Of a stretch of 64,000 nucleotides of DNA, positions 1-64,000 are shown one piece after another. Source of the stretch: Syntrophorhabdaceae bacterium (lineage in GTDB: Bacteria > Desulfobacterota > Syntrophorhabdia > Syntrophorhabdales > Syntrophorhabdaceae); NCBI GenBank assembly GCA_963666485.2, contig CAXXUO010000001.1:640001-704000 (forward strand), in the 5' to 3' direction. Positions within the stretch are counted from its first letter, which is position 1, and the number at the start of each line of letters is the position of its first letter. A model generated the notes under the pieces. The model had not been told where the DNA came from and made no database searches. It saw nothing but the letters and a program-made list of their open reading frames with translations. The translations under genes and the position numbers were made by a program.

Positions 1-534
1 ATCGAAGAAATCACGGACGAGGGCGACGGTCTTGTCAGGCCCGACGGCGCGGTCCACGTCGAGGATGGCCGGGTCGACCTCCGCCAGTACCGGGAAATCC
101 CCCAGGTTCTCATTGAAAATGACGAACTCGAACGGCGCAAAAAATGCTGGCTCCATCTCAAGCGCATCATTGAGATGATATACAACATCGTGGCCGGCCA
201 GTGTTTCCTCCTGTTTTTTCAGCAGGGCCGGAGAAATGTCGAGCATGGTCGGCCGTATCCCCGGATTGTTCTTAAGAAGGTCTTTCATCAGGTAGCCGTA
301 CCCGCCGCCGACCTCCAGGACGTTTTTCATCTGCGAGAGCGGGACCGAGGCACAGAGGAAATGGAAGAGAAGGTCTCCGTACGACGCGTTTTTCTTAAGG
401 ACCTTTCGGATGGGCGTATTTTCGGGATACAGCGAATTGCTGACGGTAAGCTCCCACCCGAGCGATTCAAGGTCCTGCCTGTGGTAGTCTTCCGTACTGC
501 TCAGCCGGTACAATTCCTTATTTTCCGTTGACAT
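1..534 (-). CDS. Class I SAM-dependent methyltransferase (partial, runs off the window start)
   Basis: Hand translation from ATG at 534 gives MSTENKELYRL...VLEVGGGYGYL...MLDIS...FNENLGDFP, which contains the Gly-rich motif I. Not in the ORF track because no stop lies in the window. Confidence 0.7.
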   Translation of the reverse strand, partial: MSTENKELYRLSSTEDYHRQDLESLGWELTVSNSLYPENTPIRKVLKKNASYGDLLFHFLCASVPLSQMKNVLEVGGGYGYLMKDLLKNNPGIRPTMLDISPALLKKQEETLAGHDVVYHLNDALEMEPAFFAPFEFVIFNENLGDFPVLAEVDPAILDVDRAVGPDKTVALVRDFFD

Positions 535-544
535 GCGCCCTCAC

Positions 545-575
545 AAAAAAGAGCCCCCGGGATTCCCGGGGGCTC
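545..575 (-). terminator. Intrinsic terminator after acs
   Basis: Hairpin GAGCCCCCGGG-aat-CCCGGGGGCTC followed by a T-run on the minus strand. Confidence 0.75.
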
Positions 576-598
576 GAATTACCGCTTAAATCCTGGTC

Positions 599-2587
599 TT
601 ACTGACGGCCTTTTACGATATCGTCAACAACTGACGGATCGGCAAGTGTCGTGGTATCGCCAAGCTGATCGAGCTCGCCGGAGGCGACCTTTCTCAGGAT
701 CCTTCTCATGATCTTGCCGGAACGGGTCTTCGGCAGACCGGGGACAAACTGGATCTTGCCCGGTGATGCGATGGGGCCGATCTCTTTTCTTACGTGGGCA
801 ACGAGCTCTTTCTTGAGAGCATCGCTTCCCTCGACGCCTGTCTTCAGAATGATGTAGGCATAGAGGTCTTCGCCCTTGACTTCGTGCGGGAAGCCGACAA
901 CGGCCGATTCCGCAACTGCTGTATTGAAGGAGTTGAGAGCTGCTTCGACTTCTGCTGTTCCCATCCTGTGGCCGGATACGTTGACGACGTCGTCAATACG
1001 TCCCATAAGCCTGAAGTAGCCGTTCTCATCCTTTAATGCGCCGTCACCGGAGAAGTAGAATCCCGGCTGCTGGACGAAATATGTGTTGAAGAACCTTTCC
1101 GGCTCGCCGAAAACGCCCCTCATCATGCCCGGCCATGAACGGCCGATGCAAAGCTCGCCCTGCTCGTTCATCGGTGCATCTTCTGCGGGTTTGGATGCGT
1201 CTGAACGTGACTGGAGTGCGCGGGCGTCAACGCCAAAGAACGGAAGGGTTGCGTAGCCCGGTTTTCCCGGCCATGCGCCAGGAAGAGAGGTGATGAGGAT
1301 GCCGCCTGTCTCTGTCTGCCACCAGGTATCTGCGATCGGGCACTTTTCGGAGCCGATGTACTTGTGATACCAGAGCCATGCTTCCGGGTTGATCGGCTCG
1401 CCGACTGAACCAAGAAGTCTCAGTGAGGACAGGTTCCTGCCCTGGGGCCACTTTTCGCCTTCTTTCATGAGGGCGCGGATGGCTGTCGGGGCGGTGTAGA
1501 AGATGCTGACCTTGAATTTCTCGACGATCTGCCAGAACCTATCGGGATTCGGGAATGTCGGGACTGATTCAAAGACGATCGAGGTTGCGCCGTTGCAAAG
1601 CGGTCCGTACACGATGTAGCTGTGACCGGTTACCCAGCCGATGTCGGCGGTGCAGAAGAAAACGTCTTTATCTTTGTAATCAAAGATGTATTTGAATGTT
1701 GAATATGCATAGACCATGTAGCCGCCGACGGTGTGAAGAACACCCTTCGGCTTGCCTGTTGAACCGGAGGTATAGAGGATGAACAGGGGATCTTCCGCAT
1801 CCATCTGCTCTGCAGGGCAGTCGTCGGTGATGTCTGCCGCTGCCAGTTCTTCCTCAAACCAGGTGTCGCGGCCCGCTTTCATCGGGACGTCGAACTTGTC
1901 GAGCCTCTTGACGACGACGACTTTGTCAACCGTGTGGCCCTGCGCGAGGCAAAGGTCACATGCTGTGTCGGCGCTTGCCTTGGAGCTCACGGTCTTGCCT
2001 GAACGCCAGTAACCGTTCGTCGTGATGAGCAGTTTTGCGCCGGCGTCGATGATCCTGTCGCGGAGCGCCTCAGCGGAGAAACCGCCGAAAACGATCGTGT
2101 GGACCGCGCCTATCCTTGCGCATGCGAGCATGACGACGGGCAGCTGCCAGATCATCGGGAGATAAATGGCGACCCTGTCACCCTTGCGGACGCCTTTCTT
2201 TTTCAGGACGTTCGCAAACTTCGATACCATGGAAAGCATTTCTTTGTAGGTCAGTTTTACGACATCATCTTCCGGCTCGCCCTGGAAAAGGATAGCGACT
2301 TTGTCGCCCTTGCCCTTCTCAACCTGGGCATCGAGACAGTTGTATGCGATGTTGGTTTTTCCGCCTATGAACCACTCCACTTCGCCTTTCGCAAAGTCTT
2401 CCCTGTTGACCTTCAGCCAGGGTTTGAACCAGCTCAGCTCTTTCGCTACTCCGCCCCAGAATGTTTCGGGATCCTGGATCGACTGTTTCCACATTTTTTC
2501 GTATTCGTCGCGGCTCTTTACATACGCCTGGTCGACAAATTCCTTTGATGGGGGATACAGCCTGGTGTCATCTGATACGTCTGCCAT
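599..2587 (-). CDS. acs: Acetyl-CoA synthetase (AMP-forming)
   Basis: 662 aa; YTSGSTGKPKG, DTWWQTETG and LPKTRSGK motifs. Confidence 0.95.
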   Translation of the reverse strand: MADVSDDTRLYPPSKEFVDQAYVKSRDEYEKMWKQSIQDPETFWGGVAKELSWFKPWLKVNREDFAKGEVEWFIGGKTNIAYNCLDAQVEKGKGDKVAILFQGEPEDDVVKLTYKEMLSMVSKFANVLKKKGVRKGDRVAIYLPMIWQLPVVMLACARIGAVHTIVFGGFSAEALRDRIIDAGAKLLITTNGYWRSGKTVSSKASADTACDLCLAQGHTVDKVVVVKRLDKFDVPMKAGRDTWFEEELAAADITDDCPAEQMDAEDPLFILYTSGSTGKPKGVLHTVGGYMVYAYSTFKYIFDYKDKDVFFCTADIGWVTGHSYIVYGPLCNGATSIVFESVPTFPNPDRFWQIVEKFKVSIFYTAPTAIRALMKEGEKWPQGRNLSSLRLLGSVGEPINPEAWLWYHKYIGSEKCPIADTWWQTETGGILITSLPGAWPGKPGYATLPFFGVDARALQSRSDASKPAEDAPMNEQGELCIGRSWPGMMRGVFGEPERFFNTYFVQQPGFYFSGDGALKDENGYFRLMGRIDDVVNVSGHRMGTAEVEAALNSFNTAVAESAVVGFPHEVKGEDLYAYIILKTGVEGSDALKKELVAHVRKEIGPIASPGKIQFVPGLPKTRSGKIMRRILRKVASGELDQLGDTTTLADPSVVDDIVKGRQ

Positions 2588-2826
2588 AACATAACCTCCT
2601 TATTGATTTTGGAATGAAGCTGTCCGTATTCAGCTTAAGCTACCCGTATTTAGCTTATTGAACAGATTATTTTAAACGGGCTATGGAGCGATGTCAATAA
2701 AATTTTGTTAATCTTTTCACAATACTGGAGGCTTCATCGGCCATGGCTAAAGTTCGGTTTAAGATTGCCGAATATTACTAAATGGATTATCATGACTAAA
2801 ACATCAAAACGGAGGGATATCCAACC

Positions 2827-3411
2827 ATGATCAACGATCCGGCAATCAAGCAGGCACTTCAAAACCTTATCGACGGCAACAAACGGTTTGTCGCCATGAA
2901 ACCGGCGCACCCCAACCAGGACAAGGACCGCAGGGACGAGGTCAAAGGTGGCCAGAAACCATTTGCCATAATTGTCGGATGCTCCGATTCCCGCATCCCT
3001 CCCGAGATCCTCTTCGACCAGGGGATCGGCGACCTTTTCGTTATCAGGCTCGCGGGAAATATCGTCGATGACACGGCGCTCGGAAGTATCGAATACGCCG
3101 CTGATCACCTCGGGACGCGGCTCGTCGTCGTCCTCGGTCACGCAAAGTGCGGGGCGGTCACGGCAGCAGCGGGCGGCGGCGAAGCGCACGGCCATATAGG
3201 AAGCATCGTGCAGCTTATAATACCCGCTGTGGAAAAGGCGAAAGCGGGATCGGGAGACCTTGTCGATAATGCCATCAGGGAAAACGCGAAGCTCGTTGCC
3301 GCAACCATCTCTTCTTCAAAGCCTATTCTCTCAAAGATGGTCGAGGAAGGCAAAATAGCCGTCGTCCCGGCATATTATAGTATTGATACGGGGGCGGTAG
3401 AGTTATTGTAA
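2827..3411 (+). CDS. Beta-class carbonic anhydrase
   Basis: Zn ligands in GCSDSR and GHAKCG; GDLFVIRLAGN; GGAGG SD upstream. Confidence 0.93.
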   Translation: MINDPAIKQALQNLIDGNKRFVAMKPAHPNQDKDRRDEVKGGQKPFAIIVGCSDSRIPPEILFDQGIGDLFVIRLAGNIVDDTALGSIEYAADHLGTRLVVVLGHAKCGAVTAAAGGGEAHGHIGSIVQLIIPAVEKAKAGSGDLVDNAIRENAKLVAATISSSKPILSKMVEEGKIAVVPAYYSIDTGAVELL

Positions 3412-3489
3412 AGACCGTTCTACGTTCCGCGTTCTACGTTTATCACGATTACTAATGAGAAGTTTTTAACGTAGAACGTAGAACGTCTT
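3411..3489. repeat. Inverted heptamer arrays (GTTCTAC / GTAGAAC)
   Basis: aagaccgttctacgttccgcgttctacgtt ... aacgtagaacgtagaacgtctt, between convergent genes. Confidence 0.8.
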
Positions 3490-4284
3490 CTAGCATTTCC
3501 GTTTTTCAAGATACGGAAACAACCAGAACTTAAGGACCAGCCCGATGATGGCCATGATCAGGCTCAAGACCTGTCCCATACTCAAAGGGCCGAGAACGTA
3601 GCCGAGCTGGGCGTCGGGCAGCCGGAAAAATTCACAAAACGTCCGAAAGAATCCATAAAGTATGAGGAACATCGCGAAAACATCGCCGTTCCTCTTCTTT
3701 TTATCCTTATAGAACCAGAGGATAACGAAGAGAAGGATGCCTTCGAAGAACGCCTCGTACAATTGAGATGGGTGCCGGGGCAAAGGCCCGCCGTGCGGGA
3801 ATATCATCGCCCAGGGGACTGATGACGGTTTACCGAATAATTCGCCGTTTATGAAATTGCCGAGCCTGCCGAGGCAGATACCGATCGGCGCCGTCGGGAT
3901 GATGAGGTCGGCCGTGGCGCGGAAGGGGAGATCTTTCCTGATAATGACGATAACTCCGGCAATTAATGCGCCCCCTAAACCTCCGTGGAAGGACATGCCG
4001 CCATGCCAGACCATGAATACCTCGAGGGGGTTCGCGATATAAAAGCTGAAATTGTAGAAAAAGGCATACCCCAGCCTCGCCCCGACGATAAGGCCTATAA
4101 TAAGGTAGAAGAAGAGGTCGTCGATCGCCTCTTTCGTTATCCCCGGCCTCGGCCCCTTGCGCAACTGGTAGATCGTCAGCCCATAGGAGGCAAAAAACCC
4201 GAGGATGTACATTAAACCGTACCATCGCATCGCAAACGGACCGATCGAGAAGATAACGGGGTCTATGTTGGGGAAATGAAGAAT
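3490..4284 (-). CDS. lgt: Prolipoprotein diacylglyceryl transferase (probable ATT start at 4284)
   Basis: RWYG, GGMSFHGG, RLGNFINGELFG and HPSQLYE motifs. The typical N-terminus LHFPNIDPVIFSIGP lies upstream of the first ATG (4230). Confidence 0.93.
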   Translation of the reverse strand: MLHFPNIDPVIFSIGPFAMRWYGLMYILGFFASYGLTIYQLRKGPRPGITKEAIDDLFFYLIIGLIVGARLGYAFFYNFSFYIANPLEVFMVWHGGMSFHGGLGGALIAGVIVIIRKDLPFRATADLIIPTAPIGICLGRLGNFINGELFGKPSSVPWAMIFPHGGPLPRHPSQLYEAFFEGILLFVILWFYKDKKKRNGDVFAMFLILYGFFRTFCEFFRLPDAQLGYVLGPLSMGQVLSLIMAIIGLVLKFWLFPYLEKRKC

Positions 4285-4298
4285 AATTCCTCCGAAAA

Positions 4299-4383
4299 AC
4301 AGGCGATGGGCGATGGGCGATGGGCGATGGGCGACTCTTTTTTATTTTTCCCCATTGCCTATTGCCTCTCGCCCATTGCCTGT
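4299..4383. repeat. Inverted heptamer arrays (GGCGATG / CATTGCC)
   Basis: acagg(cgatggg)x4 ... cccattgcctattgcctctcgcccattgcctgt. Confidence 0.8.
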
Positions 4384-4384
4384 C

Positions 4385-5002
4385 CTATATACAATTTTCG
4401 TTTATCACTTTCCATATATCCGCCGCCTCCCTGAATACGATGCCGGGAATGCCGTACTCGGAGGCGGCACGGATGTATTCAGGGATATCATCTATATAGA
4501 GTACTTCATGCCGCTCCAGCGCCTTCTTTTCAAATATCATGTCATATATCCGCCGGTGAGGTTTCTTTGCGCCCACTTCGAACGACAGTATCCACTCATC
4601 GAGATGGTGGATTATCGGATATCTCTCCATTATATAGGAGAAATGCATTTCGTTCGTATTGCTCAGGAGATAGATCGGATACCCCCTGTCCTTCAGGTAC
4701 CGTATGATCTCGGTGACTGCCGGGTCTTCCTCGAAGATCTGGTTCCAGATATCTTTGAATTCATCGGGCTCCACATCGAGCCTGTATTTATGCCTGATCT
4801 TTTCAATAAATTCCGCTGTCGTCATTCGGCCCGTTTCATAATCGTTGATGAACCCCTTGCTATGATCGAACAGGAAGTTGAAGATATCACCCGGTGAGCA
4901 GCGGTCCTTGACGAGCGACGTCTCGTAGAGCTTATCGGCTATCTGGTGATGTTCAAAGGGAAGAATGACATTCCCGAGGTCGAAAACGAAAAGCTTAATC
5001 AT
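4385..5002 (-). CDS. HAD-family phosphatase (YihX-like)
   Basis: FDLGNV, LSNTN, K-P and YIDD motifs. Confidence 0.88.
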   Translation of the reverse strand: MIKLFVFDLGNVILPFEHHQIADKLYETSLVKDRCSPGDIFNFLFDHSKGFINDYETGRMTTAEFIEKIRHKYRLDVEPDEFKDIWNQIFEEDPAVTEIIRYLKDRGYPIYLLSNTNEMHFSYIMERYPIIHHLDEWILSFEVGAKKPHRRIYDMIFEKKALERHEVLYIDDIPEYIRAASEYGIPGIVFREAADIWKVINENCI

Positions 5003-5648
5003 AGGGGAAGATCTTTACAGGCTGAAATGCCTCGTACAGGGAGAGAGGGTCTCTCAAATGCTGCCAGCCGGCGATATGAAGGAATCGCCCTCCCCTGTAT
5101 CTTTTTCTGAGAATGTCGATCCTGTGGCACATAAAATTGTCCCGTATCGCCATTTCTTCATCATAGCGAAAAGCGGCCACGCCCTTGTGGAAATACAGGT
5201 CCGCGAGGATTTTCCCGGATTCCCCGCGCGCGGCATCGTCGGCCAGGGGGCCCATGATATTCTTCCCGTCGGTCAACTCATCGATCTTGTTGAGCTTCAG
5301 GAGGGAAAACAGGTCCATATCGACCGGGTAGACCTGTATATTGTTGCGCCGGCAATACTCGTCGGCGATCGTGAACTCTTTCGGCATGTCGATGAACGAA
5401 TTGATGGCGGCGATGCTGCGGCCGCACTGCACGGGATCGCTATTGCCGCACATGTTATGGAGCTTTTCGCGGTACATATTGCCGGCCAGGCGCCTGAAAT
5501 CTATGGCATACCGGGATATTTCGACCGTGATCACGTCGGGCCGCAGCTTTTCGAGCCATGCGCGCAGGATAGCCGGGTTGCGTTCGTCACGGTGAATGAT
5601 CCCGAGCATGTAAAAATCGCCGGAATATTCGGTATCAGCACGTGCCAT
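4995..5648 (-). CDS. Hypothetical protein (possibly TraB/GumN-like fold)
   Basis: ORF overlapping the HAD start; LGIIHRD, PDVITVEIS, RDNFM and HIAGWQHL. Start uncertain. Confidence 0.55.
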   Translation of the reverse strand: MARADTEYSGDFYMLGIIHRDERNPAILRAWLEKLRPDVITVEISRYAIDFRRLAGNMYREKLHNMCGNSDPVQCGRSIAAINSFIDMPKEFTIADEYCRRNNIQVYPVDMDLFSLLKLNKIDELTDGKNIMGPLADDAARGESGKILADLYFHKGVAAFRYDEEMAIRDNFMCHRIDILRKRYRGGRFLHIAGWQHLRDPLSLYEAFQPVKIFPYD

Positions 5649-5769
5649 TGTAAAATTAACGCACGGACCTTTGGCCTCTTTCAAGAAAAATTCATCCGCC
5701 CGCCTGTTTTTTCACTTTTTCTGTTGTCAATTGCCGGGATGTATAATAGAATTAGCTCCTGTTATACGA

Positions 5770-6777
5770 ATGAAATCATTAATTAAAACAGCGTTTTTTC
5801 TTGTGTGCATCCTTATCGCTGCCCATGCCTCGGCGGACACGATCATTGGCGGCGACGTCACGCATACCGTGGGTAAGGGAGAAAACCTTTACCGGGTCGG
5901 CGCCAAGTATGGAGTGTACTGGAAAACCATTGCAAAAAACAACGGGCTCAACGAAAAGGACCCCCTCGTAGAAGGAACGGTCCTCAAGCTCAATACCCGC
6001 AGGATCGTGCCCCGTACCATGGATAACGGCATCATCGTGAACATCCCCGACCGGACCCTGTATTTCTTCCGGGACAAGCAATTGCTGGCCCTGCCCGTCG
6101 GCCTCGGCGCGATCTTCAAGAACGAGTACAGCGACTGGAAGACCCCGGAAGGCAAGTTCAAGATCGTGAGTAAACGGAAGGACCCCACGTGGTATGTCCC
6201 GGAGTCGATCCAGATAGAATACGCCTTGAAGGGAAAACCCGTCGAGGAATCCGTCCCGCCGGGACCGAAGAACCCGCTGGGTAAATATGCCATAAAAACA
6301 TCGCTTCCGGCTGTCCTTATCCATGAGACGATATGGCCGGGGAGCGTGTATCGCTACATGAGCCACGGGTGCATCCGGATGCTCCGCGAGCATATCGAGC
6401 AGTTGTTCCCTCTTGTCGAGGTCAACATGCCCGGGGAAATAATATATGAACCTGTCAAGGTCGCCCTGACCGAGGACGGCAGGACATTTGTCGAAATACG
6501 AACGGACATTTACAGAAAACATAAATCTCTGAAAACGTACACGGCAAAACTGATTGACGCAAAGGGCATGTCCGATAAGGTCGACTGGCAGAAGATCGAA
6601 AAGCTCATCAAGGAAGAGTCGGGTGTTGCCGAAGATGTCAGTCTCGGCAAACTGCAGAAGTCCTCCTCGTCATCATCGGGCAATTCGTCCGGCGGGACCG
6701 GCTTCACGGACCGCGTCGTCGATTATTTCAGGAGCAAATTCAAGAAGACCGACCAGGTAAGCACGCAAAAGTTTTAA
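5770..6777 (+). CDS. Exported LysM + L,D-transpeptidase (YkuD/ErfK-like)
   Basis: Signal peptide ending AHA-SA; LysM (HTVGKGENLYRVG...NNGL); GPKNPLG; catalytic HET...SHGCIRM. Confidence 0.9.
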   Translation: MKSLIKTAFFLVCILIAAHASADTIIGGDVTHTVGKGENLYRVGAKYGVYWKTIAKNNGLNEKDPLVEGTVLKLNTRRIVPRTMDNGIIVNIPDRTLYFFRDKQLLALPVGLGAIFKNEYSDWKTPEGKFKIVSKRKDPTWYVPESIQIEYALKGKPVEESVPPGPKNPLGKYAIKTSLPAVLIHETIWPGSVYRYMSHGCIRMLREHIEQLFPLVEVNMPGEIIYEPVKVALTEDGRTFVEIRTDIYRKHKSLKTYTAKLIDAKGMSDKVDWQKIEKLIKEESGVAEDVSLGKLQKSSSSSSGNSSGGTGFTDRVVDYFRSKFKKTDQVSTQKF

Positions 6778-6799
6778 AAGAAAGGCGTACGCCGTTCTT

Positions 6800-7654
6800 T
6801 TACTTTCCCCTATTTTCCCAGAAGCTTTTATCCAGCCTTGCCGTAAATGTCTCGGGCTGCTTTCCCTCGTTGAATATCTGCGCGTACACTACGGGTGCCG
6901 ACCCGGGCTCCAATCGTATCACCCACGTCGCGAGGGTCCGGATGCTCGATCCTTTGCGGGGGTCCCTCATCACCGGGCCCGGGCCGCCCGAATTGCGGTC
7001 GCGGCTCATGGCAATATAATCATCGAGGGTGTGCTCCCGGTTGAGGGAGGCGATCAACTGGTTGATCCTCTTGAGGCGCAGCGTGCTTTCGCGGCTGATC
7101 TTTTCGTTGGCGCCGGCAAGGCTCTCGGATGTGTAATGATTCGTAAAGGCGACAGCCCCATTGTCCTTTACCGTGATCGCGACCTGGCCGCGCGGTGCCA
7201 CTTCGACGGACATGATCCGGGTAGAATCGGCTATTATATAAAGTGCCGGATGGGTCTTCCGGAAAATGTCCCTCTGCTTGTCCAGCGAATCCACGGAATC
7301 GAAGTTCTCGAGGATCCTTTGCGTGAAATCCTCGACTGCGACATGTCTCTTGCTGCGCTGGACGCTGTTCGCCGACGCATTGACGACGACAAGACCCTTT
7401 TCATTCACGGCCGCCACGACGTACCCGTCGGCCTCGATATCGAGGACGCCGAGGAAACGAAAGCCCTTGGCCGGGAAGACAAGACCCAGTCTCGTATGCA
7501 GCGGCGATGAATTGTCCCGGTTCTTTCCGACGATCACCCCTTTGCCCGCGACGATATCGCCGGCTGAGGCCCAGATGGTGCAAGTTTCTCCATACCCTGC
7601 AAATAAAAAACAAAGTATTGTGCAACAGACGAAACCCGTGATGATGCGTGGCAT
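6800..7654 (-). CDS. Exported Ntn-hydrolase (peptidase C45 / acyltransferase family)
   Basis: Signal peptide followed by the nucleophile motif CTIW; GKNRD, VNEKGL, TNHY. Confidence 0.7.
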   Translation of the reverse strand: MPRIITGFVCCTILCFLFAGYGETCTIWASAGDIVAGKGVIVGKNRDNSSPLHTRLGLVFPAKGFRFLGVLDIEADGYVVAAVNEKGLVVVNASANSVQRSKRHVAVEDFTQRILENFDSVDSLDKQRDIFRKTHPALYIIADSTRIMSVEVAPRGQVAITVKDNGAVAFTNHYTSESLAGANEKISRESTLRLKRINQLIASLNREHTLDDYIAMSRDRNSGGPGPVMRDPRKGSSIRTLATWVIRLEPGSAPVVYAQIFNEGKQPETFTARLDKSFWENRGK

Positions 7655-7672
7655 GATTCGCGATTATAGCAT

Positions 7673-7790
7673 AAAAACTGGTTCAAGGTTCAAAGTTCAA
7701 AGTTCAAGGCAAAAACCAGGGAACTGCTTTCAAAATGCGTCGTGATATCGGTTTTTTGCCTTGAACTTTGAACCTTGAACCTTGAACCTT
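7673..7790. repeat. Inverted heptamer arrays (GTTCAAG / CTTGAAC)
   Basis: ggttcaaggttcaaagttcaaagttcaaggcaaaaacc ... ggttttttgccttgaactttgaaccttgaaccttgaacc. Confidence 0.85.
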
Positions 7791-7834
7791 CTTATTTGTT
7801 GTATTTATTTTCCTTTTCTTTTTAAAATAGGTGC

Positions 7835-9562
7835 ATGACGAAAACGACAAACGATTCACCGGATGGCAGGCTGGCCGCTTTTCTTCTCGACCAGAGGCTG
7901 ATCGCGCAGGAACAACTCGACAAGGCACTCGAGATCCAGGCGGTAAGCGGCGGGTACCTGAGCGAGATCCTCGTGAACAAGGGGCTGATCGCGGAAGATG
8001 ATGTGGCGTTCTCCCTGTCCGAGGAGTTCGGCATTCCGCTTCTGTCTTCACAGAACGGTGCCCTGCAGCCCGCCGCCGAAGACCAGGAACTCAAAAGGCT
8101 TATACCGAAACAGTTCGCCCTGAGGAATTTTATCTTTCCGGTCTCCCGGAAGGACAACATCTTCACCTGCATAATGTTCAATCCCCTGGATGTTATGCTG
8201 ATCGATGAGCTCAAGAAGATAACCGGGTGCCAGGTGAAGCCTGTCGTCGCTACCCGGTCCGACATCCTACGGGCGATAGAGGGCTTCTATGATGCGGGCG
8301 CCGTATCCCGGAAATACCACCGCGACAATCACGCGATAAACAGCATCGAATTGCAGTCCCCGTCGATCGTCGACGAGACGGCGGGCGTTGAAGGCATGAT
8401 GGCGCGGGCGAAGGCTGCACCGGTCATCAAGCTTGTGGATCTCATGCTCTGGCAGGCGATCGATAAACGCGCATCGGACATCCACCTGGAGCCTTTCGAA
8501 AACCATATTTCGCTCAGGTACCGGATCGACGGGAAGCTCTATGAAATGTCGGCACCGCCGAAACACATGCACCTGCCCATCGTCTCGAGGATCAAGATAT
8601 TGTCCCGCCTCGATATTTCCGAGAAACGCCTTCCCCAGGACGGTACGTTCATGGTGAAGATCCATGACCGGACGATCGACCTCAGGATATCGGTCATTCC
8701 CACCATATACGGGGAAAAAGTGGTCATGCGCATCCTCGACCGGACAGGGGTTGTCTTCGACCTCGCACAGATGGGCTTCGAGGAGGACGATCTCGAGAAA
8801 CTGAAGAAAGCGATCTTCAGCCCGTATGGCCTTGTATTTCTTACGGGGCCGACAGGCAGCGGAAAATCAACGACACTGTATGCGATCCTGCAGGAGATCA
8901 AATCGACCGAGAAGAACATCGTGACGGTCGAAGACCCGGTCGAATACAGGCTTGAGGGGATCAACCAGGTGCAGGTGAAACCCGAGATCGGCCTGACGTT
9001 CGCCTCGTCGCTGCGGGCATTCCTCCGGCAGGACCCCGACATCATGCTTGTCGGCGAGGTGCGGGACCTCGAAACGGCCGAGATATGCGTGCGGTCAGCC
9101 CTTACCGGCCACCTTGTCCTCTCGACGCTCCACACGAATGACGCCCCGTCCGCTGTGACCCGGCTCATCGATATCGGCGTCGAGCCCTACCTTCTCGCGC
9201 CGACGCTCCTTGCCGTCGTCGGCCAAAGACTCGTGCGGAAGCTCTGTCCCGAGTGCAAGGAAGCCTACACCCCCGAAAAGAAAGAACTCGGCATGGCGAA
9301 ACTGAACACCGATGTCATCTATCGCCCGAAAGGATGTCCCGCCTGCAACAACACGGGATACCGCGGCAGGACCCTCGTCGCCGAGGTGATGTCCACATCC
9401 GAAGAGCTGAAAACGTTCATCACCCATAACGTCTCCTACCGTGACATGCACAAGCGTGCCCGCGAGCTGGGGATGAAGACGCTTTTTGAATCAGGATTAC
9501 GAAAAGTCGAAAAAGGGATTACGAGTTTGGATGAAGTTATGCATGTCGCTTTTGGCATATAA
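7835..9562 (+). CDS. GspE/PilB-family secretion or pilus assembly ATPase
   Basis: N-terminal MshEN-like segment (RLAAFLL...LSEILV); ASDIHLEP; Walker A GPTGSGKS; LRQDPDIMLVGE; STLHTN; tetracysteine motif. Confidence 0.92.
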   Translation: MTKTTNDSPDGRLAAFLLDQRLIAQEQLDKALEIQAVSGGYLSEILVNKGLIAEDDVAFSLSEEFGIPLLSSQNGALQPAAEDQELKRLIPKQFALRNFIFPVSRKDNIFTCIMFNPLDVMLIDELKKITGCQVKPVVATRSDILRAIEGFYDAGAVSRKYHRDNHAINSIELQSPSIVDETAGVEGMMARAKAAPVIKLVDLMLWQAIDKRASDIHLEPFENHISLRYRIDGKLYEMSAPPKHMHLPIVSRIKILSRLDISEKRLPQDGTFMVKIHDRTIDLRISVIPTIYGEKVVMRILDRTGVVFDLAQMGFEEDDLEKLKKAIFSPYGLVFLTGPTGSGKSTTLYAILQEIKSTEKNIVTVEDPVEYRLEGINQVQVKPEIGLTFASSLRAFLRQDPDIMLVGEVRDLETAEICVRSALTGHLVLSTLHTNDAPSAVTRLIDIGVEPYLLAPTLLAVVGQRLVRKLCPECKEAYTPEKKELGMAKLNTDVIYRPKGCPACNNTGYRGRTLVAEVMSTSEELKTFITHNVSYRDMHKRARELGMKTLFESGLRKVEKGITSLDEVMHVAFGI

Positions 9563-9566
9563 TGCC

Positions 9567-9720
9567 AAAAACGGTTCAAGGTTCAAGGTTCAAGGTTCAA
9601 GGTTCAAGGTTCAAGGTTCAAGGTTCAAGGTTCAAGGTAAAAAAAGATGCCCGGTTCCGGGCATCTTTTTTAGTTCTTTTTTAACTTTGAACTTTGAACT
9701 TTGAACCTTGAACCGTTTTT
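9567..9720. repeat. Inverted heptamer arrays (GGTTCAA)x9 / (TTGAACY)n around a bidirectional terminator-like hairpin
   Basis: Nine copies at 9573-9635; central aaaaagatgcccgg-tt-ccgggcatcttttt; inverted arm at 9681-9720; between convergent genes. Confidence 0.9.
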
Positions 9721-10184
9721 TAATCCACTTTCACTATTTCGTACGTCCTCTTCCCGCCCGGCGCGTTGAAGTTTACTTCATCACCAACGGTCTTGCCCAT
9801 GAGGGCGCGGCCTAAGGGGGATGTGATAGATATGGTGCTTTTCTTGATGTCGGATTCGTAGGGCCCGACGATGCGGTACAGGGACTCTTCATCGGTGTCA
9901 AGGTTTACGAGGTGCACGGTACAGCCGAACTCCACGGTCTCGCCATCCCTTTTTTTCGCATCGACGATCTCGGAGTTCCTAAGCTGCTCCTCGATCTCGG
10001 CGACCCTTTGCTGAAGGAACTGGAACTCTTCACGGGCGGCGTCGTATTCCGCATTTTCGGAAAGGTCCCCGTGTTCCCGCGCCTCTTCGATAGCTTTCAA
10101 GATCTGCGGGCGTTTGACGCTCAGCATATTCTCGTGCTCTTTCTTTAATGCTTCGTAGCCTTCCCTGGTGATCGGTACTTTCAT
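9720..10184 (-). CDS. greA: Transcription elongation factor GreA
   Basis: HGDLSENAEYDAA; ISITSPLGRALMGK. Confidence 0.95.
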   Translation of the reverse strand: MKVPITREGYEALKKEHENMLSVKRPQILKAIEEAREHGDLSENAEYDAAREEFQFLQQRVAEIEEQLRNSEIVDAKKRDGETVEFGCTVHLVNLDTDEESLYRIVGPYESDIKKSTISITSPLGRALMGKTVGDEVNFNAPGGKRTYEIVKVD

Positions 10185-10321
10185 TCATGCTCCGGTTTTG
10201 TAAATTGGAGTAAAAGACTACCTAAAGCAGGATAAATTATCAACAGATTTGTGTCAGTATCCGGCTTGCCCCCCAAATCCTTACCACCGCCGGAAATATC
10301 GATAAAATCAGGAAAAAATCC

Positions 10322-10385
10322 TTGACAAGATCCTTGACTAACAAGTATAACTGACTAAAGTGGTAAAAGGTGTAAAAAGGTGGGA
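10322..10385 (+). promoter_or_regulatory. dcw promoter with MraZ-type direct repeats
   Basis: TTGACA (10322)-N18-TATAAC (10346). GTGG/GTGT/GTGG at 10360, 10370 and 10380 (10-nt period) match the known MraZ operator layout. Confidence 0.75.
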
Positions 10386-10387
10386 GA

Positions 10388-10828
10388 TTGTTCATAGGGA
10401 GATACGAATATTCCATCGATGATAAAAGCAGGGTGAGCGTCCCGGCGAGGTTCAGGGAAGCCCTTTCCTCAAGCGCCGACTCCCGGCTCATCCTCACTAT
10501 TCTCGACGGCTGCGTTGTGGCGTATCCCTACCAGGAATGGCTTTATATCCAGGATAAGATCTCGGCCTCCGGGTCGATGAGCAAAGAGCAGAGGGCTTTT
10601 CTGCGCTATTTCTTTTCCGGTGCCACCGAGTGCACTTTTGACAAGCTGGGAAGGATCCTTATTCCCCAGGCGCTCAAGACCGACGCGCATATCCAGAAAA
10701 ATGTCGTCATAGTCGGCGTGGGAAAGAAAATAGAGGTCTGGGCAAAAGAAAAATGGGAAGAACTGGTTCGGACAGCCACTGCCGATCCCGATCAGATAGC
10801 CACTATCGTATCGGAACTCGGTCTTTGA
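10388..10828 (+). CDS. mraZ: Division/cell wall cluster transcriptional repressor MraZ (TTG start)
   Basis: IDDKSRVSVP and FDKLGRILIP repeats; first gene of the dcw cluster. Confidence 0.93.
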   Translation: MFIGRYEYSIDDKSRVSVPARFREALSSSADSRLILTILDGCVVAYPYQEWLYIQDKISASGSMSKEQRAFLRYFFSGATECTFDKLGRILIPQALKTDAHIQKNVVIVGVGKKIEVWAKEKWEELVRTATADPDQIATIVSELGL

Positions 10829-11712
10829 GTGACGCCGGACATATCCCGGTTCTTTTCCAGGAAGTACTTGAAAACCTGATCAGCAACACAAGCGGCACAT
10901 TCGTCGACGCAACTCTCGGGGGTGCGGGACACGCCCTCGGATTGCTGAGCAGGAACAGTAAATTACACCTAATAGGTATTGATAGAGATCAGGAAGCCTT
11001 AGAGCGGGCGCGGGACGTACTCAGAGCATATAGCGACCGGGTAACTTTACTGAGAGGCAACTTCGGGGACATGAAGGGTTTGCTCCACAGTGCAGGGGTG
11101 AAATCTATTGACGGTGCCCTCTTTGATCTTGGTATTTCCAGCTATCAATTGGAAAGCGGCAGGGGATTCAGCTTTAACGACGACGAGGAACTCGATATGA
11201 GGATGGACCGGGGACAGGACCTCACTGCATATCACATCGTTAATTCATATCGCCAGGAAGAGATCGCCCGGATCCTCTACGAATACGGGGAAGAGTGGCA
11301 ATCGCGCAAAATAGCGAAGGCCATCTTCGATGCCCGGAAAAAAGACCGTATACGGACAGGCAGGCAGCTCGCCGGGATCATCGCATCGGTAAAGAAACGG
11401 ACCGGGAAGACCCATCCTGCCACGAAATCTTTCCAGGCTTTAAGGATAGCCGTCAACGACGAACTGAAAAGCGTGGTGAACGGGCTCGATGCGGCCCTCG
11501 AGCTTCTGTCGCCCGGGTCCAGAATAGGCGTCATAACGTTTCATTCCCTTGAAGACCGGATCGTCAAGGAGCGTTTTCGCAACGATGACGCCCTGGCAGT
11601 CGTGACCCGCAAGCCCTTGAGGCCGGGCCGCGACGAGGTCCGTTCCAACCCGCGGTCGCGCAGCGCCAAACTGCGCATCGCAGAGAAAAAATCAGTGGGG
11701 GGTGCATCATGA
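10825..11712 (+). CDS. rsmH: 16S rRNA m4C1402 methyltransferase
   Basis: HIPVL, DATLGGAGH, RGFSF, LDMRM, FQALRIAVN, FHSLEDR, NPRSRSAKLR. Confidence 0.95.
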   Translation: MSDAGHIPVLFQEVLENLISNTSGTFVDATLGGAGHALGLLSRNSKLHLIGIDRDQEALERARDVLRAYSDRVTLLRGNFGDMKGLLHSAGVKSIDGALFDLGISSYQLESGRGFSFNDDEELDMRMDRGQDLTAYHIVNSYRQEEIARILYEYGEEWQSRKIAKAIFDARKKDRIRTGRQLAGIIASVKKRTGKTHPATKSFQALRIAVNDELKSVVNGLDAALELLSPGSRIGVITFHSLEDRIVKERFRNDDALAVVTRKPLRPGRDEVRSNPRSRSAKLRIAEKKSVGGAS

Positions 11713-12023
11713 TGTACAGATCGAGAAAGATATATATAGACACATCGGGCGACAAGCTGTTCGACGGCGTCCGGCCCATTCTCTTTCTGGGAGTCATGAT
11801 AGCTTTTGTCATCATTGTAAGCTGCCTGCTCGTCAATGCCCACAGCCGGGCACGGCAGGACCTTATCGAGACGCTGACGCTCGAGCGCCAGATGAGGGAG
11901 ACGCACCAGAAACTGGCCTCCGACATGGCAGGCGTTACGCAGTCGCGGCTCCTCGCCCTGAAGGCGAAAGAAAGGCTGGGTTTGACAAAACCAAAGGATG
12001 AAGAGGTTCTCGTCTTGAAATGA
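11709..12023 (+). CDS. ftsL: Cell division protein FtsL-like
   Basis: 104 aa; one TM helix followed by a coiled coil ending AKERLGL..P; sits in the ftsL slot. Confidence 0.7.
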   Translation: MMYRSRKIYIDTSGDKLFDGVRPILFLGVMIAFVIIVSCLLVNAHSRARQDLIETLTLERQMRETHQKLASDMAGVTQSRLLALKAKERLGLTKPKDEEVLVLK

Positions 12024-12871
12024 ACAAACAGGCGATCAGGAAAGCCTTCATTGTATGCACACTCATAGGGCTCATGTATGCAGGGATTGCGTTCAATGTT
12101 CAGGACCGGTTCTCCATGAAGAGGACGTCGGGGAAGCTCGCCGCAAAGGCACCCCGGAGCTTGAGCGTCGCCGCGCCGCAGCCGAAACCGGACCCGGTCC
12201 CCCAGAAAAAGGCCCTGGTCGCAGATAGCAGCACCGGTTTAGAGCCCGCATTCCTCATCGCCGTCCCCATCATCGCTTTTGCCATACGCGAAAATCTCCT
12301 CGAAAAAGACGGCATGGTCGTCGTTCAGAAGAATGACGAGGATTCGTCTTCGGTCTACCTGAAGAAACCCATGGACATATTGAAAGACAGGGACAAGGAA
12401 GGCCTCAAGGCCTTATCGCGCATCATCGGCAAAAAGAATATCGAGGTCTTTCTCACAAAACAGGGTGTGAAGGTCCCCGATAAATCCCTGTCTGTTGATA
12501 CTATCACCGGAATCGGTTACAGTATTGACCGGAAATTGCTTGTTAGTATGTACGATCAGTATGTCGGTGAAGGCTTCGCTTCCCTCATGCCTTATGCCTC
12601 TGGCGGTTTTGAAGTCTCAAGAAAAAATAACGGGTACCAGATCAATGCGGTCCGGAATGAAAAAACACCGGAGAACGCGGGGGCAAGTTCCGCCTTTTCC
12701 ATGCCGGACCTCACGGGATTGTCCATGAAAGCGGCCCTCGACAGGATATCGCCGAAGGCCGAGGTCAAGATCCACGGTTCGGGCATCGTTGTCGACCAGT
12801 TCCCCAAACCAAAGGAAAGAGTTGAAAAAGAGACCCGGTGCGTTCTGTATGGGAGGTCATACCAAAAGTGA
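12020..12871 (+). CDS. Degenerate FtsI-like protein (TM + transpeptidase-fold remnant without SxxK/SxN/KTG + PASTA)
   Basis: 283 aa in the ftsI slot, overlapping both neighbours. PASTA domain MPDLTGLSMKAAL...GSGIVVDQFPKP. Similarity to PBP3 judged by eye only. Confidence 0.7.
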   Translation: MNKQAIRKAFIVCTLIGLMYAGIAFNVQDRFSMKRTSGKLAAKAPRSLSVAAPQPKPDPVPQKKALVADSSTGLEPAFLIAVPIIAFAIRENLLEKDGMVVVQKNDEDSSSVYLKKPMDILKDRDKEGLKALSRIIGKKNIEVFLTKQGVKVPDKSLSVDTITGIGYSIDRKLLVSMYDQYVGEGFASLMPYASGGFEVSRKNNGYQINAVRNEKTPENAGASSAFSMPDLTGLSMKAALDRISPKAEVKIHGSGIVVDQFPKPKERVEKETRCVLYGRSYQK

Positions 12872-14319
12872 AACTTGGCAGCATAATAAAAGGGGTAGAC
12901 ACGATAAGCATCCGCGGCAATACCTCCCTTGAAATAACAGGTATTACGAAAGATTCGCGCGATGTCACGCAGGGTTCCCTCTTCTTCGTGACGCGCTCGA
13001 GCAACGCATACATAGAAGACGCCTTCAAACGCGGCGCGAGCGCCGTCGTGACGGATGGAGAGATAAACGAGCCCTTCGGCTGCATCATCCATGTCGGGGA
13101 TGTCATGAAAGCGCTCGGTCAGGCGGCGTCGAACTTTTATCATCACCCGTCGCGCCGGGTCCATATCACCGGGATAACCGGGACAAACGGCAAGACGACA
13201 ATAACGTACCTCATAGAGTCCGTCCTGCGCTCGGCCGGAAAAGAACCCGGGGTGATCGGGACGATCTCATACCGTTATGCAGGGAAAACGTTCAAAGCGG
13301 CAAACACCACCCCCGGCGCAAGTGAAATGAACGGCCTCCTGAGCGACATGGCCGCCTCAGGCGTAAACCACGTGATCATGGAGGTGTCGTCCCATGCCCT
13401 CGACCAGAGACGGGTCGAAGGCATCGACTTCGATGTCGCGGTGTTCACGAACCTCACGCACGACCACCTGGATTACCATGGCACTTTCGAGAATTACGGG
13501 GCTGCCAAGAGGCTTCTTTTCGAGGACTATCTCGCACGGAGCAGGAAAAAGAAGAGATACGCCGTGATGAATATTGATGATCCCGCTATCAGGGACTTCA
13601 TTATAACCGCGCCTGTAACAATGCTCTCTTACAGCACGCGGGGCTTTGCCGACGCCTGCCTTTCGGAGTACTCCGAAAGCATCGATGGCCTGACACTCAC
13701 CATAAGCCTTCCGGGGAAGAAGATCCCCATCGTCACACCTTTAATCGGCATGTTCAATGCCTCCAACATCCTTGCCGCAGCACTGTCAGGTTATGCAGCG
13801 GGCATACCGCACCGCGCCATCAAAGAGGGTATCGAGCGTGTAAAGGGCGTTCCGGGAAGATTGGAACGGGTTGCAAACGACAGGGGCATTTCGGTCTTCG
13901 TGGATTATGCGCATACCCCGGACGCCATCAAGAACGTGCTTTCGCTTCTCGGAGGTCTCAAGAAGGGAAAGCTTATCGCCGTTTTCGGATGCGGAGGAAA
14001 CAGGGACGCGGCGAAACGGCCCATCATGGGCGCGCTTGCTTCCCGGCTCGCGGATGAGGTGATCATCACATCGGACAATCCGCGGAATGAGGACCCTGCT
14101 AGGATCATCGCGGACATCGCGCGGGGGGTCGAGGGAAAACGGTACAGGATCATCGAAGACAGGAGGGAGGCCATCTTCGAGAGCATTCGCACGGCACGGC
14201 CCGATGACGTCGTGCTCGTGGCGGGCAAGGGACATGAGGATTACCAGATCGTGGGCGACACCATACTGCATTTCAGTGATCGTGAGGTTGTCGAGGAGTG
14301 TTTCCATGTGGCGACTTGA
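12868..14319 (+). CDS. murE: UDP-MurNAc-dipeptide:meso-DAP ligase
   Basis: GITGTNGKTT, EVSSHAL, DHLDYH, DYAHTPD; DNPR indicates mDAP specificity; GTG start. Confidence 0.96.
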   Translation: MKLGSIIKGVDTISIRGNTSLEITGITKDSRDVTQGSLFFVTRSSNAYIEDAFKRGASAVVTDGEINEPFGCIIHVGDVMKALGQAASNFYHHPSRRVHITGITGTNGKTTITYLIESVLRSAGKEPGVIGTISYRYAGKTFKAANTTPGASEMNGLLSDMAASGVNHVIMEVSSHALDQRRVEGIDFDVAVFTNLTHDHLDYHGTFENYGAAKRLLFEDYLARSRKKKRYAVMNIDDPAIRDFIITAPVTMLSYSTRGFADACLSEYSESIDGLTLTISLPGKKIPIVTPLIGMFNASNILAAALSGYAAGIPHRAIKEGIERVKGVPGRLERVANDRGISVFVDYAHTPDAIKNVLSLLGGLKKGKLIAVFGCGGNRDAAKRPIMGALASRLADEVIITSDNPRNEDPARIIADIARGVEGKRYRIIEDRREAIFESIRTARPDDVVLVAGKGHEDYQIVGDTILHFSDREVVEECFHVAT

Positions 14320-15667
14320 AGACATCATCACGGCGGTGAAGGGAACGGTCCTGAAAAGAACGCGGGACGCCTTTACCGGCATCTCCACCGACTCCCGCGC
14401 GATCGGTGAAGGCGAGCTCTTCATTCCCATCGTCGGCAAGACCTTCGACGGCCATTCGTTCATCGAACAGGCGCTGAAGATCTCCCACGGCGGAACGCTC
14501 TGCAGGAACGACTACCCGGCGCCCCTTGCCGATGTGCCCGGAACGGTCATCCTTGTCGAGGACACGAACCAGGCCCTGCTCGACATCGCACGCTTCAAAC
14601 GCGACAGCATCGCGGCGAAATTCATCTGCATAACGGGCAGCAACGGCAAGACCACAACCAAAGAGATCCTCGCAGGAATGCTGAAAAAGAAGTTCGACGT
14701 ACACTATAACGAGAAGAACCTCAACAACCTGATCGGTGTACCTCTCGCCATCCTCGCAATCGCGGGAGAACCCGGGGCATGCATCATGGAGCTGGGAACA
14801 AATATGCCCGGTGAGATAAAAAAACTCGCCATCGCCACCGATCCCGACATCTCGCTTATCACGAACGTCAACCCGTCGCATCTCGAGGGGCTGGAATCGC
14901 TTGAGGGGGTACTCGAAGAAAAGCTCGACCTCTTCCGGTACACGAGGCCCCACGGGAAGATCCTTGTCAACATCGACGATCCCGGCATTGCCGGGCGGTA
15001 CCGGCAAACGGGCCACAAGGCGATAACGTTCGGCATCGAAAATGACGCGCACTACCGCTTGCGCGTGATACGCGACCTCGGCTGGGAAGGCGCGGTCATA
15101 TCCATAATCTCCCCGGCCGGGACGATCGAGGCGAGAACGTCTCTTCTCGGGCGGCACAACCACTATGACCTGCTTGCCGCCGCGACGTGCGCTTCCGTTA
15201 TGGGGGTCGACCATGGATTGATCGCAGAGGCCATCGAAGAGTTCACGTCGTATGACAAACGGCTTCAGCCGATCAGGAGTTCCCGCGGGTTCGTCATCAT
15301 AGACGATACGTACAACGCGAACCCGTCTTCCGTGGAGTGGGCCATACACACCTTGAGCGATCTCCCGTCCGACGGCAGGAAGGTGGTCGTGCTTGGCGGG
15401 ATGAAGGAACTCGGCAAAGAAAGCGTCTTCTACCACGGGGAAATAGGCAGGTTCCTCAACAAGATGAAAGATATCGGCCTTATTGTCCTTTTCGGCGAGG
15501 AGACCGGCGACACATACTCCGAGCTCGGCAACGGGAAAGCCGTGCACTTCAACAACAAGGAACAGCTCGTCGAATACCTGAGAGGGGAACTTAAGACCGG
15601 CGACACGGTCCTCGTCAAAGGGTCGCGGGCATTTAAGATGGAGGAAATAGTGGAGGCCCTGAAGTAA
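14306..15667 (+). CDS. murF: UDP-MurNAc-tripeptide:D-Ala-D-Ala ligase
   Basis: [28 protein letters not shown]. Confidence 0.95.
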
Positions 15668-16743
15668 TGCTGTACTACCTGCTCTATCAGCTCCACGGAA
15701 AGATCGGCGCGTTCAACGTCTTTCGCTATATTACGTTCAGGGCGGTCCTCGGGATCCTGTCGGCCCTCATCATCAGTTTTATCCTGACACCCTACGTTAT
15801 CCGGAAATTCCACGAATGGAAGATCCGCAGCGGCAAGCGCGAAGATGTCCCGGACCGCCACGAGGCAAAGAAAGAAACCCCGACCATGGGCGGGTTCGTG
15901 ATCCTCATCGCGACCGTCATACCAACGCTCCTGTGGGCGGACCTCACCAATTACTATATATGGGTCGTCATCTTCTCCCTCGTGTCGTTCGGCTTCATTG
16001 GGTTCATGGACGATGTGCAGAAACTCCGCGGGGTAAACGGGAAAGGCATAACGGGGCGGACGAAGCTGTCGCTCCAGCTTCTCTTTGCGGCCATGATCGG
16101 TGCGATGATCTTCTTTAAGTACGGCTTCGTCACGCAGCTGACCATACCGTTCTTCAAGACCCTTCTCCCTGATCTCGGGGTCTTCTACATCGCCCTGTGC
16201 ATCTTTATGATCGCGGGGACCTCGAACGCGGTGAACCTGACCGACGGGCTTGACGGCCTGGCGATCGGCCCGGTCCTCACCGTCTGCACGACGTTCATGG
16301 TATTCTGCTATCTCGTTGGAAATGCGATATTCTCGCAATACCTCCAGATATTTTTCGTAAAGGGCGCCGGGGAGCTCACCGTCCTGTGCGGCGCGATGCT
16401 CGGGGCCGGCATCGGGTTCCTCTGGTACAATGCCCACCCGGCGGAGCTTTTCATGGGCGATACGGGCTCACTTTCGCTCGGCGCCGCACTCGCGACCATC
16501 GCCGTCATCATCAAGCAGGAGTTCCTCCTCGTTATCGCAGGCGGGATATTCGTCCTCGAGACGTTGTCCGTCATCATCCAGGTCTATTCTTTCAAACTCC
16601 GGGGGAAGAGGGTTTTCAGGATGGCGCCCATCCACCACCATTTCGAGCTGAAAGGGTGGAACGAGGAAAAGATCGTTGTCCGGTTCTGGATCATCTCGGT
16701 GATCCTCGGACTTATTGCCATGAGCACACTGAAGTTGAGGTAA
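15667..16743 (+). CDS. mraY: Phospho-MurNAc-pentapeptide transferase
   Basis: [34 protein letters not shown]. Confidence 0.97.
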
Positions 16744-16744
16744 A

Positions 16745-18070
16745 ATGGACATACCTGATCGCATACTTATCGTCGGACTTGGCACATCGGGAATAGCCGT
16801 TGCCAGGTTCCTTTCCCGGCTCGGGAAGACGATCGGTATCGCCGACGAAAAGAGTGAAAATGAGCTCGGCAACGCCCTTTCGGCGCTTGAAGGGATCGCA
16901 TATACCGGCCATTTCGGCCCGCACCGGCAAGCCGATTTCACCTCCTATCCACTCATTGTCCTGAGCCCCGGCGTCGATACGGAGCTGCCCGTCATCCGGG
17001 AGGCCAAAAAGGCCGGCGTCAGGGTCATCGGCGAGATGGAACTTGCCTCATCCTTTGTGAAAGACCCGATAATAGCGATCACGGGAACAAATGGAAAGAC
17101 AACGACGACAACCCTCATCGGTGAGATATTTTCGAAGGGGCTCGGGCCCTGCTTCGTCGGGGGGAACATCGGCAACCCTCTCATCAACTACGTGGCGGAC
17201 GGCACACGTTGCCCGGCCGTTATCGTGGAGGTGAGCAGCTTTCAGCTCGAAACGATCGAGGGCTTCAGGCCGTCAACCGCCCTGCTCCTCAACATCACCG
17301 AAGACCACCTCGACCGCTACCGTAGCTACGAGGAATACAAAGCCGCGAAATACCGCATCTTCGATAACCAGGCAAGTACGGACAATGCCATCGTACGGTC
17401 CGGGCTCGATGTCCCGATGAAAGGCACGCCGCGCGCGTTCACGTTCTCTGCGACAGATGAGGTCCGCGAGGGGGCATTCGCGAAGGACGGCAGGCTCTAT
17501 GTGAGGTTCGACGGCAAGGAATCGTCCTTCCGGCGGGACATCTCGCCTCTCGTCGGCGTCCATAACACGGAGAACATCCTCGCCGCCATTCTTACGGCCC
17601 GCATTCACGGAATAGACGATGCGGTCATTGAAAGTTGTTTGCGGAGATTCCGCGGGCTCCCCCACCGGGTCGAATTCGTGCGCACCGTACGGGATGTTGC
17701 CTTTTACAATGATTCGAAGGCCACGAACGTCGATGCCACAAAGAGGGCCCTCGAAGGCTTCGACAGGAACGTCATCCTGATCGCCGGCGGCAAGGACAAG
17801 GGCGGAAGCTACAAAGCGATACGCGATATGAGTGCGCGCATAAAGGCCATTATTCTTATCGGCGAGGCAAAGGACCGGATCGCCGCGGAGCTTTTCGATA
17901 TCGCCCCGACGTACGGGGAAAGCGATATGACGTCCGCCGTGTATGCAGCCTTTTCGCAGGCATCGGCAGGGGACACCGTCCTCCTGTCGCCGATGTGCAG
18001 CAGCTTCGACATGTTCACGAGCTACAAGGAGCGGGGAAATACATTCAGGAGAATAGTGGAGTCGCTGTGA
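16745..18070 (+). CDS. murD: UDP-MurNAc-L-Ala:D-Glu ligase
   Basis: GTNGKTT, EVSSFQL, DHLDRY, NDSKATN, SP.CSSFD. Confidence 0.96.
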   Translation: MDIPDRILIVGLGTSGIAVARFLSRLGKTIGIADEKSENELGNALSALEGIAYTGHFGPHRQADFTSYPLIVLSPGVDTELPVIREAKKAGVRVIGEMELASSFVKDPIIAITGTNGKTTTTTLIGEIFSKGLGPCFVGGNIGNPLINYVADGTRCPAVIVEVSSFQLETIEGFRPSTALLLNITEDHLDRYRSYEEYKAAKYRIFDNQASTDNAIVRSGLDVPMKGTPRAFTFSATDEVREGAFAKDGRLYVRFDGKESSFRRDISPLVGVHNTENILAAILTARIHGIDDAVIESCLRRFRGLPHRVEFVRTVRDVAFYNDSKATNVDATKRALEGFDRNVILIAGGKDKGGSYKAIRDMSARIKAIILIGEAKDRIAAELFDIAPTYGESDMTSAVYAAFSQASAGDTVLLSPMCSSFDMFTSYKERGNTFRRIVESL

Positions 18071-18858
18071 AAAAGATAGGAATAGCCATAGTGTCCCTTA
18101 TCCTCGTATACAGCTTTTTCCGCGAATTCTCGCTCATGCGCGTCGCCATCATACTTGCGGGCGCCGCGGCGGGCTTCGGCATCTCGCTGATCCCCCGGCG
18201 CGGGATCGAGGCGATGAAGTACCCTCTCATTATCATCTCTTTCGCCATAACCGTCCTCCTGTTCTTCTACCCGAAGGTCACGATACCGGATGCCGCAAAA
18301 ATGGCGATCGTCTTTGTTTCCTTCTACGGCTTCGCCTTCTACCTCATAGGCATAGAGAACAAGGACCAGGACTTTTTCAAGGAAGTGACCGCGCTGTCCA
18401 TCCTTTTCTTCTCGTCCGGCTTCAATCTCTATATCACGGGGAACCTCGTATACCTGATCTCGTTCGCGCTCGCCCTCATGCTGTTCCTCTTCATCCTGGG
18501 AAGGTACCGCGTCATTGCCTTTATCGCCGCGTATACCCTCGTGGCATGCTTCATGATCTACCGTCAGAAGACGGGAATCCTGGGAAGCGGCCTCACGGGC
18601 CTTTCGGAGATCAACAAGTACATGCTCCTCGGGACGTCCTTCGCGCTTCTCGCTATCAGTTTTGCGACGATCATGAAGAAAGGCAGCTTCACGAATATGC
18701 TGCCTTTCTTCGGTTTCCTCTATGTGGCAGTGGATATCCTGCTCGTCGTCGGAATGAAGCTGCAGGCAGGGCTCCTCTATCAGCCGGTCCTTTTCCTTGC
18801 CATCGTCGTCCCGCTCGCGGGAACGATGATGATGAAGACGGAAGGAGGGCGGGCATGA
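18067..18858 (+). CDS. Degenerate FtsW-like polytopic membrane protein (SEDS motifs absent)
   Basis: 263 aa from GTG, in the ftsW slot, overlapping the murD stop and murG start. Mostly TM helices. N-terminal pattern LILVYS...IP.R....YPL resembles FtsW; QPSE, QPD, TDF and SYGGS are missing. Confidence 0.65.
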   Translation: MKKIGIAIVSLILVYSFFREFSLMRVAIILAGAAAGFGISLIPRRGIEAMKYPLIIISFAITVLLFFYPKVTIPDAAKMAIVFVSFYGFAFYLIGIENKDQDFFKEVTALSILFFSSGFNLYITGNLVYLISFALALMLFLFILGRYRVIAFIAAYTLVACFMIYRQKTGILGSGLTGLSEINKYMLLGTSFALLAISFATIMKKGSFTNMLPFFGFLYVAVDILLVVGMKLQAGLLYQPVLFLAIVVPLAGTMMMKTEGGRA

Positions 18859-19922
18859 AGCTCGTGATCAGCGCCGGCGGAACAGGAGGGCATATCTTTC
18901 CGGGGATAGCCGTGGCGGAATCCTTGATCGCTCAAGGGGGCGGCAACAGCGCCGTATTTATCGGGACGCCCTACGGCCTCGAGAAATCGATCATCCCCAA
19001 TGCCGGGTTTAAACTCCACCTTATCGAGGCCCATCAATTCCTGGGACGCTCGGTGGTACACAAGGCAGTAACGCTCCTTCGGATCATCAAAGGCGTCTTC
19101 ATGTGCCTTAAGATATTGAAACAGGAAAGACCGGACGCCATACTCGGCATGGGCGGGTTTACCTCGGTGCCCGTCATCATTGCGGGGAGAATGCGCGGGA
19201 TCCCCTGCTTCATCCATGAACAGAATGTCGAGCCCGGGCTTGCAAACAAATTATTGTCGCGCATAACCCGGACGGTTTTTGTGAGCTTCGACGCCACGGC
19301 CGCGAAACTGCCGCACGGAAGCGCCGTGCATACCGGCAACCCGCTCCGCCAGAAATTGAAGAAGATCGAGGGGATCAAGGATCCGGAGTCGTTCGGCATC
19401 TTTGTCTTCGGGGGCTCGCGGGGGGCAAAAAGCATCAACGATGCCGTCGTGTCGCTCCTGCCCCACCTCGCGGAGCATCACAATGTCGTCGTCTATCACC
19501 AGACCGGGCCGGATGATCTCGACCGGATACGTGACGCGTATTCCAAGGTCCGCGTCCCGCATGAGGTCTTCGCCTTCACGAACGAGATGGAAAAATATTA
19601 CGCGCTTTCCGATGTGGTGATAGCACGCGCAGGCGCAACGACGATCTTCGAACTCGCCTTTTTCCGGAAGGCGGCGATACTGATACCGTATCCGTACTCG
19701 GCCGGCAATCACCAGTGGCAGAACGCGGCATACGTGGAAGAAAAGGGCGGATGCCATCTTGTCAACAATGACGAAGCAACGGGTGAATTGCTGTTCGGCT
19801 TGATCCGGCAGCTCATGAAAGATAGAGAGCTCATCAAGAAAATGGGCGAGAACCTGGGAAAGATATTCGTGGACAATGCCGCATTACGCATCATCGGAGG
19901 AATAGAACATGGTCTTTCATAA
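18855..19922 (+). CDS. murG: Lipid II GlcNAc transferase
   Basis: GGTGGHIFP, HEQN, TGNP, GGSRGA, RAGATT. Confidence 0.96.
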   Translation: MKLVISAGGTGGHIFPGIAVAESLIAQGGGNSAVFIGTPYGLEKSIIPNAGFKLHLIEAHQFLGRSVVHKAVTLLRIIKGVFMCLKILKQERPDAILGMGGFTSVPVIIAGRMRGIPCFIHEQNVEPGLANKLLSRITRTVFVSFDATAAKLPHGSAVHTGNPLRQKLKKIEGIKDPESFGIFVFGGSRGAKSINDAVVSLLPHLAEHHNVVVYHQTGPDDLDRIRDAYSKVRVPHEVFAFTNEMEKYYALSDVVIARAGATTIFELAFFRKAAILIPYPYSAGNHQWQNAAYVEEKGGCHLVNNDEATGELLFGLIRQLMKDRELIKKMGENLGKIFVDNAALRIIGGIEHGLS

Positions 19923-21285
19923 GATCGAACGCGTCCACTTCGTGGGCATAGGCGGCATTGGGATGAGCGGCATCGCCGAGGTCCTCATCAACCTCGGCTT
20001 CAAGGTGACAGGGTCCGATGTCCGCCAGACGGATATAACGGAGAGGCTCGCATCCCTCGGCGCGGTCATCTTCCAGGGCCACCGGGAGGAGAACATCGTC
20101 GATTCCGACGTCGTCGTCGTTTCGTCAGCGGTGAGACCCGACAATCCCGAGGTAAAAAAGGCACGTGAGCTCTTCATTCCCGTCATCCAGCGCGCCGAGA
20201 TGCTCGCCGAGCTCATGCGTATGAAATATTCGATCGCTGTCGCGGGGGCGCACGGAAAGACGACGACAACGTCCCTCGTTTCCTCGATCCTGGGCCAGGC
20301 CGGCCTTGACCCGACCTGCGTCATCGGCGGGCGCTTGAACAGCCTCGGCAGCAACGCGAAGCTCGGGGATAGCAAGTACCTCGTCGCCGAGGCCGACGAA
20401 AGCGACGGCACGTTCCTGCTTCTCTTCCCCACGATCGCTGTTGCGACGAACATCGACCTCGAGCACCTCGATTTTTACAAAGACATAAACGAGATCAAGG
20501 CGGCGTTCCTCGCATTCCTGAACAAGGTGCCTTTCTACGGGGTGAACATCCTTTGCATCGACAACCCGAACATCCAGGGCCTCATACCCTCGCTCAAGCG
20601 GCGCTACATGACCTACGGCTTGTCGAAGCAGGCCGATCTCAGGGCGGACAATATCTCGTACAAGGGGTTCGTAACAAAGTTCAGGGTGATATACAAAGGG
20701 TACGACCTGGGTGAGATCGAGCTTAACCTCGCCGGGGCGCACAATGTCGTGAACGCCCTTGCCGCCTGCGGCGTGGCGATCGAACTCGACATACCGTTTT
20801 ACACCATACAGGAGGCCCTCAAGAATTTCTCCGGCATCCATCGCAGGCTGGAGATAAAGTACGACGGCGATATCAAGCTCATAGACGATTACGGGCACCA
20901 CCCGACGGAGATCAAAGCGACCTTGAGCGCCATGCGGAAGATGTGGAAGGGCCGGATCATCGTCGCATTCCAGCCCCACCGCTACACGCGGACCCAGGGG
21001 CTCATGGATGAATTCGCCACGTCCTTCAACGAAGCCGACGTCCTCATCATTACCGAGATATACGCGGCATCGGAAGACCCTATCAAAGGGATCAGCGGAT
21101 CGGCGCTCGCCGAAAAGTTACGCGCGAGCGGGCATAAGAATGTGATCTTCGCCCCGACGCGGGATGATGTGATCGACAGGGTACTGGAAAACGCTAAACC
21201 GGGGGACGTCGTAATAACCCTCGGCGCCGGGGACCTGTACAGGATAGACGAACGTTTAAGAAGCGCATGGACTGGAAAGAAATAA
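19909..21285 (+). CDS. murC: UDP-MurNAc:L-Ala ligase
   Basis: GIGGIGMSG, HGKTTT, EADESD, DDYGHHPTE, FQPHRY. Confidence 0.97.
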   Translation: MVFHKIERVHFVGIGGIGMSGIAEVLINLGFKVTGSDVRQTDITERLASLGAVIFQGHREENIVDSDVVVVSSAVRPDNPEVKKARELFIPVIQRAEMLAELMRMKYSIAVAGAHGKTTTTSLVSSILGQAGLDPTCVIGGRLNSLGSNAKLGDSKYLVAEADESDGTFLLLFPTIAVATNIDLEHLDFYKDINEIKAAFLAFLNKVPFYGVNILCIDNPNIQGLIPSLKRRYMTYGLSKQADLRADNISYKGFVTKFRVIYKGYDLGEIELNLAGAHNVVNALAACGVAIELDIPFYTIQEALKNFSGIHRRLEIKYDGDIKLIDDYGHHPTEIKATLSAMRKMWKGRIIVAFQPHRYTRTQGLMDEFATSFNEADVLIITEIYAASEDPIKGISGSALAEKLRASGHKNVIFAPTRDDVIDRVLENAKPGDVVITLGAGDLYRIDERLRSAWTGKK

Positions 21286-22163
21286 AAGGAGCGGTATTGA
21301 AAGACGTGCCCATGAAACGGTACACATCGATGCGGGTCGGCGGACCGGCGAGGATGCTCCTCTACCCGGCCGACAGGGCGGACCTGCAGGCAATGGTGCG
21401 CCGTCTTCGCGATTCGGGCATCCCGTACCGGTTCCTCGGCAACGGGACGAATATCATCGTCAGCGATGACGGCATCGGCGACGCGCTTATACGGCTAAGC
21501 AGGATGGCGAGGCTTCATTTCACCAAAACACCGGATGGGGCCATCGCGGAGGTCGGCGGCGGCTTTTCGCTCAAGCGCTTCATCCGTGAATGTGCGCGGC
21601 GCGGCCTCGGAGGGCTCGAGAAACTGTACTGGATACCCGGGAGCGTCGGCGGCGGCATCAGGATGAACGCGGGAAGCTTCGGCCAATCAATATCGGACAC
21701 ACTGACAGGCATCGCGGTCCTTGACGGCCGGGGCCAGGTGATCGAAAAAGAGACTGCGCCGGGTGATTTCGGATACCGCGCATCCCTCGTAAAGCAGTCC
21801 GAATGCGTCATCAGCGGGCGATTTCAGCTGAAAAATGCCGACAGGGCCCAACTCGAAAGGGACATGGACTACGTCTACCGGGAAAGGAAGTTGAGACACC
21901 CCATGGACTACCCTTCGGCGGGGTCCGTATTCAAGGGTGTCAATGGACAATCGGCATGGTGGTTCGTCGAAGAGGCGGGCCTGCGCGGGTACCGGATAGG
22001 CGACGCATGCGTCTCGGACAAGCATACGAATTTCATCATCAACATGGGACATGCCCGGGCCCGGGACATAGCCGCCCTTATCAAAAAGATAAAGGATGAG
22101 GTCCTGGCCAGGTTCGGTGTCACACTGGAGGAAGAAGTTGAGTTGTGGGGATTTAATGGATAA
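21267..22163 (+). CDS. murB: UDP-N-acetylenolpyruvoylglucosamine reductase
   Basis: LGNGTN, IPGSVGG..MNAG, SAGSVF, KHTNF. Confidence 0.94.
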   Translation: MDWKEIKGAVLKDVPMKRYTSMRVGGPARMLLYPADRADLQAMVRRLRDSGIPYRFLGNGTNIIVSDDGIGDALIRLSRMARLHFTKTPDGAIAEVGGGFSLKRFIRECARRGLGGLEKLYWIPGSVGGGIRMNAGSFGQSISDTLTGIAVLDGRGQVIEKETAPGDFGYRASLVKQSECVISGRFQLKNADRAQLERDMDYVYRERKLRHPMDYPSAGSVFKGVNGQSAWWFVEEAGLRGYRIGDACVSDKHTNFIINMGHARARDIAALIKKIKDEVLARFGVTLEEEVELWGFNG

Positions 22164-23064
22164 GGAAACTTTGAAAACGATAAAGATAGGGGTCCTCTTC
22201 GGCGGCAGGTCATCGGAAAGGGAGATATCGCTGAGAAGCGGAAAGGCCGTTTTCGATGCCCTTATCCGGCTCGGATACAACGCGGTCGCGATCGACGCCG
22301 AGAAAAAACTTATCGATAAGCTAAAAAAACAGAAGATCGAGGCGGCTTTTATCGTGCTCCATGGAAGATGGGGCGAGGACGGTACGGTACAGGGACTCCT
22401 CGAGCTCATGGGAATACCGTACACCGGCCCCGGCGTGATGGGTTCGTCCGCGGCAATGGACAAGGCGATCATGAAATTCATCCTTGAGGCATCGCACATC
22501 CCCACCCCGAAATATGCCGTCGCGGGTGCGGGTGATCGTATCACCTTCAAACCGCCCTTCGTCGTGAAACCCGCAAACGAAGGATCGACGATAGGGATAT
22601 CGCTCGTCCAGAAAAGAAAGGATATACCGGCAGCCATGGAACTCGCGCTCAGGTACGACAGGAAAGTAGTTGTCGAAGAATTTATAGCCGGCCAGGAGAT
22701 CACGGTTGCCGTCATCAACGGAAGGGCCCTGCCCGTCATCGAGGTGCGGCCGCTGTCCGGTTTCTATGATTTCGAGGCAAAGTACACAAAAGGGATGACG
22801 GAATACATCGTCCCCGCCCGGATATCCCGGACGATCGCCAGAAAGGCGCAGGCCATCGCGCTCGATGTGAGCCGCCGGTTCGACCTTACCGGGTGCGTAC
22901 GGATCGATATGCTTATCAAGGAAGAGGTCCCCTACGTGATCGATATCAACACCTCCCCCGGCATGACGGAGACATCGCTCGTCCCCAAGGCATGGGCATA
23001 CGAAGGAAAGACATTTGACGAGCTTATCGACGAGATACTTTCAGGAGCTTCGCTGAAGATATGA
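22156..23064 (+). CDS. ddl: D-alanine-D-alanine ligase
   Basis: GGRSSEREIS, HGRWGEDG, YDFEAKY, NTSPGMT. Confidence 0.95.
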   Translation: MDKETLKTIKIGVLFGGRSSEREISLRSGKAVFDALIRLGYNAVAIDAEKKLIDKLKKQKIEAAFIVLHGRWGEDGTVQGLLELMGIPYTGPGVMGSSAAMDKAIMKFILEASHIPTPKYAVAGAGDRITFKPPFVVKPANEGSTIGISLVQKRKDIPAAMELALRYDRKVVVEEFIAGQEITVAVINGRALPVIEVRPLSGFYDFEAKYTKGMTEYIVPARISRTIARKAQAIALDVSRRFDLTGCVRIDMLIKEEVPYVIDINTSPGMTETSLVPKAWAYEGKTFDELIDEILSGASLKI

Positions 23065-23762
23065 AGAAGTTTCTCTACTTTCTGTTCATCGGGCCGGTCT
23101 GCATACTCTCCATGCTGTCGATCGCCTATTTGTTCTCCCGGGAGGAGCCGCTCTTTTTCCTGCAGAACATAAAGGTGAACGGCTTGAGCCAGCTCGGTGA
23201 CAAGGAAACGGTCGCGAAGATCCAGCCGTACGTCACGCAGAACATCTTCAAGGTGGACCTCGAGAAGATGCAGGAAACCCTTACCGCGCACCCCTTCGTC
23301 AAAGAGGTCAGCGTAAAGCGGGTCTACCCGTTCTCGCTCGTCATCGACGTGAAGGAGAAGAAGCCGTCCGCCCTCTGGGTCGCAAACGACGGCGCGGTCC
23401 TCGTCCTCGACGAGGCAGGCGAAGCGTACCGCTCACTGGGAAAGGACGACGTCAGGGGGCTCTACATTATCAATACCCGCGAAAAGTCTGATGCCAAGAG
23501 CGTCTTTCACGAGACAAACAGTTTTATCGCGGACGGGATAATCAAGAAAGGTCAGCTTTCGGAAGTATCTTACGTCAACGGGAATCTTATAATGTTCGGC
23601 TTCAATGACGGCGTCGAGATCATACTCGGCAAGGAAGACCACAAGACCCGGCTTAAACGGGCCATGACTGTCCTTAAGGACGCGAGCAAACGCGGCCTTC
23701 TCATAAAATGCATCGACGCGCGCTTTGAAAAAGGCGCCATAATCCAGGAAAAGAAGGGGTGA
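23061..23762 (+). CDS. ftsQ: Cell division protein FtsQ/DivIB
   Basis: TM helix + POTRA (HPFVKEVSVKRVYP...VKEK); C-terminal IDARF; dcw position. Confidence 0.85.
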   Translation: MKKFLYFLFIGPVCILSMLSIAYLFSREEPLFFLQNIKVNGLSQLGDKETVAKIQPYVTQNIFKVDLEKMQETLTAHPFVKEVSVKRVYPFSLVIDVKEKKPSALWVANDGAVLVLDEAGEAYRSLGKDDVRGLYIINTREKSDAKSVFHETNSFIADGIIKKGQLSEVSYVNGNLIMFGFNDGVEIILGKEDHKTRLKRAMTVLKDASKRGLLIKCIDARFEKGAIIQEKKG

Positions 23763-25012
23763 GGCGGGTGAAGGAAGAGGAACAGCTGCTTGTAGGTCTC
23801 GATATCGGAACAACGAAGATCTGCGTTGTCGTCGGAAAGGCGGCGGAAGACAAGGTCAACATCATCGGCATAGGATCGCATCCTTCCACCGGCCTGCGCA
23901 AAGGCGTCGTCGTCAACATGGACAGCACCGTCAACTCGATCAAGAAGGCCGTCGAAGAAGCGGAGCTCATGGCCGGCATCAAGATCGATTCATGCCTTGC
24001 CGGCATCGGCGGGGCCCACATCAAGAGCTTCAACAGCAATGGCGTTGTGGCGGTCAAGGACCGCGAGGTCCGTCCCGATGACATCGATCGTGCGATCGAC
24101 GCCGCAAAGGCGGTCGCCATACCCGCCGACCGGGAACTGATCCATGTCATCCCGCAGGAATTTATCGTCGATGACCAGGACGGGATACGCGACCCCGTGG
24201 GCATAACAGGGGTCAGACTCGAAGTGAAGGTACACATCGTGACCGGGAGCATCTCGTCAGCCCAGAACATCATCAAATGCTGCAAACTTGCCGGGCTCAA
24301 TGTCGACGACGTGATACTCTGCCAGCTCGCGTCGGCGGAAGCCGTCCTGACACCGGAGGAAAAGGAGATAGGCGTGGCCGTCGTCGACATAGGGGGCGGA
24401 ACGAGCGACATCGCCGTCTATGCGAACGGGGCAATAAAGCACACATCCGTCCTGCCGTTCGGCGGCAACAATATCACGAACGACATAGCGATCGGCCTGA
24501 GGACGCCGATCGACGACGCCGAGAAGATCAAGAAAAAATACGGCTGCGCTATGGCGAGCCTCGTCGGCCAGAATGAGACGATAGAGGTTCCGAGCGTCGG
24601 CGGCAGGAAACCCAGGACCCTCCAGAGAAAGACCCTGGCGGACATCATAGAGCCCCGGGTCGAAGAGGTGTCCTCACTTATTTACGATGAGATCAAGAAG
24701 TCGGGCCTCGAGAAGCTGCTTGCATCAGGCGTTGTCCTGACGGGCGGATGCTCGAACCTCGACGGGCTGCCGGAAATGGCGGAGAACATATTCAACCTGC
24801 CGGCCCGAAAAGGCGACCCGATCGGGGTCGGCGGGCTTATCGACGTCGTCAACAACCCGGCATATGCAACGGCTGTCGGGCTCTTGCTGTTCGGTTTCAA
24901 GGAAGGACGAGGGAAAAAACGCGGGTTTGACGCTGCGCGCTCGATGAGGAAGTTGTTCAGCAACCAGCGGCTGCTCACGAAGATGAAAGACTGGTTTAAA
25001 GAAATATTCTAG
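23759..25012 (+). CDS. ftsA: Cell division protein FtsA
   Basis: LDIGTTK, DIGGGTSD, VLTGG; C-terminal amphipathic helix MKDWFKEIF. Confidence 0.96.
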   Translation: MRRVKEEEQLLVGLDIGTTKICVVVGKAAEDKVNIIGIGSHPSTGLRKGVVVNMDSTVNSIKKAVEEAELMAGIKIDSCLAGIGGAHIKSFNSNGVVAVKDREVRPDDIDRAIDAAKAVAIPADRELIHVIPQEFIVDDQDGIRDPVGITGVRLEVKVHIVTGSISSAQNIIKCCKLAGLNVDDVILCQLASAEAVLTPEEKEIGVAVVDIGGGTSDIAVYANGAIKHTSVLPFGGNNITNDIAIGLRTPIDDAEKIKKKYGCAMASLVGQNETIEVPSVGGRKPRTLQRKTLADIIEPRVEEVSSLIYDEIKKSGLEKLLASGVVLTGGCSNLDGLPEMAENIFNLPARKGDPIGVGGLIDVVNNPAYATAVGLLLFGFKEGRGKKRGFDAARSMRKLFSNQRLLTKMKDWFKEIF

Positions 25013-25022
25013 GAGGTGCGAG

Positions 25023-26189
25023 GTGAGTGGAATGTTCTACATGGACGAGAGCAACGGTTTTTCAGCAAAATTGATTGTCGTGGGGGTAGGTGGAGGGGGC
25101 TGCAATGCACTCAACAACATGGTCGAAGCGGGGATCCAGGGTGTTGAGTTCATCGCGGTTAACACGGATATCAAGTCGCTCAGCACATGCAAGGCACCGG
25201 TCAAGATACAGATCGGGACGAAGCTGACCGAGGGGCTCGGTGCCGGTGCGAATCCCGAGGTAGGCAAAAAGGCCGCGCTCGAGGATGTCGACAAGATAAA
25301 GGACCACCTCAAGGGCGCGCACATGGTCTTCATCACCTGCGGGCTTGGCGGGGGAACGGGGACAGGGGCGTCACCGGTCATAGCGGAGATAGCGCGCGAG
25401 GTCGGGGCGCTCACGGTCGCGATCACGACGAAGCCTTTCGCCTTCGAGGGGAAGGACAGGATGACCCAGTCGGAAAACGGCGTCACCCAGCTCAAGTCAC
25501 GGGTTGACTCGCTCATTACGATCCCCAACCAGAGACTGCTCTCGGTCGGTGGAAAACACATGACGATCATGGAGGCATTTCTCAAAGCCGACGAGGTCCT
25601 CCTCAACGCGGTGCGTTCCATTTCCGACCTCATCATCGGGTCCGGCCATGTCGTCGTGGATTTCGCCGATGTCAAGACGATCATGAGCGAGCGGGGAATG
25701 GCCATCATGGGCATTGGCGAGGCACAGGGAGAGTCGAGGGCGCGCGACGCGGCACAGAAAGCGATCTCGAGCCCGCTTCTCGAAGATATCTCCATCCATG
25801 GCGCCCGCGGCGTTCTCATCAACGTCACCGGCAACACCGACATGACACTGATGGAGGTCAGCGAAGCATCGACGCTTATCCAGGAACAGGCCCACGAAGA
25901 CGCGAAGATCATCTGGGGCCTTGTCTACGACCCGTCCATGCAGGATATGATCAGGATCACCGTCATCGCGACCGGTTTCGAGGAACGGGCCGCCATAGAC
26001 GACGACACGACCGAGCTTTTCCTGAAGGACAGGCTCTTCGATGATGGCAGTATGCCGTCTTTTATGAAGAAGAAGGTCGCCATCGATTACAAGGTCGACT
26101 ACAAGGAAATCAGGCAGAAGAGCGATACGATCGATATCGACGACGATCGCTATGATATACCGACATTCCTCAGAAAACAGGCAGATTAA
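25023..26189 (+). CDS. ftsZ: Cell division protein FtsZ
   Basis: GVGGGGCN, GGGTGTG, DFADV; C-terminal DIPTFLRKQAD. Confidence 0.98.
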   Translation: MSGMFYMDESNGFSAKLIVVGVGGGGCNALNNMVEAGIQGVEFIAVNTDIKSLSTCKAPVKIQIGTKLTEGLGAGANPEVGKKAALEDVDKIKDHLKGAHMVFITCGLGGGTGTGASPVIAEIAREVGALTVAITTKPFAFEGKDRMTQSENGVTQLKSRVDSLITIPNQRLLSVGGKHMTIMEAFLKADEVLLNAVRSISDLIIGSGHVVVDFADVKTIMSERGMAIMGIGEAQGESRARDAAQKAISSPLLEDISIHGARGVLINVTGNTDMTLMEVSEASTLIQEQAHEDAKIIWGLVYDPSMQDMIRITVIATGFEERAAIDDDTTELFLKDRLFDDGSMPSFMKKKVAIDYKVDYKEIRQKSDTIDIDDDRYDIPTFLRKQAD

Positions 26190-26345
26190 ATGTTGCGCTT
26201 ATACATTCATATCGAAGATGATCCCGCCCGATACCAGCCTCATCCGGGTTGGAGACGCAGTTTACGGCACCGCTTCGGCATGGACCTGCAATAACCTCCT
26301 GAACAGGGGGGCGGTGATATGCTCTCGTCCCGCCGCCCCCCACCT

Positions 26346-26468
26346 CTTCCGGATCATATCAAAGCACTGGCTTCGTTAGCTCCTCGTTGCACTCCTCGAC
26401 GTACGGACGTACGCCTGCGTCGCGCACCTCGTCGCTGCCTCGCCATTATCTTTGATATGATCCGGAAG
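26346..26468. mobile_element. 123-bp MITE-like palindromic element
   Basis: Perfect 19-bp terminal inverted repeat CTTCCGGATCATATCAAAG around a GC-rich core (CGACGTACGGACGTACGCC). Confidence 0.55.
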
Positions 26469-26519
26469 GCCGGTTTCATACCTACCTTCGTTTTCCGTTT
26501 TATGTTATCGTAGTTACGT

Positions 26520-28145
26520 ATGTCGCAGAAGCGCAAAGGCAGGGAGAGTTCCGGTTGGACGGGATACCTCGCTGAGGAAAAAGGCACCGTCCGGAAGAAG
26601 TGGGGCGGAAGGGTTCCGGTCGCCGTGGTCTTTCCGAATTCGTACCACGTCGGGATGTCCAACCTCGCCGTTCACATCCTGTACGGGATGCTCAACGAAC
26701 GCGACGATGTTGTATGCGAGAGGTTCTTTTACGAAGACGATATGCCCCTTGTGTCCGTAGAAAACTCCCGGCCGCTTGCAGAGTTTGCCCTTGTTTTTTT
26801 CACCCTTTCGTTCGAGCTCGACTATCCCAATATTGTTTCAATCCTGGAGAGATCTTCCCTGCTCCCGTTTGCGAAGGACCGCGGCGAGCATTCCCCGCTC
26901 GTCGCCGGCGGCGGCGTCTGCGTCATGGCCAATCCCGAGCCGGTCGCACCGTTTTTCGATCTCATGTTATTGGGCGATATCGAGGCAACCCTGCCGCAAT
27001 TCATGGACCAATTCATGGCATCCCAGACGTCCGGCAGAGAGGATGTCATTGCCGGTTTTGAGGGTCTCCCCTTTGTGTATCGTCCGGCCAGCCTTTCCGT
27101 ACAGTACCGGGAGGACGGCCGGGTCGCAGGCTTCGAACCACCAGGCTTTTCGGTAAAGGTCGAGCATTATTCCGGAGACGCGCTCGGTTCATCCGCGGTC
27201 ATCTCGTCAGGCACAGAGTTCGGCGATATGGCCCCTTATCGAGGGAACCCGGGGGATGCCCGTCGCTGGTGCTCATTTTGCCTCATCGGGCAACCTGTAC
27301 AGGTTCCGGACCGAGGACATCCGGCCGACGATCGGCGATACCCGGGACGTGGGGATCATTGGCGGGGGGATGTCGTTCCACCCCCGGATCGTCGAGATCG
27401 TCGAGAGCTTCCGCAAAGAAGGTATCAGAGTACACCTGCCGTCACTTCGCCTCGACGAGGTCCCGATAGAACTGATCGGACTTCTCAAAGACGATATCAA
27501 AACCCTCACATTCGGGATCGAAGCGGGTACGGAGCAGCTTCGGGCATTTCTCGGCAAGAAAATAACCGATGACGAGATCCTCTCCCGCATCGGGGCAATC
27601 ATGGAGTTGAGGTCCTTTAATCTCAAGCTGTATTTCATGATCGGCAATCCCCGGGGAAAACCCTGGGCGACATCGATGCGATACCGGAACTCGTCAAAAA
27701 AGTCCGCCACATCATGATACAGCATGGGGCCCCGCGTGGATCGCTCGGGAATATCACGATCCATGTGAGCCCGCTGGTCCCCAAGGCGGCAACCCCGTTC
27801 CAGTGGGCACCCATGGAAGACATGGATGGGCTCAAGCTAAAGCTGGCACGCCTGCGCACCGCGTTCCGGAAGATAGACAACACGGTGTTCACACACGATT
27901 CGGTAAAGTTCAGCTTCCTCCAGGCAGTCCTCTCCCGCGGCGACAGGCGCATATCCGACGTGATAATCCGCCTGGCGCACGGTGAAAGCTTGAACAGGAT
28001 CGTCCGGGAAAGCTCCGTCAACCTGAATTTCTACGCCCTGCGGGAACGGTCTCCCGACGAGGTCTTCCCGTGGGATTTCATCCGTGGGCATATCTCTAAA
28101 AAGCACTTATTTGAAACGTTCAAAAAAAGAGTGGTGGTGAAGTAA
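26520..28145 (+). pseudogene. Radical SAM protein split by frameshifts (probably assembly indels)
   Basis: Three overlapping ORFs (FPNSYHVGMSNL / LTFGIEAG...LYFMIG / PKAATPFQW). The CxxxCxxC region at about 27250-27281 is disrupted by extra bases. Confidence 0.75.
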
Positions 28146-28270
28146 AATCATCAAAATATGGACTCGTTACGCGTAAAAAATAGGTATTATAACGGTCATT
28201 GACTTTTACCTTTCCATACTATACGATTGAGCATTAATTTTTTCTGCGATTAACCCAAGGGGGATAAAAA

Positions 28271-28710
28271 ATGTCTAATCTTAACAAGGTATTACTTGTC
28301 GGCCGCCTCGGCAAAGATCCCGAGGTGCGGTATACGGCGGATGGCACGCCCCGTCCGCGTCATTTACCATGGCCACGTCGGAAAGGTACAACGATCGGTC
28401 CGGCGTCAGGCAGGAGCGCACTGAGTGGCACAACATCGTTGTATGGCGTAAGCTTGCGGAGATCGCCGGTCAATACCTGAAAAAGGGATCTCTCGTATAC
28501 ATAGAAGGCAGGATACAGTCCCGGGAGTATGACGGGAAAGACGGCATCAAGAGACGGGCGTACGAGATCGTCGCTTCCGATATGAAAATGTTCCCGACAG
28601 GCCAGGGACAGGGACAGAACCAGAGCTATCAGCAGGAAGAGCGCAGGGGTTCAGGCCCATCCCGGTCATTCGATGACGATTTCGTGCGTGAGGATGATGT
28701 GCCTATGTAG
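28271..28710 (+). CDS. ssb: Single-stranded DNA-binding protein (frameshift near 28350, probably an assembly error)
   Basis: [21 protein letters not shown], then after a frame change TEWHNIVVW...DDVPM. Confidence 0.9.
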
Positions 28711-28712
28711 GG

Positions 28713-28776
28713 ACGGCTAACGGCGTACGGCTAACGGCGTACGGCTAAAGGCGTACGGCTAAAGGCTAAAGGCGAA
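28713..28776. repeat. Degenerate heptamer array (ACGGCTA/ACGGCGT/AAGGCTA)
   Basis: About 9 units with 7-nt period, between convergent ssb and mtgA. Confidence 0.75.
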
Positions 28777-28786
28777 AGGTCGATAT

Positions 28787-29650
28787 TTACTTTGGTTCTC
28801 CCTGATCTGGAACGGGGGTTTCTTTCGCGGGCTGCACATTTTCGGGTTCACTCTTGACGGGAACGGGTGCCTCAATTAATTCTTCGGGGGGAGTTTTCAC
28901 GACTTCCTCGTATTCCGGAACGACAATTCCGCGCTTTGCCATGATGGCGTATATGATCTTTGCGCGGCGCTCTACGTACTGTGATGTGCCGTCTACACGG
29001 TAGCGGCGCGGGTTGGGCAGTGCGGCTGCCAACTTCGCGGCCTCTTCGGCCGTGAGCGCTGCTGCCGACTTGCCGAAATGCCTGCGTGCCGCAGCCTCGG
29101 CGCCAAATATGCCATCTCCCCATTCGACCACGTTCAGGTAAAGCTCCAGTATCCGCCGCTTTGTCAGCGTTTTTTCCATGCGCCATGTGATTATGGCCTC
29201 TTTGAGCTTGCGGACCGGGTTCTTGGCGGGGGTGAGATAGAGGTTCTTTGTCAGCTGCTGGCTTATCGTGCTGCCGCCCAGTTTGAACTTCCCTGATTCC
29301 AGGTTCTTTTCAAATGCCTTCTGAATGGCCTCTTTGTCGAAACCGTGGTGTTTCCAGAACTTGTCATCCTCCGCGATGAGCACGGCCTTCATGAGGTACG
29401 GGGATATGGACCCCAAAGGGACCCATCTTTGCTGGATCTTTATGTTCTTGCCTTTTGCACGGTATTCCGCCTCGCGGTATTGCATGAAAGAGGTCTTGCC
29501 CGGGTTCTGTTTCTTGAGTTTCGCTACGTCGGGGTAAACGAGGTAGAATGCACCGAAGCCTGCTACGCACAGGATGCCGATAATGAACAGATATACGATG
29601 AACCGGAAGAATCCGCCCGGCTTTTTCTTCTTCTTATTTTTCCTTTTCAA
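28787..29650 (-). CDS. mtgA: Monofunctional peptidoglycan glycosyltransferase
   Basis: GT51 motifs EDDKFWKHHG, GGSTISQQLTKNL, RKLKE and KRRILELYLN; N-terminal TM; no transpeptidase domain. Confidence 0.92.
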   Translation of the reverse strand: MKRKNKKKKKPGGFFRFIVYLFIIGILCVAGFGAFYLVYPDVAKLKKQNPGKTSFMQYREAEYRAKGKNIKIQQRWVPLGSISPYLMKAVLIAEDDKFWKHHGFDKEAIQKAFEKNLESGKFKLGGSTISQQLTKNLYLTPAKNPVRKLKEAIITWRMEKTLTKRRILELYLNVVEWGDGIFGAEAAARRHFGKSAAALTAEEAAKLAAALPNPRRYRVDGTSQYVERRAKIIYAIMAKRGIVVPEYEEVVKTPPEELIEAPVPVKSEPENVQPAKETPVPDQGEPK

Positions 29651-30485
29651 GACTCTTCACATCGATAAACGGCACGGAACTTCCCGTAACCTTTGGGAGA
29701 TGACCGTCCCATTTCTCTATCGCCTTCATCGACGCCTCTATTTGCCTGAGCTTTACGAGCTCCACGGTTATGTTCGCTTTCTGGAGGCGAAGCGCCTCGG
29801 CTTCCGCCTTCGCCTGCGTTACCTTCTGCTCCGCTTCTATTTTGATGCGCTCGAGGTCGCGCTGGGCCTTCAACGCAAACTGCTCCGCGGTCTGCTTCGA
29901 CTCGATCGCCTGCGTGAACTGCTGGGAAAATTTAAAATTGACGATCGAAAAGTCGTCGACGTTGATATTGTACCCGATAAGGCGGCTTTTCAGGAGCTCT
30001 TTTATCTCGGACCGCACGCGTTCACGCTGGGTGATGAGCTCCACCGCCGTGTACTTCGCCGTTATCGCCTTGACGACCTCCTGGACCGCCGGGTCGATAA
30101 TGCGCTCTTTATATTGAAGCCCGATGTTCTGGTACACCCAGCTTGCCTGGTCCGGGATGATATGATAGTTGACGGCTATCGTGGAGTGCGTGTCCTGGAG
30201 GTCCTTCGACACCGATTCGGCGTCAGTCTGCGACTTGTGGACCCTGACATCCACCTTTATGACCTTTTGCACGACGGGGATCCTCAGGTGAAGGCCCTCG
30301 CTGAATACGGTCTTCTGGACCGCGCCGAACGTCAGCACGATCCCGCGCTCACCGGGCCCGACGATCACAAAGGGATTGACTATGGAGACAACGATAATGA
30401 AAGCGATGATGATAAAGATCCATTTCGCGAGTCTCTTAAACGTGGATTGCGTGTCTTTGACCATATTGACCACTTTTGGATCCAT
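29634..30485 (-). CDS. SPFH/prohibitin-family membrane protein
   Basis: TM helix, GERGIVLTFG, SKDLQ, AIESKQ.AEQ coiled coil. Confidence 0.9.
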   Translation of the reverse strand: MDPKVVNMVKDTQSTFKRLAKWIFIIIAFIIVVSIVNPFVIVGPGERGIVLTFGAVQKTVFSEGLHLRIPVVQKVIKVDVRVHKSQTDAESVSKDLQDTHSTIAVNYHIIPDQASWVYQNIGLQYKERIIDPAVQEVVKAITAKYTAVELITQRERVRSEIKELLKSRLIGYNINVDDFSIVNFKFSQQFTQAIESKQTAEQFALKAQRDLERIKIEAEQKVTQAKAEAEALRLQKANITVELVKLRQIEASMKAIEKWDGHLPKVTGSSVPFIDVKSLEKEK

Positions 30486-30607
30486 ATGTCCTCCCCCGCA
30501 TCATTGTGTACTGTAGTAATCTCTTATCACATCCGGCGGGGCATTGGAATATTTTCCCGTGCTGCATATTGCGGTTTTCCCCCTTAATAAAAAACAAAGA
30601 CAAGAAA

Positions 30608-30708
30608 GACACTGGATCCCGGCTTTCGCCGGGATGACGACGGTGGGGGGGCGTGATGACGACGGTGGGGGACGGGATGACGATGACGGGGGGTGGGATG
30701 GAATGATG
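30608..30708 (-). repeat. CGTC-type REP palindrome with a degenerate tandem tail
   Basis: aaagacactggatcccggctttcgccgggatgacg, then repeated gatgacgacggtggggg; related to 63240-63273. Confidence 0.7.
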
Positions 30709-30759
30709 ATAGAATTGTCTATGTATGAACATCTTCTATCTAAATAATGCGCCATTTAC

Positions 30760-30838
30760 ACGTGGAACCCGGAGCGTGGGCCAAGTTCCCTTGATGCCGC
30801 ATTTCCCCGTGGAACGTGGAACGTGGAACGTGGAACAA
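30760..30838. repeat. Heptamer array (GTGGAAC)x4 plus degenerate units
   Basis: ccgtggaacgtggaacgtggaacgtggaac upstream of gatB. Confidence 0.75.
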
Positions 30839-30927
30839 GTTCAGTGCCTTTATTGCAAACCACCATCCACCTGGTGTATATTTTCCTTGTTTCTTCAGCA
30901 ATTTAAGCGCATTCAACGAGGTGTAGC

Positions 30928-32376
30928 GTGGATTATGGTGATTATGAAGGCGTGATGGGCCTCGAGGTCCATGCGCATCTTTTGACACAGAGCAAGATCT
31001 TCTGCGGCTGCTCGACCGAGTTCGGGGCGGAGCCGAACAGCCACACGTGCCCGACCTGCATGGGCCTTCCGGGGGCGCTGCCTGTGCTCAACAAGAAAGT
31101 TGTTGAATTTGCGATCAAGCTCGGGCTTGCCCTTCACTGCTCGATAAGCCATAAGAGCGTGTTCGCACGCAAGAACTATTTCTATCCTGACCTTCCGAAG
31201 GGATACCAGATATCGCAGTACGAAGAACCGATCTGCAACCACGGCTGGCTCGATATCGAGGTCGACGGCCAGGCAAAGCGCATCCGCATCCTCAGAATAC
31301 ACATGGAAGAGGATGCCGGAAAACTCGTCCACGAACGAACGATCGAGACGAGCAGCTACAGCATGGTCGACTACAACCGCTCTTCAACACCGCTGCTCGA
31401 GATCGTCAGCGAGCCCGACTTAAGGACGCCCGCCGAGGCGACAGCGTACCTCAAGGCGCTCCGTGATATCCTTATGTACCTCGAGATATGCGACGGCAAC
31501 ATGGAGGAAGGAAGTTTCCGGTGCGACGCGAACGTTTCGGTGCGCAAAAAAGGTGACGAGGCCTTCGGCACGAGGGCCGAACTCAAGAACCTGAACTCCT
31601 TCCGGTTCATTGAAAGGTCTCTTGACTACGAGATCGAACGCCAGATAGCCCTTATAAAAAAGGGCGGGACCGTCGTCCAGGAGACGCGGCTGTTCAATGC
31701 CGATCAGGGCGTCACCTACTCGATGCGCGGCAAAGAAGAGGCGCACGATTACCGGTACTTCCCGGAACCGGACCTTCTTCCGGTGACTGTCGACGACGCG
31801 TGGATCGATGCCGTACAGAGCACCCTTCCCGAACTGCCGACCGAAAAAATGGAACGCTTTATAACGGACTACGGCCTTCCCCGGTACGACGTGGAGATCC
31901 TGGCATCCGACAGGGAACTCGCGGCGTATTTCGAGGATGTCCTCAAGGTATTCCCCGAACCGAAGACGGTCAGCAATTTCATCATGACGGAACTCCTGCG
32001 GGAATTGAAGGACGGCAGCATATCTCCCAAGGACTCACCCGTCAAGCCCGCGCACCTCGCGGAGTTGCTCACCCTGATAAAGAACGGGACGATCAGCAAC
32101 AAGATCGCAAAAGAGATATTCCCCGAAATATACCGTACGGGGACCTCGCCCGCGCAATACGTGAAGGAAAAAGGCCTCCTGCAGATCTCTGATGAGGGCG
32201 CCATAGAGCAGATAATCGACGCGATACTTGCCCGGTCACCGAAAGAGGTCGCCGATTTCAAGGCCGGAAAAGAAAAGCTCATCGGGTTCTTCGTCGGACA
32301 GGCAATGAAGGAAACAAAAGGAAAGGCGAACCCGGCACTGCTGAATGAGATACTTTTGAGGAAATTGAAATCGTAA
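30928..32376 (+). CDS. gatB: Asp/Glu-tRNA amidotransferase subunit B
   Basis: [37 protein letters not shown]. Confidence 0.97.
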
Positions 32377-32559
32377 GGCGTAAGGCGTAAGGCGTAAGGC
32401 GTAAGGCGTAAGGCGTAAGGCGTAAGGCGTAAGGCGTAAGGCGTAAGGCGTAAACAAAATAGATTAAATATAAAAGACGTTCAAGACAAAATAGCGTTAG
32501 AATAGTAAAAGATGTTTTTATCGGGTATTTTTTAACGCCTTACGCCCTCACGCCTTACG
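32372..32559. repeat. (CGTAAGG)x11 with an inverted (CCTTACG)n arm
   Basis: Array at 32372-32453, inverted arm at about 32534-32559, AT-rich spacer between them. Confidence 0.9.
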
Positions 32560-32568
32560 GAGGTTTAC

Positions 32569-33594
32569 ATGACCGACCACATTTACTGGAAAAACGGTAT
32601 CCTTTATCTCCTCGACCAGCGGGAGCTGCCGTTCAAAAAGAAGTATGTCAAATGTACAGGCCTCTCCGATGTCATCACGGCCATAAACAACATGACTGTC
32701 CGGGGCGCACCACTACTCGGCATCGTTGCGGCCTACGGCCTCGTTCTAGGGGTGAGGGAACGTACAAAAGCCGGGAGATCCGTCGCGTCCGCCGATATTG
32801 AACGCATCGCGAAAAAGCTGGGAGATACGCGTCCCACGGCGGTAAACCTCTTCTGGGCCCTCGAGAAGATGCGGGACGCGTTCAGGCGCTATGCCGGTGA
32901 CACCGACCTTGTCGAGGACCTCCTGGGCGAGGCCCTCGCGATCCACGTCGAAGACATAGAGAATAATCGGATGCTCTCCCTCTACGGAGCGGAGCTCATC
33001 GAGAACGGCGACACCATCCTCACTCACTGCAACGCCGGAGCGCTTGCAACGGGCGGGTACGGGACAGCCCTCGGTGTGCTGCGCGCAGCGCACGAGGCGG
33101 GCAAGAAGATCAAGGTCATCGCCACGGAGACACGGCCCTATATGCAGGGGTCGCGCCTTACTGTCTGGGAGCTGATGCAGGAAGGGATCCCCGTCGAGCT
33201 CGTACCCGAGAACCATGCGGGGCTTTTGTGCTCCAACAGGATGGTCACAAAGGTCATTACCGGCGCCGACAGGATCGCGCTCAACGGCGACACGGCGAAC
33301 AAGGTCGGGACATTCATGATTTCCCTTGCCGCACGGGAGTTCAAGATCCCATTCTACATCGCCGCGCCGGTCTCGACCTTCGATGCGTCGATCGAGTCGG
33401 GCAGCAGGATCCCGATCGAAGAGCGCAGCGCGCGCGAGGTCAAATATCTCGACGACAGGCTGTTGACCGTGAAGGATGCCCCTGCCCGTTATTATGCCTT
33501 CGACGTCACACCGTCTAAGAACATAAGCGGCTTCATAACGGAAAAAGGCATCATCCAGAAACCGTTCAAGAAATATATCAGCATGCTTTTTTAG
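32569..33594 (+). CDS. mtnA: Methylthioribose-1-phosphate isomerase
   Basis: VRGAP, RPTAVNL, THCNAGALAT, ETRP, NGDTANKVGT. Confidence 0.95.
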   Translation: MTDHIYWKNGILYLLDQRELPFKKKYVKCTGLSDVITAINNMTVRGAPLLGIVAAYGLVLGVRERTKAGRSVASADIERIAKKLGDTRPTAVNLFWALEKMRDAFRRYAGDTDLVEDLLGEALAIHVEDIENNRMLSLYGAELIENGDTILTHCNAGALATGGYGTALGVLRAAHEAGKKIKVIATETRPYMQGSRLTVWELMQEGIPVELVPENHAGLLCSNRMVTKVITGADRIALNGDTANKVGTFMISLAAREFKIPFYIAAPVSTFDASIESGSRIPIEERSAREVKYLDDRLLTVKDAPARYYAFDVTPSKNISGFITEKGIIQKPFKKYISMLF

Positions 33595-33606
33595 CCGGCG
33601 AAAACG

Positions 33607-34377
33607 ATGGGCATTATAACGCTGTGCACCGATTTCGGCACCAGTGACCCGTACGTCGGGATAATGAAGGGGGTCATCCTCGGTGTGAACCCCGAAGCCC
33701 GGATCGTCGACATTACCCACGAGATCGATCCGCAGGATATACGGGAAGCAGCGTTCACCGTCCACGATTACTGGCATTATTTCCCCGCAGGCACCGTCCA
33801 CATCGTCGTTGTCGATCCCACGGTAGGCAGCTCGAGGCGCCCGATCGTCGTCGCCAGCGGCGGGCATTTTTTTGTGGGGCCGGACAACGGTGTATTTTCT
33901 CTGGTCGCAACTGAAGCATCCGAGGTCCGCGTGATAGAGAACCGGGACCTTATGCGCAAGGAAATAAGCGCCACGTTTCACGGACGGGATATATTCAGCC
34001 CCGTGGGTGGGCATCTGTCCCGGGGAACAGCGCCGTCCTCGCTGGGGGCGGCGATAGCGGACCCCGTCGTGCTTGACGACATTCATCCCGTTATAACGGC
34101 GGAGAAGATGACCGGGGATATCGCCCGGTTCGATCACTTTGGCAACGCGATAACGAACATACGCAGCGAAGAGTTTGCGTCATACGTGAAAGGTGCTCCC
34201 TACCGGATAAGCGTCAACGAGCTTTCATTCACGTCGCTCAGCCGCAGTTATTTCGAAGGAGACATGACCTGCCTCACCGGCAGTTCAGGATATATCGAAT
34301 TCGGTATTTTTCGGGGGAATTTCAGGACAATGACCGGGGCGCGCACGCGTGACCCGGTGACGATCACTCTTCAATAG
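33607..34377 (+). CDS. SAM hydroxide adenosyltransferase (DUF62 / chlorinase-fluorinase family)
   Basis: TDFG, VVDPTVGSSR, GPDNG, TFHGRDIF, DHFGN. Confidence 0.9.
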   Translation: MGIITLCTDFGTSDPYVGIMKGVILGVNPEARIVDITHEIDPQDIREAAFTVHDYWHYFPAGTVHIVVVDPTVGSSRRPIVVASGGHFFVGPDNGVFSLVATEASEVRVIENRDLMRKEISATFHGRDIFSPVGGHLSRGTAPSSLGAAIADPVVLDDIHPVITAEKMTGDIARFDHFGNAITNIRSEEFASYVKGAPYRISVNELSFTSLSRSYFEGDMTCLTGSSGYIEFGIFRGNFRTMTGARTRDPVTITLQ

Positions 34378-34567
34378 ACGTCAGGGCGCCCTTTAATTTC
34401 AGGGTCGCGATCTGTATCAGCTGGCCCGCCTCATCTATATCCCGGGATACGGTGTCGAGACCGCCCGTGGCAGCGACCCGGGCCCACTTGCGGTAATTCT
34501 CGGCCAGGTATTCATTGTTCTGGATCAGCTGTTTCAGGACAATGCGTAAACGGTTCTCTTCTTCCAT
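34364..34567 (-). CDS. Small helical hypothetical protein
   Basis: 67 aa with an AGGAGG-like SD (aaggagggagcATG). Confidence 0.6.
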   Translation of the reverse strand: MEEENRLRIVLKQLIQNNEYLAENYRKWARVAATGGLDTVSRDIDEAGQLIQIATLKLKGALTSIEE

Positions 34568-34625
34568 GCTCCCTCCTTATCGTGAGGCCCTTCAACCGGC
34601 TCGTATTACTGGCAATCCCGGCCTT

Positions 34626-36017
34626 TCAGGTTTCACCCGGCTCAATACTCCCGGCCTCGATGGGTAAGGCCTCGGCCGCACTCAATTCGTCGATCTTCTT
34701 CAGGGGACGCTCGAGCATATTCGTCCGCGTCGTGGTCAGTGTATCATACTCCTTTTTTGCCGCGTCGATCCGGTCGCCCATCACCTTGAATTTATCCTTG
34801 TACGCCTTCCATTGTTTCGAGAATTCCGCGAGGAGCTTCAGTATCTCGGAGGCGGTCCTCTCGAGGGCAAAGTTCTCGATGGTCTGGCGGATAATAGCGA
34901 GCACCGCGTACAGGGTGAACGGCGAGCACAGGATGACCTTTTGCCTCAACGCCTCATCCATGAGGGTCGCATCCGATTCCTGGATGAAGCCGTAGACCTG
35001 CTCGTTGGGAATGAACATGATGACGTAATCGACCGTATTCTCGGCGGGGTTGATATATTCGCGGGATGTCACCTGGCGGATCATGATCTTCGTGTTCCTG
35101 ATCAGTTCATCGCGGTAGCGCTTCCTGTCGTTGTCGTTCTCCGCGTCGAGGTAATGCGTGAAATTGTCGAGCGGGAACTTGACGTCCATATTGACCCTGA
35201 GGTCGTTCGGCAGCAGGAACGTATAGTCCGGCCTGCCGGGCGCATTCTCGAGGGTCTTTTGCTTGATATAGTTCACGCCCTCCACCATACCGACAAGGCG
35301 GATGATGTCCTCGGCCATGCGTTCGCCCCATTCGCCCCGCTTCTTCGAGCTTGCGAGCGCGCGCCCCAGGTGCTCCGTCGTATCTTTCAGCTTCGACGTG
35401 ACATCCTCGTGCTTGCGGATGAGCGTCGTGACCTCGGCGATCTTCTCGCCGCTTACCTTGCCCACGTCTTCTATACGCCGCTGGACCTCCTGCAGCGTCT
35501 TGCCAATGGATTCGATGTTCTTGTCGATGAGCTCTTTTTTCGTTTCGAGCTCTTTGCGCCCCTCGACACCCTGGGATTTCAATTTTTCCCCGGCAAGCCG
35601 CATGAAATCCTCGGCGTACACCTTGAACTGGTCTGTATTGTGAGCGAGTGCATCGTGGGAGAGGGCCTTGAACGTTTCGCTGAGTTCTTTCCGGATCGCC
35701 TCGAAGTTCTCCATCTCCTCCTTGAGGCGCCTGTCAGCGGCTTCGCATTGCGTGATCGCCTGTATCCTCGTGTCCCGCTCCGCAGCGAGCGCTTCACGGC
35801 AGCGGTTAAGCTCTTCCTGGCTTTGCTGGCACTGCAGCCTGAGCTCGCCCGTCACGGCCTCGGCCGACCCTGCCCGCGTCTCGAGCTCGGCCTGCCGCGA
35901 CCGGGCGCGCGCGGCGATTATCAGCGAGAAGACGAAACCGCCGACGACAACACCGGCGCAAAAGATGAGCGAGATAACTACCCAGCTCACCAGATGACCC
36001 CGGGATTTATCGCCCAT
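34626..36017 (-). CDS. rmuC: DNA recombination protein RmuC family
   Basis: TM + coiled coil, RGEWGE, RPD...DVKFP, MFIPNE. Confidence 0.88.
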   Translation of the reverse strand: MGDKSRGHLVSWVVISLIFCAGVVVGGFVFSLIIAARARSRQAELETRAGSAEAVTGELRLQCQQSQEELNRCREALAAERDTRIQAITQCEAADRRLKEEMENFEAIRKELSETFKALSHDALAHNTDQFKVYAEDFMRLAGEKLKSQGVEGRKELETKKELIDKNIESIGKTLQEVQRRIEDVGKVSGEKIAEVTTLIRKHEDVTSKLKDTTEHLGRALASSKKRGEWGERMAEDIIRLVGMVEGVNYIKQKTLENAPGRPDYTFLLPNDLRVNMDVKFPLDNFTHYLDAENDNDRKRYRDELIRNTKIMIRQVTSREYINPAENTVDYVIMFIPNEQVYGFIQESDATLMDEALRQKVILCSPFTLYAVLAIIRQTIENFALERTASEILKLLAEFSKQWKAYKDKFKVMGDRIDAAKKEYDTLTTTRTNMLERPLKKIDELSAAEALPIEAGSIEPGET

Positions 36018-36451
36018 TCAATGATCCATCTGCCGCCGCCCGCCTGTTTCAGGCAAACCGCGCTCACCGGTTTGAGGTCAACGATCCTCCGGTTCGCATC
36101 GCCCAGCACCAGGAGGCCAAGGAGCCTATCAAGGAACGGCAGGTGGCCCACGATCGCGGTGTTCTCATCCATCGCGTTGATCCTTGCGACCCAGGCCGCC
36201 GGGTCATCGTTCGGGGCAAGCCCCGCCTCCTCGCGGAGTTCTTTCTTCGGTTTCAATGATTCCGTTATGGCCTGAGCGGTCTCGCATGCCCTTTTTTTCG
36301 TGCTGTGCATGACCGTATCGAGCTCGGTGCCCATAAAAGAGAGGAATTCACCGACCCTGCGGGCATCTTTCATTCCGCGGTCCGTGAGCCCGCGCCCGGG
36401 GTCTTCCTCTTCCGGTTTCGCCTCTCCATGGCGAACAAGGTAAAGCAGCAT
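35987..36451 (-). CDS. sixA: Phosphohistidine phosphatase SixA
   Basis: LVRHGEA, RACETA, VGHLP. Confidence 0.88.
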   Translation of the reverse strand: MLLYLVRHGEAKPEEEDPGRGLTDRGMKDARRVGEFLSFMGTELDTVMHSTKKRACETAQAITESLKPKKELREEAGLAPNDDPAAWVARINAMDENTAIVGHLPFLDRLLGLLVLGDANRRIVDLKPVSAVCLKQAGGGRWIIEWAINPGVIW

Positions 36452-36510
36452 TATTCCCTCGCGTGTTTTCGTTTAAACCCGGCAGCCCCCCACCGGGACC
36501 ACAGTATAAT

Positions 36511-37170
36511 CTATTTCTTGCCGAGCGGCATTACATAAAGGACCTTCTCGCCTGCCGGCAGCCCTATCGCCTTGCCCACGGCGTCCGCATCGAAGCCCGC
36601 CATAGTGACCGTGCCGATGCCGAGGGATACCCCCTCGAGGTAGACATTCTGCGCCGCATGGCCCGCCTCGAGGTACATCCAGCCCTCGTTCTTGGCCCGG
36701 TCCTTTGCCCCGGCTATGACAAGCGCTGCGGGCGCCTTCTGGATCGGCGCCTGTCCCGCCGCCTTGTACAGTTTCTCTTTCATGTCCCCGCCGGCGACAG
36801 GTTCGAGAACATGGCCCGCCGGGACATAGCGGTACATCCCGGGGTTAATCCCCGTTACGTTGCCCGCGAAGAAATATACCGTCAGAAAGTACTGGGCACG
36901 CGCAGACGGCGCGGTCCTCAAGCCGCGCTTCGGCTCGGTGATACCCTGGGCCGCCCACAGTATCTGCGACACATCGCTCATGGAAAGGGGGCTATCTTTA
37001 TATACCCTGACCGTGCGCCTCTCCTTCAGCGCCTTCTCGACAGAGACCGTCCCGTCATATTTCGGCTCCGGCAGTTTGATCTGCGCGCCCGGTTGGGCAG
37101 TCTGGCAATAAGCACCCGTTGCCAGGACGCACAACATGATTGCCGCCAGCACATAAATCATGGACCTCAT
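36511..37170 (-). CDS. SagB/ThcOx-family nitroreductase with a signal peptide
   Basis: RRTVR, WAAQG, RTAPSA, EAGHAAQN. Confidence 0.88.
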   Translation of the reverse strand: MRSMIYVLAAIMLCVLATGAYCQTAQPGAQIKLPEPKYDGTVSVEKALKERRTVRVYKDSPLSMSDVSQILWAAQGITEPKRGLRTAPSARAQYFLTVYFFAGNVTGINPGMYRYVPAGHVLEPVAGGDMKEKLYKAAGQAPIQKAPAALVIAGAKDRAKNEGWMYLEAGHAAQNVYLEGVSLGIGTVTMAGFDADAVGKAIGLPAGEKVLYVMPLGKK

Positions 37171-37266
37171 CTTTCACCTCCGGGATGGAATGAGACAACT
37201 TCCACATGGTAATAATTTTTCCCTGTATTTGCAACAATCAGCAACACCATGAGGAATACCAAAACA

Positions 37267-37295
37267 TTGACAATTCAATTCCGGGCTGTTATAAC
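37267..37295 (+). promoter_or_regulatory. Sigma-70 promoter of tRNA-Ala
   Basis: TTGACA-N17-TATAAC, 11 nt upstream of the tRNA. Confidence 0.8.
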
Positions 37296-37306
37296 TCTAG
37301 ACTCAT

Positions 37307-37382
37307 GGGGCTGTAGCTCAGCTGGGAGAGTGCTTGACTGGCAGTCAAGAGGTCGAGGGTTCGATCCCCTTCAGCTCCACCA
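37307..37382 (+). tRNA. tRNA-Ala (GGC)
   Basis: 76-nt cloverleaf; anticodon arm CTTGA-CTGGCAG-TCAAG; G3:U70; GTTCGA T-loop; encoded CCA. Confidence 0.97.
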
Positions 37383-37398
37383 ATTCTTTCAACACTTT

Positions 37399-37428
37399 AG
37401 GCCATCTTTTCGGTGGCCTCTTTTTTTG
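37399..37428 (+). terminator. Intrinsic terminator after the tRNA
   Basis: AGGCCATC...GGTGGCCT hairpin followed by a T-run. Confidence 0.75.
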
Positions 37429-37622
37429 ATGCGTCTATAGAATAATCACCCGCCATATTTCCTGCCTTCCATCTCGCTTCCTTCTCGCGTTCCTTATATC
37501 AAGGAATAATATTCGGAAAGGAGCACTAAAGATATTAACCCGGATACCGGTTAATTGCGCATATCCGTTGACACAGGCGAAAACAGGCCTACGTTGTTAT
37601 TTAGGATATCTGGAGGTGCAAA

Positions 37623-37850
37623 ATGAAAATAATCCTGGGCGCATTGTTTATCATCTCTACCTTGCTTACCGCGTCGTGCGTGGTAGCCCCTTACTATTAC
37701 GACGATGGTTATCCGTATTATCGCGGCTATTATTATTATCCCCCTTATCTCTACTACAATTATCCTCTTGATGGTCACTATCATGGATATTACAGGGATG
37801 GTCAATATCACAGGGAAGGCGAACATCAAGAATTTCACGAAAGGCATTAG
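37623..37850 (+). CDS. Small Tyr/His-rich putative lipoprotein
   Basis: GGAGG SD, hydrophobic leader ending LTASC, low-complexity Y/G/H tail. Confidence 0.6.
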   Translation: MKIILGALFIISTLLTASCVVAPYYYDDGYPYYRGYYYYPPYLYYNYPLDGHYHGYYRDGQYHREGEHQEFHERH

Positions 37851-37909
37851 TGCCGATCCCCTATTCCCGGAGATGTCTTTGTATCCCCTTCCACTCCACC
37901 ATCGGAATG

Positions 37910-37947
37910 AAAAGGTTACGAAACCGTGATTTCGTAACCTTTTTTTG
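37910..37947. terminator. Terminator hairpin between convergent genes
   Basis: AAAAGGTTACGAAA-ccgtga-TTTCGTAACCTTTTTTT. Confidence 0.75.
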
Positions 37948-38006
37948 TTGCGCAAAAATTGGAAAGCGGGATTCTCAGTCCCGTTTGAATTTTCCGGCTT
38001 CCCGTT

Positions 38007-38663
38007 TTATAAGACTAGTTTTTTGAACTCCTCAAAACCCAGCTGATCGATAAATGCGCCTATACGCTGTTTTGCCGTGCATTTTTCCTTGTAAACGGCT
38101 ATGACCTTGTCGATCATGGCCATGGCGTCTTCATCTGAAAGGTCGCGTGTGAGTTCCTGTGCGAGCCGCGGCTTCGCCCCGCCGCTTCCGCCGACGAACA
38201 GCCTCCAGCCGCTTTTTGACCCGACAAGACCGATATCCTTGATACAAGTCTCGGCACACTGGTTCGGGCATCCGCTCACACCGATCTTGAACTTGCTCGG
38301 GGTTTCGAAGCCGTGATACTTTTCATCGAGCTTAAACCCCATGCCGAGGCTGTCAAGCACCCCTCTTTTGCAGAAGGTCGTACCGGGGCACGCCTTTATG
38401 CTCCTGATACAGAGCCCGACTGCGGCCCCCGGCGTCATTTCCAGGTCCTTCCACACGGCATCGACCTCGTCCTCCTTCAGGCCGACGATCGCAATACGTG
38501 CCGCGCTCGTCACTTTCAGGGCCGCTGCCTTATATTTCTCCGCCACATCGGCGATCTTCCTCAGCGCGGCAGGGCTTACAACACCGCAGGGTATGTGCGG
38601 TGCGACCGCATACGTTTCCTTGTCCCGTTGAAGGATCACTCCTTTGTCTCCGTCTTGAAGCAT
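38007..38663 (-). CDS. Stand-alone nitrite/sulfite reductase 4Fe-4S/siroheme-domain protein
   Basis: LQRDKETY, ACPGTTFC...SGCPNQC, DIGLVG. Confidence 0.85.
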   Translation of the reverse strand: MLQDGDKGVILQRDKETYAVAPHIPCGVVSPAALRKIADVAEKYKAAALKVTSAARIAIVGLKEDEVDAVWKDLEMTPGAAVGLCIRSIKACPGTTFCKRGVLDSLGMGFKLDEKYHGFETPSKFKIGVSGCPNQCAETCIKDIGLVGSKSGWRLFVGGSGGAKPRLAQELTRDLSDEDAMAMIDKVIAVYKEKCTAKQRIGAFIDQLGFEEFKKLVL

Positions 38664-38770
38664 CGTTTTACCTCCTTCTTAACAGTGTGTTTGAGCCTGA
38701 CATTCAGATGCGAAGTTCTTATCTCCCGGAGTCTATCCCGAAGCCCTGAAAATAGCAATAAAATCTGTTA

Positions 38771-39958
38771 GGGGACGTCCTTAAGAAAGTAAGTAGTTGC
38801 TTTCAGAAAAGCTTTAAGCCTTTCATTTCGACTACAATCCTACCCCTTTTCACGGCGAGAACAATGGCAGGCGAGGAAACTTCAAAACGTTCAGCAAGGA
38901 CTTTCAAAGAGGCGCCAAGCTCCGTCACTGCGAAAAAGCAAAATACGCTTCTCGCCTCAGTAATTTTCTTGTATCTTCTGCGTGTATTAATATCCGCAGG
39001 CGATATCCCATAAATGTCACATATTCTTTTCTCTATACCCATAATGTCCAAGCCCGACTGTATCAATTCGTATCGCCGGTTCATTTTTTCTTCTGCCCGG
39101 GCGAGCAAATCCCGGACAAATGATTCGTCCCCCATGATACGTCTGTCATCCTTTAGGAATCCTTCCGGGTGTAACCTCCCGTCCTCGTGCCAGACCCCGG
39201 CAGTTCGGGCCCATCCCCCGGTGACTAGATCAGGTCGATGGCCTTGATCGACACCTGATTCGATAAATTTGTCATATGCGATCCGTGGTTTATTTTGAGC
39301 ACCAAATAAGTCGAGAATATACTCGATGTCCTGCCAGGTAACTTTTAGATTACCAAGAATAGTTGCGTGCCCTGACCAGGGAAACAATGCGAGATCTCGA
39401 TATTCTGGAACAATCCCTGCCCTGAGCGGATTAAGATGAATGTACCGCACCAGTTCTTTCAGGTAGGGCTCCTCCTGACAAATGATCGAGCGATAACGGT
39501 TCCGAAAAAGATGTCCTCTGCGAGCATGCCGCCGATTAAAACTCGCCGCATAACCCGTGAGAAGCCGACCCATAAAGGTAGCCAAAGGTACATCCCCCGT
39601 ACGAAGTAATAAATGCGCATGATTCGACAAAAGAACCCATGCATAGCAGACCGTTCCTGTTTCCGGAATAAGAACTGCTAGTCGTTTTGTGAAATCTGTT
39701 CTATCCGTATTATCGAGAAAGATGCTTGTTCCTGCAATTCCACGGATCATTACATGATGGAGCGCTCCTGTAGCATCAAGACGGGGCTGTCGCGGCATAA
39801 TCACCTCTATTCTGGAATTTATTTTCCTGCCTTTTATGCATATTACTTTTTTCGGGCCAAAATGGGATCGGATTGGAAAAGAATGAAGAAGGGAGACGAT
39901 TTAAGGAACAGCGAAATCAGTGGGTGTGGGGGTTTCTTACTTTCTTAAGGACGTCCCC
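38771..39958. mobile_element. RAYT-like tyrosine transposase element bounded by 23-bp perfect inverted repeats
   Basis: GGGGACGTCCTTAAGAAAGTAAG at 38771-38793 and its reverse complement at 39936-39958; interior visibly more AT-rich than the flanks. Confidence 0.8.
38803..39798 (-). CDS. REP-associated tyrosine transposase (Y1 HUH) with a C-terminal DnaA-like HTH
   Basis: MPRQPR, HHVMIRG, NHAHLL (HUH), GHLFRNRY, RYIHLNP.RAG, PWS. Confidence 0.88.
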   Translation of the reverse strand: MPRQPRLDATGALHHVMIRGIAGTSIFLDNTDRTDFTKRLAVLIPETGTVCYAWVLLSNHAHLLLRTGDVPLATFMGRLLTGYAASFNRRHARRGHLFRNRYRSIICQEEPYLKELVRYIHLNPLRAGIVPEYRDLALFPWSGHATILGNLKVTWQDIEYILDLFGAQNKPRIAYDKFIESGVDQGHRPDLVTGGWARTAGVWHEDGRLHPEGFLKDDRRIMGDESFVRDLLARAEEKMNRRYELIQSGLDIMGIEKRICDIYGISPADINTRRRYKKITEARSVFCFFAVTELGASLKVLAERFEVSSPAIVLAVKRGRIVVEMKGLKLF

Positions 39959-40055
39959 CTGGGCTACTCTTAAGGACGTCCCCCTGGGCTACTCTTAAGG
40001 ACGTCCCCCTGGGCTACTGGGCTCAAAAGTTTCTTACTTTCTTAAGGACGTCCCC
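39943..40055. repeat. Tandem copies of the RAYT element end
   Basis: 25-bp unit TCTTAAGGACGTCCCCCTGGGCTAC x3 (39943-40017), plus a further full 23-bp copy at 40033-40055. Confidence 0.85.
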
Positions 40056-40082
40056 GGCTTTTTGTTATGCCTTTTTATGCTC

Positions 40083-42389
40083 CTACCCCTCAAAACGCAG
40101 GACGAATCTCGTTCCTTCCCGGTGTTCGACATGCATCTCGGCGCTGAGCTGTTCGGCCAGCATGGCGACGAGCTGAAGGCCAAGGCCTTCGGGGGTTTCG
40201 GGGCGGGTGGTTTGGGAAATACCAATACCGTTGTCGGCAATGGTCAGTATTTTATGGGTATTCTCTTCGGTCACCGATACGCTTATCACGCCTTCTCCGC
40301 CGCCAGCGAAGGCGTGCTTTAAAGAGTTCGTTACCAGTTCGTTGATGATAAGGCCGAGGGGGATCGCGGCGGTGATGTCGATGGTTACGTCTTTTATATC
40401 TGCCTGGATATTCTCCGGGGGGAACATGTGGGAGCGGGCGATCTGACGAACAAGCTCTTCCACATATTCCTTGAGGGCTATGCGCGAAAAATCGTCCGAT
40501 CCATAGAGCCTCGTGTGTATCTGTGTCAACGCGTTGATACGGTTGATACTTGTCAGGAAGACATCACGTGCATCCTTGTCGGTTATGCGGTCCAGCTGGA
40601 GCCTGAGAATGCTCGCAATGGTGAAGAGGTTATTCTTTACCCTGTGCTGTATCTCCTTCAGCAGGACATCTTTTTCCTTAAGAGAGGCCCTGATCTGCTC
40701 CTCCGATCTTTTGCGATCGGTTATATCTATAAAGATCTCGAGTTTTGAGATAGTCCCGTCCTGATTGAAGACCGGCGCATCAAAAAGATCATAGGTCCTG
40801 CCGGTTTTCATGGAATACCATTCCCACCGGACCGACCTCCCGAAGAAGACCTCGTCTCTCTTGCACCAGGGACACGCTTCATCCCGGTCATGGAAATAGG
40901 AGTAGCATGTGCGCCCGTTGACCGGCCCGAACTCCTTTTCGATGGCCGGATTGGTGTATTCAATACCGCAGTCGGGGTTGGAGATGTAGATGCCGTAGGG
41001 CATCGCATTGAGAATGGTGATCAATTTGTTCTTCTCGGATATCACGGCCTCGTGCGCCTTAACCTGCTCTGTAATATCGCTGACGGTCGTTATGAAAAAG
41101 CGGGGTCTATGCTCTGTATCGTAATACATAGCGACATAGACATCGGCCCATATGTGAGAGCCATCCTTGCGGATATATCTCTTGTAGAACCTGGTCGCAT
41201 CTTTTTCGCCTTTAAGAAGAAGGTCAAGGTGCTTCTGGATGACATCAACCTCTTCAGGAGGGGTCAGGTCCTGCCATTTTTTATTTTTCAATTCTTCCGG
41301 GCTGTAACCCAGCATATCGCGGAATGCCTTGTTGGTATTGATCTCGCCGGACAGAAGGGTGACTGATTTCCCGACATTGGCCAATTCAAAAACGAACTGG
41401 AATTTGGCGGCACTCTCGCTTAACATAGTGCGTACCGTCTCCACTTCAGCGATGAGAGGATGCGATGCATCCGGGGTCTCAGGCTCGGCAAGGGACGCAA
41501 CCGAGCGCCCCAGGCGCCGGCTGAACATTCTCCCGACAACGACGCTCACCACTGCAGCAAGAAATATAACCGCCAGCAGTGCCGCGATAGCGGATATTAC
41601 CGAAGAGTAGTATGTGCCGGGAGTAATATCGAGAACGATCGACCAGTAAGAAAGACCGGACTGTGCCGTGAATCTTTTCGCGCCGTGCCGGTTGTCATGC
41701 GTGTATGCTTTGCCAGCCGAACCTGCGCCCGCCATCGGTTCATTCTTGCCATCGAGCAGCGTGAGTGACCATCCGGGCGGTATCGCTACCTTTGCAAGAC
41801 GCCGCTCAAAGAGTCGCATATCCATTGCGCTTACAAGGAGAAACTGCAAATGCCCCCTGCGGAAAACGGGCACTACCACCGTTGTCAAGGGCACCTTCGC
41901 TATCGGCCCCATGAACATGTCCCCCACCGCCGGTTTGCCTGTTTGAAGCACTGCCGGCGCGGCTGCGTGGCCGCGTGGCCTCGGCAGCCGGGGCAGGTCC
42001 GCACCGAATGGCAGCCGTGTGTTGAGGAGCATTTGTGTATCAGTATCAGCAAGTACTAAATGGGAGCCAAAGCTTTCCCGGAAACCCTGGGCTTCACGAT
42101 AGAATTCCTTCAGCCGTGACCGGTCGTCAAGCAGGGGCGATGCCGCGAGGGCCTGCAAAGCGGCTATTTGCCCCTGGAGTTCCTGATCTACAACGGTCAT
42201 CGCGGTCATAGCCTGACCGGACGCCTGTTCGTCTATCCGCACTTTCAATCGTGCAATACGATGGGTCCCGAGGAAAATTGCCAGTATTACCAGGGGCACG
42301 ATGCTCAACCAGATGAGCCGGGTCAGGAATGTGCGCAGCGACAAAGCCTGCTTCATCTCCCCATGCTTTGTGTCTATTAACCGATCCAT
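40083..42389 (-). CDS. Membrane sensor histidine kinase (Cache-like, 2 PAS, HisKA_2 type)
   Basis: Two TM helices; PAS domains; EIQHRVKNNL, NELVTNSLKHAF, DNGIG, GLGL. Confidence 0.9.
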   Translation of the reverse strand: MDRLIDTKHGEMKQALSLRTFLTRLIWLSIVPLVILAIFLGTHRIARLKVRIDEQASGQAMTAMTVVDQELQGQIAALQALAASPLLDDRSRLKEFYREAQGFRESFGSHLVLADTDTQMLLNTRLPFGADLPRLPRPRGHAAAPAVLQTGKPAVGDMFMGPIAKVPLTTVVVPVFRRGHLQFLLVSAMDMRLFERRLAKVAIPPGWSLTLLDGKNEPMAGAGSAGKAYTHDNRHGAKRFTAQSGLSYWSIVLDITPGTYYSSVISAIAALLAVIFLAAVVSVVVGRMFSRRLGRSVASLAEPETPDASHPLIAEVETVRTMLSESAAKFQFVFELANVGKSVTLLSGEINTNKAFRDMLGYSPEELKNKKWQDLTPPEEVDVIQKHLDLLLKGEKDATRFYKRYIRKDGSHIWADVYVAMYYDTEHRPRFFITTVSDITEQVKAHEAVISEKNKLITILNAMPYGIYISNPDCGIEYTNPAIEKEFGPVNGRTCYSYFHDRDEACPWCKRDEVFFGRSVRWEWYSMKTGRTYDLFDAPVFNQDGTISKLEIFIDITDRKRSEEQIRASLKEKDVLLKEIQHRVKNNLFTIASILRLQLDRITDKDARDVFLTSINRINALTQIHTRLYGSDDFSRIALKEYVEELVRQIARSHMFPPENIQADIKDVTIDITAAIPLGLIINELVTNSLKHAFAGGGEGVISVSVTEENTHKILTIADNGIGISQTTRPETPEGLGLQLVAMLAEQLSAEMHVEHREGTRFVLRFEG

Positions 42390-42569
42390 TTACCTTAAAT
42401 CACGATCTATCGTCTGACAGGCGCCGGCACGGCGCTGGTTTCTCCGCTTCTTCTCATTATTATTTTCGACAAATTTTATCCCAAGTAAATAGATTTTTGA
42501 AACATTTTTGAGTTCCGGAGGATCGATAGTGCGAGAGTGGCTCTGTGCTTTCAGTTTGCGGGGAGTATC

Positions 42570-43349
42570 TCACAGCGACTGTTCGTCGGCGCGGTCGCAG
42601 TCGATGGTAAAACCGACGGGCTTCCCGTTCCTGAAGGCCCCGCTAAAGTGCAATCCGTTGCGGCAGGTGAATGTTCCCTTGCCGGTGCGCCTGCCGTCGA
42701 CAAACTTCCCCGTGTACCTGTTGCCGTTTATCCAGGTGTACGTCCCGCTGCCCGTACGCCTGTCGGCTGTGAAGTCGCCTTCGTAGACATCGCCGTTGGC
42801 GAAGGTCAGTGTTCCCTTGCCATGAAGCCTGTTGTCGAGGAAATCGCCCGAATACTGGTTCCCGTTCGCCCAGGTGTAGACCCCTTTGCCCGTGCGCATG
42901 TCGCTTACGAAATCCCCTTCATAGACGTCGCCGTTGGCGAGCCTGAAGGTCCCTTTACCCGTGCGCTCGCCATCGACAAAGCCGCCGTCGTACCTGCCGC
43001 CGTTCGCCCAGGTGTACGTCCCCTTGCCGTGGGGCTTGCCGTACACGAAATCGCCTTCATACCTCGCCCCGTTCGCCCAGGTCACGGCGCCTTTGCCGTG
43101 GGGCCTTCCCTTGAACATCGTACCGTCAAAGCGCTCCATTTCCTTGCCGTCCTGGTACCATGCGTTCGTTCCCGTTCCGGACGCGTACCCGTCGACACAG
43201 GCGCCGGACCATACGACGGTCTCGTTCGGCTGGGGGTTGATGTTCCACACCTTGCATTTTCCCTTGCTGTCTGTGATCCATTCCCCGGCGGTGAACCCGG
43301 TTGACCAGCAAAGAAGCACCATGATGACGGAGGCGATCAGGGGCTTCAC
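42570..43349 (-). CDS. Exported MORN-repeat protein
   Basis: GTG start with AGGAG SD; repeated 23-aa YEGDF..G..HGKG..T.ANG units. Confidence 0.88.
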   Translation of the reverse strand: MKPLIASVIMVLLCWSTGFTAGEWITDSKGKCKVWNINPQPNETVVWSGACVDGYASGTGTNAWYQDGKEMERFDGTMFKGRPHGKGAVTWANGARYEGDFVYGKPHGKGTYTWANGGRYDGGFVDGERTGKGTFRLANGDVYEGDFVSDMRTGKGVYTWANGNQYSGDFLDNRLHGKGTLTFANGDVYEGDFTADRRTGSGTYTWINGNRYTGKFVDGRRTGKGTFTCRNGLHFSGAFRNGKPVGFTIDCDRADEQSL

Positions 43350-43460
43350 GTGATTCTCCTTTCGTTCATGTTTCCCCCTGCTATAATCCCACATTGTTTC
43401 TTTTTTTTTCAACATTGAAACGTGATGCCGCGGAGAAAATTCCCGTTTGGCCCCTTAAGG

Positions 43461-43490
43461 TCAAAAGCCGCTCTTTCGAGCGGCCTTTGA
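43461..43490. terminator. Terminator-like hairpin
   Basis: TCAAAAGCCGCTC-tttc-GAGCGGCCTTTGA. Confidence 0.55.
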
Positions 43491-43631
43491 GAAGGAGGAG
43501 TGTTATGGGGCTTGTTTGTCAGGGATTATGAGCTATGCGAAGAGGAGCACCGGGCCCGGGGTCTTCCTGCGGCTGCGGGCCTGGTACGTGTTGCCTGCTG
43601 GCGCCCGCACGGATGGGACGAGAACATTTAC

Positions 43632-44000
43632 CTACCCCCCCGTAGACAGGAACAGCACTCCCGTCCCTTGTTCTGCGAACCATCTGCCGCTTATGCTGCT
43701 GTTAGCCGTGGTGCTCCCCATCTCGCGAAATTGGCCGTGAATTTTCTTTACATATGCCTCTTTTTCGCAGTCGGGACATTCCCAATATGTTTCGTAGCGA
43801 TCGGTAAATCTCAGTTCGAGGAAGGTGCACGGGTGAATGTGGCAGAACAGGTTGTCGCCCTGTGCCCCGGCCGCCGGCCCCGGGGTATCGGGAACGAAGG
43901 GTGCCGCCAGGGAGAGCTTCCGGTCGCTTTCCGTCCGGTCCGTGCCGCATGGTCTGTCGTCCTCATGAAGCGCCAAACAATAAGAAATATTACCTGACAT
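43632..44000 (-). CDS. Hypothetical protein with a possible Zn-ribbon
   Basis: AAGGAG SD; CHIH...CPDC. Confidence 0.45.
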   Translation of the reverse strand: MSGNISYCLALHEDDRPCGTDRTESDRKLSLAAPFVPDTPGPAAGAQGDNLFCHIHPCTFLELRFTDRYETYWECPDCEKEAYVKKIHGQFREMGSTTANSSISGRWFAEQGTGVLFLSTGG

Positions 44001-44324
44001 GACTGTTTCTCCTTATAGTATTGTTTGTATGCATCGTTGCCTCTCTCATGCCCTGATCGTCCTTGGCAGGTATATGTTACATACTGTTTTATCAGCTCAT
44101 ACCACCTCTGACAATATAGGGAAGATATCGGTCGTATACAGGTATCAAACTCATACTTTGCGACTCGCCTGACAGGGGCAAAACGGGCGTGAATGAAGGC
44201 CGGGTCGCGCGTACCTCAGGGAAATACCCCTTAAAAATCAGGAATATCCCGATTGCTGTACAGACCGCCCCGGTTTAAGCTTGATATACGCAGCATAACC
44301 TGATGTAACGGAGACGAGGCCGGG

Positions 44325-44834
44325 ATGGACATGACGAGAATACGAGAGGAAGACCTGGAAATAATACTGTTCAGGCACGAACAATGGATAAAAGGCGAAC
44401 CTGACGGGGAGCGCGCCGATCTCTCCGGCATGGACCTCACCGGGATGGACCTGTCGGGCACGCGGCTTTGCGGGGCCGGCTTCACCTTCGCGCGGCTTTG
44501 CGGGGCTGACCTTACCGGCACTGACCTTTCCCGCACCAACTTTATCGGGGCCAACCTCGATCATGCAGCGTTGACCGATGCGGAGTTTTACGGGGCCAAC
44601 CTCTATCGCGCATCCTTCGCACATGCGGACCTGACGGGCGCGAGGCTCAACGGCGCGAAACTCACGCGCGCAAATTTCACCGGTGCCATCCTGACACGGG
44701 CGGACCTTACAGACGCCGTCCTGACACGGGCCGACTTCACGAGCGCCGACCTGACACGGGCCGACTTCACGAGCGCCGACCTGACACGGGCCGATGTAGC
44801 CCTGTCAACCATCGGCAACGCAACAAGGACGTAG
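44325..44834 (+). CDS. Pentapeptide-repeat protein
   Basis: H..W..G...GERADLS leader followed by A(D/N)(L/F)xx repeats. Confidence 0.88.
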   Translation: MDMTRIREEDLEIILFRHEQWIKGEPDGERADLSGMDLTGMDLSGTRLCGAGFTFARLCGADLTGTDLSRTNFIGANLDHAALTDAEFYGANLYRASFAHADLTGARLNGAKLTRANFTGAILTRADLTDAVLTRADFTSADLTRADFTSADLTRADVALSTIGNATRT

Positions 44835-45082
44835 ATTTCCCCATCCTCTTGAGGGCTGCCGGCCCATCTGCCCCGCCTTGTTCAAGCCGGATTTTTTTGA
44901 TATTGTCATGGCGGGAATCTGCGGCACTCTTCGGTTACGCTCACTGTTCTATCTTCCCTTATAGAGATTATTACCCTGAAATTACCGGTAATTAGTGCTC
45001 GGCCCCTTCAATTCCGTTATGTTTTTCTTTTTCACCTATATTATAATTTATAAAATGCCATAAAAATTAGAGATACAAGAGG

Positions 45083-48071
45083 ATGGCACCCATGGCGACA
45101 AAAAAGCTTCCCGGGACCGGGAAAATGATACCAAGGAAGGTCAAGTCACCGACAAAGAAAACCGACCGCAGCAGTGCCGCTCAGGGAAAGCCTTTCCCCA
45201 TCGTTGCCATCGGCGGGTCGGCGGGCGGACTTGAGGCATTCGAGGCATTTTTCAAGAGCCTTCCGGGGACTGTCAACGCGGCTTTCGTCGTGATCTCGCA
45301 TCTCGATCCCAAACATGTGAGCATGATGTCGGAACTCATCGGCCGATTTACAAAAATGCAGGTGAACGAAGCGCGGGACAATATCGTTGTCGAGCCGGAA
45401 AATGTTTATGTCATCCCGCCCAATCGTGAGCTTTCGATCAGCCAGGGCAGGCTGCACCTCACCAAGCCGGGGGGTTCGGTCACCATCCGCATGCCTATCG
45501 ATTATTTTCTGCGATCACTTGCCGACGACCAGGGTGACGGGGCGATCGCGATCATCATGTCGGGGACGGGCACGGACGGAGCACTCGGGGTGCGCGCGAT
45601 CCGTGCCGCGGGAGGCGTTGTTTTTGTCCAGGACCCTGCGGACGCCCGGTACAACGGTATGCCTGAAAGTGCGATACAGACCGGGGCTGCTGACTATATC
45701 CTGACGATCACAGACATAGCTTCCCAGCTTGCGGAACTTTTCGGGGAAGGCCGGGCCGAGGTGCCCGAAGACCAGGCCTCACCCGATGCGACGGAGGTCC
45801 AGAAGGTCCTTTCAGTCCTGCGCGCAAAAACAGGGGCACGATTTTTCCCATTATAAGAAAAATACCATGAACCGGCGCATTCGCCGCCGGATGGCTTTCA
45901 ACAGTGTGCAGTCTATCGACGAATATGTCCTCTTCCTGCGGACACACCCGGACGAGATAGACCATCTTTTCAAGGAGCTTCTCATAACCGTGACGAGCTT
46001 CTTCCGGGAGCCTGAAGCTTTCGATGCCCTGAAGAAAACGATCCTGCCTGCCCTGCTGGGCAATGCACCGGACGATTACACGATACGGGCCTGGGTCCCC
46101 GGGTGCGCGACGGGCGAAGAGGCATATTCGCTGGCCATCCTCCTTAAGGAATTCGCCGAAGAAACGGGCAAAGACTACAAGATCCAGATGTTTGCCACCG
46201 ATATTGACGACGCATCCATAGCCAGGGCCCGCACGGGCCTTTTCCCCGCAAATATAGCCCTCGATGTACCGGAGGGCCGCCTGGCCAAGTACTTTGAAAA
46301 GGGGTCGGCAGGGTACCGCGTGCGAAAGGATATAAGGGAATCCATTATCTTTGCGACCCAGGACCTCGTCAAGGACGCCCCTTTCACCCGCCTCGACATC
46401 GTATCGTGCCGGAATGTCCTCATATACATGGAACCGGAGCTCCAGGGCAAACTCATCGGTATTTTTCATTACAGCCTCAGGACCGGCGGCGTACTGTTCC
46501 TCGGCTCATCCGAAAGTGTCGGCAACCGGACGGATATCTTCCGCATGATCGACAAGAAATGGAAATTCTTCCAATCCAAGCCCGATACCGGAACACGGGC
46601 GTTTATCAACACGGCCCTTCCCGCATGGCCGCCGGAACAGGGACGAACGGCCGCACCGATCGCGCCCCCGGCAAGGAAGTTCAATATCGAGGATACCGTG
46701 CACCTCGCGCTCCTGGAGACATTCGCCCCCCCTGCCGTCATTGTCAATGAAAAAGGGGACATCGTCTTCATATACGGGAACACGGCCAAGTTTCTCACCC
46801 CGTCCCCGGGTCGCCCGGCGCTCAATATCGGGCAGATGACCCGCGAGGGCCTGCGCTTTTCCATGTGGTCAGCCCTTACGGCCGCAGCCACCCATCGACA
46901 GAAAGCCGTGTACAGGAATGTCAAGGTAAAGACGAACGGGGACACGGAGCTGGTAGACCTTTCGATCATCCCCATCTTCCGGGCGGAGGATGAAGAACCT
47001 CTTTTCATCTTCACCTTCCAGCCGGCCGCACCGAAGGAGAAGGTCACATCAGAGGACGGGGAACAGCTCAACATTGACAGGGACCGGCTCGCCGAACTCG
47101 AAAAAGAACTGGCCTATACCCGGGAGAGCCTCCAGGCGGCCGCCGAAGAGGCGCAGGCGGCGAATGAGGAATTGAAATCGGCCAATGAGGAACTGCAGTC
47201 GAGCAATGAGGAACTGCAGTCCACCAACGAGGAGCTCGAGACCTCCAAGGAAGAGCTCCAATCCGTCAATGAAGAGCTGACGACCGTGAACAGCGAGTTG
47301 AGGTCCAAGATCGAGCAGCTCTCGCAAAGCGAGAGCGACATGAAGAACCTCCTCGATTCGACGGAAATTGCCATGATATTCCTCGACAACGACCTGCGCA
47401 TAAAGAGGTTCAACACGGAGGCCTCCCACATCGTCAACCTCATCCCGTCCGATGTCGGCCGGCCGATAGGCGACGTCACGATGAAGATAGATTACCCGGA
47501 CCTCACGGAAAAGGCGCGCGGCGTCATTGACACGCTGCGTGCTTTCGACGTGGACGTCCAGGCGAAAGACGACAGCTGGTACGTCATGCACATCGTCCCG
47601 TACCGCACGCTCGACAATGTCATCGACGGGGTGGTCATGACATTTACCAACATAACCGAATTGAAACAGGTCATGCAGGAAAGGCAGAAATTTATTGAAC
47701 ATACTGTCGAGGTTGTGCAGGAGCCTTTTCTCGTGCTCGACAAACAATCTGAGGGTCGTGATGGCGAACAGGAAATTCCTCGAATTCTTTAAAGTCACGC
47801 ACCAGGAGACAGAGGGCCGGGGTAATAAAGAACCTCGGGGCGCCATGAATGGGACATCCCTGTTTTTGCCGACCTCTTATTCAATGTCATCAGGACCGAC
47901 AAACCCGTGGAAGATTTCCGGATCGAAGCGGATTTCCCGACGATCGGCCACCGGGCGCTTCTCGTCAACGCGCGGAGGATAAAACCCGCCGGCTCCATGA
48001 GGGACCCGCTCATCCTCGTGGCGATGAATGATGTAACGGACGTGCAGCAATGTGGCGGTAATGATGCGTGA
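45083..48071 (+). pseudogene. CheB-CheR-PAS fusion protein, frameshifted near 45835 and 47745-47880 (probably assembly indels)
   Basis: CheB residues GGSAGG / SHLDP / GTGTDG; CheR VTSFFR, GCATGEEAYS, SCRNVLIY; NEELQS heptads; PAS; final frame ends at TGA 48071. Confidence 0.8.
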
Positions 48072-48101
48072 CCCGGATGATGGACACCGTGAGTATGCAT
48101 A

Positions 48102-50165
48102 ATGGGTAAAAAAACCAGGCCGGACGACCGTATCGAAAAACTCCTCCACGATCCTGCGGCATCCGCGACCGTTTCCCTCGAAAATGTGAAAAAACTTGTC
48201 GAGGACCTCCGCCTGCACCAGACCGAGCTCGAGATGCAGAACGAGGAGCTCAGAAGGGCCCAGCAGGTCATCGAGGAAGGGCGGCAGAAATTCGTCGATC
48301 TTTACGACTTCGCTCCCATAGGATACGTGACGCTCAAGGACCATATCATCCTGGAGGCAAACCTCACGGCTGCGGGGCTGCTCGGAAGAAGGAGGGACGA
48401 TCTCGTAGGGGCACCTTTTTTCTATTTTGTTCAGAATAACGACAAGAAGGAGTACCTCCGCCATGTCATGCAGGTACTCGAAGACAGGCACAAAAGGTCG
48501 ATCGAGCTCATGCTGAATAAAACGGGGGGCAAACCATTCTGGGTACAGCTGGAAAGTTCCCCGGCAGAAGGGATCGAAAGCGTAAAAAACCTTATCAGGG
48601 TAGCCATAATTGACATCACCGCCCGGAAGAAGGCGGAAGATGCTTTGAAGGACAGGGAAAAACAATATCGTGACCTTATCGAGAGCGTGAACAGTATCAT
48701 CGTCGGTCTCGACGACCAGGGGCGGGTCACTTTTCTCAACGCATACGGCCGCAACATTCTCGGCTATGACTCCGAGGAATTGTTTACACGCGGGCTCATC
48801 GGGACAGTGATTTCCCCGGAGGTTATTGATCAGGGCCGGGTCACGTCATTTATCGAACATATTGCGGAGCACCCGGATCAATACCGGGAAAGGGAGATGG
48901 AACACATTCGCCGCAGCGGCGAGAAGATCTGGGTCTCATGGTCGATCCGCGTGCTGTATGATGCCGAAGGCCGCTTCACCGGGCTTCTGTGTGTCGGGAA
49001 TGATATTACGCAGAGGAAAAAGCTCGAGGACGAGGTCCGGCAGGCCCAGAAGATGGAGGCCATAGGGACCCTTGCCGGCGGCATCGCCCACGATTTCAAC
49101 AATATCCTCGCCGCCATCATCGGCTTTACCGAAATGGTCGAGGAAGACCTCCCGCCCGACAGCAGGAACCGCAGGCAGACACAGAAGATCTTGACCGCGG
49201 CATCGCGCGGCGCGGACCTCGTGCGGCAGATCCTGGCATTTTCCCGCAAGACGGACCTGGCAAAAGAGCCTCTGCATATATCACCGATCACCCGCGAGAC
49301 GATAGAGCTCCTGCGTGCATCCCTGCCCAAGACGATCGAGATCGAACTTAACCTGAAGGCTGCAAAGGACGTGGTCCTGGCATCTCCTGCAAGGTTCCAA
49401 CAAATCCTCATGAACCTCGTTACGAATGCCTCGGCCGCAATGCGCGACACCGGCGGAGTCATCAGGATCGGGGTGAACAATATCGTATTCGAGCCCGATG
49501 CACCCGTAATGGACGATGTCGAACCGGGCGAATACGTTCAGATCACCGTGGAAGACACGGGGATCGGTATGACGCCCGACCTGATGCAGCGCATCTTCGA
49601 GCCTTTCTTTACGACAAAAGAGATGGGCAAAGGGACCGGCATGGGACTCGCCGTCGTGTTCGGGATCGTCAAGGGCATGGGCGGGGCGATCACCGTCGAA
49701 AGCGAACCGGGCGAAGGTTCGACATTCCGGGTCTTCCTCCCGGTAGCGCATGTCAAAGGGAAAGAAGAGCGTCACGACGCAGCACCCGTTCAGCACGGCT
49801 CGGAAAGGGTCCTCTTCGTCGATGACGAGGAGCTCATTGTGGAATGGGGCAGGACTGCCCTCGACAGGCTCGGGTACAAGGTCACCGCCCTGACGGACAG
49901 TGCGGAGGCATTGGAGACATTTTCCCGGGACCCGGATGCCTTTGACCTCGTCATCGCCGACCAGACCATGCCCGGAATAACCGGCATCAACTTTGCGAAA
50001 AAGGTCCTCGCGATACGTCCCGACATCCCGGTCATCCTCTGCACAGGCCACAGCGAATCCGTGTCGGCCGAAAAAGCAAAAGAGATCGGTGTCCGCGAGT
50101 TCCTCATGAAGCCCCTCGCCAGGGCTGAACTGGCAGACGCCATCCGCAGGTCGCTCGAACATTAA
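48102..50165 (+). CDS. Cytoplasmic PAS hybrid histidine kinase / receiver
   Basis: AGGIAHDFNN, NLVTNA, DTGIGM, FEPFFTTK, GTGMGL; receiver FVDDE...DQTMP...KP. Confidence 0.93.
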   Translation: MGKKTRPDDRIEKLLHDPAASATVSLENVKKLVEDLRLHQTELEMQNEELRRAQQVIEEGRQKFVDLYDFAPIGYVTLKDHIILEANLTAAGLLGRRRDDLVGAPFFYFVQNNDKKEYLRHVMQVLEDRHKRSIELMLNKTGGKPFWVQLESSPAEGIESVKNLIRVAIIDITARKKAEDALKDREKQYRDLIESVNSIIVGLDDQGRVTFLNAYGRNILGYDSEELFTRGLIGTVISPEVIDQGRVTSFIEHIAEHPDQYREREMEHIRRSGEKIWVSWSIRVLYDAEGRFTGLLCVGNDITQRKKLEDEVRQAQKMEAIGTLAGGIAHDFNNILAAIIGFTEMVEEDLPPDSRNRRQTQKILTAASRGADLVRQILAFSRKTDLAKEPLHISPITRETIELLRASLPKTIEIELNLKAAKDVVLASPARFQQILMNLVTNASAAMRDTGGVIRIGVNNIVFEPDAPVMDDVEPGEYVQITVEDTGIGMTPDLMQRIFEPFFTTKEMGKGTGMGLAVVFGIVKGMGGAITVESEPGEGSTFRVFLPVAHVKGKEERHDAAPVQHGSERVLFVDDEELIVEWGRTALDRLGYKVTALTDSAEALETFSRDPDAFDLVIADQTMPGITGINFAKKVLAIRPDIPVILCTGHSESVSAEKAKEIGVREFLMKPLARAELADAIRRSLEH

Positions 50166-50227
50166 GAGCAAGTCAGTCGTTCCGTTTACAATCCTCGAAA
50201 CTGTGCTCGTTCCCGCCTTGCCCTTCC

Positions 50228-50880
50228 CCCGTCATACCCACGAAAACCGCGAATATCTACCCCATCGTCATTCCGGCGAAGAGACTGTGTCACAATTCCT
50301 CCGACCCCGTCATCCCTTCGCACTCGCCGTCATCCCTTCGCACCCCGCCGTCATCCCTTCGCTCTCGCCGTCATCCCTTCGCTCTCGCCGTCATCCCTTC
50401 GCTCTCGCCGTCATCCCGGCCTCCGAGCCGGGACCCAAGGTTTTTCTTTTGTTCCTTTTAGCAACGACCACATGAGAAAAGAATCATAAAAAACAAAACC
50501 TTGGGTCCCGGCTCGGAGGCCGGGATGACGGAGAGTGCAATTCCTTTTAGCAACGACCACATCAGAAAAGAATCATAAAAAAACAAAACCTTGGGTCCCG
50601 GCTCGGAGGCCGGGATGACGGCGAGTGCAATTCCTTTTAGCAACGACCACATGAGAAAAGAATCATAAAAAACAAAACCTTGGGTCCCGGCTCGGAGGCC
50701 GGGATGACGGCGAGAGCGAAGGGATGACGGCGAGAGCGAAGGGATGACGGCGGGGTGCGAAGGGATGACGGCGAGTGCGCAGGGACGACTGAGAGTGCAA
50801 TATTCCGGAGCATATAAACGTGACCGTCCGGACGATCAGCAGGGAATTGTGACCCAACCTCTGCGCCGGGGCGGCACGGG
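50228..50880. repeat. Composite cluster of CGTC-type REP palindromes
   Basis: 20-bp tandem CGCCGTCATCCCTTCGCTCT on the left and inverted on the right; GTCATCCCGGCCTCCGAGCCGGGACCCAAGG dimer; 89-90-bp unit x3 (50461-50710). Confidence 0.85.
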
Positions 50881-50946
50881 GGATGTGTTTGTTGCCCCGC
50901 TCGTCAAATTACAGTATGCTGTCTTAAATTTTCTTAAGGTGGAACT

Positions 50947-51729
50947 GTGTATCAGAAAGATTATTACGAAACACTGGAAATAGACCCCGGCGCGTCGGAA
51001 AAGGAAATAAAGGAAACCTACCGCAGGCTCGCCTTTCAGTACCATCCGGACAAGAACCCCGACGATGCGGCGGCGGTCGAGAAGATGAAAAGCATAAACG
51101 AGGCGTACGCCGTCCTGTCCGACCCGGGCAAGAGGCGGCAATATGACAATCTCAGGCAGACATACGGCAATACGGCGTATGACAGGTTCCGGCAGGGCCA
51201 CTCGGAGAATGACATATTCCGGGATTCGGACATCAACCAGGTGTTCGACGAATTTTCACGGATGTTCGGCTTCAGGAATTTTGAGGACATATTCAGGGAG
51301 GCTTACGGCCCCGGGTACCGGACCTTCGAGTTCAGGCAGGGGAATGTCTTCGGCCGGGGGTTTGTCTTTACCGGGCGGATGGGCGGCCCCGGGACAACGT
51401 CTATTGGCCGGAAGGGCGGCGGCATGCTGTCAGGGGTCTTAGGGAAGCTGGCCGGATACGCTTTCAGGAAATTGACCGGTATTGACGGCCCCCGGGAAGG
51501 CGACCGGTACGACGTGCTGAAGCTCACCCCTGAGCAGGCGGGAAGAGGCGGCAAGATCGCGTACACGGACAAGACGCAGTCCCGCGAGGTCATCATAACC
51601 GTTCCCCCGGGGGTGACCGAGGGAAAGGTGATCCGCCTCAAAGGACTCGGGCCCGGGGACCTGTACCTCACGGTCGAGATAACAAAACCACTCCTTAAAA
51701 AAATAGCGGACCGCCTTCTCGGCCGTTAA
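50947..51729 (+). CDS. J-domain protein (CbpA/DnaJ class B-like)
   Basis: [26 protein letters not shown] region; short DnaJ C-terminal domain. Confidence 0.88.
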
Positions 51730-51910
51730 ATTGGATTTTACGTTTCCAATATCGTAGAATTATCGCAAGGCCGATCGTCGAACATAAAATGGCGTTTTTT
51801 CCGGTCAGGTGCGAAAACGAGAGTATTTTTCCCCGTCTGAAAAGAGCGATCAAGTGAGAAAAATAACCGAATTCAGCATAGTTCGTAAATCATCACAGGA
51901 GGAATGACGT

Positions 51911-52603
51911 ATGATCTATTCTCATGAGGTTCAAAACATGTGCCCGGTAACGAAGGGAGCGGACCACGGCCCCGCGGCGATCCCGCAGGAAGGCAAGTGG
52001 ACGCAGGTAAAAGAGATAAAAGAGATCAACGCCTTTACCCACGGCGTCGGCTGGTGCGCGCCGCAGCAGGGTGCGTGCAAGCTGAGCCTCAATGTGAAGG
52101 ACGGCATCATCGAGGAGGCGCTGGTCGAGGCCATCGGGTGCTCGGGAATGACCCATTCGGCCGCGATGTCCGCAGAGATACTGCCCGGGAAAACGATACT
52201 CGAGGCGCTCAACACGGACCTCGTGTGCGACGCCATAAACACGGCGATGCGGGAGCTGTTCCTCCAGATCGTCTACGGCAGGAGCCAGTCCGCATTTTCG
52301 GAGGGCGGCCTTGCGATCGGTGCCGGGCTTGAAGATCTCGGCAAAGGGCTGCGCAGCCAGGTCGCAACGATGTACGGGACGCGCGCAAAGGGGCCCCGGT
52401 ATCTCGAAATGGCGGAAGGGTACATAACGAAAGTGGCCCTCGATGGCAACAGTGAGATCATCGGCTACGAATTTGTCAGCCTCGGCCGGATGATGGAAAT
52501 GATCGCGCAGGGCATGGATGCGAACGAAGCGCTCAAGAAGGCGTCCGGGAAATACGGGCGCGTCGAAGACGCGGTCAAGCTCATCGACCCGAGACACGAA
52601 TAA
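51911..52603 (+). CDS. IscU/NifU-like scaffold-domain protein (GGGtGRT partner)
   Basis: GWCAPQQGACK, IGCSGMTHS, DLVCDAIN; AGGAGG SD. Confidence 0.85.
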   Translation: MIYSHEVQNMCPVTKGADHGPAAIPQEGKWTQVKEIKEINAFTHGVGWCAPQQGACKLSLNVKDGIIEEALVEAIGCSGMTHSAAMSAEILPGKTILEALNTDLVCDAINTAMRELFLQIVYGRSQSAFSEGGLAIGAGLEDLGKGLRSQVATMYGTRAKGPRYLEMAEGYITKVALDGNSEIIGYEFVSLGRMMEMIAQGMDANEALKKASGKYGRVEDAVKLIDPRHE

Positions 52604-52614
52604 GGAGGCGCGAT

Positions 52615-53613
52615 ATGGCACTATTTGAAAACTACGACAGAAGGATCGGCCAGATAAACGAAACATTGAAGAAATATGGCATCGCCTCGGTAGAGGAAGC
52701 AAAACAGATATGCGATGCAAAGGGGATAGACCCGTACAAGATAGCCAAGGAGACACAGCCGATCTGCTTCGAGAATGCCGGGTGGGCCTACGTGGTCGGC
52801 GCCGCCATCGCGATCAAGAAAGGGTGTACGAAGGCGGCCGACGCGGCCGAGGCCATCGGCGAAGGGCTGCAGTCGTTCTGCCTGCCCGGTTCCGTCGCGG
52901 ACGACAGGAAGGTCGGCCTGGGGCACGGCAACCTCGCCGCGATGCTCTTGAGGGAAAACACCAAATGCTTCGCGTTCCTTGCGGGCCATGAGTCTTTCGC
53001 GGCCGCAGAAGGCGCTATCGGCATTGCAAAGTCGGCGAACAAGGTCCGCAAGGAGCCTCTCAAGGTCATCCTGAACGGGCTCGGAAAGGACGCCGCGCAG
53101 ATCATCTCGCGGATCAACGGGTTCACGTACGTGAAGACCCGCTTCGATTACCTCTCCGGAAAGCTCGAGATCGTTGAGGAGAAAGAGTACTCACAAGGCG
53201 ACCGCGGAGCCGTCAGGTGCTACGGCGCCGACGACGTCCGTGAAGGCGTCGCGATCATGCAGTACGAGAAGGTCGATGTCTCGATCACCGGCAACTCCAC
53301 GAACCCGACACGGTTCCAGCATCCCGTCGCCGGCACGTATAAAAAAGAATGCGTCGAAGCCGGCAGGAAATACTTTTCCGTCGCTTCCGGTGGAGGCACG
53401 GGCAGGACGCTGCACCCCGACAACATGGCAGCCGGGCCTGCATCCTACGGCATGACGGACACGATGGGACGGATGCATTCTGACGCCCAGTTCGCCGGAT
53501 CATCATCGGTCCCCGCACACGTCGAGATGATGGGCTTCCTCGGCATGGGGAACAACCCCATGGTCGGTGCCACCGTCGCGGTGGCAGTCGCCCTCGAGCA
53601 GGCTTCGAAATAG
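52615..53613 (+). CDS. GGGtGRT-family protein
   Basis: SGGGTGRTLHPDN signature; QPICFENA; AGHESFAAAEG. Confidence 0.92.
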   Translation: MALFENYDRRIGQINETLKKYGIASVEEAKQICDAKGIDPYKIAKETQPICFENAGWAYVVGAAIAIKKGCTKAADAAEAIGEGLQSFCLPGSVADDRKVGLGHGNLAAMLLRENTKCFAFLAGHESFAAAEGAIGIAKSANKVRKEPLKVILNGLGKDAAQIISRINGFTYVKTRFDYLSGKLEIVEEKEYSQGDRGAVRCYGADDVREGVAIMQYEKVDVSITGNSTNPTRFQHPVAGTYKKECVEAGRKYFSVASGGGTGRTLHPDNMAAGPASYGMTDTMGRMHSDAQFAGSSSVPAHVEMMGFLGMGNNPMVGATVAVAVALEQASK

Positions 53614-53704
53614 CCATACCTGATCGTACGTCTTATAAGCCGGGAAAGCGTGACCCGAAAAGGCACAGCTTCCCCGGCTTTCTTTTTCAGGGGTGTCGGG
53701 TCGA

Positions 53705-54322
53705 TCAGAACCGGCAATACCGGGAAAATTCTTTGAGGAACCGATCACGGCCGGCATACCGTATTGCCTGAAGGCCGGCCGCACGCGCCCGTGCACAGTG
53801 GGCCTCGTCGTCGTCGATAAAAAGCGCCCGTTCCGGCCTGTCATTCATCCGGGTCACGATATCGGTAAATTGGGATACCTCGGCCTTGCTCTTTCCAAGA
53901 TGATAACTGTTGTAAACCGCATCGAACGATGCGAAGAAACCGAGCCGGGCATCGAGCTCGTCGAGCCAGTTGGTCTGGTCGCTCAGGATGGCGACCTTGC
54001 AACCGGCATCCTTCAGTTTGGATACGATGTCGAACATGAAGGAACGCAGGATAAACCGTGAGAGGATCTCGTTCTTAAGGTCGTTGTCGTTCCCCCTGGC
54101 GCCCAGCTTCTCGCGTATCGTCTGCCAGTACGCGGCCTCGTCTGACCTTCCCACAAGATACCCGGTGCTGTAGATGAGTTCCCGGGCACGTTGAAAAAAT
54201 TCTTCTTCGTTAAGCCCGTTCTTGCGCGCGATCGCGTGGAGCCCTTTTGCAAATCCCTCCTCCGCAAGAACGCCGCCGAAATCAAACAATACCGTGTCAA
54301 TGCCGCATGCTTCAGGTCTCAT
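53705..54322 (-). CDS. HAD-family phosphatase
   Basis: FDFGGVL, LSDQT, FIDD. Confidence 0.85.
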   Translation of the reverse strand: MRPEACGIDTVLFDFGGVLAEEGFAKGLHAIARKNGLNEEEFFQRARELIYSTGYLVGRSDEAAYWQTIREKLGARGNDNDLKNEILSRFILRSFMFDIVSKLKDAGCKVAILSDQTNWLDELDARLGFFASFDAVYNSYHLGKSKAEVSQFTDIVTRMNDRPERALFIDDDEAHCARARAAGLQAIRYAGRDRFLKEFSRYCRF

Positions 54323-54431
54323 CCGCTTTCCCTCACAGTAACATAACACTGCCTTAAAGGTCGGCGATAGTTTGTCTTTCTTCGTGCCTATTTTCAATTG
54401 AAAAATGAGGTCCGTTTGATTATAGTGGTGC

Positions 54432-55790
54432 ATGTCCCGCGGAAAACTCCTTGTCGTCGATGACGACCGAAATCTCCTGGAATTACTTGGCATGACACTC
54501 ACGGCATCGGATTACGAGGTCGCCACGGTAAAAGATGGCGCAGCAGCCCTTGATGCTATCAGGAACGCGGTCTTCGACCTTGCGGTCGTCGATCTTAAGC
54601 TTCCCGACACGGACGGCATAACCCTTATGGGCGAGATCCACCAGATCAACCCCGAGGTGCCCGTCATCATCCTTACCGCGCACTCGAGCGTCAAGAGCGC
54701 CGTCGACGCGATCCGTATGGGTGCTTTCAATTACCTGGAGAAACCTTTCGATCCGGATATCCTCATTATGCACATCGAGCGTGCGCTGGACAACAGCAGG
54801 CTCCACCATGAGGTCAAAAGACTGGAGGGGATACTGGAGGAACGATACACTTTTTCCAATATCATCGCCAACAGCCCGCGGATGAAGTCCGTTCTCAGTC
54901 TCGTTGCACGTGTGGCCGCAACGGATTCGACGGTCTACGTCCACGGCGAGAGCGGAACGGGAAAAGAGGTTGTCGCAAAAGCGCTTCATTTTGCAAGCTC
55001 CCGGAAAGACCGGGTATTCACCGCGATCAACTGTGCGGCGATACCCGAGGCCCTCCTGGAAAGCGAGCTTTTTGGCTATGAAAAAGGGGCGTTTACCGGT
55101 GCGATCCGGAGTTCGCGGGGCCTTTTTGCCCAGACGGACGGCGGCACCCTCTTGCTCGACGAGATCGGCGATATGCCGCTTTCCCTGCAGGCAAAGCTCC
55201 TGAGGGTCCTGCAGGACCAGCAATTTTACCCCCTGGGGAGCGAAAAACCCTGCGAGGTCGACGTCCGTCTCATCGTCGCCACGAACAAGGACCTCGAAGA
55301 GGAAGTGAAGAACGGGTCTTTTCGCGAGGACCTCTATTACAGGATACACGTCATCCCGGTCTACGTCCCGCCATTGCGCGAGAGAAAGGAAGACATCATC
55401 CCGCTCGCCGAGCATTTCCTTAAGAAGGCATCCGAAAAAATGAACAAGGACATAAAAGGGTTCATGCCTATGGCCCTCCAGAAACTGATGCTGTACGATT
55501 GGCCCGGCAATGTGCGGGAGTTGGAAAATGCGGTCGAGTATGCCGTCGTCACGAGCCGCATGGACCTCATCACTGAAGAATGTATCCTCCCCCGGAAAGA
55601 AAAGGCTTCCCTTTCCCCCAAGTCATACAGGGAAGCAAAAGAAGACTTTGAGCGCGAATATGTCAGCTGGGTACTCGAGATGGCAAAGGGCAATGTGAGC
55701 AAGGCGGCCTCTCTTGCAGGGAAGTACCGGGCGGATTTCTACACTCTTCTCAAGAAATATGATCTTAAACCGGAAACATTCAAGAAATAG
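54432..55790 (+). CDS. Sigma-54-dependent response regulator (NtrC/GlrR-like)
   Basis: Receiver domain; GESGTGKE; GAFTGA; WPGNVRELEN; C-terminal HTH (NVSKAASLAGKYRADFYTLLKKY). Confidence 0.93.
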   Translation: MSRGKLLVVDDDRNLLELLGMTLTASDYEVATVKDGAAALDAIRNAVFDLAVVDLKLPDTDGITLMGEIHQINPEVPVIILTAHSSVKSAVDAIRMGAFNYLEKPFDPDILIMHIERALDNSRLHHEVKRLEGILEERYTFSNIIANSPRMKSVLSLVARVAATDSTVYVHGESGTGKEVVAKALHFASSRKDRVFTAINCAAIPEALLESELFGYEKGAFTGAIRSSRGLFAQTDGGTLLLDEIGDMPLSLQAKLLRVLQDQQFYPLGSEKPCEVDVRLIVATNKDLEEEVKNGSFREDLYYRIHVIPVYVPPLRERKEDIIPLAEHFLKKASEKMNKDIKGFMPMALQKLMLYDWPGNVRELENAVEYAVVTSRMDLITEECILPRKEKASLSPKSYREAKEDFEREYVSWVLEMAKGNVSKAASLAGKYRADFYTLLKKYDLKPETFKK

Positions 55791-55960
55791 TGTATAGTTT
55801 TCGATACACTTATTGTTCTTCCATATTTTCAATATCTTAGGAAAATCACCCCACGTCAGATGAGTATAACAACTGTATGAAAAGTCATACACACGCCCGT
55901 GTGCTCTTTCCTTAATGTCCAATGATATCAACAAGATAAATATCTGGCATGCATATTGTA
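55791..55960 (+). promoter_or_regulatory. Putative enhancer pair plus sigma-54 promoter
   Basis: TGTA-N10-TACA at 55791-55808 and 55874-55891; TGGCATGCATATTGTA at 55945-55960 (GT instead of GC at -12). Confidence 0.55.
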
Positions 55961-55994
55961 TATAAGAAAGCGTAATGCCGGAAGGAGGCATGTC

Positions 55995-56225
55995 ATGAAA
56001 ACACTCAGGATGATTACAGCGCTGATAGTACTGGCAACCATGATTACCGGATGTTCGAGCATGTCGACAACGCAGCAAAGGGCCTTAAGCGGAGGAGCCA
56101 TCGGTGCCGGGGGCGGAGCAGCCCTGACGGTCCTGACGGGGGGGAGCATTTTGATGGGAACGGCCATAGGGGCCGGTGTCGGTGCTGTCGGGGGATTGAT
56201 CTACGATGATATCAAGAAAAAATAA
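55995..56225 (+). CDS. Glycine-zipper lipoprotein
   Basis: AGGAGG SD; lipobox ITGC; GAIGAGGGA...GAGVGAVGG. Confidence 0.8.
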   Translation: MKTLRMITALIVLATMITGCSSMSTTQQRALSGGAIGAGGGAALTVLTGGSILMGTAIGAGVGAVGGLIYDDIKKK

Positions 56226-56718
56226 CCCGTTCCGCTTGAGTGCGGTCATCTGTGCCCTCTTTTTATCCCTGTGCGCTGGCGTGTTGTGGACGGGACCGGC
56301 GACCGCCGAGGTAAACGTCTCTATCGGGGTTTTCGCACCCCCGCCCCCGGTGGTCGTAGCCGGTCCGCCCCCCATGACTGTTATGCCGGGCCCCTACTAC
56401 GTGTATTACGCACCCGAAGTTCCGGCCGGACTTTTCTTCTACCAGGGCGCCTGGTGGCGCCCCCATGAAGGTCACTGGTTCAGGGCATATTCATATAAAG
56501 GACCCTGGAGGTACATCGATAATGATCACACGCCTACCCCAATCCTGCGGCTTCCAGCCGATTATCGCCAGGTACCTCCAGGGCATTACAAAGTGACGCA
56601 CGGCCAGATGAAGAAACACTGGAAAGAGTGGGAAAAATCCCGGCGCTGGGACCGGGACCAGGGACCGCGCGGACGCCACGCGGTCGCCGGTCCGTACAGG
56701 GCAGAGGGGCACAGATAA
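56206..56718 (+). CDS. Exported Pro/Trp-rich hypothetical protein
   Basis: Signal peptide ending ATA; VNVSIGVFAPPPPVVV; FFYQGAWW...GHWFR...GPW. Confidence 0.7.
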   Translation: MISRKNNPFRLSAVICALFLSLCAGVLWTGPATAEVNVSIGVFAPPPPVVVAGPPPMTVMPGPYYVYYAPEVPAGLFFYQGAWWRPHEGHWFRAYSYKGPWRYIDNDHTPTPILRLPADYRQVPPGHYKVTHGQMKKHWKEWEKSRRWDRDQGPRGRHAVAGPYRAEGHR

Positions 56719-57115
56719 CAAAACGGTTCCACGTTCCAGGTTCCACGTTCCACGCTAAAGGATTTCGCTTGGACTATAAAATGGTCCAATCATTAACCGT
56801 TTGTGATCGGGGCGTTGCGTTTCGGTCCGTCTCTTCCGTGGAAACAGATAAAAAACGGTTCCAGGTTCCAGGTTCCACGCTAAAGGACTTCGCTTGGACT
56901 GTAAATGGTCCGATCATTAGGCGTTTGTGATCGGGCCGTTGCGTTTCGGTCCGTCTCTTCCGTGGAAACAGATAAAAAACGGTTCCACGTTCCAGGTTCC
57001 ACGTTCCACGCTAAAGGATTTCGCTTGGACTATAAAATGGTCCAATCATTAACCGTTTGTGATCGGGGCGTTGCGTTTCGGTCCGTCTCTTCCGTGGAAC
57101 GTGGAACGTGGAACG
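56711..57115. repeat. Three tandem 124-133-bp units, each led by a GTTCCAC heptamer array and closed by an inverted (GTGGAAC)x3
   Basis: Units start at 56711, 56844 and 56968; the cores of units 1 and 3 read identically, unit 2 is diverged. Confidence 0.85.
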
Positions 57116-57237
57116 GGTCTTTTTACACCGGCCGGGTGTCAAGACTGACAACAGCTGGCTGTCAAGAATGAGGTCGATTCGGAGCGAACGACCGGTCTTG
57201 CTGCCCTGTAATGTATTGAAATTGTTACATCCGCAAC

Positions 57238-57254
57238 CCGGCATGAATTTTGCT
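57238..57254 (+). promoter_or_regulatory. Putative sigma-54 -24/-12 promoter
   Basis: CCGGCATGAATTTTGCT: GG at 57240 and GC at 57252, canonical spacing, about 30 nt upstream of an SD and ATG. Confidence 0.6.
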
Positions 57255-57285
57255 ATTCAATGTATGACACACATTGGGAGGGAAG

Positions 57286-57537
57286 ATGGGCCGGAAAATT
57301 ACTTCAGAATTGTCCCCGGCGGTGACTGAAAAAAAACAACGCCGCGCACTGCGCCGCGACCACCTCGAGAAATATGAGGGGTTCGTGTTTCCGCACGGAT
57401 CGCATGCGGTCCTCGCGGAAGGAAAAGATTGCGAATTCAGGGATTTCTGCAACCGGCTTTACTACATAGACGGGGAATGCAGGTGCACGACCTCCTGGAG
57501 AAGGTCGGCGGGCCTTGCACTGCCAGTGTCGGCCTGA
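57286..57537 (+). CDS. Small Cys-containing hypothetical protein
   Basis: GGGAGG SD; 83 aa; C-x5-C-x9-C-x-C. Confidence 0.55.
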   Translation: MGRKITSELSPAVTEKKQRRALRRDHLEKYEGFVFPHGSHAVLAEGKDCEFRDFCNRLYYIDGECRCTTSWRRSAGLALPVSA

Positions 57538-57608
57538 TTTCTGTTATACAAAGTTTACAAATATAGATTTTTGTGCTTTAATAGACGTTTATTACGCAGG
57601 GAGGGACG

Positions 57609-57878
57609 ATGAAGACAAACACCATTTCACAGGGCGGCGACCTCTTGAGGCAGGCGAAGCTTGCGCGCGAGGGAAAGGCGGCGGGCAAAAAAGAACAGGC
57701 GAGGCCGGTGGAAGAAAAGGTCGATCTCTCGACGCGGGCCTCATCCTCTGTATTGCCTCATGTGCCCCCGACGTATGATGAAGTACTGGAACTTCTCTAT
57801 GGAACGGACTTCAGCGCGCTCAAGGACACGAACTGGATCTCCCCGGAGGCCATGTCAAGCCTGCAGGCCCTTCTTTAG
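57609..57878 (+). CDS. Small hypothetical protein
   Basis: GGAGG SD; 89 aa. Confidence 0.55.
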   Translation: MKTNTISQGGDLLRQAKLAREGKAAGKKEQARPVEEKVDLSTRASSSVLPHVPPTYDEVLELLYGTDFSALKDTNWISPEAMSSLQALL

Positions 57879-57906
57879 GTATCGGCTGAAGAAATAACGT
57901 GAAGCG

Positions 57907-58530
57907 TTATTTAGCGGGTGCCTTCTGCTGTTTGGCAGCCGGCTTGCGCGATGCTTTCGCATCATCCTTTCCCACCCAGGACACGTAATACTCTTCGATG
58001 GTGATGACCCCGTCACCGTTTACATCCATCGTTTTCGCCATTTCCTTCATTCTGTCGATATATTCTTCCCGGGAAAGCCTCCCGTTCTTGTCGCCGTCGA
58101 GATCAACGAAACGGCCCGACCAGAACAGGACACATTCATCCTTGCCCAATTTTCCGTCTTTATTTGCATCCATGAGTTTGGAACGCGATTTCTTCTTCCC
58201 CATTTTTACCGGTTTTTTTACATTGCCTGCATCCTTGTCCGTCCCGCACCAGTAGATCGCCCATTCTTCGACCGTAACCGAACCGTCCTTGTTGATGTCC
58301 GCATCGTCGAAATTTTTATGCCGCGCCGACACATATTCATCATGGGTCAATTTTCCGTCTTTATCCGCGTCCTCGCTCTTATACCTCTCGTCGAGCGCTT
58401 TTCGCATTTCCGTCCCCGTAATGACCCCGTTCTTATCCGCATCCGCTTTGTCGTGAAACGATTGAGCAAACGCAATCCCCATCGGGATGACCAGCAGCAG
58501 CGCCGCAACCACTAAAACCGATCTTCTCAT
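57907..58530 (-). CDS. Exported multi-EF-hand protein
   Basis: Signal peptide ending AFA; six DxDxDG-type loops (e.g. DINKDGSVTVEE, DVNGDGVITIEE). Confidence 0.88.
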   Translation of the reverse strand: MRRSVLVVAALLLVIPMGIAFAQSFHDKADADKNGVITGTEMRKALDERYKSEDADKDGKLTHDEYVSARHKNFDDADINKDGSVTVEEWAIYWCGTDKDAGNVKKPVKMGKKKSRSKLMDANKDGKLGKDECVLFWSGRFVDLDGDKNGRLSREEYIDRMKEMAKTMDVNGDGVITIEEYYVSWVGKDDAKASRKPAAKQQKAPAK

Positions 58531-58615
58531 GATCTCTCCTTTTTAAACACCCTCCGAACCCTTTTTATATCTCCTTACTCCTCACTTTCTTATCTTTTAG
58601 CACAGTACCGGAACG

Positions 58616-58662
58616 AAAAAAAGGCAGGCGAAGCGGTCTTAAGCGCCCTACCTGCCTTTTTT
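58616..58662. terminator. Terminator hairpin
   Basis: AAAAAAAGGCAGG...CCTGCCTTTTTT. Confidence 0.65.
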
Positions 58663-58677
58663 GTCAATTTTCCCTTA

Positions 58678-59187
58678 TTACTGTTTCTGCCAGCCGGTTG
58701 CCGTCGTGTACTTGTAGAACGGCCCGCCCAACTGTTTCACCCGCGCATAGTCCGGGGTGAGAATAAAATTCTCTTTCAAGGCCCCCGTGGAGTCGTCGGG
58801 TGTAACTTTTTCGAGAACGAACCATTTATGCTTGCTGAAATCGTAGACGGCCACTTCGTGAAGGCCGGCTGCGAGGGCGAGCTTGTTGTTGACCTGGTTC
58901 ACATACCCTTCAACTTTGCTGCGTGTGATGGTGACCATCCTCAGCCTTTCAGCCCGGTTCCCGTTCGGTTCATAAACGAGGGCCCCGCGGAAGCCATAGA
59001 GCAGGACCATTGTCTGACTGGACACACCTTTGAATGCGGGACTGCCCATATCTTCGTTGTTCCGGGGGTTCCAACCGTCCCATTGCGGCCCCCTCGCAGA
59101 TGGCGCCTTCACATCGCCGGCCAGGGCAACCGAGATGATGCACATAACAACTACTCCGAGTGTTGCGAAAAATACCATTCTTTTCAT
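58678..59187 (-). CDS. Exported hypothetical protein
   Basis: AGGAGG SD; signal peptide ending ALA. Confidence 0.65.
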   Translation of the reverse strand: MKRMVFFATLGVVVMCIISVALAGDVKAPSARGPQWDGWNPRNNEDMGSPAFKGVSSQTMVLLYGFRGALVYEPNGNRAERLRMVTITRSKVEGYVNQVNNKLALAAGLHEVAVYDFSKHKWFVLEKVTPDDSTGALKENFILTPDYARVKQLGGPFYKYTTATGWQKQ

Positions 59188-59269
59188 GGGTACCTCCTTT
59201 TGGCCTTGCCTGTAGTTTGTCGCGAGGCAATCATTTCGCGATATTCTACAACGGTGCCGCGGTTCATGA

Positions 59270-59285
59270 TGTGACATATATCACA
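59270..59285. promoter_or_regulatory. CRP/FNR-family operator
   Basis: Perfect TGTGA-N6-TCACA in a divergent intergenic region. Confidence 0.6.
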
Positions 59286-59426
59286 TTACAGAAAAGGCAT
59301 CAAAATAAATCTGCATGCCCCGCCTGTTGTTGCGAGCGGAGCTTTTTTGCTGCAATTTTCTTGAAATCCTTCGATGAGCAAGGTAATGAATAAGTGCTTG
59401 CGCAAACAACGTTCTGAAAGGCACGC

Positions 59427-61337
59427 ATGGAAAGCATACTGCTCAACCGGATATACGGGAAAATAAGGCCGCACCTCGCCGGTCCCGATGATCCATACCT
59501 CGTGGCATCTATCGGGGAACAAAAACTGTACGTGTGTGCCGGGAAGACGGTGACCGGGGTCTACGCGGCGTCAACGTCGCGACTCGGGGTGGGCATCAGG
59601 GAAGATTCACTGAAGACGCCGCCGGGAGTCCACCGGGTATGCGAGAAGATAGGCGCCGATGCGCCCGAGGGCCGTATTTTCAGGGACCGCGAGGACACCG
59701 GGGTAGACTGGGACCACACGTCGGACGAAGAGAACATCATACTGACCCGCATCCTTCGTCTTGAAGGGCTTGAACCGGGCATAAACCGCGGACCTGGTGT
59801 CGATACGTACGAGCGGTATGTCTACATACACGGAACGAACCGGGAGAACGATGTCGGCACGCCGTTTTCCAACGGATGCATATGCCTTCGCAACGCGGAC
59901 ATTGTCTCGTTGTTCGATCTCGTCCCGGAGGGCACGGTCCTTTACATAGACCCTCCGCCCCTCGTGATCAACGGATATCCCCTGAAGAACGTCCATTTTA
60001 CCGGCATCTTCGGGACCGGGATGAGCGCGCTTGCCCAGTACTTGAGGTTCTGCGGGATAGAGGTTTCCGGGTCCGACCGTCTTCTCGCGAGCCCCGATAC
60101 ACAGGAAATGATGGAAAGCCTGAAGCTCCTCGGCTGCGTGATCGCTCACCAGGACGGGTCCGGGGTGACGGAGGGCACGGATGCCCTGTGCATATCGACG
60201 GCGATCGAGGAAACAAACCCCGACATCGCCGCCGCACGCAGCCGCGGTATCCCGATAATTCACCGCTCGGACCTTCTCGCGGGCATAATAGCATCGAAGA
60301 GGACCGTTGCCGTCGCGGGAACGAGCGGGAAATCGACGGTCACCGCCATGATATTCGAATGCCTCGATGCCTGCGGCATGTCCCCGTCGCTCATCAGCGG
60401 GGCGCCCCTCATCAGGCTCGAGGCGGGAGGCCTTATCGGGAACGCCTATTCGGGAGGGTCTGACCTGCTTGTTGTCGAGGCCGATGAAAGCGACGGGACC
60501 CTTGCGAAATACTCGCCGGACATATCGGTGATACTCAACGTCTCGAAGGACCACAAGACGATAGAGGAGATCACCTCCCTTTTCGCCGGCCTTATCGAAC
60601 GGTCGTCGTGGACAGCAACGAACAATGACGACCCGATACTCGCGAACCTTCCGGCAACTGTCCGTTTCGGCAGGAACAGGGCCGCGGCATGGCACCCCGA
60701 CCGGGAAGACCTCCATCCTTTATCGGTGAGCCTCACGCGCTGCGGCATCGAATACCGCCTGCCCGTTCCCGGGGAACATAGCCTCGAGAACCTCAAGGCG
60801 GCCCTGTGCGTGTGCGAGCACCTCGGGTGCGGCGGCGACGCCCTTGCGCGCGCTGTCGGGAATTTCGCCGGGGTCGCGCGCAGGTTCACGATAGTTCACA
60901 CGAAAAGCGGCGTAACAGTTATCGACGACTTCGCCCACAACCCGGCCAAGATCGCGGCCGCCATTACCGCGGCGCACGGCACAGCAGACCGGCTCATCGC
61001 CGCCTATCAGCCCCACGGTTTCGGTCCGACACGGTTTCTCAAGGACGAATACATCGCGTCGTTTCAGAAAATATTCCGCCCCGGCGATGAACTCTACCTT
61101 CTGCCCATTTACTACGCTGGCGGCACCGCGCAAAAAGACATATCCTCTCAGGACATCATCGATGGACTCGGAAAAGTCCCATTCCACGCCGAAGCCGTCA
61201 AAGACCGGGATGAGCTCGTTGAAAAAATAAGTTCGAGCGCCCGGCCCGGCGACTGCGTCATCGTCATGGGCGCCCGCGATCCGTCACTACCGGCCCTCGT
61301 CAGGAAAATAGTTGATATTTTCGGTGGGGAAGAATAG
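59427..61337 (+). CDS. L,D-transpeptidase (YkuD) domain fused to a MurC/Mpl-like ligase
   Basis: N-terminal KTPPG...YIHGT...SNGCICL; C-terminal GIFGTGMSALA, GTSGKST, EADESDG, DDFAHNP; no signal peptide. Confidence 0.85.
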   Translation: MESILLNRIYGKIRPHLAGPDDPYLVASIGEQKLYVCAGKTVTGVYAASTSRLGVGIREDSLKTPPGVHRVCEKIGADAPEGRIFRDREDTGVDWDHTSDEENIILTRILRLEGLEPGINRGPGVDTYERYVYIHGTNRENDVGTPFSNGCICLRNADIVSLFDLVPEGTVLYIDPPPLVINGYPLKNVHFTGIFGTGMSALAQYLRFCGIEVSGSDRLLASPDTQEMMESLKLLGCVIAHQDGSGVTEGTDALCISTAIEETNPDIAAARSRGIPIIHRSDLLAGIIASKRTVAVAGTSGKSTVTAMIFECLDACGMSPSLISGAPLIRLEAGGLIGNAYSGGSDLLVVEADESDGTLAKYSPDISVILNVSKDHKTIEEITSLFAGLIERSSWTATNNDDPILANLPATVRFGRNRAAAWHPDREDLHPLSVSLTRCGIEYRLPVPGEHSLENLKAALCVCEHLGCGGDALARAVGNFAGVARRFTIVHTKSGVTVIDDFAHNPAKIAAAITAAHGTADRLIAAYQPHGFGPTRFLKDEYIASFQKIFRPGDELYLLPIYYAGGTAQKDISSQDIIDGLGKVPFHAEAVKDRDELVEKISSSARPGDCVIVMGARDPSLPALVRKIVDIFGGEE

Positions 61338-61362
61338 TTCAAAGCGGTGCCATAGGACTTCT

Positions 61363-61399
61363 TTTAACTTTGAACCTTGAACTTTGAACCTTGAACCGT
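61363..61399. repeat. Heptamer array (TTGAACY)x4
   Basis: ttaactttgaaccttgaactttgaaccttgaaccgt; same family as the 7.7 and 9.6 kb arrays. Confidence 0.8.
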
Positions 61400-61401
61400 C
61401 T

Positions 61402-62619
61402 TTATTGCCTGTACTCTTTCAGAAAATCCGCCATCCTCTCCGCCACGGACTTGATCTCCTCGACGGTCGGCAGGAAGACGACGCGGAAGTGGTCGGGGTG
61501 AGGCCAGTTGAAACCGGACCCCTGCACCATCAGGACCTTTTTCTCCCTCAGGAAATCAAGAAGGAATTTTTGATCGTCATGAATGTTGTACATCTTCGTA
61601 TCGATCTTCGGAAACAGGTAGAGGGTACCCATCGGTTTCACGCTCGTGATGCCGGGTATCGCGGTAAAACCTTCATAAGCCGCCTTTCTCTGTTCATAGA
61701 GACGCCCGCCTGGGTTGATCATCTGCCGTAAGCTCTGGTATCCACCGAGTGCCGTCTGGATGGCGAGCTGGCCGGGCATGTTCCCGCACAGCCTCATGTT
61801 CGACAATATGTCGAGACCTTCCTCGATGTAGTCCTTCGCATGGCCCTTTTTCCCGCTGACGATCATCCACCCCGCGCGCATGCCGGGGATGCGGTGGGAC
61901 TTGGAAAGCCCGTTGAACGTCACGATAAAAAGCTCATTGGTCAACGAGGCGAAGGGGTAATGCTTTGCATCGTCGTAAAGGATCTGGTCGTATATCTCGT
62001 CGGCAAAAACGATGAGATCGTGCTCGACGGCCATCTTCATGATCTTCTCGAGGACCTCGAGCGGGTACACGGCGCCGGTCGGGTTGTTCGGGTTGATGAG
62101 CACTATGCCCCGCGTCCGGCGCGAGATCTTCGATTCCATGTCCTTGACGTCCGGGACCCAGTCCGATTCCTCGTCACAGATATAATGGACCGCCTTGCCG
62201 CCCGAGAGCGTCACCGCCGCCGTCCACAGGGGATAGTCCGGTGTCGGCACGAGCATTTCGTCCCCGTTGTTCAAAAGCCCCTGCATGGCCATGACGATCA
62301 TCTCGGACACGCCGTTGCCAATGTAGATGTCCTCGATCTCGACGCCCTCGATGCCCTTCAGCTGGCATTGCTGCATAATTGCCTTCCGGGCCGCGAAAAG
62401 CCCTTTCGAATCGCCGTACGCCTGCGCCGACCGTATGTTAAGCACTATATCGTGGATTATCTCATCCGGCGCATTGAGGCCGAAAATGGGAGGATTGCCG
62501 CTGTTGAGCTTTATTATGGTATATCCCTCGTCTTCGAGCCGCTTCGCTTCCTTGAGGAGCGGCCCGCGGATCTCGTAGCAGATATTCTCCATTTTGTTCG
62601 ACTTCATTATCTTACGCAT
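61402..62619 (-). CDS. alaA: PLP-dependent class I aminotransferase, AlaA/AlaT-like
   Basis: YEIRGP, GNGVSE, NPNNPTGA, DEIYD, GLSKSHR.PG.R.GW; start may be 62640. Confidence 0.88.
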   Translation of the reverse strand: MRKIMKSNKMENICYEIRGPLLKEAKRLEDEGYTIIKLNSGNPPIFGLNAPDEIIHDIVLNIRSAQAYGDSKGLFAARKAIMQQCQLKGIEGVEIEDIYIGNGVSEMIVMAMQGLLNNGDEMLVPTPDYPLWTAAVTLSGGKAVHYICDEESDWVPDVKDMESKISRRTRGIVLINPNNPTGAVYPLEVLEKIMKMAVEHDLIVFADEIYDQILYDDAKHYPFASLTNELFIVTFNGLSKSHRIPGMRAGWMIVSGKKGHAKDYIEEGLDILSNMRLCGNMPGQLAIQTALGGYQSLRQMINPGGRLYEQRKAAYEGFTAIPGITSVKPMGTLYLFPKIDTKMYNIHDDQKFLLDFLREKKVLMVQGSGFNWPHPDHFRVVFLPTVEEIKSVAERMADFLKEYRQ

Positions 62620-62697
62620 ATGTCTATCTTTTCCCATCATTTCTTTTCGGCGCTCAAGCCGTTCATAATTATCGGGAAAACTGACGAAATTGTCAAT

Positions 62698-62838
62698 TGT
62701 TCCACGTTCCAGGTTCCACGTTCCACGAAAAAACCTTAAAAAAACACCTTAAAAAATCGTATAGCGCGTTTCGCAACAATAAGATTATTTCAGGCTTCTT
62801 TCTCGTGGAACGTGGAACGTGGAACGTGGAACCGTTTT
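62698..62838. repeat. Inverted heptamer arrays (GTTCCAC / GTGGAAC)
   Basis: gttccacgttccaggttccacgttccacg ... cgtggaacgtggaacgtggaacgtggaacc. Confidence 0.85.
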
Positions 62839-62843
62839 TTTAT

Positions 62844-63134
62844 CTATTTCGCCTGCCCGTACGTTCCTTTATGGTTGATCATGGGATAGGAAACTTTGGG
62901 GGAATGGGAGGCGCGGTCTTTCATCTTTTCCCGATCAGCCGCGGTAGTGCCGGAGTCATTCTTCTGCGATGCCTTGTTGCTCCTCGCTATATAGTCCTGG
63001 TACCCGGGGTCTGCCGCCGTCCCCGCATACTTATAGTACTCCTTGGGTGTGGTTTTCACAGTTTCAGCCGCGTAACAGAAACCGGTGGAGACGAGGGTTG
63101 CCAGAAGAACTGCTGCGCTCAGGATCCTTTTCAT
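62844..63134 (-). CDS. Small exported hypothetical protein
   Basis: GGAGGA SD; signal peptide MKRILSAAVLLATLVSTGFCYA. Confidence 0.65.
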   Translation of the reverse strand: MKRILSAAVLLATLVSTGFCYAAETVKTTPKEYYKYAGTAADPGYQDYIARSNKASQKNDSGTTAADREKMKDRASHSPKVSYPMINHKGTYGQAK

Positions 63135-63198
63135 TGTTGTGTCCTCCATGTTTTTTCTTAGTAGGACAAGCGATAAAAGAAAAAGTTCCCTGAAAAAC

Positions 63199-63273
63199 CG
63201 TAGGGCGTGAGAGCGTAAGGCGTAAGGCGTTAAAAGACAAAGACACTGGATTCCGGCAAACCGGAATGACGGT
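63199..63273. repeat. Degenerate CGTAAGG heptamers next to a CGTC-type palindrome
   Basis: cgtagggcgtgagagcgtaaggcgtaaggcgtt, then aaagacactggattccggcaaaccggaatgacgg. Confidence 0.7.
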
Positions 63274-63392
63274 GTTTTTGTTATTTCAGGTATCGGGAAG
63301 TATTGAGTCGGGTGCCATAGTCAACATTTGCGTTGACAACCAGTCTCCCGGTTAAGCTCGTTAAACTGTAAAGGCAAAGGGGACGAGGCAAA

Positions 63393-63505
63393 GGGGACGT
63401 CCTTAAGAAAGTAAGTAACTTAAGATTACCCGGTCCGGGGATAATAACGACAGGGCGGTCCGTTTAGTTGTTTGAGGAGTTTCTTACTTTCTTAAGGACG
63501 TCCCT
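63393..63505. mobile_element. Non-autonomous element with the RAYT terminal repeats (copy 1)
   Basis: GGGGACGTCCTTAAGAAAGTAAG at 63393-63415; inverted copy at 63483-63504. Confidence 0.8.
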
Positions 63506-63648
63506 CACATTTTTCCGGAAGGTTTGACAATGAATGAGTGGCAGTTGATATCCCTCTGCGATTGGAGTGTCTTACACTGAAACAATCTTAACCGGAAGAC
63601 CGTGACTCTTCATTTATGAGTCTGTAGGAGTAGGGGGACGAGGAGTAG

Positions 63649-63831
63649 GGGGACGTCCTTAAGAAAGTAAGTAACTTTATCCCTCGATCAATTTAAGCCT
63701 CTTGCCCAACTACCGGATAATCAATTCCGTGATAATTACCCTATGACCGACTCTAAATATTTTGACTTTTCTTACTTTCTTAAGGACGTCCCCCTCGATT
63801 TTCCTTTTCTTACTTTCTTAAGGACGTCCCC
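63649..63831. mobile_element. Non-autonomous element with the RAYT terminal repeats (copy 2, duplicated right end)
   Basis: Motif at 63649-63671; inverted copies at 63771-63793 and 63809-63831. Confidence 0.8.
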
Positions 63832-63851
63832 CTCGATTTTCATTACACCCG

Positions 63852-63995
63852 CCGTCATCCCGGGCTTGACCCGGGACCCAAGGTTTTGTTTTTTTGATTC
63901 TTTTCTCATTTGGTCGTTGCTAAAAGGAACAAAAGAAAAACCTTGGGTCCCGGCTCGGAGGCCGGGATGACGGAGAGAGCGAAGGGATGACGGGG
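63852..63995. repeat. CGTC REP dimer, an inverted near-copy of 50408-50531
   Basis: Same arms and the same AT-rich spacer (TTGCTAAAAGGAACAAAAGAAAAACC) in the opposite orientation. Confidence 0.85.
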
Positions 63996-64000
63996 TTGGA

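Follow-up and report, generated by a model that had tools for sequence, protein, structure and literature searches.

Septum synthesis is described as depending almost universally on FtsW-FtsI (FtsWI), an essential synthase; the exception that has been tested is C. difficile (PMC10693644, PMC12871735). In the dcw cluster of a Syntrophorhabdaceae bacterium, the positions of both genes are occupied by short open reading frames, here named X (ftsI slot) and Y (ftsW slot). This raises the question of what the two genes encode and which enzymes could build the septum in this organism.

Gene content and order of the dcw cluster

The window, i.e., the whole stretch of 64,000 nucleotides that was analyzed, harbors a complete dcw cluster in the order mraZ, rsmH, ftsL-slot gene, X, murE, murF, mraY, murD, Y, murG, murC, murB, ddl, ftsQ, ftsA, and ftsZ. 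The following features are central to this study.

11712..12023, + strand: ftsL-slot gene, 103 aa, with weak FtsL matches under the cut-off
12020..12871, + strand: X, mini pseudo-FtsI in the ftsI slot, 283 aa, with a TM anchor, a flexible linker, a predicted partial transpeptidase domain, and PASTA
18067..18858, + strand: Y, mini pseudo-FtsW in the ftsW slot, 263 aa, with a predicted 10-TM SEDS fold without large periplasmic loops
23061..26189, + strand: ftsQ, ftsA, and ftsZ, core divisome genes that close the cluster and are intact

X overlaps both of its neighbors, the ftsL-slot gene and murE, by 4 nt (ATGA and GTGA), and Y starts with a GTG that overlaps the stop codon of murD. Synteny analysis of 19 clusters of the same order, inferred to be Syntrophorhabdales, revealed X (248 to 367 aa) and Y (260 to 286 aa) in the ftsI and ftsW slots in every case. 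As in the window, Y lies between murD and murG and ftsA is intact in all 19, and the ftsL-slot gene is also kept in all of them. In contrast, 20 of 20 outgroup clusters, which were picked for having a scored ftsW, carry a full FtsI (580 to 738 aa) and FtsW in the same slots.

Upstream of the cluster, the window encodes a LysM-YkuD L,D-transpeptidase (5671-6777, +; 3.6 kb upstream of mraZ), an AAT-family (acyl-CoA:6-aminopenicillanic acid acyltransferase-like) protein (6800-7654, -), and a GspE/PilB-type ATPase (7835-9562, +). A second YkuD match is located at about 59493-59948 (+).

The protein in the ftsI slot

Searches of Pfam and NCBIfam with X returned PASTA alone, and sequence and profile searches of the PDB gave no significant match. 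A homolog search yielded 60 proteins about as long as X. Few of these were named, mostly as Syntrophorhabdaceae or Syntrophorhabdus, and 52 of the 60 were aligned with X (alignment A1). When 1.84 billion proteins were searched with X, full-length matches ended sharply, and the remaining rows listed were fragments or matched mainly via PASTA.

Profile-profile comparison using HHalign linked X to a profile of 20 canonical FtsI proteins of the same phylum (97.6%, E 2.8e-12). Since control profiles scored far worse (PBP2, E 0.17; MurE, E 0.073; MurD, E 0.77), this match is not due to chance. The transpeptidase part alone scored more weakly (E 0.0018 versus FtsI and 0.17 versus PBP2), and PASTA is shared by 17 of these 20 canonical FtsI, so that much of the score of whole X comes from PASTA. 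The same count indicates that PASTA of X is ancestral, and its new acquisition by X was ruled out on this basis. The N terminus of X showed a weak profile match to that of FtsI (E 0.005). Judged by gene position and profile, X is an FtsI ortholog.

The AlphaFold2 model of X (pLDDT 74.9, pTM 0.49) comprises a helix (residues 3 to 28), a disordered stretch (28 to 71), a domain at about residues 72 to 212, and then PASTA. Together with conservation among the homologs, it divides X into the following parts.

12020..12127, + strand: X aa 1-36, conserved membrane end with the N-terminal tail and the TM helix (modeled at 3-28); mean conservation 0.65
12128..12235, + strand: X aa 37-72, variable Pro/Lys/Ala-rich linker replacing the pedestal and the first transpeptidase strands; pLDDT <50, conservation 0.30
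12236..12655, + strand: X aa 73-212, predicted transpeptidase-fold remnant, from structure search, HHalign, ESM features, and conservation
12692..12862, + strand: X aa 225-281, PASTA, with a Pfam match over the cut-off at 227-272

Foldseek ranked PBP2x first (E 5.7e-5), and VIA-align placed class B PBPs first (Z 11.5 to 10.3, residues 69 to 219), with an rmsd of 3.7 and 148 aligned residues for the top row. Furthermore, 26 of 30 matches obtained with ESM features were to PF00905. A penicillin-binding transpeptidase fold is thus predicted by modeling to be present in X as a partial domain at residues 69 to 219. With about 140 aa, compared to about 250 aa in canonical proteins, this domain is shortened as well as mutated. 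The original prediction, made by eye from the sequence, had described X as a transpeptidase-like scaffold without pedestal but with PASTA kept, and had named an unrelated fold of the middle domain as the result that would speak against it. Profile-profile and structure comparisons returned class B PBPs instead, and PASTA scored over the Pfam cut-off. The pedestal (PBP_dimer) domain also has no Pfam match in X, where a variable linker modeled with a pLDDT below 50 (residues 28 to 71) takes its place. The spacing from R35 to E75 is 28 to 136 aa in X homologs, and the EPGS motif of canonical FtsI starts at residue 278 to 350. Conservation is highest in the membrane end (0.65) and PASTA (0.64), followed by the transpeptidase remnant (0.56) and the two linkers (0.30 and 0.27).

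Loss of the catalytic motifs in X

We then inspected the active-site motifs in 85 distinct X homologs (alignment A1, 19 locus ORFs, and 19 representatives of the large protein search, with duplicates removed). SxxK and SxN were found in none of them and a KTG-type K[TS]G in five; all three motifs are present in 20 of 20 canonical FtsI. In X itself, the SxxK site (aa 78-81) reads FLIA, the SxN site (aa 124-126) reads RDK, and the KTG strand (aa 196-204) is without motif. The position of the catalytic Ser is occupied by L, F, or Y in 74 of the 85 homologs. Ser77 was considered as a shifted nucleophile and ruled out, as it occurs in only 51 of 85 homologs and has no downstream Lys. Near-invariant residues of the remnant are E75, P76, P83, K115, K116, P117, D125, G164, G166, and Y167.

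The segments of X quoted in the original prediction are present at about the positions given there, and HHalign reproduced their by-eye alignment (EPAFLIA with EPGSTFK, DILKDRDKEG with DIIKFSSNIG, and TITGIGYSI with TVSFGQGVSV). Its statement that there is no KTG holds for the motif in X and needs refinement for the structure around it: the KTG-bearing strand survives (GFEVSRK aligned with GYEVAGK in HHalign), and the K[TS]G of the five homologs falls in the hairpin aligned to this strand. The view of X as a noncatalytic FtsI descendant is borne out by the missing SxxK and SxN and by the FtsI profile match. Acylation of X by beta-lactams is predicted to be unlikely because SxxK is missing throughout and the Ser site is mostly L, F, or Y. 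The original prediction also saw X as a peptidoglycan-binding adaptor, which is a hypothesis, PASTA being inherited.

The protein in the ftsW slot

Y had no match in Pfam or NCBIfam, both searched with a 279-aa reading of the same frame, or in sequence and profile searches of the PDB, and the ESM Atlas returned unnamed low-score clusters alone, at 0.82. A homolog search found 139 proteins, of which 120 were listed and 103 aligned. The structure model is of modest quality (pLDDT 62.5, pTM 0.61) and contains ten long helices. Its best match among 48,161 chains was FtsW of P. aeruginosa (8bh1_A; Z 19.7, rmsd 3.4, 256 of 263 residues aligned), followed by two RodA (Z 16.5 and 16.2) and WaaL (12.1), with unrelated rows at 11.1 or below. 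In Foldseek, the top five rows were all SEDS proteins, at E values of only 0.018 to 0.09. Based on the model, Y is predicted to have a ten-TM SEDS fold like FtsW.

In HHalign, the Y profile matched FtsW in the N-terminal half only (6.4%, E 0.006; RodA, E 0.13; MraY, E 0.62), and the C-terminal half gave no match to FtsW (E 0.3 to 0.5). A search of 289 genomes outside the order with the Y profile returned a sole match, which lies inside a canonical ftsW (G090, E 8e-6). Sequence support for Y being FtsW is therefore weak but specific.

Motifs of FtsW were counted in 20 FtsW proteins and in 121 distinct sequences of Y, after removal of P0133, a row that looks frameshifted. RW was found in 20/20 FtsW versus 2/121 Y, QPSE in 17/20 versus 0/121, PE.HTD in 17/20 versus 0/121, and SYGG in 20/20 versus 0/121. 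Of these, RW and QPSE belong to ECL2, PE.HTD with the catalytic Asp belongs to ECL4, and SYGG belongs to ECL5. Two sites of Y were examined closely.

18565..18606, + strand: Y aa 167-180, loop between predicted TM7 and TM8; 14 aa versus the roughly 70-aa ECL4 that bears the catalytic Asp of FtsW
18733..18735, + strand: Y Asp223, located within predicted TM9 and kept as Asp by 120 of 121 homologs

ECL4 was assigned in Y by helix counting and motif spacing, and also by hydropathy. At the position matching Asp223, in a register set by motif spacing, FtsW mostly has Asn. Y also harbors a conserved acidic residue at position 20 and a highly conserved G-x5-G-L-L-Y-Q-P loop.

As described in the FtsW study PMC8765783, the putative catalytic D297 and dominant-negative (inactivating) mutations of FtsW map to these loops, ECL4 is the contact for the FtsI pedestal, and inactive FtsW mutants still localize and recruit FtsI. 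The membrane contacts given in PMC7614612 are those of FtsI-TM on FtsW TM8/TM9 and of FtsL on FtsW TM1 and EC1. Compared to these contacts, X and Y have lost the catalytic and activation layer of FtsWI and mainly retain its membrane assembly layer. The original prediction had treated X as a lone protein. Its reading as a dead FtsI stands, but the ftsW-slot gene has eroded in parallel, and no canonical FtsW is found in the genome or the order.

Distribution and selection across the order

Of 96 genomes examined from the order, 95 encode X and 94 encode Y. One genome (G024) is without X, Y, and murG, and its cluster is probably unassembled; the other Y-negative genome is 66% complete. FtsW scored over the cut-off in 0 of 96 genomes of the order versus 80 of 96 genomes outside it. 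This cut-off (TIGR02614) is strict and was passed in 3 of 10 control genomes, so that the claim of a missing FtsW depends on the single-copy SEDS count and on the context of mrdA. A SEDS gene was found in all 96 genomes of the order, with a single match in 83 (54 of 61 with the Pfam model). A second SEDS match occurred in G275, G267, G268, G045, and G053, where it did not reach the FtsW cut-off. In 7 of 7 genomes of the order, one pedestal domain was found, whereas 174 of 194 other genomes have at least two.

Among 15 genomes of the same genus, median dN/dS was 0.18 for X (44 of 105 pairs usable) and 0.15 for Y (81 of 105 pairs usable), compared to 0.05 to 0.16 for eight other genes of the cluster. 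X is thus the most relaxed and also the fastest-evolving of the ten cluster genes tested (61% median identity). In some assemblies, a few matches are split, apparently by frameshifts or at contig ends. A decaying pseudogene or an assembly artifact was ruled out based on the low dN/dS and on the X frame, which is uninterrupted in almost all of the 95 genomes. By these substitution rates, X and Y are under purifying selection, and both are conserved order-wide.

Remaining genes for cell wall synthesis

The genome (99.1% complete, 10 contigs) contains one SEDS gene (rodA) and one pedestal-bearing PBP (PBP2). Its rodA and mrdA are located after mreBCD in an ordinary operon, score over the cut-off as typical RodA and MrdA, and represent the only intact SEDS-bPBP pair, with full motifs. 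A relocated canonical ftsI or ftsW was ruled out by this inventory and by the missing FtsW matches in the order. Two MurJ-family genes are present; Y as a needed flippase was ruled out because of MurJ. FtsZ, FtsA, FtsQ, FtsB, and the Mur pathway are also encoded.

Other transpeptidase matches were two PBP1A-family proteins and PBP1C, all class A PBPs with intact motifs, and a class D beta-lactamase-like protein. The gene for the latter (L002:1474-2382, -; G000:C9) encodes SxxK and KTG and scores 247.6 versus an NCBIfam cut-off of 250. In addition, there are four YkuD genes. The genome's only SPOR match is a 950-aa TPR protein beside motAB (L072:5460-8312, +; G000:C3), and no FtsN was evident.

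A PBP1A-family gene scored over the cut-off in 58 of 58 genomes of the order. The compact class A PBP of this genome (G000:C2:254393-256345) had a full-length match (E below 1e-99) in 17 of 17 FtsW-less genomes versus 47 of 84 others, where the 17 represent about four lineages and the protein is common anyway. Several FtsW-less genomes have no other transglycosylase match. The neighborhoods of two class A PBP genes in this genome contained no known division genes.

Some genomes of the order carry further genes of this kind. L048, L049, L050, and L053 (G273, G272, G263, and G030) harbor an extra operon outside the dcw cluster with a 458- to 470-aa SEDS protein and a class B PBP that has intact SxxK and KTG and 27 to 32% identity to the PBP2 of the genome studied here. 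L051 and L052 (G055 and G060) encode a second PBP2-like protein (60 to 62% identity to the same PBP2), with no SEDS gene in the stretch.

Other lineages of the phylum without FtsW

Outside the order, 12 genomes have a single or split SEDS gene under the FtsW cut-off. We inspected nine clusters (L088 to L096; G087, G154, G114, G085, G124, G144, G071, G111, and G182), which represent eight of these genomes and G182. In all nine, murD adjoins murG, and the ftsI-slot gene (324 to 656 aa) is without all three motifs in 8 of 8 clusters showing the slot. FtsI of these lineages mostly keeps the pedestal, and there is a single SEDS gene. In family f29, the ftsI-slot remnant (324 to 333 aa) keeps pedestal-like sequence without PASTA and is thus trimmed in the opposite way to X. 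L089, L093, and L094 contain an apparent fusion of murE and murF (ORFs of 978 to 1048 aa). A mirror case was seen in G062, G103, and G137 (family f6), where the only SEDS protein passes the FtsW cut-off and the pedestal is matched once; RodA-PBP2 was apparently not found, and G062 showed no transglycosylase match at E 1e-20.

In trees of five dcw proteins, the order forms one clade, and four changes of the FtsWI state are needed. A single origin of FtsWI erosion, i.e., one clade, was not rejected in the AU test (p 0.204; 35 rows, with 13 rows of the order left out). Two trees disagree on the sister of the order.

Proposed function of X and Y in division

Taken together, X and Y are very probably dead orthologs of FtsI and FtsW. 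They resemble the FtsWI(QLB) core of P. aeruginosa and E. coli, as depicted in 8bh1, 8p1u, and PMC7614612, in their dcw slots, in the combination of a predicted 10-TM SEDS protein with a single-TM partner of PBP fold, and in the presence of FtsQ, FtsB, an ftsL-slot gene, FtsA, and FtsZ. Unlike FtsI of these species, X is without pedestal, SxxK, SxN, and KTG, and its transpeptidase domain is trimmed; unlike their FtsW, Y is without the ECL2, ECL4, and ECL5 motifs, including the loop of the catalytic Asp.

We consider it somewhat better than an even chance that X and Y form a nonenzymatic scaffold of the divisome and that the septal wall is polymerized and cross-linked by a class A PBP. X and Y would pair in the membrane via the membrane helix of X and TM8/TM9 of Y, and FtsL would dock on TM1 of Y. 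Both putative contacts are proposed because the membrane parts are kept and the FtsI pedestal and FtsW ECL4, which contact each other outside the membrane in activation, have both been deleted. The tethered transpeptidase remnant and PASTA may extend to the wall or to a partner enzyme, which they would help to position. The working septal synthase would be the compact class A PBP, perhaps together with L,D-transpeptidases. It is favored because of the precedent in C. difficile (PMC10693644), with which its distribution in FtsW-less genomes agrees as a lead only. Some findings count against this model. A pure scaffold leaves the near-invariant Asp223 and the acidic residue at position 20 unexplained, and one of the two FtsL-FtsI contacts that are known is gone along with the pedestal. 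A SEDS scaffold is not generally needed, as ftsW has been deleted altogether in further lineages of this phylum. The modest quality of the Y model, the weak profile match of Y to FtsW, and the fast evolution of X also weigh against the model.

Alternatively, X and Y could be the same dead scaffold, with RodA-PBP2 being recruited to midcell and making the septum as well, so that one pair does both jobs. The completeness of this pair in the genome and the SEDS gene in all genomes of the order fit this idea, cross-pairing of SEDS proteins and bPBPs is discussed in PMC12516126, and the part of PMC10693644 on C. difficile leaves a contribution of PBP2 open. However, rodA and mrdA remain in the mreBCD operon and score as typical RodA and MrdA, and the sole experimentally resolved FtsWI loss uses a class A PBP; we regard this alternative as possible but unlikely. 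Still less probable, in our view, is a repurposed pair, in which Y still handles a lipid-linked substrate in an altered way (by binding or handing over lipid II or the carrier of lipid II, or by residual transfer with Asp223) and X presents the substrate or nascent wall. Such a pair would fit with the conservation of Asp223 and the G-x5-G-L-L-Y-Q-P loop, with K115-K116-P117 and D125 being near-invariant around the former cleft of X, and with purifying selection similar to that on MurE and MurF, but every known active-site loop is missing in Y, Asp223 lies inside predicted TM9 and outside a periplasmic loop, and with two MurJ-family genes no flippase is missing.

It is also conceivable that X and Y are no functional division pair at all, being relics retained for operon coupling, having an unrelated membrane role, or, in the case of Y, being an unrelated membrane protein in place of ftsW. 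The overlaps of both genes with their neighbors would suit relics, and an unrelated Y would agree with the empty Pfam, NCBIfam, and PDB sequence searches and the unnamed ESM Atlas clusters. We consider this highly improbable given dN/dS values of 0.15 to 0.18, near-invariant columns across four families, a full-length SEDS fold match well over background, exact conservation of the slots, and the match of the Y profile inside a real ftsW.

Comparison with known exceptions and significance

The scaffold with septum synthesis by a class A PBP has a counterpart in C. difficile, which, as reported in PMC10693644, divides by the class A PBP1; its dcw pair is an active sporulation synthase, FtsQLB is dispensable, and FtsA is absent. 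Like C. difficile, the organism studied here has no canonical FtsW-FtsI for vegetative division, with RodA-PBP2 and class A PBPs remaining. Unlike in C. difficile, the pair is dead yet conserved, FtsA, FtsQ, and FtsB are kept, and the septal role of the class A PBP is putative. Within the same phylum, absence of ftsW from four Desulfobulbaceae genomes was reported in work including cable bacteria, where FtsI activity was assumed (PMC7873302). An FtsI without catalytic motifs next to a single SEDS gene, as seen in L088 to L096, is the feature shared with these bacteria. In the ftsW-less clusters, however, ftsW is deleted and the pedestal mostly kept, whereas the order studied here has retained ftsW as a mini-protein and lost the pedestal. 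Engineered dead bPBPs of B. subtilis and C. difficile are described as still being needed structurally, with another PBP cross-linking (PMC12516126). These proteins carry point mutations introduced in the laboratory, and their SEDS partner is active, whereas both partners are naturally eroded here, order-wide.

A literature search, mostly without subscription papers, gave no paper on the division genes of the order or on a naturally dead SEDS-bPBP pair among the matches listed. The main text of the global survey PMC12516126 contains no Syntrophorhabdus or Desulfo- taxa, and its Tables S3 to S9 could list FtsI or FtsW absence for the genus. A retained pseudo-FtsW beside a dead FtsI appears to be new. 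Whether a whole order has a divisome with FtsW-FtsI as a pure pseudoenzyme scaffold, comprising the first naturally dead SEDS protein kept in a dcw cluster and representing one of several FtsWI erosions in the phylum that leave the building of the septum to a compact class A PBP, we judge to be about evenly balanced. In this broader reading, the erosions would comprise a dead full-length FtsI with ftsW deleted, pedestal-only remnants, and the double miniature of X and Y.

Such a divisome would be a different kind of exception, outside the Firmicutes, with genes stripped to their membrane and binding parts and two interacting activation modules lost together. Scaffolding and catalysis by FtsWI would be uncoupled in it, a separation that is difficult to achieve in model organisms, and the retained parts would, if this is true, map the noncatalytic core of FtsWI. 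Domain-based surveys miss such genes, as Y has no Pfam or NCBIfam match and X only PASTA. The divisome of these bacteria is predicted to be insensitive to FtsI-specific beta-lactams, and the question of how FtsZ, FtsA, and FtsQLB could drive a class A PBP becomes testable.
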